38,781 nt of DNA from a virus (lineage: Duplodnaviria > Caudoviricetes). The notes under the pieces were generated by a model. That model had not been told where the DNA came from, made no database searches, and worked only from the letters and a program-made list of their open reading frames with translations. Made by a program: the position numbers and the translations under genes. The stretch lies in the IMG/VR virus record IMGVR_UViG_3300033406_000018, positions 1 through 38,781 of that record; one strand, given 5' to 3'. Positions within the stretch are counted from its first letter, which is position 1; every line of letters starts with the position of its first letter. Shown here piece after piece: positions 1 through 38,781 of the stretch.

Positions 1-113
1 CCACTGATCCAGAGCAGCAGTCCGCAGGGCAGCAGCCCATAAAAAAAGAATGAAATTATGCCGGCAACGATGCTTGGTTCGTTGGCGGCAACCAGCAATG
101 TTACATAAAGCCA
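1..113 (-). pseudogene. 3' part of host small membrane protein gene disrupted by integration (runs off the window edge)
   Basis: Minus strand reads WLYVTLLVAANEPSIVAGIISFFFYGLLPCGLLLWISG with no in-frame start nearby; joins in frame to MYIVAIGW at 38656-38679. Confidence 0.88.
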
Positions 114-140
114 GCTAAACGCATTGCCAAGTACACGTTT
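99..140. other. Left attachment junction (host half 99-110, core CCAGC 111-115, phage half 116-140)
   Basis: 121-140 gcattgccaagtacacgttt is a 16/20 inverted repeat of 38630-38649; tgttaca (99-105) pairs with tgcaaca (38665-38671); both symmetric about the central CA. Confidence 0.88.
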
Positions 141-357
141 ATTCGTCGGCCTTTTGTGCTGATTCGGCTGCCTTCATTTCGCGGAAACGCCGGCGCTCCC
201 TACGAACACGCGACCCTGCGAAGTAGATGAGCAGGCTGCAAGGGAGCAGGCCGTAGAAGGCGAACGAGATGATGCCGGAAATGATGGTCGGCTCATTGGC
301 GGCAACCAGAACGGTCACGTATAGCCAGCCGATGACGATGATCAGGGTAAAGGACAT
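139..357 (-). CDS. Phage-borne intact homolog of the disrupted host small membrane protein (2 TM segments, basic tail)
   Basis: 72 aa; 30/40 identical residues to the reconstructed host protein over IGWLYVT...G. Confidence 0.85.
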   Translation of the reverse strand: MSFTLIIVIGWLYVTVLVAANEPTIISGIISFAFYGLLPCSLLIYFAGSRVRRERRRFREMKAAESAQKADE

Positions 358-362
358 GCGCC

Positions 363-391
363 ATTGTAGTGCTTTGATGTGCGCAAATAAA
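363..391 (-). promoter_or_regulatory. Putative own promoter of the 139-357 gene (probably leaderless)
   Basis: TACAAT at 363-368 (minus), 5 nt before ATG; no SD; weak -35. Confidence 0.4.
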
Positions 392-413
392 AAATGGCCA
401 GGATGTTCTGGCC
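389..413 (-). terminator. Intrinsic terminator ending the leftward early operon
   Basis: ggccag-aacatc-ctggcc followed by ATTTTTT on the minus strand. Confidence 0.6.
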
Positions 414-448
414 GGTATTATTGATTCAGTGGGCACCAAGTTTGGTGT

Positions 449-688
449 CTACTTCGCGTTCGGCGTCTTCTTGCTCACCGCATGTGCAATGTGCCGGGCG
501 TACGTCGCCACGGCGCGCCAGTAGGCGGCCATCGGCCCTTTCCTGCGCTTCCATGCCGTGTCCGCTTCTTTGTTTGCCTGGTCACGCAGTTCGCGCATCA
601 CGGCCTCAATTCGGCGGCGATCTTCTTCAGGCAGTGCAAGCAGCGCTTTGCCGGCCGGCAGTCTCAGCAGTGGGTTCAGGTAGCCCAT
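449..688 (-). CDS. Hypothetical basic helical phage protein (79 aa)
   Basis: ATG start with purine-rich upstream; last gene of the left operon. Confidence 0.65.
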   Translation of the reverse strand: MGYLNPLLRLPAGKALLALPEEDRRRIEAVMRELRDQANKEADTAWKRRKGPMAAYWRAVATYARHIAHAVSKKTPNAK

Positions 689-713
689 TCAGTCCCTTTC
701 CGGGCCGGCAGCC

Positions 714-776
714 GCCGAACCCATCGTTCCAGGCGACACGCCGCAAGCGGCGTCCGCCTGAGTTGGTGCGTTGTAG
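714..776 (+). other. Integron attC-like palindromic site
   Basis: GCCGAAC...GTTCCAGGCG...acgccgc-aa-gcggcgt...CGCCTGAGTT...GTTGTAG; 63 bp with R''-L''-hairpin-L'-R' layout. Confidence 0.5.
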
Positions 777-777
777 C

Positions 778-2607
778 TCACGCGGCCCTCCGAGAAATCG
801 CCATATCCGAAAGGTTGGCCCGAACAAGCGCCGCTGCCAATGGCGGGCAAACGCTGTTGCCACACATGCGAACCTGCGCCGATTTCGTCAGGTTGATGCG
901 CTGTCCGTTGTGGTCGATTCCCCATTCGGTGATGTAGCTGCTGGGGAAGCCTTGAGCCTTGAAAAGCTCACGCGGCGCCAGCATGCGCAGGCCGATGTCG
1001 GCGATCTGGTATTCCTCGCCAGCGACCGTGACCAGGCCGTAGCGGTCTTTGGTGGTGACGGTGTGCAGTGGTTCTTCAAGGCGCGGGTCTTGGTCGCTTC
1101 CGTAATATTTGATCAGGAAGGCGCGGACCTCGGCCATATGCCCGCCACCGCCCGCCGTTACGGTCGGCATGGGCTCGTCCGATCCGCTGCCGATGCTTTT
1201 TCCGAAGTCGCGCTGTAGATGGGATGTGACGATGCCAGCCGGGATACCGTTGGCGGTTATGGTATTGATCGGCTGTTCAATGTCGCGAATACCGTGGCTA
1301 AAACGCTTGCTGCCGTCTTTCCCCTCGCCGTGCCCCATGTGAATCAGGTTGGCGGTGACCAAGCTGTTGTGGTCGGTACTGGTGACGGTATGCAACGGCT
1401 CGCCTTGCAGGCTATGGCCGACAACGCCACCGTAGTGCTTCGCCATGAAGGCCGATACCAGTGCATGCTTCTGGCTACCGACAAGCGTGCCGAGCGGCTT
1501 TTCGATGTCCAGTGCCCGGGGCGCCTGGCCGTCGCGTTCGCCGTAACCGGTTTGAACCAGCGTCGGGGCGATCAGCGCATGGTGACCGCCCTTGGTCTGA
1601 GCGCAGATCGTGCGCAGCGGCTCGTCGGCCGGCATGCTGCGCGGATTCGATGCGTTGGCATGCTCGGTCAGGACCGGCGCAACCAATGCCATTTCTCCGC
1701 GGTGCGCAGCGGTAATTGTCGGTATCGGTTGTTCGATCGGATAGCGCCGGTCGGCGCCTTGGTGCGTTAGCGGGACAATGAACGGCTCGGCCGCATTGAC
1801 CACATACCGCATGATCCCCTTCGCGATCCGGCGCAGCGTCGCCGGCGCAAGTTCGCGCTTGCGCTCGAAAATCGACGGGCAAGGAATTGACCAGTCAATA
1901 CACTCGGCCGCAGTGCGCCACGGCTGCATAACGACGCCATCATGATTAAGGATGCGGCCTTTGCGCCCTTTGAGCCGTTTTTCAGTCGGGTCGTAGTGAG
2001 TCGGCGACGGCCAGACAATCGGCTGACCATCGCGCCTGGCGATCAAGAACAGGCGCTTGCGGATCGTCGGCGTGCCGTAGTCACAGGCGCGCAGCTCGCG
2101 GTGCTCGACCTGGTAACCGTGGCTGCACAGCGCATTTACGAATGAATTGAAGGTGCGGCCCTTGTTCTTCTGGCACGGCCGGGTGTTTCCGTCTGCATCG
2201 ATCACCAGAGGACCCCAGGTGCGGAACTCTTCGACGTTCTCGAGCATGATGACGCGCGGCTTGGCGATGGCTGCCCAGCGCAAAGCGACCCAGGCTAGGC
2301 CGCGAATCTTCTTCTCGACCGGCTTGCCACCTTTGGCTTTGCTGAAGTGTTTGCAGTCTGGCGACAGCCAGACCAGTCCGACCGGCCGGCCCTGCGTTAC
2401 TTCGCGCGGGTCGATTTCCCATACGCTTTCGCAGTAGTGCTTCGTCTCCGGATGGTTCGCCGTGTGCATGGCGACGGCCTCCGGGTCGTGGTTGATGGCT
2501 ATATCGACGCGCCGGCCTAGGGCCAGTTCAATGCCGGTCGATGCGCCACCGCCGCCGGCGAAGTTGTCGATGATCAGTTCGCCGTGAATGTCGAGGTTCA
2601 GTTGCAT
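778..2607 (-). CDS. Phage DNA (cytosine-5)-methyltransferase
   Basis: Motif I DNFAGGGG, catalytic SPDCKHFS, ENV, RKRLFLIA, C-terminal ELFKAQGFP and CGNSV. Confidence 0.92.
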   Translation of the reverse strand: MQLNLDIHGELIIDNFAGGGGASTGIELALGRRVDIAINHDPEAVAMHTANHPETKHYCESVWEIDPREVTQGRPVGLVWLSPDCKHFSKAKGGKPVEKKIRGLAWVALRWAAIAKPRVIMLENVEEFRTWGPLVIDADGNTRPCQKNKGRTFNSFVNALCSHGYQVEHRELRACDYGTPTIRKRLFLIARRDGQPIVWPSPTHYDPTEKRLKGRKGRILNHDGVVMQPWRTAAECIDWSIPCPSIFERKRELAPATLRRIAKGIMRYVVNAAEPFIVPLTHQGADRRYPIEQPIPTITAAHRGEMALVAPVLTEHANASNPRSMPADEPLRTICAQTKGGHHALIAPTLVQTGYGERDGQAPRALDIEKPLGTLVGSQKHALVSAFMAKHYGGVVGHSLQGEPLHTVTSTDHNSLVTANLIHMGHGEGKDGSKRFSHGIRDIEQPINTITANGIPAGIVTSHLQRDFGKSIGSGSDEPMPTVTAGGGGHMAEVRAFLIKYYGSDQDPRLEEPLHTVTTKDRYGLVTVAGEEYQIADIGLRMLAPRELFKAQGFPSSYITEWGIDHNGQRINLTKSAQVRMCGNSVCPPLAAALVRANLSDMAISRRAA

Positions 2608-2843
2608 CCGGTGATTACCCGGATGTGACCCTTGCCTTCAAGGTAGTTTCTCCAGACGCCTCGGATTAAGTTCCACACCTCTTCCGAAACGGCGTCGCCG
2701 GATTCGATGACCTTGCCGTCTTCATCGATGATCGCCAGGCGGGCGGGTCGGCCGTCCATGGTTTGTGCCTTCAGAGGCTCGAAACAGACGCCGCTCAGGG
2801 TGGCGTGCTTCAGGGTTCCGGTTGGTAGGTCGCCGAGAATCAT
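2598..2843 (-). CDS. Hypothetical protein (81 aa)
   Basis: ATGA overlap with the upstream gene; overlaps the MTase start. Confidence 0.65.
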   Translation of the reverse strand: MILGDLPTGTLKHATLSGVCFEPLKAQTMDGRPARLAIIDEDGKVIESGDAVSEEVWNLIRGVWRNYLEGKGHIRVITGCN

Positions 2844-3238
2844 TGTGTGGCCTCCATGATGGTGTAGGTGACGGAATTTCTGGCGCCGCCGTGGCGCTTG
2901 ATGCGTTGCGGGGAGATGTCGTGAAGTTCGTGGCAGATGCGCTGCACTGTCGATTTGCTGATGCCGGTTGCGGATACCATGTCCGCGTAGTGACAGGCGC
3001 CGGCCTTGATGGCTTCATAGACACGCTCGATGTTGAGTGCGCGGATAGCGGCATTTCGGCGGGCGTTTTCAAGGTGCCCGTTGCCAGCGACGGCTTGGCA
3101 TTGAAGCCGGAATCGCATGTCGGCATCGATGACGCGCGCAGTTCCTTTGGGAAGTTCAGGCACGGCGCGATTAAGGATCAGGGCCGTCAGGCTCGTGCAT
3201 CCGCCTTTGGTGATTGTTTTTCGGGCGGCTGTGGTCAT
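2840..3238 (-). CDS. Hypothetical protein with C-terminal HTH-like segment
   Basis: YADMVSATGISKSTVQRICHEL resembles an HTH; ATGA coupling. Confidence 0.6.
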   Translation of the reverse strand: MTTAARKTITKGGCTSLTALILNRAVPELPKGTARVIDADMRFRLQCQAVAGNGHLENARRNAAIRALNIERVYEAIKAGACHYADMVSATGISKSTVQRICHELHDISPQRIKRHGGARNSVTYTIMEATQ

Positions 3239-3762
3239 TTCTGCAAGACCTCCAGCGCCCGTTGCATGAAGTGTGACTTGGCCTGCGACGAGTGGACCGC
3301 TCGGATGCGTTTGTCGAGCGGGGTAATGCCTTCGATCATCGGCCAGTCGTCGCCGGCATCGGGCATCAGGTCACGGCGTTCTGTGGCGAGCAGTACAAGA
3401 TCAGCCTGTTTGATGCTGACCGACTGGATTTCCGGCAGGCCGAATCTGGCGCGGATCGCTGCCTCGATCTTGTGCTCAAGGGCGCGGTAGTCTGGTAGCA
3501 GGCGCTTGATCGGTGCCGGGATGTCCTTGATGTAGGCTTCTGCTGCATCGTGCAACAGGGCCTCCCAGGCGTGCTCAGTCGGTACATTATGGCTGACCAG
3601 CACGGAATGCTGGGCAACGCTGTAGAAGAACTTGCACTGGCCGGCAAAGCGGCATTCGTTCGACAGGCCGGTAGCGATGTCGACCAGGTCGATCATGTCG
3701 GGCTGCGGGTCTATCGGGTCGAACTGGCGGCCGGATGCTGTGAGTAGCCAAGTCATTATCAA
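3235..3762 (-). CDS. HD-domain phosphohydrolase (YfbR/YfdR-like nucleotidase)
   Basis: RFAGQ..FYSVAQHS, ALLHDAAEAY..DIPAPIK, KQADLVLLATERRDL. Confidence 0.88.
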   Translation of the reverse strand: MIMTWLLTASGRQFDPIDPQPDMIDLVDIATGLSNECRFAGQCKFFYSVAQHSVLVSHNVPTEHAWEALLHDAAEAYIKDIPAPIKRLLPDYRALEHKIEAAIRARFGLPEIQSVSIKQADLVLLATERRDLMPDAGDDWPMIEGITPLDKRIRAVHSSQAKSHFMQRALEVLQK

Positions 3763-4607
3763 ACCCCTCCCGCAACTTCAAAATCGATTGCCTCTTCCCG
3801 CGTCATGCGGAAGCCTGCGGCGTGTTTGTGGCCGCCGCCGCCGAAGGCTTTTGCGATCAGTGATACGTCGATGCCGTCTTCGGTTGAGCGTAGCGAGAAG
3901 CGGCGGCCGTCGGCATCGTCGTAGTAGGTAACGCCAAATGGCTGGCCATCGGACAGAACGCCGGCAACGTCGCTGGCGTACATCCATGGCACGTTGGCGG
4001 CCGGCACCAGGTAGTTGCCGAAGCGCATCTGGCGGCTGGCGTTGCCGATGATTGCGGCGACGTCGTTCTGTTGCTTACGAACGATGGCGCGGCCTTCGTT
4101 GATCAATGGCGTCATGCCGCCGAATATCATGTCGCCAAAGTTGTCGGGCGTGATCGGGTATGAATAGACCGCCGCAGTGATTTCCCGAGTTTGTGAAAGC
4201 TGAAAGCGCCATAGATCGCGGTCCTGAATGTAGTCGAACAGGAGCGGCGCCGGCCGGTTCGGGTGGAAGTGCTGCCAGGCGATCATGGCGCCGGAGCGCT
4301 CCATGTCGAAAACCAGCGTGACCGATGCAGGCAGGTCGACCAGGTCTTCCAGGGCTGTCTTGTGGTGGTCGAGGATCAGCAGGCTGTTGGCTTGTTCTGC
4401 CATCTGCAGAAGCACCGGGCGCTTGTAGCTGAAGTCGACTAGGATCACGTCCCGGCCGATAACGTCAGGCGGTGCCTCGCCGTAGATGCCGGGGTGAAAA
4501 TCGACGGCAACGTGTTTGACAACGTAATGCTCGCGAACGGCCCAGGCGGCAGCGACGCCGTCGGCGCAGCCGTGGTGGTAGATGCAGAGCGGTGTGGTCT
4601 GGTTCAT
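3759..4607 (-). CDS. DHH/DHHA1-family phosphoesterase
   Basis: CIYH..C.DG, LVDFS, ILDHHKT, QDRDLW, FSLRS, GGGGHKHAAGF. Confidence 0.9.
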   Translation of the reverse strand: MNQTTPLCIYHHGCADGVAAAWAVREHYVVKHVAVDFHPGIYGEAPPDVIGRDVILVDFSYKRPVLLQMAEQANSLLILDHHKTALEDLVDLPASVTLVFDMERSGAMIAWQHFHPNRPAPLLFDYIQDRDLWRFQLSQTREITAAVYSYPITPDNFGDMIFGGMTPLINEGRAIVRKQQNDVAAIIGNASRQMRFGNYLVPAANVPWMYASDVAGVLSDGQPFGVTYYDDADGRRFSLRSTEDGIDVSLIAKAFGGGGHKHAAGFRMTREEAIDFEVAGGV

Positions 4608-5680
4608 TTGTGGCTCCGGTAGGTTTTGGAGAGGTCAGACTTGATGGAATGGCCGCGCCGGCGAAGTTCGTTGCCGAGCTGGGCGCGGTCGTGGTGGCTG
4701 TTGGTTGCTTGCCTGAGCAGCCCGAAGTAACTGTTGGCTGTATCGAAAAGATCGGCGCGGTCCATGTGGCGAACGCGCTGGATTGCCTCGTTGAACGTCC
4801 TGCGGCGTAGCGTGCGACGCCATGGCTTGATGACCTGGCCGACGAAGTCAATGCCGCGGTCGACCGGCTGCAGGATGGTTTTTTTGGGGTTGAGACGAGC
4901 GGCCAGCGCCATGCCGAGGAAGCCCTCGATATGGTCACGCGCCTCGTTCAGCCACTGCGGCGATTTGTGCAGCAGCACGAAGTCGTCGACGTAGCGGATG
5001 TAGTGCCGGCAACGCAGGTCACGCTTGACGAACTGGTCGAGCGCGTCGAGATAGACATTGGCGAAGAACTGGCTGCTCAGGTTGCCTATCGGCAGGCCGA
5101 GATGCGATGGCTGGCCGGTGAGGCGCTTGTGTGCCGGGACGCGCTCCAGTAGAACGGGGTTGCCGCGCAGTTCGAAGTTCTTCCGTGGATCGTGGAAGAG
5201 GATGGTCTCGGCCAGCGCCATCCACCATGGCTCGCCGATGTGTCGGGCGAGCAGCTCGCGCAGGATGTGCTTGTCGATGCTGACGAAGAAGTTGGCGAGA
5301 TCGAGCTTCAGGTAGTAGGCGGGCTGGCTCCAGTTCTGCGTGATGCTGCGCACCTTGGCTTCAAGTCGTTCGGCGGCGTATAGGGTTCCACGGCCCGGGA
5401 TGCAGGCGCAGGAGTCGGCAATGAAGCTGGCGTAGAAGCGCGGCGAAACATGGTTGTGCAGCAGGTGATGCACGATGCGATCGCGGAACTCGGCCGCCCA
5501 TACTTCGCGGGCCTTTGGTCGGGTGATGACGAAACAAATTGACTTTCCGGGTGTGTAAGTCCCGGTAGTCAGTTCCTGGTGCAGTTGCCACAGGTTGTTT
5601 TCGAGATCCTGCTCGAAGCCAAGGGCGCTCTTTGTGTTGCGTTTGTGCTTGCGGCAATCCAGATAAGCGCGAAGCAGCAT
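4604..5680 (-). CDS. DGR reverse transcriptase (minimal start at ATG 5680; could start at ATG 5935)
   Basis: AYLDCRKHKR, PKAREVWAAEFRDRIVHH, LKLDLANFF, GLPIGNLSSQFFANVYL (DGR-type IGxxxSQ), YIRYVDDF, IDFVG. Confidence 0.95.
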   Translation of the reverse strand: MLLRAYLDCRKHKRNTKSALGFEQDLENNLWQLHQELTTGTYTPGKSICFVITRPKAREVWAAEFRDRIVHHLLHNHVSPRFYASFIADSCACIPGRGTLYAAERLEAKVRSITQNWSQPAYYLKLDLANFFVSIDKHILRELLARHIGEPWWMALAETILFHDPRKNFELRGNPVLLERVPAHKRLTGQPSHLGLPIGNLSSQFFANVYLDALDQFVKRDLRCRHYIRYVDDFVLLHKSPQWLNEARDHIEGFLGMALAARLNPKKTILQPVDRGIDFVGQVIKPWRRTLRRRTFNEAIQRVRHMDRADLFDTANSYFGLLRQATNSHHDRAQLGNELRRRGHSIKSDLSKTYRSHK

Positions 5681-5705
5681 CTCGAAGGTGTAGTTGGATG
5701 AATCT

Positions 5706-5787
5706 GCTGACGGCGCGGACTCGACACTCGGCAGAGAGGTTGTTGTTGTTCTGGTTGCCGTTGTTGAAGTTCTGGATAAACGCCGTT
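5706..5787 (-). repeat. DGR template repeat (TR)
   Basis: Reads ACG GCG TTT ATC CAG AAC TTC AAC AAC GGC AAC CAG AAC AAC AAC AAC CTC TCT GCC GAG TGT CGA GTC CGC GCC GTC AGC; differs from both VRs only at A. Confidence 0.96.
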
Positions 5788-5931
5788 CGTTCGCACTTTC
5801 CACGTCGCCCGACCGATCGTTCAGCCGGGAAACTGCACCGGACCGGCCAGCGGAAGACGCTGCGGTATCCATGGTGTGCATGTCCGTGTCCTTGTGGGAC
5901 AGGGGTGCGACCAGATTCATAGAGCGCACGG

Positions 5932-6309
5932 TCATTGGAGTCTTGACCCCACTGAAGCAGACGCGGTTGCTGAGCGCTTCAACCATCCGCCGGCCTGGCC
6001 GCCGATGGTGTTCGTCATTTCCATGCTGGTGGCCCATATCTTTCTCGATATGAACTTTTTGTCGAAGCTGACGCGCATCATCAGGGATACCACTTCCAGC
6101 CCGCGCAGGACGTTGCGGATGTGCTCGCAACGTTTTTCCCCGCGGCTGGCGTTGGCGTAGCCGATCTCCAGCAACAGGTCCACGCATTCGTCGTGAACCC
6201 GCTTGCCAAGGCTCTGCTTGAACGTGCGTGGCATGTTCAACTGAACGTCGGCCGCGAGGCTGAGAAGGTCATATCCCTTCTTGTAGATCGGCAGGTCGGT
6301 ATGGATCAT
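5932..6309 (-). CDS. avd: DGR accessory variability determinant (Avd-like four-helix bundle)
   Basis: 125 aa basic helical protein directly upstream of TR/RT; LPIYKKGYDL, MPRTFKQSLG, IGGQAGGWLK. Confidence 0.9.
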   Translation of the reverse strand: MIHTDLPIYKKGYDLLSLAADVQLNMPRTFKQSLGKRVHDECVDLLLEIGYANASRGEKRCEHIRNVLRGLEVVSLMMRVSFDKKFISRKIWATSMEMTNTIGGQAGGWLKRSATASASVGSRLQ

Positions 6310-6348
6310 GGTTGAAGGACTAAAGTGCTAAAGGATTAAAGTGGAATC
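6309..6348 (-). repeat. 8-bp-period imperfect tandem repeat after VR1
   Basis: GATTCCAC TTTAATCC TTTAGCAC TTTAGTCC TTCAACCA. Confidence 0.8.
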
Positions 6349-6821
6349 TCGCTGACGGCGCGGACTCGACACTCGGCAGAGAGGTCGTTGATGAGCTGGT
6401 CGCCGCCGTGGAAGCCCTGGAAAAACGCCGCTTTATCGCTTGGTGTCTTGGTCAGCAGCCAGTACCAGGGACTCTTTTCGAAGCGGTCAGCCAGTCGGTC
6501 GAATAGCGTGATTCCCTGGTGGCGGGTTGGAAGATGACTGTTCATGGCTGGATTGACCGACTCGGCGTGCTTGACCGCATCGTCGTAGTCCATCGCGGTG
6601 CTGTCGTCTTCGTCCCACAGCAGCAGATGCACAAGGCTGTCGCCGGCCAGCGATAGCGAGACGCCGGCATAGGTCGCTTCGGTGCCCGGCCACTTTTCAC
6701 CGATGTTTGGAATGCTGCAATTGGCGATCGGCTGAGCGGTGCGGGCCGTTGCCATGGTGGCGAGCAGGCCGACCGGCGGCTGTGAAAGGGTGATGTGGAT
6801 ATTCTCGATGTGCAGTTTCAT
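6336..6821 (-). CDS. DGR target protein 1, DUF1566/Lcl-C (CLec-fold)-like, 161 aa
   Basis: PNIGEKWPG..YAG, LPTR, WYW, C-terminal CRVRAV; carries VR1. Confidence 0.88.
   Translation of the reverse strand: MKLHIENIHITLSQPPVGLLATMATARTAQPIANCSIPNIGEKWPGTEATYAGVSLSLAGDSLVHLLLWDEDDSTAMDYDDAVKHAESVNPAMNSHLPTRHQGITLFDRLADRFEKSPWYWLLTKTPSDKAAFFQGFHGGDQLINDLSAECRVRAVSEIPL
6351..6432 (-). repeat. DGR variable repeat VR1
   Basis: 12 mismatches to TR, all at TR adenines; encodes AAFFQGFHGGDQLINDLSAECRVRAVS. Confidence 0.96.
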
Positions 6822-6830
6822 GGTGGGTTC

Positions 6831-6870
6831 CCAGTCAAGGATTGAAGGGTTGAAGTACTAAAGTTGAATC
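6831..6870 (-). repeat. 8-bp-period imperfect tandem repeat after VR2
   Basis: GATTCAAC TTTAGTAC TTCAACCC TTCAATCC TTGACTGG. Confidence 0.8.
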
Positions 6871-7451
6871 AGCCTGACGGCGCGGACTCGACACTCGGCA
6901 GAGAGGACGTAGTAGTGCTGGTAGCCGTAGTGGAAGTACTGGAGAAACGCCGCTTTGCCGCCGGGCAGCGCAGTGGATGACCAGTACCAGGCATAATCAA
7001 AGGAATCCTGGCCGCCTTGCCGGAAGGCATCGATAGTGGTTTGCGACGGTGTTTCATCGGTGTATAGCCAGCCCGCCGGCACGCTGTTGGCGTTCTCGCC
7101 GTCGCGCCAACTGCAGTAGTTCGTTTCCTTGGTCGGCTTGAAATGGCGGTAGCCCAACTCAAGTACGTCACGCGATGGGATACCCCAGTCCTGGAAGCCG
7201 TCGATGGTCAGTTTTGAGATCCGCTTTGCCGCTGGGCTGCCGGCCTCGATGAGAGCCTTCGTGTTCGCCTGGCAGTCGTTGGGGCTACCGGCGCCGAAGC
7301 TCAGGCCGCCGGCGGGCATAAGCATCGAGCGGATCTCGCCGGCTTGCTTCGGGGCCCAGATGATTCCTTTGTGCGTTCCATTTACATTGATGACGCCGCC
7401 AAAGAATCCGCCTTCCATGGCGGTGCCGATTTGAGGGATTTGTTGTTGCAT
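6858..7451 (-). CDS. DGR target protein 2, DUF1566/Lcl-C (CLec-fold)-like, 197 aa
   Basis: ATG 7451 after GGAG SD; PQIG..GGFFGG, DWGIPSRDVLE, WYWSST, CRVRAVR; carries VR2. Confidence 0.88.
   Translation of the reverse strand: MQQQIPQIGTAMEGGFFGGVINVNGTHKGIIWAPKQAGEIRSMLMPAGGLSFGAGSPNDCQANTKALIEAGSPAAKRISKLTIDGFQDWGIPSRDVLELGYRHFKPTKETNYCSWRDGENANSVPAGWLYTDETPSQTTIDAFRQGGQDSFDYAWYWSSTALPGGKAAFLQYFHYGYQHYYVLSAECRVRAVRLIQL
6874..6954 (-). repeat. DGR variable repeat VR2
   Basis: 11 mismatches to TR, all at TR adenines; encodes AAFLQYFHYGYQHYYVLSAECRVRAV. Confidence 0.96.
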
Positions 7452-7494
7452 GGTTGCTCCTGGTAGTGCGGCCGTCAGGCTGCGGGTTGGGTGG

Positions 7495-7692
7495 TCATTC
7501 ATTTGGATTGCCCTGCAGGCGAAGGTGGGCGTCGGCCAGGCGGCGAGCAATGTGCTCAATCTCGGCGTCGAGAATGGCGCGCTGTTCGCGCAAGTCATTG
7601 AGCATCTTGCGGAGATCCTCAACATGCTGTTTTGCCGTGATGGTGCGGATACCAAGCAGGCATTCGTAGATGGTTGCGAACAGGCGGCGCAT
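7495..7692 (-). CDS. Hypothetical coiled-coil protein (65 aa)
   Basis: GGAG SD before ATG 7692; heptad-like LRKMLNDLREQRAILDAEIEHI. Confidence 0.6.
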   Translation of the reverse strand: MRRLFATIYECLLGIRTITAKQHVEDLRKMLNDLREQRAILDAEIEHIARRLADAHLRLQGNPNE

Positions 7693-7694
7693 GG

Positions 7695-8012
7695 TTAGTA
7701 CTCCGTTGAGCCGCACCGGCCCCACAGTTCGGTGGTTTCCGATGAGCGGCGGTTACGAAAGCTGGTCAGGAACTGCCAGCCGGCCTTGGTCAGCACGCGC
7801 TTTTGCCGAGCGTTGCCGGCGGCAACCGTGCAGATCGCCATGTCGTAATGCTGGATGTCGAGCTCGATCTCCTGCAGGGACTTGAGTTGGTGGCCGTGGC
7901 CTTTGCCGCGCCGGTCTTCCGGTACGACGAACGAATGGCAGACGGCAACCTGGCTCTGGCCGGGCAGCGAGTCGATTTCAAAGGCGCCGAAGGCGTTGCT
8001 ATAGCGGGCCAT
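7695..8012 (-). CDS. Small GNAT-like acetyltransferase
   Basis: FVVPEDRRGKGHG (motif A) and TVAAGNARQKRVLTKAGW (motif B); GAGG SD. Confidence 0.72.
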   Translation of the reverse strand: MARYSNAFGAFEIDSLPGQSQVAVCHSFVVPEDRRGKGHGHQLKSLQEIELDIQHYDMAICTVAAGNARQKRVLTKAGWQFLTSFRNRRSSETTELWGRCGSTEY

Positions 8013-8022
8013 TGGTCGATCC

Positions 8023-8187
8023 TCAGTTGGCGATCTGCGACCAGCCGGTCATTGGGCGCGGCAGCAGAGCCATCTGTCGGCCGTTGGTGTAGAGCTGCAG
8101 CCCGGCCTTGATCGAAGCAACGGCAATGGCCTGCAGGTCGAAACTCGACGTGTGCGGGTTGTGGGGGAAGAAGACGGCGGCGATCAT
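8023..8187 (-). CDS. Hypothetical protein (54 aa; not in ORF track)
   Basis: ATG overlaps the upstream stop (ATGA); MIAAVFFPHNPH...WSQIAN. Confidence 0.6.
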   Translation of the reverse strand: MIAAVFFPHNPHTSSFDLQAIAVASIKAGLQLYTNGRQMALLPRPMTGWSQIAN

Positions 8188-8750
8188 GCTGCTACCTGCA
8201 TGGCAGGTTCCAGGGCTTTTACAAAGCGAGCGGCCAGTTCAATGACGCGGGCGTCATTCGTGACTTCCTGGTGTTTTCCTTGCAGATCCTTGATCGCCTG
8301 CTCAACGCTGCCCTTGCCGGTTGCAACCCAGTAAGCCGCGGAGGCGGCGGAGTCGCTGATCGATGTCTCTGTGTAGTAGTCAAGCTCCCACTGGATTTCG
8401 CGGAGCGTCGGTTGCAGGAGGCCTTTGGTCAGGTAGCCAGAAAAATGATTGCGCAGGCAGGCAATTGCGACTTTCTCGGGAATTGTCTGGCATGGCAGGG
8501 CTTTAATGGCTGGCGAGATCCGCGCCAAGGCGGCCTTGTAGTCTCGGTTGTATTTGTCTTCGTTGGCCTTGGCGGTGCGGGCGTCGATTCCATTTTTGAT
8601 CGCGATGCTGGCAACGATATTGGCCGCAGTAAGCAGTACGCCCCGATCGGCAATGCTCAGGTCGCCCTGATTGGCCAGTGAGGTCAGCGTTGATGAAACC
8701 CGTTTAGCGGTCGATGCCGCGTTTTTCAAGTGAGTGGATTGGGTTTGCAT
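8184..8750 (-). CDS. Hypothetical helical protein (188 aa)
   Basis: ATG ORF in the coupled leftward operon. Confidence 0.7.
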   Translation of the reverse strand: MQTQSTHLKNAASTAKRVSSTLTSLANQGDLSIADRGVLLTAANIVASIAIKNGIDARTAKANEDKYNRDYKAALARISPAIKALPCQTIPEKVAIACLRNHFSGYLTKGLLQPTLREIQWELDYYTETSISDSAASAAYWVATGKGSVEQAIKDLQGKHQEVTNDARVIELAARFVKALEPAMQVAA

Positions 8751-8765
8751 GGTCGCGCCACTCTC

Positions 8766-8900
8766 TCAGCGCAGATTCGGAACAGCGGCAATGCCCGGCA
8801 GACCGGTGGCAGAGAACGTCAGGCCGAAGTGGCGGCCGTGGCTGGGGGCTGCGGCGCAGTGGGCGAGGTGGACTTTGAGTCCGGCGAGAGAGAGTTTCAT
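8766..8900 (-). CDS. Small first gene of the leftward operon (44 aa)
   Basis: AGGAG SD before ATG 8900, just downstream of the PL-like promoter. Confidence 0.5.
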   Translation of the reverse strand: MKLSLAGLKVHLAHCAAAPSHGRHFGLTFSATGLPGIAAVPNLR

Positions 8901-8928
8901 TTGGCGCTCCTGGGTTGTTGTTGGAGCG

Positions 8929-8970
8929 ATTATCACAACTGCGATATCCAATGTCAACGCAATTGCGATA
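8929..8970 (-). promoter_or_regulatory. PL-like promoter with two operators
   Basis: TTGACA (8952-8957)-17 nt-GATAAT (8929-8934); TATCACaactGCGATA 8931-8946 and CAACGCaattGCGATA 8955-8970. Confidence 0.85.
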
Positions 8971-8979
8971 TTTCAACCG

Positions 8980-9003
8980 AAAAAAAACCGCCCGAAGGCG
9001 GCT
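8980..9003 (-). terminator. Intrinsic terminator after the BRCT gene
   Basis: ccgcc-ttcg-ggcgg followed by a T run on the minus strand. Confidence 0.8.
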
Positions 9004-9022
9004 GTGTTTTGCAAAAGATGAT

Positions 9023-9661
9023 TTATTCCCCTTCGTTGTTCGGGGCTTTTGCATCAGCTGCGGCGATCCATGCCGATTCTGAAATGATCAGTGGCTTTCC
9101 GTATCTCGGCTTGCGCTGCAGGGCGGTTTCGATCTTTCTGCCGTAGGTAGTATTGGCCCAGTCGTCGCTGCATCCGGTGCCAACAACCAGGTAGTCGAGC
9201 TTGCCGGTAACGCTATCCAGCGCTTGGCCGCCGAGCTTCTCAACCAGTTTTTCGCAGGCGGCGCGAGTACCAAAGTAAAAAGTACCAGTCAGACAGAAGC
9301 TGCGGCCATCGAAAACAACTTCTGCTTCGTCGTAGGGTACAGATGGGCCGGCGGTCGCCGCTGATCCAGTGTCGGCGAACTCGTTGCCAGAAATGTCGGC
9401 GAGCAATGCTATCAGTTCGGCGCGTTCCTCGCTGGTGATGATGCCGTCGGCAAGGATCATGTTGAGGCGGTTGGCAATGGCGCTGCCTGGCCAGATTGTC
9501 GTGACTTCAATGTTCTGGTTTAGCCAGGTGGCAAGAAATGAAATTTCCTGATCGTTGAGCGTGCCATCTGCCGTCAGGCCGGCGCAGATGCCGAGCAGGC
9601 TTTGTGCTGATTTTGTCAGGCGCCGCCGCGCCAAGCTCGTTGCTGTTGCGTAGTCTTCCAT
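9023..9661 (-). CDS. BRCT-domain protein with helical (TerB-like) N-terminus
   Basis: FDGRSFCLTGTF..R...EKLVEKLGG....VTGKLDYLVVG...K...A...IISESAW; N-terminal ADGTLNDQEI and ADGIITSEER. Confidence 0.82.
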   Translation of the reverse strand: MEDYATATSLARRRLTKSAQSLLGICAGLTADGTLNDQEISFLATWLNQNIEVTTIWPGSAIANRLNMILADGIITSEERAELIALLADISGNEFADTGSAATAGPSVPYDEAEVVFDGRSFCLTGTFYFGTRAACEKLVEKLGGQALDSVTGKLDYLVVGTGCSDDWANTTYGRKIETALQRKPRYGKPLIISESAWIAAADAKAPNNEGE

Positions 9662-9730
9662 TGAATAAACTCCATGCTTTTGGTTTATCCAATTGTACTG
9701 GCTTGGTGCTACTGATGGAATGCCGTTGTA

Positions 9731-10075
9731 TTATATTCTGGCGACGGCGAGCAAGGCTCGGCGCTTGGCCGGCCCGCCCTCGCGAAAGGCTTTGATGAGC
9801 TCCAGTTCATGCCGGTTCATTGGTGAATGGAGTACGCTGCTGGCGGCATTATGGTCGATGTCCATCCATCCGACTGGCAACTGGCAGCCAGTTTCGATCT
9901 TGGTAACGGTATGGTCGCCGATCTTGCGATGATTTCCGCTAGGTAGTGGCGCTTCATTGAGTAGTTGGCCCAGGTATTTTTCGCTGGTGCCGCTGGCTTC
10001 GGCTAGTGCGGTGATGGTGCCGTATTCGGCAACCAGGTGCTTGAGATTGGCGAGGCGGATGGCGTTTCTGGTCAT
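9731..10075 (-). CDS. Second Cro/CI-type HTH regulator (114 aa)
   Basis: RLANLKHL...ITALAEASGTSEKYLGQLL...RKIG...KIE..CQLPVGWMD. Confidence 0.75.
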   Translation of the reverse strand: MTRNAIRLANLKHLVAEYGTITALAEASGTSEKYLGQLLNEAPLPSGNHRKIGDHTVTKIETGCQLPVGWMDIDHNAASSVLHSPMNRHELELIKAFREGGPAKRRALLAVARI

Positions 10076-10259
10076 CCGCCGATGTTAGGTCGGGCCGGCT
10101 TGTCGAGACACAGGCCGCTAGCGCGTCAACAATTCGCGCTATGAGCGGGCAAACGCCAACCGTGAATTATTTCACGGAATATGGCTGAAACTATGCTGTA
10201 TGTCATATTGTCGCTACTGGGCGACATCTGCATAATCCGTCCGCCGCCGAGATGGTGGC

Positions 10260-10285
10260 AAAAAATAACCCGGGCGAACCCGGGC
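10260..10285 (-). terminator. Intrinsic terminator downstream of cI and the 10372-10605 ORF
   Basis: cccggg-ttcg-cccggg followed by TTATTTTTTT on the minus strand. Confidence 0.7.
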
Positions 10286-10371
10286 CTCGGAGTTGAGAAC
10301 GGCGTCCCGCGCTCATGCCCGTCGTAGCGGGCTGGGGCTGCTCTTCTTGGTTGGCAGAGTTTATCCCCGTG

Positions 10372-10605
10372 TCAGTTGTCCGCGGTGCGAACTGCAGCGC
10401 GAAACAGTTCTGCGATCATGGCATTGTTTTGACCGAGCTGGCCGGCGCCTTTGACCAGCGTTCGGCCATCGCTGGTGATGATCAGGACAGCTGCGCCGCG
10501 CGCGCCGGTTACTTGAGCGGCCTTGATTGATTGAACAAGAAGGTCTTCCACGGCCTGGCGGCGCTGGCGGTCGATGGAGTAAACGTTAAGTTTTGCTTTT
10601 CGCAA
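10372..10605 (-). CDS. Hypothetical protein (77 aa, start uncertain)
   Basis: TTG-start ORF between cI and the terminator. Confidence 0.45.
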   Translation of the reverse strand: MRKAKLNVYSIDRQRRQAVEDLLVQSIKAAQVTGARGAAVLIITSDGRTLVKGAGQLGQNNAMIAELFRAAVRTADN

Positions 10606-10620
10606 GTCATGGTCCGGTTA

Positions 10621-10636
10621 TATCACTTAGGTAATA
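10621..10636. promoter_or_regulatory. Additional operator-like site
   Basis: TATCACttagGTAATA, one mismatch from TATCRC-N4-GYGATA. Confidence 0.5.
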
Positions 10637-10666
10637 TATCGCAGGATTTCAAAACTTACAAAAATG

Positions 10667-11131
10667 CTATTTGTGTTCCTGTTGGTCGAGTTTATTCGGC
10701 TTTTCGGTAACGTCTGCAAAGCCGGTCAGGGCGTCCTTTTTGGCCGACTCGCGACGCTGGCGGTTGTCTTCGGTGCCAAAACGGGTGCGCAGCATGGCAA
10801 TCATGGCTTGGCGTTCGGCTTCAGGGATGCGGTTGATTAGGGCGGCTAGTTCGATAGTTTTTGGGTCGTGCTGATAACTTCCGCGCTGTTCTTCGGCCTT
10901 AGGTGATTGGTCGCCGGGGGCTATGCCTTTTCCTGTTTTTAGCCAGTAGGCGTCAACCCCTAGGGCGTGGGCGATTTCGATCAGGGATGAAGGCGCCTTA
11001 TCGCGGGCGTCCTTTTCCATTCCGGCAATTGTCGATTGTCCGAGCCCGGCAGCGTCTGCCAATTGCTTCTGTGTGAGGCCTCGATCGGTTCTGAGGCGGG
11101 CAACGCGTTGCCCTAGTGTCTCCGTTTTCAT
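10667..11131 (-). CDS. cI: CI-like repressor (XRE HTH, 154 aa, no S24 peptidase domain evident)
   Basis: TLGQRVARLRTDRGLTQKQLADAAGLGQSTIAGME...IAHALGVDAYWLKTGKG; divergent from cro. Confidence 0.85.
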   Translation of the reverse strand: MKTETLGQRVARLRTDRGLTQKQLADAAGLGQSTIAGMEKDARDKAPSSLIEIAHALGVDAYWLKTGKGIAPGDQSPKAEEQRGSYQHDPKTIELAALINRIPEAERQAMIAMLRTRFGTEDNRQRRESAKKDALTGFADVTEKPNKLDQQEHK

Positions 11132-11196
11132 ATCACGATTGTGATACGAATCAATATCGCAATGGCGTTGACGTGGCATATCGCATTTGCGATACT
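11131..11196. promoter_or_regulatory. OR-like region: three operators and PR
   Basis: TATCACgattGTGATA 11131-11146, TATCGCaatgGCGTTG 11155-11170, TATCGCatttGCGATA 11179-11194 (24-bp pitch); TTGACG-17-GATACT 11168-11196. Confidence 0.88.
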
Positions 11197-11203
11197 CGGC
11201 GCC

Positions 11204-11392
11204 ATGAACTGGAAATCCATCATCAACGAGATTCTCGCCGCCGGCAAAACGCAGGTCTTTGTCGCTGGCCGCCTCGGTCGATCCCAAGCCTGGGTTAGTG
11301 CCCTTTCCAAGGGTGTGTATGCCGATATCGGCTGGCATGACGGCCAGGCCCTGCTGGCGTTGCACGAAGAGGTCGTTCAAAAGGCGGCGTGA
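11204..11392 (+). CDS. cro: Cro-like HTH protein (62 aa)
   Basis: GKTQVFVAGRLGRSQAWVSAL; divergent from cI. Confidence 0.82.
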   Translation: MNWKSIINEILAAGKTQVFVAGRLGRSQAWVSALSKGVYADIGWHDGQALLALHEEVVQKAA

Positions 11393-11560
11393 TGAATTCA
11401 TTTCGCTTCCTCCATTCTCCCTGCGGTCCATTGGTCGTCTCCCTGGTGGATCGTTTTTCCGGTGCTTTCTGGCGCCGGTTTTTTATTCCTGTGCCGTTGA
11501 CTGCACTTTAGGTGCTGTTGCGGTTATGACAAACGTACTATTTATTGAGGTGTACGAATC

Positions 11561-12016
11561 ATGAGTCTTCGTGCAGCAGTTCATCGAGCAGCATTGGCTA
11601 GCAAGATCGGTATTGAAGGCCTGGCGACAGCTATGTCTTCTCCGCAAAACAAGGTGAATGCAACGATTTTGCGCAATCAACTGATCGGCGGTGAGCGCCA
11701 TCACCTTGGTATTGACCGGGCTGAGATGATCATTGATCTGGTTGATTCCGACGAGTTGGCTCATGCGGCTGCGCTGCAGCGTGGCGGGGTGTTCCTCAAA
11801 ATGCCCGATGTGGATTCGGGGTCGTGCGATCTGGCGGTGTTGGAGATGATCACGCACGTCTGGCGGGCGGGTGGCGAGGTTGGCCGGGCGGTAGATGATG
11901 CCTTGGCTGACCATGTTGTCGATCGCGCCGAGGTGGCCAATATCCGGCAGGCAATTTATCGGCAGCAGCAGACCTTGATGGCGATGCTGTCGCGGCTGGA
12001 AAGCATGGCGGAATAG
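11561..12016 (+). CDS. cII: Phage regulatory CII-family protein
   Basis: Position after cro; GAGG SD; ILRNQL...HHL, GEV...ALAD.VVDR.E pattern. Confidence 0.75.
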   Translation: MSLRAAVHRAALASKIGIEGLATAMSSPQNKVNATILRNQLIGGERHHLGIDRAEMIIDLVDSDELAHAAALQRGGVFLKMPDVDSGSCDLAVLEMITHVWRAGGEVGRAVDDALADHVVDRAEVANIRQAIYRQQQTLMAMLSRLESMAE

Positions 12017-12047
12017 TCTCGTTGCGCTTCCATAACAACAACCAGGG

Positions 12048-13100
12048 ATGGGCCGTCTCGTGATCGAGAAGGCCATTGCTTTCAGTGCGCCTGAGTGGGA
12101 GGCGCTGGGCGGCCTGCCGTTCATGCAGCGCTGCCTTTACCTGGTGTTGCGGTGGTACATGGATCGCACGACTGGGCGCGTCGGTGATGCGCGCGGTATC
12201 AGCCTTCAGGGCTTGGCTGAGGAGCTTTACGTTGAGCCGGTGCGGGGTCGCCATGCGTCCGAGTGTGGTTCGCCGTCGAAGAAAGCTGTGCGCAGTGCCC
12301 TGGATGGGTTGGAGAAAGCCGGTCTGATCAGCCCGTGCGGAAACGGGGAAGTGCTTGTTTTTTTTCTGCCGAAGTCGCGTCGCGCTTCCGCTCGTCAAAA
12401 AGATGAGGGGCACATGAGGGGCACAGACGAAGGGCACAGTGACGGGCACGGTAAAAACATGCCGGCAGGCCGCGCCAATGCTGGAAAGTTGCATGTTGAT
12501 AACCGGCATGAGGGGCACGATGAAGGGCATACCAAAAACCCCGATGAGGGGCACACCTCAAGTACAAGGGTAAACCATCCTTCTACTCAAGCATCAGCAG
12601 CAGCATACGCCGGGGCTGTGGATAACTCGGCTGTGCTGGTGATGCCTTTGCTGCCGGAGAAGGTTGCTGAGTGGATTCGTCTGCAGGAGCGCCAGCGTGG
12701 TTGCCGGGCGAAGGTGATCGCTAGTGCTGCGCAGATCGCCGCTTGGCTGGCCCTCGCCGTGACCGGCGATGAACTTCACGAGGCTTACAGCCTCGCTAAA
12801 GTCGATCGAGAGGTTACGCAAAACCAAGCCCCGATCAATCTGCCATTCCTCGACATTTTCGTTCGTCGCGTGATCGCAGGGCGAGTGGTCAGCAGGGGGG
12901 CTGCTGTGAAGCCAACGGCGTCCGCGTGGTGGCATAGCGAGGCTGGAATCGTGGAAAAGGCCAATGCGGTCGGGGTCGATCGTTTGCCGGATGAGCCGGC
13001 AGAGCGGCTGCGTGGTCGCGTCGAACTGGCCTTGATGCATCTCGAGGATGCCGAGAAGCAGCGCCGGAAGGCGGCGCGTACCAAGCGAGGAGGTGTGTGA
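12048..13100 (+). CDS. Putative replication initiator
   Basis: Position after cII; wHTH-like N-terminus; internal iteron array and DnaA boxes. Confidence 0.65.
   Translation: MGRLVIEKAIAFSAPEWEALGGLPFMQRCLYLVLRWYMDRTTGRVGDARGISLQGLAEELYVEPVRGRHASECGSPSKKAVRSALDGLEKAGLISPCGNGEVLVFFLPKSRRASARQKDEGHMRGTDEGHSDGHGKNMPAGRANAGKLHVDNRHEGHDEGHTKNPDEGHTSSTRVNHPSTQASAAAYAGAVDNSAVLVMPLLPEKVAEWIRLQERQRGCRAKVIASAAQIAAWLALAVTGDELHEAYSLAKVDREVTQNQAPINLPFLDIFVRRVIAGRVVSRGAAVKPTASAWWHSEAGIVEKANAVGVDRLPDEPAERLRGRVELALMHLEDAEKQRRKAARTKRGGV
12402..12625. repeat. Putative origin: seven ~12-bp iterons (GATGARGGGCAC-like) plus DnaA boxes
   Basis: Copies at 12402, 12414, 12426, 12438, 12507, 12519, 12543; TGTGGATAA 12617-12625 (perfect TTATCCACA) and TGTTGATAA 12494-12502. 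Confidence 0.75.
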
Positions 13101-13321
13101 TGCCTGATCTGACCCCGTGGCTGAAGGTTAAGGCGCGCTATGAGGCGGGCGAAGGTGGTGTGTCGCTGGCGATGCGGGATATGGCCGAAGCTGTGCTGGG
13201 CGAGAAGTTTGTCAAGCCGGTGAAGCCGGTTCGGCGGCCGGATTTCCGCGACCGAGAGGCAGGCGACGATTCGTTCGATGACGACGATGCGGGCAGCCGC
13301 GGCGGGATGGTGGCGCTGTGA
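13097..13321 (+). CDS. Hypothetical protein (74 aa)
   Basis: GAGGAGG SD; overlaps the upstream stop. Confidence 0.6.
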   Translation: MMPDLTPWLKVKARYEAGEGGVSLAMRDMAEAVLGEKFVKPVKPVRRPDFRDREAGDDSFDDDDAGSRGGMVAL

Positions 13322-13551
13322 CCGGCCGGGCGTTGGTGTCGCAGAAGACGGCGTCCGATGTGGATGAGATCGCCCGCTTCTTCGGTATCGACATGGAATG
13401 GAACCGGCACATTTTCAGCCACGCGGCACAGGCCGATGGTCGGGCGTTTGAGTTGGTGGTTGCGGCGATGGCGGCGGCAATCCGTGAGGATATCCGGCGC
13501 GGCGTCGCTGGCCGGATTCGGCAGTCAATCCGGGAAAAGGGGAAGAGATGA
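13318..13551 (+). CDS. Hypothetical protein (77 aa)
   Basis: GTGA-coupled ORF. Confidence 0.55.
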   Translation: MTGRALVSQKTASDVDEIARFFGIDMEWNRHIFSHAAQADGRAFELVVAAMAAAIREDIRRGVAGRIRQSIREKGKR

Positions 13552-13745
13552 GCGCGGTTCCGTTTAGCTGGATGTACCAGGATCCGGCATTGATCACTGA
13601 TCGCCTGCGGGACATGCGGCTGCGAATGGCCGCCGAGGATCTGCGGTTGCGAGAGCAGGCGCGCCGCCGCAAGGCTCGCCATATTCGCAAACTGACCAAG
13701 CTGGCGAAGGCTGGCGTATTGAAGGGGGTTGGCAATGGAAGGTGA
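13548..13745 (+). CDS. Hypothetical basic protein (65 aa)
   Basis: ATGA-coupled ORF. Confidence 0.55.
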   Translation: MSAVPFSWMYQDPALITDRLRDMRLRMAAEDLRLREQARRRKARHIRKLTKLAKAGVLKGVGNGR

Positions 13746-14202
13746 TCATGTTCGGGTGGAAAGCGCTGTTACGGCTTCGGCGTCCGGCAATCTGACCTGG
13801 GGTCTGTGGCCGCATGAATGTGCCATCGCTCTTGGTATCTCTGGGCGCCATAACCCTCTGGGCTTCTACGTTGTCCGCTACCTGTCTGAGCCGCCCAGTG
13901 CAGCAGGCGTCTGGGGGGTTGTTCTTGTTCTTGCGAAGGAGATGCAGCGCCGCGGCGTTCCGGAAGACGGCGTCAAGGAACTGGCGTTCAAGGCCTTCGA
14001 GTTCTGGAAAGACAGCCGTTGCCTAAGTTGCGGCGGCAGGGGTGTTACCGGTGTCGAGCAGATCGAGTGCAGCAAGTGCGGCGGGACCGGACATCGTCCC
14101 GACCCAAAGGGAAATTCCGCCGTGTCGATCGGTATTGATTGCCTGCGCGATGCAGAGTTGATGATGGAAGGGCAGCTTGCCTCACGGCTGCGGAGAGGGT
14201 GA
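13735..14202 (+). CDS. Q-like late antiterminator with zinc finger
   Basis: CLSCGGRG......CSKCGGTG; last early gene before the packaging genes. Confidence 0.7.
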   Translation: MEGDHVRVESAVTASASGNLTWGLWPHECAIALGISGRHNPLGFYVVRYLSEPPSAAGVWGVVLVLAKEMQRRGVPEDGVKELAFKAFEFWKDSRCLSCGGRGVTGVEQIECSKCGGTGHRPDPKGNSAVSIGIDCLRDAELMMEGQLASRLRRG

Positions 14203-14268
14203 TCGATATGAGTTTTTCAAAGATGGGGGTTGACACAGGGTGTAGAGTTAAAAAGTACAGGGGAAGAC

Positions 14269-14640
14269 ATGCCGCGATCAGCGCCTAAGCCGTGTCGGCA
14301 CCCCGGCTGTAAGGCCTTGCTTCAAGACGGTGCTTACTGTGATGCACATCGCAAGGATGTCGAGAAGCGGTACGACGCCAGGCGCGGATCGTCGAGCCAG
14401 CGCGGATATAACAGCCGATGGCAGAAGGCCCGCGAAACATTCCTCCGGCGTCGTCCGCTCTGCAAGATGTGCGAGGACGAAGGCCGAATTACAGCGGCAA
14501 CGATTGTCGACCACATCACTCCTCACCGTGGTGACCAGGACCTGTTCTGGGACACCGACAACTGGCAGCCTCTGTGCAAGCTGCACCACGACAAGGTCAA
14601 ACAGGCCGAAGAAAAGCGGGACCAGGGGAGGGGGGGTTAA
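14269..14640 (+). CDS. HNH endonuclease (terminase-associated, HK97 gp74-like)
   Basis: RGYNSRWQKAR, PLCKMC, VDHITPHRGD, NWQPLCKLHHDK. Confidence 0.92.
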   Translation: MPRSAPKPCRHPGCKALLQDGAYCDAHRKDVEKRYDARRGSSSQRGYNSRWQKARETFLRRRPLCKMCEDEGRITAATIVDHITPHRGDQDLFWDTDNWQPLCKLHHDKVKQAEEKRDQGRGG

Positions 14641-14717
14641 AAGTCCAGCCCCGAATTCCGCTAGACCGGTCGCCTAGGCACGAATTTATGGGGAAGTTTT
14701 GGCAGAGGGGGGAGGGG
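14625..14717. other. Probable cos region
   Basis: Non-coding gap between HNH and terS bounded by G-rich ggggagggggg tracts; central ctagaccggtcgcctag; exact cut site not determinable. Confidence 0.45.
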
Positions 14718-14747
14718 TAAGAGAACCTGCTCTGTATTCGATTTATT

Positions 14748-14785
14748 CAAGCCTCGGAATGGTTTTCCGGGGCTTTCTTGTTTTT
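14748..14785 (+). terminator. Terminator upstream of terS (Q-antiterminated candidate)
   Basis: aagcctcggaa/ttccggggctt stem followed by tcttgttttt. Confidence 0.55.
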
Positions 14786-14794
14786 GGAGCCGCT

Positions 14795-15280
14795 GTGGAC
14801 GATGAAAAGGGAAAATTGATCGCCCTTCCCGGTGGTGGTGAAGGTTGGGTTCGTAAGGTCGTTGCCGGAGTCGATGTGCCGGCGCCACCGCCGGGCCATG
14901 GTCTGGATCGGCAGGGACTGAGGCTGTATGACTGGATCGCCGAGGCGCTGATCCGGGACGGCCGAAATATCAAGGCGGCCGGCATCCAGTTGATGATGCT
15001 GGCCCACTCACTGCAGTCGTGGTCCGAGGACGTGAAACTCTGTGTCACCGAAGGTCGGTACGGCACGAGCGAGAAGGGTAACCGCTTCGAATTGCCGCAC
15101 AGCTTCAATGAGCGCAACTCCCGCGCCGAAATCAAGAAGGAACTCCCCGAAGCATGTTTGACGGTGATGTCGACAATCGAGGCGAGACTGCGGGAAAGCA
15201 AGACCGGAGCCGCTCAACAGGACGACCTGTTCGGCGACATGGTCGAGTTCGCAAAGGGCAGGCCAAGCGCAAGCGCCTGA
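14795..15280 (+). CDS. terS: Terminase small subunit (P27-like)
   Basis: GTG start after GGAG; PAPP motif; directly upstream of terL. Confidence 0.72.
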   Translation: MDDEKGKLIALPGGGEGWVRKVVAGVDVPAPPPGHGLDRQGLRLYDWIAEALIRDGRNIKAAGIQLMMLAHSLQSWSEDVKLCVTEGRYGTSEKGNRFELPHSFNERNSRAEIKKELPEACLTVMSTIEARLRESKTGAAQQDDLFGDMVEFAKGRPSASA

Positions 15281-16983
15281 TTCCGCCGGAGGAGACCTGG
15301 CAGGAGTGGGATCGGGCCTACGGCGTGCCGGTTCTGCTCGGCGAGATTGTCGTCGGCAGACTGGTGATGCTGGGTGTCGAGCGTCACTACCGCGATCTGC
15401 AGGAGGCCCACAAGCGCGGCCTGGTGTTCAGCCCGGAGCATGGCTGGCACGTGATCGAGTACATCGAGCGCTTCTTTGTCCATATCAAGGGTGCGCTGGC
15501 TGGTACGCCGATCCTGTTGGATCCGTGGCAGAAGTTCTGGACGGCAGTGCTCTACGGCTGGCGCCGGCTGGATGGTCGCCGGCGTTTCACCCGGGCATAT
15601 GAAGAAGTCGCCCGAAAGAATGGGAAGTCGACCTGGAAAGGTCCGCAGGGTGCCTACCTGTTCATGATGGACGGCGAGCCAGGCGCCGAAGTCTACGCGG
15701 TGGCCACCACCCGCGAACAAGCAATGACGGTTTTCAAGCCGGCGTTCGAGAATTTCAAGCGCTGGCGCAAACGCTCGCCCGGCATCGCTCGCAGCTTCCG
15801 CATCTTCGAGGGGATGAACCAGGAGCGCATCGAGGCCGGCGCCTCGGTGTTCAAGCCACTGGCCAGCAATGCCGACGCGCAGGACGGTTTCAACCCGTCA
15901 GCCGTCATGTTCGACGAGCTGCACGCGCAAGCCTCGCGGGAACAGTGGGACGTTCTGGAGTCTGGCTTTGGTGCTCGCCTGCAGCCGCTGCTCTCGGCGA
16001 TCACGACGGCCGGTTTCATCCTCGACGGGATCTGTACAGAAATACGCGGCTACCTGGTGTCGGTGCTGGAAGGGCGGCGCGAAGACGATGACATCTTCGG
16101 CTACGTGTACACCCTCGACGAGGACGATGATGTCTTCGACGAACGCAACTGGATCAAGGCGAATCCCGGCCTGGGCAAGTCGAAAACGATCGACTACCTG
16201 CGCGGGATGGCTCGCAAGGCCAAGGCGCTGCCTAGTGCCCTGGCGAACTTCAAGACCAAAGACCTCAACATCTGGTGCAACGATGCAGAGGGCTGGTTCG
16301 ATCTTGATGCCTGGGACAAGGGAAAGAAGAAATTTGACCCGGCAATGCTGGCTGGCCGTCAATGCTATGGCGGCCTCGACCTGGCGAGCACACGCGACCT
16401 GACGGCGCTGGCGCTGGTCTTCCCGCCGGACGAACCCGGCGGCGAGTGGTTTGCGCTGGTCTGGGTCTGGTGCCCGCGCGCCAAGGTGGATGCCCAGGAG
16501 GACGACGCGGCGCCCTACGGCCGCTGGGAGAAAGAGGGCTGGCTTGAAGTCACCGAAGGCGACGTCACCGACTACAAGCCGGTGATGGATGCCATCCGCC
16601 AGGTGTGCCGCGACTACGACGTCAAGGAAATCGGCTTCGATAAGTGGAACGCCCTGCAGATCATCAATGAGCTGATCGAAGAGGACATTCCGCTGGTCGA
16701 GGTGCCGCAGAACACCGGCGGCATGTACCCGGGCAGCAAGAAGCTTGAGGAGCTGGTGTATTCGCGTCGCCTCCGGCACAACGCGAACCCGCTCCTACGC
16801 TGGTCCGCCGGCAACGTCGCGCTGCTGTTCGACAGCAACGACAACTTCCGGCCGGACAAGAAGAAGAGCAAGAAGAACGGCCGGATCGATCCGGTCGTAG
16901 CGATCGTCACGGCATTGAGCCGGGCCGTGGTTCATGTTGAAGACAAAGGATCCTTCTGGGAATCGACTGATGAATCTGAGTAA
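15154..16983 (+). CDS. terL: Terminase large subunit (start uncertain)
   Basis: ARKNGKST Walker A, MFDELH Walker B, GGLDLAS, RIDPVVA. Confidence 0.95.
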   Translation: MFDGDVDNRGETAGKQDRSRSTGRPVRRHGRVRKGQAKRKRLIPPEETWQEWDRAYGVPVLLGEIVVGRLVMLGVERHYRDLQEAHKRGLVFSPEHGWHVIEYIERFFVHIKGALAGTPILLDPWQKFWTAVLYGWRRLDGRRRFTRAYEEVARKNGKSTWKGPQGAYLFMMDGEPGAEVYAVATTREQAMTVFKPAFENFKRWRKRSPGIARSFRIFEGMNQERIEAGASVFKPLASNADAQDGFNPSAVMFDELHAQASREQWDVLESGFGARLQPLLSAITTAGFILDGICTEIRGYLVSVLEGRREDDDIFGYVYTLDEDDDVFDERNWIKANPGLGKSKTIDYLRGMARKAKALPSALANFKTKDLNIWCNDAEGWFDLDAWDKGKKKFDPAMLAGRQCYGGLDLASTRDLTALALVFPPDEPGGEWFALVWVWCPRAKVDAQEDDAAPYGRWEKEGWLEVTEGDVTDYKPVMDAIRQVCRDYDVKEIGFDKWNALQIINELIEEDIPLVEVPQNTGGMYPGSKKLEELVYSRRLRHNANPLLRWSAGNVALLFDSNDNFRPDKKKSKKNGRIDPVVAIVTALSRAVVHVEDKGSFWESTDESE

Positions 16984-18190
16984 TCTCTGGCCGTTTGGCC
17001 GCAAGGAAGCGACGGTCATCGACCTGGCCGCCGACATCCTGCAGCTCGGCGCAAGCAAGAGCGGCCAGACGGTCACCGTGACCAAGGCGCTCAGGGTCGC
17101 CACTGTGCTGGCCTGCGTCCGCGTCATCAGCGAAGGCGTCGCCCAGGTGCCGTTCAAGTTGCTGCGCCGTGATGGCCGCAACAAGCTGGAGGCCTACGAC
17201 CACCCGCTGTGGGACATCCTGCACCGCAAGCCAAACGATGTGACGACCAGCTTCGGTTTTCGCGAGACGCTTGTGCTGCATGCCGCGCTGACCGGAAATG
17301 GTTTTGCGTTCATCAGTCGCGGTGGTGGCGGGCGTGTACTCGAGCTGATCAATATTGAGCCCGGTGCGGTGCGGATCGAGAAGTCCGACACCATGGGCGT
17401 GCGTCCCGTCTACATCATCACGGGCAGAAACGGCACCAAGCGTTTCCCGGCCGAAATGATCCTGCACATCCAGGGGCCGAGTTGGGACGGCATCGCCGGC
17501 ATGGACGTGGTGCGCCAGGCGCGCGAGGCTATTGGCCTGGCGATCGCCACCGAAGAGGCGCATGCGCGGCTGCATTCCAATGGTGCCCGACCGGGCGGCA
17601 TGCTGTCCGTCGAAGGCAAGCTGGACGACAAGCAGTTCAAGGATCTACGCAAGTGGATTGATGACAACTACGTCGGTGGTGACAACGCCTACCGGACGAT
17701 GATTCTGGATCGTTCGGCCAAGTTCATGTCGATGGCCATGACCGGCGTCGACGCTCAGCATCTGGAGACCCGCCGTTTCCAGATCGAGGAGGTGTGCCGC
17801 ATCCTCCGTGTCATGCCGATCATGGTCTGCAGCAACGACAAGGCCAGCACCTACGCCGGCGCTGAGCAGAACTTCCTAGCGCACGTTGTTCATACCTTGG
17901 GGCCGTGGTTCGAGCGCATCGAACAGACCATTGACTGCCAGCTGCTGTCCGACGCCGAACGCCGTGCCGGCTACTACGCGAAGCTCGAAGAGCGCGGCTT
18001 GTTGCGGGGCGCCCTCAAGGACACCGCCGAGTACCTCTACAAGCTGTCCGGCATCGGAATCATGACGCGCAATGAAGCGCGAGAAATGCTCGACCTCAAC
18101 CCGATCGCCGGGCTCGACGATCCGCTTACACCGATCAACCTGGCCGCCGAGTTGGCGAAATCGCAGAAGGAAGGAAGCGCTAATGTCTGA
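16970..18190 (+). CDS. HK97-family portal protein
   Basis: VLACVRVISEGVAQVP, NGARPG, DAQHLETRRFQIEEVCR, MTRNEAR. Confidence 0.95.
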   Translation: MNLSNLWPFGRKEATVIDLAADILQLGASKSGQTVTVTKALRVATVLACVRVISEGVAQVPFKLLRRDGRNKLEAYDHPLWDILHRKPNDVTTSFGFRETLVLHAALTGNGFAFISRGGGGRVLELINIEPGAVRIEKSDTMGVRPVYIITGRNGTKRFPAEMILHIQGPSWDGIAGMDVVRQAREAIGLAIATEEAHARLHSNGARPGGMLSVEGKLDDKQFKDLRKWIDDNYVGGDNAYRTMILDRSAKFMSMAMTGVDAQHLETRRFQIEEVCRILRVMPIMVCSNDKASTYAGAEQNFLAHVVHTLGPWFERIEQTIDCQLLSDAERRAGYYAKLEERGLLRGALKDTAEYLYKLSGIGIMTRNEAREMLDLNPIAGLDDPLTPINLAAELAKSQKEGSANV

Positions 18191-20117
18191 CACTACCGTC
18201 TTAGTCAAATATGTTGGCCAATCGTCATGGTTTGAATCAGCGGTCACCGGGCGTCAGACAAAGTGGCTCCCTGGACAATCTGGCTATGTATCTGATGCGA
18301 TATCTCGGCAGCTTGCTTCGACCGGGCTGTTTAGTGTTGGAGATAAAAAGCCAGTTATGTCTGCTTTTGATCCTGTCACCGGGGGGCTTGAAATCCTCGG
18401 GCAGGATGGTCTTCCTGTCATCAGCACCGAAAAGCAGTCGATCACGCTTACCGGAACTTATGTGAGCAACGGGACTTTGGTAGAAGAGGACTGCGGATTC
18501 GAGCCTGATTTTATCGTTGTCAAAGGCGATGCGGCGACCATCGCGGTGTTTCACTCAAAAGCATCGTGGTACGGCCGCACTGATGCGTTTAACAATACCG
18601 ACTCAACCGGCAACGGCATAACGATCACAAAAACAGGTTTTACTGTGGGAGCGGGTGCAGAGGTAAATACAAACGGTGTGACGTATCATTATTTTGCTTA
18701 CAAGGATAACGATTCAGAGTCGCTCCTACAGGGCAACTGGATGGGAAATGCGACGGCTGGCCGAAAAGTTGATCTATTCGCAGGTAAGCCGGTAAAGGCA
18801 ACTATCATCAAGCGCGATGCTGCGCAAAAGTCCGTATGGTCGTGGCTTGGCCTGCCGCAGTCTTATGATATGGATGGCAATGCCGGTGACTTCTGCATGA
18901 TCAACAATGACGGTACGCTGACACTCAGCGCGTCGAACTTCGTCAATCAGTGGGCCAACAACCTTGGCGAAGGCACTATCGGTCTAGCGATCACCGGCAA
19001 TAGTACGTTCGCTGGTGTTTATACAGGAGCCGGAGTTGCTCAGCGTACCCCACTTCCGTGGGGTATTGACTTCGCAATCATTCAGCCGCTTGGCGTCGTC
19101 GGCCAGAATGCCCACCTATGGTTCTCGACTCTATCCGCCGGGCAGCATGCGCCGGTGGCTCCTGCCGCGCTTGGAACTGGCCGCATTACGTCGGTCGATG
19201 AAAGCTCTATGCTGATTAGCTCGGGCGCTCAGTTGAACACGAATGGTGTGAAGTACGGCGTGATTGCATTCAAGCGCAATCGTGCGTCAACGCCTGTCGT
19301 CAAAAACGCGCAGACGATCTACAAGACTGCTATCCAGTTGGCAGCCGGGGGATATATTGACTGCGGAATTTCAGACAGCCTGAAGTTCGACGGCGCTCAT
19401 ACGCTTGAATGGTTTGGTGCGATCTATCCGACCAGCACGACGCCGTTTGCTGGCGGCGCTGGCGTCGATAACGAGGCCAACAAGCAATTCCCGATCTTCT
19501 GCCGGACTGGTGGCGCGGATGGCGTAGCAGGCGCCGTGTCGTTTGCTCTGGCCGCCCTGTGTCCTCGTCCAGAAGGCACCGGGCAGCGTGGCGGCGATTG
19601 GTCTGGAGCGTCGCTGGCTTGGGCTACTTTTGACACGTGGGCGCTGCCGCAAACCGGCGCCCCTGTCCTCGATAACTTCCCGGCGTTCTCCGGGATGGTC
19701 ATGCCGTCTGGTCGCCTTGCTCACATCATGCTTTCGCACGATGGGTCGGGCGGGTGGTGGTTGGCGATCAATGGACAGGTCGTCAAAGAGCGCAAGCGTG
19801 ATCTGGTCGCCGCCACCGGAAAGGCGAATATTTCCGGTGGGGCAGGCCATCGCACGATATTCGGGGCACGTCAGCGAGCCACGATTGATTACGCTTACGG
19901 ACAGCAATTCCGACTGGCTCGCATCTACAACCGTGCGCTTACGAAAGCGGAAATGGCGGCGAATTACTCCGCGCTGTTCAGCCCTCTGCGTAATCCGACG
20001 CCTGGTTTTATCGAAGAGTGGGACGCTAGAAAGGCGTCAGGAACAACGCTGCCGGCGACCGTCAATTCGGTAAATAACGGCACGATTGTCTCCGGCGTCA
20101 TTTCGTCGCCTTCGTAA
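18183..20117 (+). CDS. 644-aa beta-rich protein with C-terminal LamG/ConA-like domain, inserted between portal and protease
   Basis: GFEPDFIVVK-type repeats; HTLEWF, HIMLSHDG, LAING, RIYNRALT.AEMAANY; less GC-biased codon usage than its neighbours. Confidence 0.7.
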   Translation: MSDTTVLVKYVGQSSWFESAVTGRQTKWLPGQSGYVSDAISRQLASTGLFSVGDKKPVMSAFDPVTGGLEILGQDGLPVISTEKQSITLTGTYVSNGTLVEEDCGFEPDFIVVKGDAATIAVFHSKASWYGRTDAFNNTDSTGNGITITKTGFTVGAGAEVNTNGVTYHYFAYKDNDSESLLQGNWMGNATAGRKVDLFAGKPVKATIIKRDAAQKSVWSWLGLPQSYDMDGNAGDFCMINNDGTLTLSASNFVNQWANNLGEGTIGLAITGNSTFAGVYTGAGVAQRTPLPWGIDFAIIQPLGVVGQNAHLWFSTLSAGQHAPVAPAALGTGRITSVDESSMLISSGAQLNTNGVKYGVIAFKRNRASTPVVKNAQTIYKTAIQLAAGGYIDCGISDSLKFDGAHTLEWFGAIYPTSTTPFAGGAGVDNEANKQFPIFCRTGGADGVAGAVSFALAALCPRPEGTGQRGGDWSGASLAWATFDTWALPQTGAPVLDNFPAFSGMVMPSGRLAHIMLSHDGSGGWWLAINGQVVKERKRDLVAATGKANISGGAGHRTIFGARQRATIDYAYGQQFRLARIYNRALTKAEMAANYSALFSPLRNPTPGFIEEWDARKASGTTLPATVNSVNNGTIVSGVISSPS

Positions 20118-20146
20118 ATCTAATCCCCTCTGCACAATGATCAAAC

Positions 20147-20168
20147 AACCCGCTTCGGCGGGTTTTTC
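20147..20168 (+). terminator. Intrinsic terminator
   Basis: aacccgc-ttcg-gcgggtt followed by Ts. Confidence 0.8.
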
Positions 20169-20182
20169 GAAAGGAGTCACCG

Positions 20183-20818
20183 ATGCGTGACCATCTTGAT
20201 ATCCCGTTCAAGATCAAGTCCGTCTCCGAAGACGGAGTTTTTTCAGGTTATGGCTCTGTGTTCGGGGTTGTCGACTCCTACAAGGAAGTCGTGCTGCCCG
20301 GTGCTTTTGCCGAGAGCCTCAAGGTTCGCCGTCCGGCCATGCTCTGGCAGCACCGCAGCAGCGAGCCCATTGGCGTCTATACCTTGGTCAAGGAAGACAG
20401 CGTCGGGCTTTACGTCGAAGGCAAGCTCGCCCTCAAGACTGTGCGCGGCGCCGAAACCTACGAACTGCTCAAGATGGATGCCCTCAACGGCCTCTCAATC
20501 GGTTTCGTCTCCCGGGAAGACAGCTACGACAAAGTCACCGGTGTTCGTTCCCTGAAAGCCGTCGATCTCTGGGAGGTCTCCCCAGTCACCTTCCCGGCAA
20601 ATGAATCCGCCCGCGTCTCGTCAGTAAAGAGCGTCGAGCAGATAGCAACCCTATCCGACGCCGAGGCCTACCTGCGCGATGCAGGCGGGCTCTCGCGCCG
20701 CGAAGCGCTGGCGATTGTCGCCCGCATCAAGTCCCTGCATGGCCAGCGCGATGCTGGTGAGTTGGGCGAACTGGCCGCGCTGATGAAGCGCAACACCGCT
20801 GTTTTTTCCACCTTATAA
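20183..20818 (+). CDS. HK97-family prohead protease
   Basis: FSGYGSVFG, MLWQH, GLSIGF, LWEVSPVTFPAN. Confidence 0.95.
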   Translation: MRDHLDIPFKIKSVSEDGVFSGYGSVFGVVDSYKEVVLPGAFAESLKVRRPAMLWQHRSSEPIGVYTLVKEDSVGLYVEGKLALKTVRGAETYELLKMDALNGLSIGFVSREDSYDKVTGVRSLKAVDLWEVSPVTFPANESARVSSVKSVEQIATLSDAEAYLRDAGGLSRREALAIVARIKSLHGQRDAGELGELAALMKRNTAVFSTL

Positions 20819-20829
20819 GGACTGTTCAC

Positions 20830-22182
20830 ATGAACAAGAAATCCATGATCCGTGCCGTCATCGCCCTGGGTGTCGGCCTCTTGGCCGCCGCCGCTCACGC
20901 TGCCGGCATCATCACCGCCGATGTCGCCCTGGCCGGTGGTCTCGTTCCCATGGCCTTGGGTGAGGTCGATTTCGGTTCCCTGAAGGAGCTCCTGCAGAAG
21001 CAGGGGGAGACCTTCGAGGAATTCAAGAAGACCAACGATGCCCGCCTGCAGGCGAAGGCCGACGGCAAGTCGGTCGAGGCCTTCGAGGCCAAGCTGTCCA
21101 AGATCAGTGAGGAGCTGAGCAAGATCGGCGACCTCAAGTCCGAGTTCGATGGGCTCATGAAAAAGCTCAACCGCCCTGGTGCGGCCGGTGATGTCGATCC
21201 GGCCAAGGCCGAACACAAGGCTGCCTTCGGCAAGTTCATCCGCAAGGGCGCTGACGATGGCCTGGGCGAGCTGCAGCAGAAGGCCTACAACATCACCACC
21301 GACGCCGACGGCGCCTATGCTGTGCCGGAAGAACTCGACCGCGAAATCCTGGAACTGATGCGCGATGTCTCGCCGATGCGTGAAGTGGCCAACGTTATCA
21401 CCGTCGGAGGCTCCGACTACAAGAAGCTGGCCAACAAGGGCGGCACCGCCGGTGGCTGGGTCGATGAAGACGACGCTCGTGCTGCCACCAACCCAAGCCA
21501 GTTCGCCATCCTGACCCCGTTCATGGGCGAGGTCTATGCCTACCCGCAGGCCACCCAGCAGATGCTCGACGACGTGTTCTTCAACGCCGAACAGTTCATT
21601 GAGAATGAGTGCGCCTTGACCTTCGCCGAGATGGAAGGCGCCGCCTTCACGACCGGCGACGGCACCAAGAAGCCCAAGGGCTTCCTGGCCTATGCCACCG
21701 CCACCACGGCGGATGGTGTTCGCGCCTTCGGCACCCTGCAGCACATCGTCTCCGGTGCTGCTGCAGACTGGGCGGCCACCACCCCGCAGGACAAGCTGCT
21801 CGACGTGGTCTATGCGCTGAAGAAGGGTTATCGCGCTAACGCCCGCTGGATGATGTCGAAAGCTATGCTGGGCGACGCCCGCAAGCTCAAGGATGCCGAC
21901 GGCAACTACCTCTGGCGCCCGGGCCTCGAGGCTGGCCAGCCGGACACCCTGCTGGGCTACGGCATCGCAGAGAACGAAGACATGCCGGCCAAGGCCGCCA
22001 ATGCCCTGTCGATCGCCTTCGGCGACTTCAAGCGCGGCTACACCATTGTCGACCGCATCGGTACCCGCATCCTGCGCGACCCCTACACCAACAAGCCGTT
22101 CGTTGGCTTCTACGTGACCAAGCGGGTCGGCGGCTTCCTGGCGGATTCCAACGCCATCAAGCTGTTCAAGTTCTCCGCCTGA
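20830..22182 (+). CDS. HK97-fold major capsid protein
   Basis: DGAYAVPEELD, GDGTKKPKGFL, LKDADGNYLWRPG, IAFGDF, KRVGG. Confidence 0.95.
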   Translation: MNKKSMIRAVIALGVGLLAAAAHAAGIITADVALAGGLVPMALGEVDFGSLKELLQKQGETFEEFKKTNDARLQAKADGKSVEAFEAKLSKISEELSKIGDLKSEFDGLMKKLNRPGAAGDVDPAKAEHKAAFGKFIRKGADDGLGELQQKAYNITTDADGAYAVPEELDREILELMRDVSPMREVANVITVGGSDYKKLANKGGTAGGWVDEDDARAATNPSQFAILTPFMGEVYAYPQATQQMLDDVFFNAEQFIENECALTFAEMEGAAFTTGDGTKKPKGFLAYATATTADGVRAFGTLQHIVSGAAADWAATTPQDKLLDVVYALKKGYRANARWMMSKAMLGDARKLKDADGNYLWRPGLEAGQPDTLLGYGIAENEDMPAKAANALSIAFGDFKRGYTIVDRIGTRILRDPYTNKPFVGFYVTKRVGGFLADSNAIKLFKFSA

Positions 22183-22200
22183 TCGGCTGAATGACAAACA

Positions 22201-22228
22201 ACGGGCCGCCTTCGGGTGGCCCGTTTTC
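22201..22228 (+). terminator. Intrinsic terminator after the capsid gene
   Basis: acgggccgcc-ttcg-ggtggcccgt followed by Ts. Confidence 0.8.
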
Positions 22229-22242
22229 ATTGGAGCGTTTCC

Positions 22243-22455
22243 ATGAGCAAAGCAATTGAAGTGACCAAGGACTTCAAGTTCGCGCACCGCGGCTGCGACG
22301 TCGTTGAGTACCAAGCCGGTGATGTGATCGAAGATCCCGCCGCCGACCTGTACGAAGTCGCCATCAAGAACAAGTGGGCGAAGGAATCCAAGGCGAAGCC
22401 CGCCGCCCCGGAAAACAAGGACGCTGGTCAGTCGCCAGAAAACAAGTCGGAGTAA
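22243..22455 (+). CDS. Small head-associated protein (70 aa)
   Basis: GGAG SD; follows MCP; low-complexity APENK tail. Confidence 0.65.
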   Translation: MSKAIEVTKDFKFAHRGCDVVEYQAGDVIEDPAADLYEVAIKNKWAKESKAKPAAPENKDAGQSPENKSE

Positions 22456-22461
22456 TCGACC

Positions 22462-22767
22462 ATGGCCGCGCCGACCATCGATTTCATCAAGGGCTGGTGC
22501 CGCATCGATGGCGATGAATTCGACGCCATCTTGCCGGCAATGATCATCAGCGCAACAGCGAGCGCGAGCCATGAAACCGGCCACGACTACACCACGGAGG
22601 TCATGCCGGAATCGGTGCAAATGTGGTGCGCTGCACAAGTTTCACACTGGCTGGCCACGCCTGAGGCGGCTGTTTCGCCATCCGGCAACAATCCGCAGAA
22701 GAACATCTTCCTGGATGGGCTTCTGGATCCGCATCGCACCTTCGTCATGGAGATCAAGCCGGTATGA
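22462..22767 (+). CDS. Head-tail connector (HK97 gp6-like)
   Basis: IKGWCRIDGDEFD, VSHW, LLDPHR. Confidence 0.8.
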   Translation: MAAPTIDFIKGWCRIDGDEFDAILPAMIISATASASHETGHDYTTEVMPESVQMWCAAQVSHWLATPEAAVSPSGNNPQKNIFLDGLLDPHRTFVMEIKPV

Positions 22768-23114
22768 AAATGCCAAGCAGTGGCGAACTGAATCGCCGCG
22801 TCACCCTGCGCAAGTGGCAGGACGTGGCGGCCGCCGGCTTCGGTATCGATGCCACCTTTGACGCCGGCGCCACCGTCTGGGCTAGCATCGAGCCGGTTGG
22901 CTCGGCGATTTTCTGGGGTACGCAGCAGATCGATAACGGCGTCACGCACCGCGTCACTGTGCGCCGCACGGCGGCGATCAACGAAATCACCATCACCGGC
23001 GAGCATGTGGCCGAGCACGTTGGCCTGCGTTTCCGGGTCAAGCGCGCGTCCGATCTCAACGGTAAGCGCCGCTTTCTTGTTCTTGAGGTCGAGGCGCTTG
23101 GAGTAATCGCATGA
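22764..23114 (+). CDS. Head closure protein (SPP1 gp16-like)
   Basis: GELNRRVTL, TVWASIEP, THRVTVR. Confidence 0.82.
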   Translation: MKMPSSGELNRRVTLRKWQDVAAAGFGIDATFDAGATVWASIEPVGSAIFWGTQQIDNGVTHRVTVRRTAAINEITITGEHVAEHVGLRFRVKRASDLNGKRRFLVLEVEALGVIA

Positions 23115-23653
23115 TCGGCACCAAGTACAACGGCAACTACTTCGCCGCCTCGGTCTTCTGGGAAGGTCATAGTCACCTCGATTTCGACCGGCGCCAGATC
23201 CGCAAGGCCATGCGCCAGATCGGCGCCGATATCCGCAAGGTCGCCCGCAGGAAAGTGGCGCGGCGGGCCGTGTCGGAGGCTGGCAAGGCGCCGGGTAAGC
23301 AGTCCGGCACGCTGCAGCGCGCGATTAACTACCGCGTCAGCAAGCCCGGCCTGCTGGTCAGCATCCGCCCGGATAAGACGGAAGCCATGGGCAAGGATTT
23401 TTACCCGGCCTTCCTCAACGCCGGGGTGCGCCAAGGCTCGGCAATGAAGCGCCTGGCGCCTGGCGAAGGGCTCGGTATCAGCAATCGCCGACGCCGTGGC
23501 CAGCGTGCCAAGGAAACGATGGCGCGGGCGGCCGGTGGCTGGCGTGTCGCACCGCGCGCCAACTATATGGAAGAGTCCCTCGAGGAACGCAAGGCCAACG
23601 CCCGCCAGGTGTTGGCTAATGCCCTACAAGATGCCCTGATCGCCCGCAAATGA
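23111..23653 (+). CDS. Neck protein (HK97 gp10-like)
   Basis: APGKQSGTLQRAI, YPAFL, APRANYM; position. Confidence 0.7.
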   Translation: MIGTKYNGNYFAASVFWEGHSHLDFDRRQIRKAMRQIGADIRKVARRKVARRAVSEAGKAPGKQSGTLQRAINYRVSKPGLLVSIRPDKTEAMGKDFYPAFLNAGVRQGSAMKRLAPGEGLGISNRRRRGQRAKETMARAAGGWRVAPRANYMEESLEERKANARQVLANALQDALIARK

Positions 23654-24240
23654 ACCTTGACCCGATCATCGCCGCTCTGCGCCTGCGCTGCCCCAGCTTC
23701 GCTGGCCGCGTCGCCGGCGCCGCCCAGTTTCAGCTGCTGTCGGAAAAGACCAACTTGCTGGTGCCGTGCGCCTACGTCATCCCGCTTGACGACAACCCGG
23801 ACCAGAACCGCAGCGCCACAGGCTACCGGCAGCGCATTACCGATGCCTTCGCCGTCATCGTCGCTCTCGGCAATACCGCCGATGAGCGCGGGCAGGGCGC
23901 GGCGACCGCCGTGCATGCCTTGCGCCGCGAATTGTGGAAAGCGCTGCTCGGCTGGCAGATCAGCGACGACTACGATGGTATCGAATACGGCGGCGGCAAC
24001 CTGTTGGGCCTCGATCGCGCCCGCCTCTGGTACCAGTTCGAGTTCTCCGCCGCCTTCGAGATCGGCAGTGACGACACCTCCGATCCGGATACCTGGCAGG
24101 CCATCGATCTGGCCGCGCTGCCGGCGCTGACCGAAATCCACCTCGACGACGTCGCCAACCCGGCCGGCATCAGCGCCGAGAACCCGACGCCGGATGGTCG
24201 CACCGCGGCCCGCCAGCGCATCACGCTCGACCCGCCCTAA
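23650..24240 (+). CDS. Tail terminator / completion protein
   Basis: RCPSFAGRVAGAA, LWKALLGW, RLWYQFEF; precedes the sheath. Confidence 0.72.
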   Translation: MNLDPIIAALRLRCPSFAGRVAGAAQFQLLSEKTNLLVPCAYVIPLDDNPDQNRSATGYRQRITDAFAVIVALGNTADERGQGAATAVHALRRELWKALLGWQISDDYDGIEYGGGNLLGLDRARLWYQFEFSAAFEIGSDDTSDPDTWQAIDLAALPALTEIHLDDVANPAGISAENPTPDGRTAARQRITLDPP

Positions 24241-24254
24241 CCAGGAGCTTTCCC

Positions 24255-24434
24255 ATGTTCATCAAGCCCATCTCGGGCCGGCGCGTGCCGGATCCCGAAA
24301 AGGGCGGCGTCCTGCCGCCCGAAGGTCGTCCCGTTGCCGACCTAGACCAGTACTGGCTGCGCCGCATCGCCGACGGCGATGTCGTCACGGTCGACCAGCA
24401 ATCCAAGCCCGCCAAAGGGAGCAAAGCCAAATGA
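24255..24434 (+). CDS. DUF2635-like small protein (59 aa; not in ORF track)
   Basis: AGGAG SD; MFIKPISGRRVPDP...YWLRRIADGDV; ATGA-coupled to the sheath. Confidence 0.8.
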   Translation: MFIKPISGRRVPDPEKGGVLPPEGRPVADLDQYWLRRIADGDVVTVDQQSKPAKGSKAK

Positions 24435-25924
24435 TCAGCTACAGCAACATCCCGGCCTCGATCCGGGTCCCCTTGTTCTACGCCGAGGTCGATAACTCGC
24501 AGGCCGGCTACTTCGAGCAGAACCTCAAGACCCTGCTGATCGGCCAGAAGCTGGTCGCCGGCAGTGCTGCCGCTAATGTGCCGATGCTGGTTTCGCGCAC
24601 CGACGAAGCGCGTGTGCTGTTCGGCCAGGGCTCTATGCTGGCCCGCATGCACGAGGTCTATCGTGCCAACGACGACTTCGGCGAGATCTGGTGCGTCGCC
24701 ATCGATGATGCTGAAGCTGGCGTCGCCGCTACCGGCACGGTCGTGCTCACCGGTGCCGCCACCGCGGTCGGTGCGCTGAACCTGTACATCGGTGCCCAGC
24801 GCGTGCAGCTGGCCGTGGCCGCCAACGAGGCCGCCGCCGCCGTGGCCACCGCGCTCGCCGCAGCGATCAACGCCAATGGCGAGCTGCCGGTCACCGCCGG
24901 CGTGGCTGCCGGCACCGTCACGCTCACCGCCCGGCACAAGGGCGAGGCCGGCAACGCGATCCGCCTGCAGCTCAACTACCGTGGCAACTTGGGCGGCGAA
25001 TCGACGCCGGCCGGCCTGGGGGTGGCGCTCAATGCCATGAACGGTGGTGCGACCAATCCGAGTCTGACGGCGGCTCTGGCGGCGCTGGGGGACGAGGAGT
25101 TCGACTTCATCGTCGAACCCTACACCGACACCGGTACGCTGGATGCCTTCGGCGCGCTGATGAACGACACCACTGGCCGCTGGTCCTGGTCCAAGCAGCT
25201 CTATGGCCATGTGTACGCCGCCAAGCCTGGCACGCTGGTCGGCATCACCACGCTGACCAGCGCCCGCAACGACCAGCACGTCACCATCGCCGGCTACGAA
25301 GCCGAGGTGCCGAACACGCCTTGGGAGTACGCCGCCGCCTATGGTGCGCGCAACGCCAAGTTCATCGCCATCGACCCGGCACGGCCGACGCAGACCGGCG
25401 AGCTGATCGGCATCCTGCCAGCGCCGCAGGAAAAGCGCTTCCTGATCTCGGAGCGCCAGACACTGCTGACCAACGGCGCGGCCACCAGCTACGTCGGTGG
25501 CGGTGCGGTGCGCGTCGAGCGGGCGATCACCACTTACCAGGTCAATCTCTGGAACCAGCCGGACCCCAGCTACCTTGACAGCGAGACGCTGCACACGCTG
25601 GCCTATGTGCTGCGCAACCTCCGCTACCGGATTACGCAGAAGTACCCGCGCCACAAGCTGGCCAACGACGGTACCCGCTTCGGCGCCGGCCAGGCCATTG
25701 TCACGCCCAAGGTCATCCGCGCCGAGCTGGCCGCGGCCTATGCCGAGATGGAAGCCAACGGCATCGTCGAGAACGCCGACCTGTTCGCCCAGAACCTGAT
25801 CGTCGAGCGCGATGCCAGCAACCCGAACCGCCTGAACGTGCTGTTCCCGCCGGACCTGGTCAACCAGCTGCGCGTCTTCGCCGTGCTGGCCCAGTTCCGC
25901 CTGCAATACCCCGCCACTGCCTGA
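24431..25924 (+). CDS. Tail sheath protein (Mu gpL-like)
   Basis: IRVPLFYAEVDNS, FGQGSMLARM, DPARPTQT, RHKLANDG, PPDLVNQLRVFA. Confidence 0.95.
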   Translation: MISYSNIPASIRVPLFYAEVDNSQAGYFEQNLKTLLIGQKLVAGSAAANVPMLVSRTDEARVLFGQGSMLARMHEVYRANDDFGEIWCVAIDDAEAGVAATGTVVLTGAATAVGALNLYIGAQRVQLAVAANEAAAAVATALAAAINANGELPVTAGVAAGTVTLTARHKGEAGNAIRLQLNYRGNLGGESTPAGLGVALNAMNGGATNPSLTAALAALGDEEFDFIVEPYTDTGTLDAFGALMNDTTGRWSWSKQLYGHVYAAKPGTLVGITTLTSARNDQHVTIAGYEAEVPNTPWEYAAAYGARNAKFIAIDPARPTQTGELIGILPAPQEKRFLISERQTLLTNGAATSYVGGGAVRVERAITTYQVNLWNQPDPSYLDSETLHTLAYVLRNLRYRITQKYPRHKLANDGTRFGAGQAIVTPKVIRAELAAAYAEMEANGIVENADLFAQNLIVERDASNPNRLNVLFPPDLVNQLRVFAVLAQFRLQYPATA

Positions 25925-25933
25925 TAGGAGTCA

Positions 25934-26299
25934 ATGAACATGGCAAAACGTGTCGCCGGAATCTGCTGGGTCAAAGCCGATTCCGCTCAACTGGAAGTGC
26001 AGGGCGGGGTCGAGTGCCCCGCCTCCGATACCAACCGCGAAACGGTGATGGGCAGTGGCGGCCCAGCCGGCTACAAGGAAACTGCCCGCGTTCCGTACAT
26101 CAAGCTGACGGCCATCGTGACGCCGGATTTCCCGCGCAAGACGCTGGCCGAATCCACCGACATGACGATCACCGCCGAACTGGCCAACGGCACGACCTAC
26201 GTGCTGTCCGGCGCCTACATGGTCGGTGAGCCGGCCATCAATGGCGAAGAGGGCACGATCGAGCTGCAGTTCGAAGGCACGAAGGGAATCTGGCAATGA
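25934..26299 (+). CDS. Tail tube protein (Mu gpM-like)
   Basis: RVAGICWVK, TITAELANG, ELQFEG; follows the sheath. Confidence 0.88.
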   Translation: MNMAKRVAGICWVKADSAQLEVQGGVECPASDTNRETVMGSGGPAGYKETARVPYIKLTAIVTPDFPRKTLAESTDMTITAELANGTTYVLSGAYMVGEPAINGEEGTIELQFEGTKGIWQ

Positions 26300-26586
26300 G
26301 CGAGGTAACCATCTCCCTGACCAAGCCGGTCACCGCGCATGGTGCCGAAATCGACCAGCTGACTCTGCGCGAGCCGAACGGCGGCGACGTCGAGCACTGC
26401 GGCTATCCGCTGGCCATCAACGGTGCCAGCGTGATTCCGCAGGCAGCCGCGGTCAGCAAGCTGATCGCCCGCTTGTCCGGCATCCCGCCGTCGTCCGTCA
26501 AGCAACTGTCCATGCCCGACTACAACGCGGCGATGGGGGCTGTTCTCGGTTTTTTCGGCGGTACGGACGCGCCGGCGACGAACTGA
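26296..26586 (+). CDS. Tail assembly chaperone (Mu gp41 / P2 gpE-like)
   Basis: LTKPV..HG, LTLREP, IPPSSV..L...DY...FF. Confidence 0.85.
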   Translation: MSEVTISLTKPVTAHGAEIDQLTLREPNGGDVEHCGYPLAINGASVIPQAAAVSKLIARLSGIPPSSVKQLSMPDYNAAMGAVLGFFGGTDAPATN

Positions 26587-26720
26587 TCGACCTCGCCTTC
26601 GAGCTGGCCTGCTTCTGGAAGGTCAGCCCGACCGAAACCATGGCCCTGCCGCTCTCTCGCCTCCTGGCGTGGGAGCGGCAGGCCGAACGCATCAACAAGG
26701 AGCTGAAAGATGGCGGGTAA
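26550..26720 (+). other. Programmed -1 frameshift site (T TTT TTC) and chaperone extension
   Basis: Slippery heptamer 26550-26556; -1 frame continues ...FELACFWKVSPTETMALPLSRLLAWERQAERIN to 26720. Confidence 0.75.
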
Positions 26721-28311
26721 TGCCTACCTAAAGGCCGTGATCTCTGCGGTCGACAAGCTGTCGCCGGTGTTGAAGAACATCAATCGGGCCAGCCGGGCGA
26801 CCAAGAAGGCGGTGTCGGAGATCGGCAACGCTGGCGCCCAGCTGCGCGACACGTTGGGCGGTATCGTCGCGCCACTCGGGGCCGTGGTCGGCCTCGGCGC
26901 GGCGGCTGGCTTCGGTGGGCTGGTTGGTAAGGTGGTGCAGACGTCTGCACAGTTCGAGAAGTTCCAGACCATCCTGGAGACGATCGAAGGCAGCAGCGAC
27001 AAGGCCAAGGCCAGCATGGGCTGGGTCAGCGACTTCGCGACCAAGACGCCCTACGAGCTGCAGGAGGTAACGGACGCCTTCGTCAAGCTCAAGGCCTACG
27101 GCATCGATCCGCAAAGCGGTGCCCTCAAGTCGGCCGGCGATGCCGCGGCGGCGATGGGCAAGCCGCTCGAGCAGGCCGTCGAAGCGCTGGCCGATGCAAT
27201 GACCGGCGAGAACGAGCGGCTCAAGGAGTTCGGTATCAAGGCCGCCAAGGTGGGCGAGAAGATCGTCTATACCTGGACGGAAAACGGCAAGACCATGGCC
27301 GCCAAGGTGGACGCCAACAACAAGGCCATGATCCAGAGCACCCTCCAGGGCATCTGGAACAAGCGCTACGGCGGCGCCATGGACAAGCTGGCTGGCACCT
27401 GGGACGGCATGTTTTCCAACCTAAAGGACAGCGTCGCCCGCTTCCTGCTGTCGGTCGGCGATGCCGGCCTGTTCGGCTTTCTCAAGACCGAACTGGGCGG
27501 GCTGCTGGAAAGGCTCAACCAGATGGCTGATGACGGCAGCCTCAAGGCGTTGGCACAAACCATCTCCGATGAGCTCGTCGGCGCCTTCCGGGAAATGAAA
27601 AGCTGGGTCGATGCTGTCGACTGGAAGGGTGTCTGGCAGGACATCAAGGATGTGGCGGCGGGAATCAAGTCCGTCGTCGAGGCGATCGGCGGCATCAAGG
27701 GGGTAGCCATCGCCTTCGGCGCCATCCTTGCGGTCAACATCCTGGCGCCGGTGTATTTGATCGGCGCGGCGCTGCTGAAACTGGGTGTGAGTCTGGTCGC
27801 GGCCGTCGGCGGCTGGTCGGCAATCGGCGGCGCGATCCTGGGGGTCGGTAAGGCCATCGCGATTGTCGGCCGGCTGTTCCTGCTCAACCCGATCGGATTG
27901 GCGATCTCGGCCATCGTTGCCGCCGGCTGGCTGCTCTACGACAACTGGGAAACGATCAAGGGCTGGTTCGTCGATTTTTTCAACTGGTTGCCGGACAAGA
28001 TCCGCGAAATGGCCAGTTGGCTCAAGTCACTGGTGCCTGACTGGCTGGGCGGCGGCTCGGTGAATGTTACGCAGCAGCAGGTCGGCGGGGCGGCGTCGGC
28101 GCCAGCTCTGCTGGGCGGTGGTGGTCGTCCGTCGATCCTGCGGCAGATGGCCGGCCAGCCTGGTCGCACCGATGTCCAGGGCGAAATGCTGGTCCGCTTC
28201 GAAAACGCCCCGGCCGGCATGCGCGTGGCACCTGGCAAGACCAATCAACCTGGGCTGGCGATGAATCCTGACGTCGGCTATTCGAGCAACGCACTGGTAG
28301 GGGCTTATTGA
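26710..28311 (+). CDS. Tail tape measure protein (533 aa)
   Basis: LKAVISAVDKLS, FATKTPYEL, ENERLKEFGI, NPIGLAI, YDNWETIK. Confidence 0.9.
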   Translation: MAGNAYLKAVISAVDKLSPVLKNINRASRATKKAVSEIGNAGAQLRDTLGGIVAPLGAVVGLGAAAGFGGLVGKVVQTSAQFEKFQTILETIEGSSDKAKASMGWVSDFATKTPYELQEVTDAFVKLKAYGIDPQSGALKSAGDAAAAMGKPLEQAVEALADAMTGENERLKEFGIKAAKVGEKIVYTWTENGKTMAAKVDANNKAMIQSTLQGIWNKRYGGAMDKLAGTWDGMFSNLKDSVARFLLSVGDAGLFGFLKTELGGLLERLNQMADDGSLKALAQTISDELVGAFREMKSWVDAVDWKGVWQDIKDVAAGIKSVVEAIGGIKGVAIAFGAILAVNILAPVYLIGAALLKLGVSLVAAVGGWSAIGGAILGVGKAIAIVGRLFLLNPIGLAISAIVAAGWLLYDNWETIKGWFVDFFNWLPDKIREMASWLKSLVPDWLGGGSVNVTQQQVGGAASAPALLGGGGRPSILRQMAGQPGRTDVQGEMLVRFENAPAGMRVAPGKTNQPGLAMNPDVGYSSNALVGAY

Positions 28312-29516
28312 TGGCATGGAAAGACAAGCTGCGGCCGGCCTCGTTCCGTGGCGTGCCGTTCCAGGTAGAGTCCGACGACATGACGGTCGGGCGCCGGGTG
28401 CAGGTGTTCGAGTACCCGCAACGCGACAAGCCGTTCGCCGAGGATCTCGGCCGTGCGGCCCGGGAAATCAACATCCCGGGCTTCATCATCGGGCCGGATT
28501 ACATGGCTGGGCGCGATGCGCTGCTGGCCGCGCTCGAAGCGCCGGGGCCTGGCGCGCTGGTCCATCCCTGGTACGGCTCGCTGCAGGTCATCGCCAAGCC
28601 GGCGCGGGTGGCGCACAGCAACGACGAGGGCGGCCTGTGCCGGTTCTCGCTGGTGTTCGTCGAGGCCGGTGAGCTGCAGTTCCCCGCCTCGAAGTCGGCG
28701 CCAGGCGTCAAGACCGGTCTGGCTGCCGACAAGCTGAGAACGTCGGCGATCACCGATTTCGCCAAGCGCTTTTCCGTCGATGGCCTGCCGTCCTTTGTCT
28801 CGGACGATGCGGTGGCCAAACTCTCCGGCGGCCTCGGTCAGCTCAGTGGCATCGCCGGTCGCGTTGGGCGAATCCTGCAGAGCCCGGTCGACGGGCTGTC
28901 GAGCGAGCTGGGTTCGCTGGTTCGCACGCCGTCCTCGCTGGCTGGGCAGGTCATGGATCTGTTCAGCCTGGGCAAGGGGCTGGCGGCTATGGTTGCCGGC
29001 CGCTTCGGCGACGGCGACGCGGCCAATCACCGCGCCGTGTCCGGCACTGTCGCCGCGGTGGCGAGCTACCCGCCGCCAGCGCAGCCGGTGGCGATGGTGA
29101 CGCCCGCCCGGCAGCAGATGATCGACAACGCTGATGCGGTCAATGCACTGCTGCGCCAGGCGCTGCTGGTGCAAGCGACGAGCATGGTGGCGGCGATGCC
29201 GCTGCCGGTGCATGACGATGCCGTGGCGCTGCGCCGCGACCTGGCCAAGGCGCTGGACGCGGAATCGCTGACCGCCGACGACGTGCTCTATACGGTGTTG
29301 CAGGACGCACGTGCCGCCGTGCATCAGGATATCGGCGAGCGCCTGGACGGCGCCGCGCGGCTGCAGCTGGTGACGCCAGCCGAACCGCTGCCGGCCCTGG
29401 TGCTGGCCTACGAGCTGTACGAAGACGTGGCGCGCGACGGTGAGATTACGGCGCGCAACAAGATTCACCATCCCGGCTTCGTGCCGGCCGAACCTCTGAA
29501 GGTACTTTCCGCATGA
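28311..29516 (+). CDS. DNA circularization / tail protein (Mu gp43-like)
   Basis: LRPASFRGVPF, EYPQRD...EDLGR, LVHPWYG, RNKIHHPGFVP. Confidence 0.9.
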   Translation: MAWKDKLRPASFRGVPFQVESDDMTVGRRVQVFEYPQRDKPFAEDLGRAAREINIPGFIIGPDYMAGRDALLAALEAPGPGALVHPWYGSLQVIAKPARVAHSNDEGGLCRFSLVFVEAGELQFPASKSAPGVKTGLAADKLRTSAITDFAKRFSVDGLPSFVSDDAVAKLSGGLGQLSGIAGRVGRILQSPVDGLSSELGSLVRTPSSLAGQVMDLFSLGKGLAAMVAGRFGDGDAANHRAVSGTVAAVASYPPPAQPVAMVTPARQQMIDNADAVNALLRQALLVQATSMVAAMPLPVHDDAVALRRDLAKALDAESLTADDVLYTVLQDARAAVHQDIGERLDGAARLQLVTPAEPLPALVLAYELYEDVARDGEITARNKIHHPGFVPAEPLKVLSA

Positions 29517-30631
29517 GCATCGATCCGCGCAACCTGGTGCGCCTGCGCATCAACGGCACTGACTATGGCGGCTGGCTATCGGTCGAGATCGCCGCCGGCG
29601 TTGAGCGCGTGGCGCGAGATTTTCGGCTCAGCGTGACCGACCGCTGGCCGGGGTCCGGCGAGCTGGTGCAGCGCATCAAGCCCTTCGACCGCTGCGAGGT
29701 CTGGATCGGCAGCGACAAGGTGCTGACCGGTAGCGTCGATGCCATCCCGGTCAATTACGACGACCAGCAGGTATCGGTGTCGATTGCCGGGCGTAGCATC
29801 ACTGCCGACCTGGTCGATTGCGCGGCGATCAATGAGCCCGGGCAGTGGCGCGGCCTGCGCCTCGAGGCGATCGCCAAGGCGCTGGCTGGCGAATACGACA
29901 TCGCGGTCGTCACCGATGCCAATACCGGAGCGGCGATCGCCGAGCACCAGATCCAGCAGGGCGAGACGGCGTTCGAATCGCTCGATCGCCTGCTCAAGTT
30001 GCGCCAGGTGCTGGCCACCGACGATGCCGATGGTCGACTGGTGCTGACCGTTCCCAGCCGCGTCCGCGCGGTCGACGCGCTCGAGCTCGGGGAAAACGTG
30101 CTCAAGGCCGATGCTGGTTTCGATTTCAAGGACGTGTTCAGTCAATACCGCGTCAAGGGACAGCGCTCTGGCACCGACGAAGCCTATGGCCAAGCCTGTA
30201 GCGCGGTGGCCGATGAGCGCGATGCCAACATCCCTCGCCGGCGCGTGATGCTGGTGCGCCAGCAGGGACAGAGCGACGGCGGCAGCTGCAGCCGGCGAGC
30301 GACCTACGAGCGCGCCAGGCGCCTGACCAAGGCGCTCGAGACAACCTACACCGTGCAGGGCTGGCGGCAGAGTGACGGTTCGCTGTGGTTGCCAAATCGC
30401 ATCGTGCGCGTGCGCGACAGCCTGCTGCGGCTGGATCGCGACATGCTGATCGCCGAGGTGACCTACCGGCTCGACGAGAGCGGCACGACCTGCACGCTGC
30501 GCGTCGGCCCGCCGGAAGGCTACGAAGCCGAGCCGCCTGAAGTGGCTGCCGAGAAAAAGCGCAAGGCGGCTGGGGCCGATATCAGTGGCGTTGACCAGTG
30601 GGTCAGCTTCTGGCCGGGAGACAAGAAATGA
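29513..30631 (+). CDS. Baseplate hub protein (Mu gp44-like)
   Basis: YGGW.SV.I, GRS.TADLVDC, GETAF, GWRQSDGSLW.PN. Confidence 0.9.
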   Translation: MSIDPRNLVRLRINGTDYGGWLSVEIAAGVERVARDFRLSVTDRWPGSGELVQRIKPFDRCEVWIGSDKVLTGSVDAIPVNYDDQQVSVSIAGRSITADLVDCAAINEPGQWRGLRLEAIAKALAGEYDIAVVTDANTGAAIAEHQIQQGETAFESLDRLLKLRQVLATDDADGRLVLTVPSRVRAVDALELGENVLKADAGFDFKDVFSQYRVKGQRSGTDEAYGQACSAVADERDANIPRRRVMLVRQQGQSDGGSCSRRATYERARRLTKALETTYTVQGWRQSDGSLWLPNRIVRVRDSLLRLDRDMLIAEVTYRLDESGTTCTLRVGPPEGYEAEPPEVAAEKKRKAAGADISGVDQWVSFWPGDKK

Positions 30632-31188
30632 GCCGTGGATTAGGCCGGGTCCTGGCGCCGCTGGCGCGCGGGCTGCAAAACCTGTTCAGCCGCGGTGTCG
30701 TCTCGGCGGTCAATGCCGGGCTCAAGATGCAGACGGTGCAGATTCAGCTGCTGGCCGGTGAGGGCAAGGACAACGTCGAGCACTTCGAGTCCTACGGCTA
30801 CACAGCGCACGCGCTGCCCGGGGCCGAGGCGGCGGTCGGTTTCGTCGATGGCGATCGCTCGCACGGCATCGCGCTGGCGGTAGTTGATCGGCGCTTTCGC
30901 CTGGTCGGCCTGGCGGCCGGCGAGGTGGCGATCTATGACGACCAGGGACAGAAGGTGCATCTGACGCGTAACGGTATCGTCATCGATGGTGCTGGCCTGC
31001 CCATCCTGCTGACCAACGCGCCGAAGGTGCGAGCCGATGTGCCGCTGCTCGAATGCACTGGCGACATCAAGGACCGCTGCGAACAAGGCGGGCGAACGAT
31101 GGCCGGCATGCGGGATATCTACAACGGCCACAACCATCCGGAAAACGATAGCGGTGGTCCTACCGATCAACCGAACCAGGATATGTAA
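30628..31188 (+). CDS. Baseplate spike protein (Mu gp45 / gpV-like)
   Basis: VEHFESYG, GDRSHGI, GEVAIYDDQG, C-terminal HNH metal-binding tip. Confidence 0.9.
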   Translation: MSRGLGRVLAPLARGLQNLFSRGVVSAVNAGLKMQTVQIQLLAGEGKDNVEHFESYGYTAHALPGAEAAVGFVDGDRSHGIALAVVDRRFRLVGLAAGEVAIYDDQGQKVHLTRNGIVIDGAGLPILLTNAPKVRADVPLLECTGDIKDRCEQGGRTMAGMRDIYNGHNHPENDSGGPTDQPNQDM

Positions 31189-31628
31189 TGACCGCACTCG
31201 TACAAGACCTGTCCGTCATCGTCGACGGCGTGGACGGCTCGCCGCTGGTCGACGATGACCCGCTGATCCGCGCGGTGATCATCAGCCTCTTCACCTGGCG
31301 CCGTGCCAATCCGGACGATCCGGTCGACGGCGGCCGGCAGGGCTGGTGGGGCGATGCCGCGGCCGGCGTCAATGGCGATCGCATCGGCTCGCGGCTGTGG
31401 CTGCTTGGCCGCGAAAAGATGCTGCCAGAAACCTTTAACCGCGCCCGCGAATACGCCAGCGAGGCGCTGCAATGGCTGGTTGATGACCAGGTCGCGGCGG
31501 CCGTCGAGGTCGCCGTTGAACGCTACGGCATGGCCGGCATGGCGCTGGTCGTCACCATCAGCCGCGCCGACCGCCGGCTCACCGAGCTGCGCTTTGCCGA
31601 TGTCTGGCAGCGCTTGCAAAACCAGTAA
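31188..31628 (+). CDS. Baseplate protein (Mu gp46-like)
   Basis: AVIISLFTWRRA, GWWGD, GSRLWLL.REK, EALQWL. Confidence 0.9.
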   Translation: MTALVQDLSVIVDGVDGSPLVDDDPLIRAVIISLFTWRRANPDDPVDGGRQGWWGDAAAGVNGDRIGSRLWLLGREKMLPETFNRAREYASEALQWLVDDQVAAAVEVAVERYGMAGMALVVTISRADRRLTELRFADVWQRLQNQ

Positions 31629-31637
31629 GGAGTATTC

Positions 31638-32693
31638 ATGGCTTTCGCTCGCCCGACCCTGACCGAGCTGATCAACCGCACGCTGGCCGATACTACTTCG
31701 CGCCTGTCCGCTGACGAACTGCTGCGCCGTGCCGATGCCGAAGTGCTGGCGCGCGTGCTGGCCGGTGCTGCCCACGGCCTCTACGGCTACATCGACTGGC
31801 TGTCGCGCCAGATCCTGCCCGACACCTCGGAGGCCGAGTGGCTCGAACGCCACGCCTCGCTGTGGCTGATGGAGGGGCGTAAGCTGGCTGCCGCGGCTAC
31901 CGGGACGGTGAACTTTACTGGCATCAGCGGCAGCGTCGTGCCAGCCGGCACCGTGCTGCAAACCGCGGCCGGCGTGCAGGTGGCGACCACCGAGGAAGTT
32001 ACGCTAGCCGCCAGCACTGGCAGCGCCGCTGCCGCTGCGGTCGACGCCGGCGCCGCCGGCAATCTCGTCGCCGGGACGCCGTTGTCGCTGGTCTCGCCGA
32101 TCGCCGGCGTGCAGTCGGCGGCGACCGTCGCCAGCGGAGGCCTGGTCGGCGGTTCCGATATCGAGGACGACGAGGCGCTGCGCGGCCGCGTCATTAGTCG
32201 CATCCAGCAGCCGCCGCAGGGCGGCTGCGCCTACGACTACGAGGCTTGGGCGCTGCAGGTGGAAGGCGTCACCCGCGCCTGGGTCAATCCTCAGGAACTC
32301 GGACTTGGTACGGTGACCATCCGTTTCGTGCGTGACGATGATACCAGCCTGATCCCAGATGCCGGCGAGGTGGCCGTGGTGCAGGCGCACCTCGAAGCGC
32401 TGCGGCCGGTGACGGCGCAGGTCACTGTGGTGGCGCCGGTGGCTGTGCCGCTCGACCTGACGATCACCGACCTGGTGCCGGACACGGCGGCCGTGCGCGC
32501 TTCGATCGAAGTGGAGGTTGCCGACCTGCTGCGCCGTGAGGCGGTGCCGGGCGGCACGATTCTGATCAGCCGCTTGCGCGAAGCGATCAGCATCGCCGCC
32601 GGTGAAGCCGATCATGCGCTGACCAGCCCGACGGCCAATATTTCGCACGACGCCGGCCAGCTGGCAATTCTGGGAACCATCACATGGGCCTGA
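31638..32693 (+). CDS. Baseplate J protein (Mu gp47-like)
   Basis: RPTLTELI, QILPDT, PPQGG..DY..WA..V.GVTRAW, RPVTA. Confidence 0.92.
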   Translation: MAFARPTLTELINRTLADTTSRLSADELLRRADAEVLARVLAGAAHGLYGYIDWLSRQILPDTSEAEWLERHASLWLMEGRKLAAAATGTVNFTGISGSVVPAGTVLQTAAGVQVATTEEVTLAASTGSAAAAAVDAGAAGNLVAGTPLSLVSPIAGVQSAATVASGGLVGGSDIEDDEALRGRVISRIQQPPQGGCAYDYEAWALQVEGVTRAWVNPQELGLGTVTIRFVRDDDTSLIPDAGEVAVVQAHLEALRPVTAQVTVVAPVAVPLDLTITDLVPDTAAVRASIEVEVADLLRREAVPGGTILISRLREAISIAAGEADHALTSPTANISHDAGQLAILGTITWA

Positions 32694-33274
32694 CTTCCAC
32701 CGACTACCTGCGTCAGCTGCAAGCGCTGCTGCCGCCCGGGCCGGCTTGGCCGACGGATGACGCCGCGCTGCTGTCGCGGCAGCTTGGCGCACTGGCCGTC
32801 GAGCTGGCCCGCGTCGACGGGCGTGCTCTGCAGGTGCTGGAAGAGGCGGATCCGCGCAGCGTCGGCGAACTGTTCGCCGATGTCGAGCGTGTCGCTGGTC
32901 TGCCGGATGCCTGCGCCGAGGCCTTCGGCGGTGAGCAGGCCATGGCCCAGCGCCGCGCCGCCCTGATCGGCCGTCTAACGACGCTGGGCGGTCAGTCGCC
33001 GGCCTACTTCATTGGCCTGGCCGCAGCGCTCGGCTACGCCATCACGATCACAGAATTTCATGCGCACACCGTCAATGACGACGTCGAGTGCTCGCTTTAC
33101 GACGTTCATTGGAATTTCGCTTGGCAAGTGAATGCCGCGCTCAATACGGTGACCGACATCACTGTCGAGAGCACGGTGGAAGACCCGATTGCCACTTGGG
33201 GGAATGCCTTGCTTGAGTGCGTGATCAATCGCCTCAAGCCGGCGCATACCTCTGTTCTGTTTAGTTACACCTAA
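32684..33274 (+). CDS. Baseplate wedge protein (Mu gp48 / YmfQ-like)
   Basis: LQALLPPGPAW, GLPD.C, LGYAITITE, LEC.INRLKPAHT. Confidence 0.9.
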   Translation: MGLTSTDYLRQLQALLPPGPAWPTDDAALLSRQLGALAVELARVDGRALQVLEEADPRSVGELFADVERVAGLPDACAEAFGGEQAMAQRRAALIGRLTTLGGQSPAYFIGLAAALGYAITITEFHAHTVNDDVECSLYDVHWNFAWQVNAALNTVTDITVESTVEDPIATWGNALLECVINRLKPAHTSVLFSYT

Positions 33275-33285
33275 AAGGAGAAAAC

Positions 33286-33930
33286 ATGGATCGCTCATAT
33301 GCATCCGGTGCTGCCGGTACTGCCCCTTCTGCGCCGGCCAGTCCGTCGGTTGGGTATCCGACGGGAGGCAACGCAGGTGCCGGGACGCCGGCCACCAAGC
33401 CAGGAGCGTACTGGTATCACATGATCATGGAAGAGCTGATGGCGATCATTGTAGCGGCCGGCATTACGCCTGCTTCCGGTACGCTAAACCAGTTGCTCCT
33501 GGCGCTGCGGGCCGCCGGTGTTTTTATCACTCAGGCAGTTTCGGACGACAGTACGAGGGTGGCTACCACTGGGTGGGTCCGTGCGGCCATGTCGAACATC
33601 GCGTCAGCCGCCGGGTTTGCTTACAGCTTCTCGGCAAACGGCTACATTAAATTCCCGTCCTGGCTGTGGGGGTGGATCGTTCAGTGGGGACAGATAGCTG
33701 CTCAATCGGTTGGCTCAGGGAGTGCCAATACTGGATCAGTGACATTCCCGCTCGCTTTCCCGAATTCCGTGCTGAGCTGGGGGTCTGGGTCGTTCAATCC
33801 AACCGCAATCTCGTATACGGGGGCCAGCATTTACGGTACGCCGACAAATACCGGAATGTCAGTCGCACTTCAAAATTCATGGACCAGCGCTCAAAACATC
33901 GGCGCTTGGTGGATCGCAATCGGGAAGTAA
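33286..33930 (+). CDS. Short tail fibre protein (214 aa)
   Basis: N-terminal EEL..I..AGITP...NQL..A; NGYIKFP...IVQWG, VTFPLAFPN, WIAIGK. Confidence 0.82.
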   Translation: MDRSYASGAAGTAPSAPASPSVGYPTGGNAGAGTPATKPGAYWYHMIMEELMAIIVAAGITPASGTLNQLLLALRAAGVFITQAVSDDSTRVATTGWVRAAMSNIASAAGFAYSFSANGYIKFPSWLWGWIVQWGQIAAQSVGSGSANTGSVTFPLAFPNSVLSWGSGSFNPTAISYTGASIYGTPTNTGMSVALQNSWTSAQNIGAWWIAIGK

Positions 33931-33939
33931 GGAGCCAGC

Positions 33940-34464
33940 ATGTTTGCAAAATGGGTCAAAGAAGACGGTCGGTTTTCGTTTGCGCTTGATGACAACGGAG
34001 GCGTTGAAATCTCCAGTGATCGGCACGCGGAGCTTTTGGCTGGTGAGGCAGCCGGCAAACGTATTGGCAGCGATGACAATGGATTTCCGGTTCTGTTGGC
34101 TCCTCGAAAAGCGACGGCGGATGAAGTCTGGGCGTGGATCAAAGCCGAGCGCGACCGCCGCACTGACCAGGGGGGCTACAAGGTTGGCGCCAAGTGGTTC
34201 CACTCCGACCAAAAGAGCCGCTCGCAGCAGCTGGGCCTAGTGCTTCTCGGTGCCAACATCCCGGCGAACCTCCAGTGGAAATCCATGGACGGCTCCTTCG
34301 TCGCCATGACGCCGACACTGGCCCAGGAAATTCTTGCTGCCGGCGCCGCCAACGATCAGGCTATCTTCGCCGCCGCCGAAACCCACAAGGCGGCCATGGA
34401 GGCCGGTTCCGAACCGTCGGCCTACAATTTCTCCGGCGGCTGGCCGGCGACCTTCGAGGGGTAA
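33940..34464 (+). CDS. Tail fibre assembly protein (DUF4376-like)
   Basis: GFPVL, IKAERDRR, WFHSD..SR, WKSMDGSFV. Confidence 0.75.
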   Translation: MFAKWVKEDGRFSFALDDNGGVEISSDRHAELLAGEAAGKRIGSDDNGFPVLLAPRKATADEVWAWIKAERDRRTDQGGYKVGAKWFHSDQKSRSQQLGLVLLGANIPANLQWKSMDGSFVAMTPTLAQEILAAGAANDQAIFAAAETHKAAMEAGSEPSAYNFSGGWPATFEG

Positions 34465-34469
34465 TCGCC

Positions 34470-34955
34470 ATGCGCGTTCTCTTCTGCACGTCGAGGCTGC
34501 CCGGTGCTGTGCTGATCCGTGCCGTGACTTGGTCGCAGTGGTCGCACGTGGCGCTGGTGGATGGCGACGAAGTGATTGAGGCGACCTGGCCAGCCGTGCG
34601 GGTTGCTCCGCTCGCCGAGGTCATCGCCAAGCACTCGGCGCACGTTATCGTCGATTTGCCGTGCCACTCGCCGGCCGAGGTCATCAAGGCCGCCCGCTCC
34701 CAGGTGGGCAAGCCCTACGATCTCACGGCGCTGTTCGGCCTGCTCATGCATCGAGATTGGCAGGAAGAGGACAGTTGGTTCTGCTCAGAGCTGGTGGCGT
34801 GGGCCTTCGCGCAAGGGGAGTCGCCGTTGTATCGACCTGAGGCGACGCATCGAATTACGCCGCAGCATCTCTGGATGCTGGCCCCGGCGGAACCGCCCGC
34901 CCCGTCTTGCTGTAGCAACGTCGAAGGCCGCCCCGTGCGGCCTTCTTCATTTTGA
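34470..34955 (+). CDS. YiiX/YebB-like permuted papain (NlpC/P60) enzyme
   Basis: WSHV (His) before GKPYD and WFCSELVA (Cys). Confidence 0.82.
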   Translation: MRVLFCTSRLPGAVLIRAVTWSQWSHVALVDGDEVIEATWPAVRVAPLAEVIAKHSAHVIVDLPCHSPAEVIKAARSQVGKPYDLTALFGLLMHRDWQEEDSWFCSELVAWAFAQGESPLYRPEATHRITPQHLWMLAPAEPPAPSCCSNVEGRPVRPSSF

Positions 34956-34981
34956 TAGCCAATCGAATGGAGAGAATAACA

Positions 34982-35356
34982 ATGGCGGAGCCATCGACAT
35001 CTGCAGGCTTTAGTCTAACCGTCCTGTCCATCGCTTTACTCGGCCCGCTGGCTGGTCCGTACGCGCTGATTGCCTTTGCATCGCTGGCCGGTGCCATGTG
35101 GCCGCTAAGCGCCAGCACTACCGAAACAAAGCTCTCTGGTGCCTGGTTGCTACTTCGCTGCACTCTGACTGCCATAGTCCTGACGGCGTTTCTTGCTGGG
35201 CTCATCGAGCGGCAATGGGGGTTTCCAGTTAATGAGTCGCTGGCTCCGGTCGCGCTGATCATTGGTGCCCTCGGCAATGGTTGGCGTCCGGTATTCGACG
35301 CCGTCGGCTCGGCGGCGGGGCTGCTGATCGGTAGGTTTGCTGGAGAGAGGAAATGA
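34982..35356 (+). CDS. Putative holin
   Basis: MAEPST start, several hydrophobic segments, first gene of the lysis cassette. Confidence 0.7.
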   Translation: MAEPSTSAGFSLTVLSIALLGPLAGPYALIAFASLAGAMWPLSASTTETKLSGAWLLLRCTLTAIVLTAFLAGLIERQWGFPVNESLAPVALIIGALGNGWRPVFDAVGSAAGLLIGRFAGERK

Positions 35357-35679
35357 GCAACGGCGCCTTGCTGATCGCGCACGAATTGCTTTGCGTGGTT
35401 CTGTTCTACACCGTCTTTTACCGAGCTGTCCGCACCTGCGAGAAGGTGCGGATGGATGTTCGGGCAGCTTTCTGGGTGCTCGGCCTGGTGGCCTGCCTTG
35501 GAATGTGTGCGCCGATCGTCTGGGGCTATCGGCCGGACCATTTCAGTATTGTTCTGATCGCCGCCATTGTCATTGTCCAGCTTATCACTGCCCGGCACTG
35601 GTCTGATAGCTGCCCGCCCCGTTTCTATAAGCCCGGTCTTTCGCCTACAGAAGGAGATCGCAATGCACGTCACGCGTGA
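35353..35679 (+). CDS. Membrane protein in the lysis cassette (holin/antiholin candidate)
   Basis: About 3 TM segments; coupled between holin and endolysin. Confidence 0.6.
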   Translation: MSNGALLIAHELLCVVLFYTVFYRAVRTCEKVRMDVRAAFWVLGLVACLGMCAPIVWGYRPDHFSIVLIAAIVIVQLITARHWSDSCPPRFYKPGLSPTEGDRNARHA

Positions 35680-36214
35680 GCAGTTACTGTCGATCATGCC
35701 CTACTCAAAACCGCGCGTTGAGCAGTGGGTTACACCGCTCAACAAGGCGATGGAAGAGTTTGGAATTGATACGCCAAGTCGGGTGTCGGCTTTCCTTGCT
35801 CAGGTCGCTCATGAATCGACTGAACTGAAAAACGTCCGTGAGTTGGCGAGCGGTGCGGCCTACGATACCGGTCGACTGGCTGCCCGCTTGGGTAATACGC
35901 CGGAAGCCGACGGCGATGGTCAGATGTACAAGGGAAGGGGGTTGATCCAAGTCACCGGGCGCGATAACTATGTCAAATGTAGTCGCGCCCTATTCGGCGA
36001 TGCCGAGACCTTGATAAAACAGCCTGAGTTGCTTGAGGAGCCGGTTGCTGCCGCGCGATCTGCGGCATGGTTTTGGTGGTCGAATGGCCTGAACGTTCTG
36101 GCCGACTGCCCAAATAGCTTCCAGACGATCACGAAGCGTATCAATGGCGGTCTCAATGGCTACGCCAGCCGACTCGCCTATTTCGAGCGCGCTAAAAAGG
36201 TGTTGGCATGCTGA
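35663..36214 (+). CDS. Endolysin, glycoside hydrolase family 19
   Basis: AFLAQVAHES, YKGRGLIQVTGRDNY, SAAWFW, ITKRINGGLNG. Confidence 0.93.
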   Translation: MHVTREQLLSIMPYSKPRVEQWVTPLNKAMEEFGIDTPSRVSAFLAQVAHESTELKNVRELASGAAYDTGRLAARLGNTPEADGDGQMYKGRGLIQVTGRDNYVKCSRALFGDAETLIKQPELLEEPVAAARSAAWFWWSNGLNVLADCPNSFQTITKRINGGLNGYASRLAYFERAKKVLAC

Positions 36215-36666
36215 ACCCGCTGATCATCCGGGCGGCGGCTGTTATTGCCTTTCTCGCCGCGGCTTTCTCTGCAGGCTGCATCTCTGGTCGCGACCAGGTG
36301 CAACACAAGTGGGATGCCGCTAAGGTTGCCCAGGCCAAGCTTGCATTTGATGCGGCCATGGCAAACCGCGAAAAAGAACGATCCATGCAGCAACAACTCA
36401 ACGAGGCTCAACATGCCGCCGCCGAACGTGAAAAGAAAATCCGCGCTGATTATGCTGCTGCCAATGCTGCTGCTATCGGCCTGCGCGACACCGTCGCCGC
36501 CCTCCGTGGTCGACTCTCCGTCGCTACCGTCGAAGCCTGCCGTGGAACTGCCGAATCAGCCCTTGTCGTATTCAGCCAGTGCTCGGATGAATATCAAGCA
36601 GTGGCAGAAGCGGCTGATCGATTCGGCTCCAGTGCCAAAACCTTGAATGACGCCTGGCCGGAATGA
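36208..36666 (+). CDS. Rz: Rz-like inner-membrane spanin
   Basis: N-terminal TM then coiled coil; contains a nested lipoprotein ORF. Confidence 0.8.
   Translation: MLNPLIIRAAAVIAFLAAAFSAGCISGRDQVQHKWDAAKVAQAKLAFDAAMANREKERSMQQQLNEAQHAAAEREKKIRADYAAANAAAIGLRDTVAALRGRLSVATVEACRGTAESALVVFSQCSDEYQAVAEAADRFGSSAKTLNDAWPE
36413..36646 (+). CDS. Rz1: Rz1-like outer-membrane spanin lipoprotein nested in Rz
   Basis: KRK-hydrophobic-LSAC lipobox then a Pro-rich mature part, +1 frame. Confidence 0.8.
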   Translation: MPPPNVKRKSALIMLLPMLLLSACATPSPPSVVDSPSLPSKPAVELPNQPLSYSASARMNIKQWQKRLIDSAPVPKP

Positions 36667-36845
36667 ACCCGCCGATGACGCTGGACGAGCTGATCGTCTA
36701 TCTCACCAATCACCGGGCGGAGTTCCCTGAACACGGCCGGTATCACATCGAGATGCGCGAGCACTTGCTTGCTGCCCCGCCGCAAAAACTGACCCACGAC
36801 GATCACGACAGGGTCGTCATCCTGATAGGGCTTCACGCACGATAG
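36663..36845 (+). CDS. Hypothetical protein (60 aa)
   Basis: ATGA-coupled to Rz. Confidence 0.55.
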   Translation: MNPPMTLDELIVYLTNHRAEFPEHGRYHIEMREHLLAAPPQKLTHDDHDRVVILIGLHAR

Positions 36846-36857
36846 AAGGGAGTCGAA

Positions 36858-37004
36858 ATGGATGCGCAAATCATCAGCCTGGCGAAGTGGAAAGCTGATC
36901 ACCCGCCGCTCTTGGCTGCCTGGCAGTCTTGTTCTGAAGCGGCTACGCGCTGTCAACTCAACTGGGCTAGGCTGTGGTTGCCGTGGCTTCCTCGCCGGTT
37001 CTGA
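36858..37004 (+). CDS. Possible small Trp-rich protein (48 aa)
   Basis: GGGAG SD; MDAQIISLAKWKADHPP...; overlaps the integrase 3' end. Confidence 0.35.
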   Translation: MDAQIISLAKWKADHPPLLAAWQSCSEAATRCQLNWARLWLPWLPRRF

Positions 37005-38604
37005 TCATGTCGATCAGCATCCCGCTCTTCCTATCAAGGCGCAGGGATCGTCTTCCGCCGCCCTTGCCGACGAGCAGCATTTCAATGATTGGGCTGCGCG
37101 GGTCAAGTTTCGTGCCGCGCGAGAAAATCACGATGCGTTCGAAGGTGTCGGCGATTAGTTGCCGGGCCTTTACGCGAGAATCGTAGTCCATTGCTTCGAC
37201 GCCCTGGCGCAATGCCTCCCATGCCTCGGCTGCAGCCGGGGTAGGGGTTGTGTCCAGCGCGAGCAACTGTTGTTCAAGGTGCCGTATTGCCTTCCCAGAT
37301 TCAGCTTGTTCTGCTTCTAGATCTCGCATCTTGCGAATAAGTGCCGCCGGGGTGTCAGTCTCGTCGGTCGTGAGCAGCAATTCGGTCAATCGATCAATCT
37401 TGGCATTGATTTTTGCTGCCTCGCCCCGTAATTGTGCCAGCCTGCCCCGCAGTGCTTCGGTCTGCCCGCCGTAGTTATCGAGTAGTGCGCGCAGGTTAAG
37501 TCGGTCTGAGCAGTAGTTCATGATTGCGCGCTCAAGGGCTGCTGCACTGACGCTTGATGGGAGCGGGCACGGGCTTCGAGCGGCGCTTGATGAGCAAATA
37601 AGCCGTCGATTTCCGTCTGAAAGCGAGCCGTCGGAGCGAGTTCTGGTTGTCACATTGTTCGCAACCATTGCAGAGCCGCAATAGCCGCAGATTGCTATTC
37701 CGGAGCCGCTAAGCATTCCGACGATCTTGCTCGGGCCACCGCTTCCGGCGCGGGCTCGGCGGTTCATGATGTCCTGAAGGCTTGCCCATTGTGCCGCGCT
37801 TACCAGGGCAGGGTAGTAGTCGGTGAGTTCATGAGTATCGCCTTCGAGTTCGAGTGATTTAACGCCCTTCAGCGCCGTGTTTCGGATGATGCGGTAAAGC
37901 TGGTTCGAATTCGGCGGACCATTACCGAGATTGAGTTTGCGTTCCAGCAGCGCCTCAGTGATCTTGAAATGGCCCCAGCCGCGGCCGAAGAGGTCGAGTG
38001 CGGTGCGGATGCCTTCGGCGCGCTCTTCGATGATCTCCCATTTGCCGTCGATCCACCGAAGCCAGGAAGGCGGCCGCCCCATGCGTCCTGCAGTTATCTT
38101 TCCAGTTGCCTGCCATGCCTCGCAGTGCTTCCTGATCGCCGCTTTGACGCGCTTACTCTTTGTCTCCGACTCCTCATTTGCGCGGACCATCACCAGCACC
38201 GAATAGATGATGTCCATCGGGTTCGCTTTCAGCTTCTCGCGGCTGTACTGCTTCCCGTCGCCGGCTGTCACTACCGTAATGCCGGCATTGATGATCTGGG
38301 TAAGTTGCGCCTGGGCATCGATAGGGTCAGCGCGGGAGAGGCGATCCAACCCCTCAACAATCAAAACAGACCCGGGTGGAATGCGCCCTTCATTGATTGC
38401 CTGTAGAAAAGCCCCAAGGGCGCCGGTCTTCACATGGCGCTGATGGTAGGCGCTCAGCCCCTCGTCACGCATGGTGAGTGACTCGTCGAGCGGCAGGCCG
38501 TTTTCAGCGGCCCAGCGTTGAGCATAGTCGAGCTGGCGGTCTATACTGGTGCCGGCAGCCTGCTTGATGGATGAGAAGCGGAGGTAGCTATATACATTGG
38601 CCAT
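36967..38604 (-). CDS. int: Large serine recombinase (integrase)
   Basis: YSYLRFSS..Q...S..RQ, D.GLSA, VEGLDRLSR, ES..KS.R, YYPALVS, zinc ribbon CGYCG, coiled coil. Confidence 0.95.
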   Translation of the reverse strand: MANVYSYLRFSSIKQAAGTSIDRQLDYAQRWAAENGLPLDESLTMRDEGLSAYHQRHVKTGALGAFLQAINEGRIPPGSVLIVEGLDRLSRADPIDAQAQLTQIINAGITVVTAGDGKQYSREKLKANPMDIIYSVLVMVRANEESETKSKRVKAAIRKHCEAWQATGKITAGRMGRPPSWLRWIDGKWEIIEERAEGIRTALDLFGRGWGHFKITEALLERKLNLGNGPPNSNQLYRIIRNTALKGVKSLELEGDTHELTDYYPALVSAAQWASLQDIMNRRARAGSGGPSKIVGMLSGSGIAICGYCGSAMVANNVTTRTRSDGSLSDGNRRLICSSSAARSPCPLPSSVSAAALERAIMNYCSDRLNLRALLDNYGGQTEALRGRLAQLRGEAAKINAKIDRLTELLLTTDETDTPAALIRKMRDLEAEQAESGKAIRHLEQQLLALDTTPTPAAAEAWEALRQGVEAMDYDSRVKARQLIADTFERIVIFSRGTKLDPRSPIIEMLLVGKGGGRRSLRLDRKSGMLIDMIRTGEEATATTA

Positions 38605-38629
38605 GCTGGCATTTTATGTCATGGCTATG

Positions 38630-38671
38630 AAATGTGTACTTCGTGATGCAATTATCCAGCCGATTGCAACA
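38630..38671. other. Right attachment junction (phage half 38630-38655, core CCAGC 38656-38660, host half 38661-38671)
   Basis: Inverted-repeat partner of the left junction. Confidence 0.88.
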
Positions 38672-38679
38672 ATGTACAT
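38656..38679 (-). pseudogene. 5' part (MYIVAIGW) of the disrupted host membrane protein gene
   Basis: ATG 38679 after GAGG; fuses in frame with 1-113 through the core. Confidence 0.85.
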
Positions 38680-38721
38680 AGAGGGTGCCTCGCAGGGGCC
38701 CTAATTATGCATGCAAATGCA

Positions 38722-38750
38722 TTGACAGGGCTGGGACGGGTATGCAGAAT
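38722..38750 (+). promoter_or_regulatory. Possible host sigma70 promoter pointing out of the window
   Basis: TTGACA-17 nt-CAGAAT. Confidence 0.4.
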
Positions 38751-38781
38751 CCAGAAGCTCAAGCCCCCGACATATCAAAGA

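Follow-up and report, generated by a model that had tools for sequence, protein, structure and literature searches.

We favour, with moderate confidence, a reading in which the diversity-generating retroelement (DGR) of this temperate phage has rewritten, at template adenines, the C-terminal tips of two proteins, T1 and T2, with predicted soluble C-type-lectin (CLec) folds. Both are likely made early from the repressor-controlled leftward promoter, and their likely role is to bind host proteins within the cell and not to form part of the virion. The window (the whole 38,781-nt stretch of phage DNA analysed here) encodes all parts of the system on the - strand, and the DGR is complete, with RT, Avd and RT-15 intact (Table 1).

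Table 1. Features of the DGR, its targets and the associated control region (RT is the reverse transcriptase, TR the template repeat and VR the variable repeat)
Feature	Position	Strand	Evidence or remark
RT, IGNLSSQ + YVDD	4604-5881	-	Pfam RVT_1 E 1.7e-14; PHROG 1423 E 1.6e-116
TR, 82 nt, 24 A, 8 in-frame AAC codons	5706-5787	-	also within the open RT frame
RT-15 structured RNA, immediately 5' of TR	5784-5966	-	Rfam RF03018, 160 bits (gathering 82)
avd, 125 aa	5932-6309	-	PF22296 41.7 bits (cut-off 40); PHROG 3206 E 6.8e-25
Four AT-rich 8-nt repeats after VR1	6312-6343	-	sequence; clade-wide period-8 signal
T1, 161 aa, predicted N-terminal arm + CLec domain	6336-6821	-	model; Foldseek 8q4e E 6.4e-4
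VR1	6351-6432	-	12 mismatches to TR, every one at a TR adenine
Four AT-rich 8-nt repeats after VR2	6834-6865	-	sequence; clade-wide period-8 signal; no hairpin
T2, 197 aa, predicted stand-alone Lcl_C/DUF1566-type CLec fold	6858-7451	-	PF07603 E 1.7e-5; pLDDT 96.7
VR2	6874-6954	-	11 mismatches to TR, every one at a TR adenine
Predicted pL, 11/12 consensus, extended -10, overlapped by two 14-bp palindromes (8932-8945, 8956-8969)	8929-8969	-	
CI-like repressor	10667-11119	-	HTH_3 E 2.6e-12; PHROG 4 E 1.9e-17
Three matching palindromes, 24-bp spacing, + predicted pR, between cI-like and cro-like genes	11132-11196	.	

The sequence-only reading had already proposed a complete two-target DGR from the RT motifs, avd, the TR with its AAC codons and two VRs altered at adenines, and each of these elements was confirmed; its figure of 15^8 = 2.6e9 combinations is also correct. 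The catalytic motif of the RT is intact, and the gene has no internal stop. In the TR/VR comparison, non-adenine positions of the TR have 0 mismatches in VR1 and in VR2. By chance, such an adenine-only pattern is expected at about 1e-8 for VR1 (a value based on 13 of 83, with a further terminal A counted in) and about 2e-7 for VR2. Where the TR of the window differs from those of relatives at nucleotides other than A, both VRs carry the same differences (2/2 and 8/8 sites). This lineage has evidently undergone retrohoming in the past, as judged from these sequences. When the whole contig was scanned on both strands with 30-nt TR words whose adenines were left free, zero-mismatch matches were confined to TR, VR1 and VR2. 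Thus, neither the tail fibre at 33286-33930 nor the LamG/DUF7483-like gene at 18072-20117 is a target, as had been stated before. Exact TR-constant patterns match this contig alone in metagenomes (L168/L169) and have 0 matches among viral contigs, so that a second copy of the phage was not found in these collections.

At the 3' end, IMH and IMH* differ: a constant GC-rich segment is followed by VR-specific ends, which are kept per target type among relatives. A GC-rich hairpin 3' of the IMH is absent, with a DNA MFE of -0.8 and -3.2 behind the two VRs; the clade median is -3.0 versus -5.0 at control gene ends. The AT-rich 8-nt repeats 3' of VR2 are instead a candidate homing signal.

RT-15 and the overlap of TR with the RT gene had been overlooked in the sequence-only reading. 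The RT-15 region contains AAGGA and an ATG (5881) in the RT frame, and the RT probably starts at this ATG; the conserved RT core starts near 5695. In 137 of the 140 loci, the RT frame continues across the template, and this conservation supports real translation through the TR. If the RT is translated through both RT-15 RNA and TR, a single transcript would serve as message and template. The ATG in RT-15 was rejected as a universal RT start, being in frame and open in 90/140 loci and out of frame in 30. Synonymous-site constraint for a spacer RNA was not found in the first RT codons.

The targets had been described as DUF1566/CLec-like proteins. The CLec fold holds by structure prediction, on which the assignment is based since the Pfam DUF1566 match is absent in T1 and, in T2, reaches only 25.6 bits, under the cut-off of 34.9; overlap of the VR with a DUF1566-type motif is accordingly limited to this sub-cut-off match of T2. 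The VR lies at the C-terminus of each target with its predicted CLec fold, and the models resemble the C-terminal domain of Lcl (T2 model, VIA Z 12.3 to 8q4e). T1 matches the T2 family across the C-terminal 61 columns (hhalign 98.9%), and its N-terminal arm of about 35 aa is conserved and modelled with low confidence. The nearest solved folds, a point against the favoured reading, are those of surface or adhesin proteins, Legionella Lcl and a Bacteroides fimbrial protein. PDB sequence searches with the targets gave nothing under E 0.07. Both proteins are predicted to be soluble, without a TM segment, as had been claimed, and without a lipobox; their 19-aa hydropathy maxima are 0.86 and 1.21. 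A search with T2 by itself found 0 viral loci, and one with T1 by itself found one.

Position in the genome speaks for the favoured reading. A strong predicted leftward promoter precedes T1 and T2 by 1.5 kb, and from 8900 down to 778 intergenic gaps are -10 to 50 nt. Between pL and position 413 there is one - strand terminator, which is weak (a 5-bp stem inside T2), and a scan of the - strand from pL to the cassette gave no match to the promoter consensus. Five palindromes in all, at 24-bp spacing, extend across both promoters, and the pL set is common to OR. Thus, of the CI-controlled leftward operon proposed earlier, the operon and a predicted promoter with overlapping operator-like sites stand, and CI may bind the five palindromes. 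The start of the CI-like repressor is uncertain, and the longest ORF extends to 11431.

The same arrangement is found among relatives, for which 542 viral contigs match. Every one of the 339 targets in the 164 loci that have a related RT is small (median 155 aa, maximum 360). All lie upstream of avd-TR-RT and are on the RT strand. Repressor or integrase markers (cI/cro/cII upstream or int/xis downstream) accompany 85 of the 102 loci with enough flank, and an early marker is lacking in 7. Annotated structural genes come no closer than 6.3 kb, and none of the 339 targets adjoins an annotated tail gene; an upstream target is missing in 4 of 134 loci with a long upstream flank. Among 322 clade targets, none has a lipobox and 18 have hydropathy of at least 1.6. 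These 18 targets, like the 7 loci lacking an early marker, count against the favoured reading. The VRs found in six isolated phages all fall in small early-strand genes upstream of the integrase. Tail gene sets differ among phages that have the same targets, and the cultured phages Haboob and phPA-G have an identical TR and different VRs.

Over 28 orthologue pairs, VR differences fall on 343 of 710 TR-A sites versus 7 of 1619 other sites. Of 26 strictly identical pairs, 24 are duplicate records. AAC sites are the most variable and scaffold columns are conserved (entropy 3.3 vs 1.4 and 3.1 vs 1.1 bits). Y, D, N, G and S predominate at VR tips, and Cys amounts to 0.7% against 6.2% expected for independent positions. 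Targets with and without the arm are mixed in 74 of 108 loci by a crude motif rule, so a systematic pairing of "arm + bare" targets is only partial; VR residue use shows no difference between the two kinds (p 0.48). Also against the favoured reading, a weak search found no fusion to an intracellular domain: among proteins of 362-2000 aa there were 5 distant matches, 0 with a DNA-binding domain, and four of the 5 have Pfam accessions that we take to be of glycoside-hydrolase type. Pfam searches on 12 long targets returned Lcl_C only.

Orphan targets without an RT are common (Medea1, D3, PMG1), and in D3 the gene that follows cI is the homologue orf68. The jumbo phage PA5oct, which is unrelated to the window phage, has one such orphan, gp104, a full-length homologue of T2 (hhalign 99.7%) that matches T1 weakly (87%, 44 columns). 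The gp34-105 block, containing gp104, is reported to be mostly early-transcribed, and gp104 is absent among the 93 PA5oct virion proteins, although mass spectrometry can miss low-copy proteins (Table S5, PMC7318152). MIJ3 proteomics, covering four bands only, was left out of the evidence. An intact orphan is kept in nine of nine jumbo phages, all of them virulent and lacking a lysogenic state. The earlier view of the targets as non-structural is thus borne out insofar as they are not tail genes by the TR scan; for their non-virion status the support is indirect, through this early-region, non-virion PA5oct homologue.

In BPP-1, RT and Avd make an error-prone copy of TR RNA, with the errors at A, and this cDNA takes the place of the VR. 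In the window phage, CI would hold pL silent in the lysogen, so that infection or induction would activate the targets along with the mutator. The progeny would carry new tips, and the next infection would select for T1 and T2 that still bind a variable host partner. Since the targets are encoded among repressor-flanked early genes and not with the tail, they likely bind something within the infected cell; a defence or regulatory protein is our leading, though tentative, guess for the partner. A wider and rather speculative proposal is that this large clade of proteobacterial prophages provides an induction-coupled intracellular "antibody library" against host defence proteins, in which RT translation gates the mutator and RT-less jumbo phages harvest variants. 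The library would consist of two to five soluble CLec binders re-randomised every lytic cycle, and jumbo phages would draw on resident prophages, via recombination or in trans.

Intracellular targets might instead act on mobile elements or on other phages, in superinfection exclusion or competitor interference, possibly through low-level expression in the lysogen. The operon and fold evidence fits this equally, orf68 of D3 comes directly after cI, and hypervariation would presumably pay against fast-changing phages. Against it, no - strand promoter consensus was found in the stretch from pL to the cassette, and the nine virulent jumbo phages retain the orphan without lysogeny; we regard this alternative as unlikely. 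Less likely still is a role of the targets in the virion, as adhesins on separate chains or as receptor-binding tips, Mtd-like and early-encoded by chance. DGR CLec folds are mostly outward-facing, structural homologues in BFVD include tail and collagen-repeat protein domains, and the annotated fibre of the window is short (214 aa), but clade targets are uniformly on the early strand and away from annotated tail genes, identical target types accompany differing tail gene sets, and the PA5oct homologue is missing from virions.

Soluble, presumably signal-less, adhesin-like proteins could also build up in the cell and work after lysis, their only route to surfaces, by masking receptors or debris to spare progeny. 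Late expression would suit this better than an early-operon position that is clade-wide, and we consider it improbable. We give slightly less credit again to a near-neutral passenger cassette in a tolerant region, varying without selected function. The frequent RT-less orphans and the few long-flank loci without a target would agree with it, whereas the conserved scaffold beside highly variable AAC sites, the skewed VR residue use and the intact orphans of all nine jumbo phages speak against it.

The DGR itself is of a known type, since a relative whose RT is 69% identical (L030) belongs to clade 3 and PC_00009, as a viral locus, in the dataset of Roux et al. (PMC8144416), and the cassette of Burkholderia phage Magia is alike. 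By proxy of that relative, for which one of six dataset ids gave an entry, the window DGR would be assigned to the same clade and cluster. In Roux et al., clade 3 comprises proteobacterial prophage DGRs with uncharacterised targets, PC_00009 being classed "non-structural/unknown" with the caution that it could contain unrecognised structural proteins; the passages covered leave a structural role possible and propose no early-operon placement or intracellular role (PMC8144416). Magia has an RT 67% identical to that of the window, and its repressor and integrase genes flank avd, the RT and short targets of lectin fold, but its TR and target subfamilies are unlike those of the window. Genes 47 and 57 were named and a change of host range was suggested (PMC7883833); gene 46 also bears a VR. 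The window resembles category "d"/CLec2, architecture B1, of Wu et al. in its avd-TR-RT order and, putatively, in a DUF1566-type VR, and differs in that AT-rich 8-nt repeats, not a GC-rich hairpin, trail its VRs; about half of category "d" has short DUF1566-only targets, and two targets occur in 13% of DGRs (PMC5758913). Legionella LdtA, an example of this category, is a surface lipoprotein (PMC5758913), whereas the window targets have no lipobox. BPP-1 (mtd-avd-TR-brt) shares adenine-specific TR/VR, Avd, RT and a C-terminal CLec VR, but its RT is only 31% identical, its single target Mtd is a tail-tip protein (Z only 5.4 to T2), and its RNA RT-10 sits 3' of TR (PMC5737381), whereas RT-15 sits 5'. 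In BPP-1-type systems the target is a tail or receptor-binding gene; here the targets lie in the leftward operon. As in the "group 3" DGRs of Schillinger et al. (PMC3521204), the TR is inside the RT reading frame, but that class is annotation-based whereas the frame is conserved across the window clade. Prophage DGRs of clade 3 whose short targets are DUF1566-type and "non-structural/unknown" were already published (PMC8144416 supplement, PMC5758913, PMC7883833), and the new elements are the early-region, non-virion T2 homologue of PA5oct and the conserved RT frame through the template. Among the titles and abstract openings listed in literature searches, early-operon placement, target function tests and jumbo-phage orphans were not found.

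The textbook use of a phage DGR is as a tropism switch of the tail fibre, and this clade suggests another one, in which small early proteins are diversified. The function of PC_00009 is an acknowledged blank, and the existence of cultured cassette carriers such as Haboob, phPA-G and vB_Sb_QDWS and of PA5oct-like jumbo phages with single orphan alleles makes the question directly testable. If their partners are defence or regulatory proteins, the targets would act as counter-defence binders under continuous re-randomisation and would offer small natural scaffolds for binder evolution in vivo.

The DGR in the window is real and intact, with past activity in its lineage. The contig is that of a temperate phage (38.8 kb, 61% GC) whose head, contractile-tail and lysis genes run rightward and whose right end carries a serine recombinase. 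Both enzyme-side assignments of the sequence-only reading, RT and avd, lie above Pfam cut-offs, and its mismatch counts were reproduced: VR1, in target T1, differs from the template repeat (TR) at 12 sites and VR2, in T2, at 11, adenines in every case. A scan of the whole contig gave no third VR, in agreement with the statement that neither the tail fibre nor the LamG-like gene matches the TR. The Rfam motif RT-15 forms the 5' flank of the TR both here and in the isolated phage Cruim01. Weinberg et al. leave most RT motifs unassigned and speculate that some act in DGRs (PMC5737381); the position of RT-15 in these two phages assigns it to DGRs, not retrons.

Parts of the DGR in the window
Feature	Position	Strand	Support
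T2	6858-7451	-	
T1	6336-6821	-	
avd	5932-6309	-	Pfam cut-off passed
RT-15 RNA	5784-5966	-	Rfam, 160 bits
TR	5706-5787	-	
RT	ends 4604	-	Pfam cut-off passed

At the left contig end, a 105-nt direct repeat (11-115 and 225-329, 74%) overlaps a 72-aa hydrophobic ORF; a terminal overlap of the contig was looked for and none was found. Inserted between portal and prohead protease is a DUF7483/LamG-like gene of ~640 aa (18072-20117, +), with an Atlas feature score of 0.94 and no match in Pfam and PHROG searches, whose product is possibly a head decoration or fibre.

The CLec-like fold claimed for both targets was supported by structure prediction. The T2 model (pLDDT 96.7) best matches the C-terminal domain of Legionella Lcl (VIA Z 12.3, rmsd 3.5, 122 aligned), against Z of 6.4 for TvpA and 5.4 for Mtd. 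The T1 model has a confident CLec core, for which Foldseek returned the same Lcl entry (E 6.4e-4), and an unresolved arm of ~33 aa. Hydropathy and lipobox checks found neither a hydrophobic segment nor a lipobox in T1 or T2, as expected from the claim that they lack TM segments. In alignments of 114 T2 and 61 T1 homologues, the near-full-length ones out of 226 and 70 matches, the eight AAC sites rank among the most variable columns. Among residues at AAC sites, Tyr leads (22%), followed by Asp (16%), Asn (12%), Gly (11%) and Ser (10%); Cys and Pro are almost missing. Such residue use fits selection for a binding surface, though context bias of the RT may also account for it.

Pattern searches of metagenome and viral contigs found no second copy of the window phage. 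Past homing in the lineage is shown by concerted evolution at the sequence level: where the TRs of L019 and L102, the relatives used for this comparison (two others had no anchor), differ from the window TR at non-A sites, VR1 and VR2 both follow the window TR (2/2 and 8/8 sites). Across 28 orthologue pairs, the share of differing VR positions is 48% for TR-A sites and 0.4% for the other sites; in the flank it is 10%.

A search with the RT yielded 542 viral contigs and at least 274 confirmed genome stretches, mostly from Betaproteobacteria and Pseudomonas. The analysis took the best 80 of each set, three isolates and the window itself, 164 loci in all, with some records present twice. All 339 targets lie upstream of the RT on the same strand; where at least 5 kb upstream was available (134 loci), there are two targets in 92, three to five in 37, one in 1 and none in 4. 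The ratio of A to non-A mismatches in the clade, 4182:66, is inflated by a detector that penalises non-A mismatches. Flanking genes were read from PHROG labels; of the 150 commonest gene clusters 86 bore one, and rare neighbours were left unannotated. By these labels, cI/cro/cII upstream or int/xis downstream accompany 85 of 102 loci and other early genes 10 more, three of them Mu-like; no early marker was found among them at the other 7. The nearest labelled structural cluster is 6.3 kb off, just four structural clusters bearing labels. In the Mu-like phages (L004, L084 and L149) the cassette lies between transposase and terminase, and early placement thus holds across genome architectures. 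Among isolated phages, Magia, Haboob, Cruim01 and phPA-G have it between the genes annotated as repressor and integrase, QDWS and LPPA56 upstream of integrase; the VRs detected are all in small early-strand genes, the stretches of Haboob and phPA-G excluding tail genes. Magia gene 46 (L162:12163-12627), unnamed in the genome announcement, is a third target with 11 A mismatches and 0 others.

In the window, the leftward operon claimed earlier gained support from a predicted near-consensus promoter (pL) at 8957-8929, overlapped by two 14-bp palindromes, and from close gene packing between 8900 and 778; the neighbours include acetyltransferase-like, DHH, HD-phosphatase and methylase genes. Control of the operon by CI we infer. 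Three further palindromes, 24 bp apart, lie over a predicted pR between cI-like and cro-like genes, and the annotated operators of phage D3 are of equal length and spacing. The palindrome count (14 vs 6.6 expected) is circular since the search pattern came from these sites, so that spacing and promoter overlap are the actual evidence. The block between cI and pL (9023-10605, -) holds another HTH repressor-like gene, one for a BRCT-domain protein (PHROG 3989) and a small ORF, and is closed by a terminator at 9003-8986; its position suggests lysogen-expressed cargo. In D3, orf68 (L173:5851-6411) is an orphan target and the first gene after cI, its tail being out of frame in the original record and in frame in the PMG1 and phi_D3 records.

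TR/RT overlap is already an annotation class (PMC3521204); in this clade the RT is probably translated through its TR. No ATG, GTG or TTG separates the TR from the first conserved RT helix in 135/155 loci. The AAC frame holds a single phase relative to the RT in 137 of 140 distinct loci, and the 14 TR-RT distances observed are all separated by multiples of three. Upstream, 118 loci have at least 190 nt of stop-free RT frame; the other two frames are as open in 1 and 3. All these counts come from related loci and hence not from independent events. The RT-15 ATG fits as RT start in 90/140, and the start position is not fixed. L042, L055 and L098 form a small subgroup whose TR stands in another phase to the RT, and the two exceptions inspected, L055 and L098, have an ATG after the TR. 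Beyond the VRs, AT-rich 8-nt repeats take the place of a hairpin; Wu et al. reported hairpins in just 34% of DGRs (PMC5758913). At least one AT-rich motif, picked post hoc, is present at 285/302 VR ends vs 175/1777 other gene ends, and period-8 identity is 0.46 vs 0.26. Our guess is that these repeats serve target recognition.

The one piece of experimental evidence on virion status comes from the jumbo phage PA5oct, which carries an orphan T2 homologue, gp104 (L170:2348-2839), alignable with the T2 family over 153 columns. The gene lies in a GC-rich patch (0.55 vs ~0.3), and its tail shows 15 adenine mismatches to the Haboob TR and one at another base. The orphan target is intact and GC-rich in nine virulent Wroclawvirus jumbo phages (L170, L171, L174-L180), in about four VR lineages. 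The copies differ at 36% of TR-A sites, 15% of the remaining VR sites and 6.5% of the 5' part. These genomes match the avd-TR-RT cassette at the VR alone, where at all, and no avd or RT match was seen in the nine. Sequence comparison traces the orphan tip to a Haboob-type TR; rewriting in trans and repeated capture from temperate phages are equally good explanations of this pattern. Lood et al. described most of gp34-gp105 as highly transcribed early, with three named as structural, a statement on the block rather than on gp104 singly, and gp104 does not appear anywhere in Table S5, the virion proteins of PA5oct (PMC7318152).

The window element belongs to a known kind, since Roux et al. class the target cluster PC_00009 as non-structural/unknown, with prophage members noted, and their listing includes a relative 69% identical (PMC8144416), Wu et al. 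described short DUF1566-only targets (PMC5758913), and the Magia announcement reported short targets and suggested a change of host range (PMC7883833). Literature searches, covering few subscription papers, found neither early-operon placement, the PA5oct link nor a tested function in print. The targets are likely to be early, non-virion proteins. That the DGR varies early CLec proteins which bind host proteins intracellularly is, as a whole, a somewhat less secure reading that we nevertheless favour, and an anti-defence role specifically may be entertained only tentatively.
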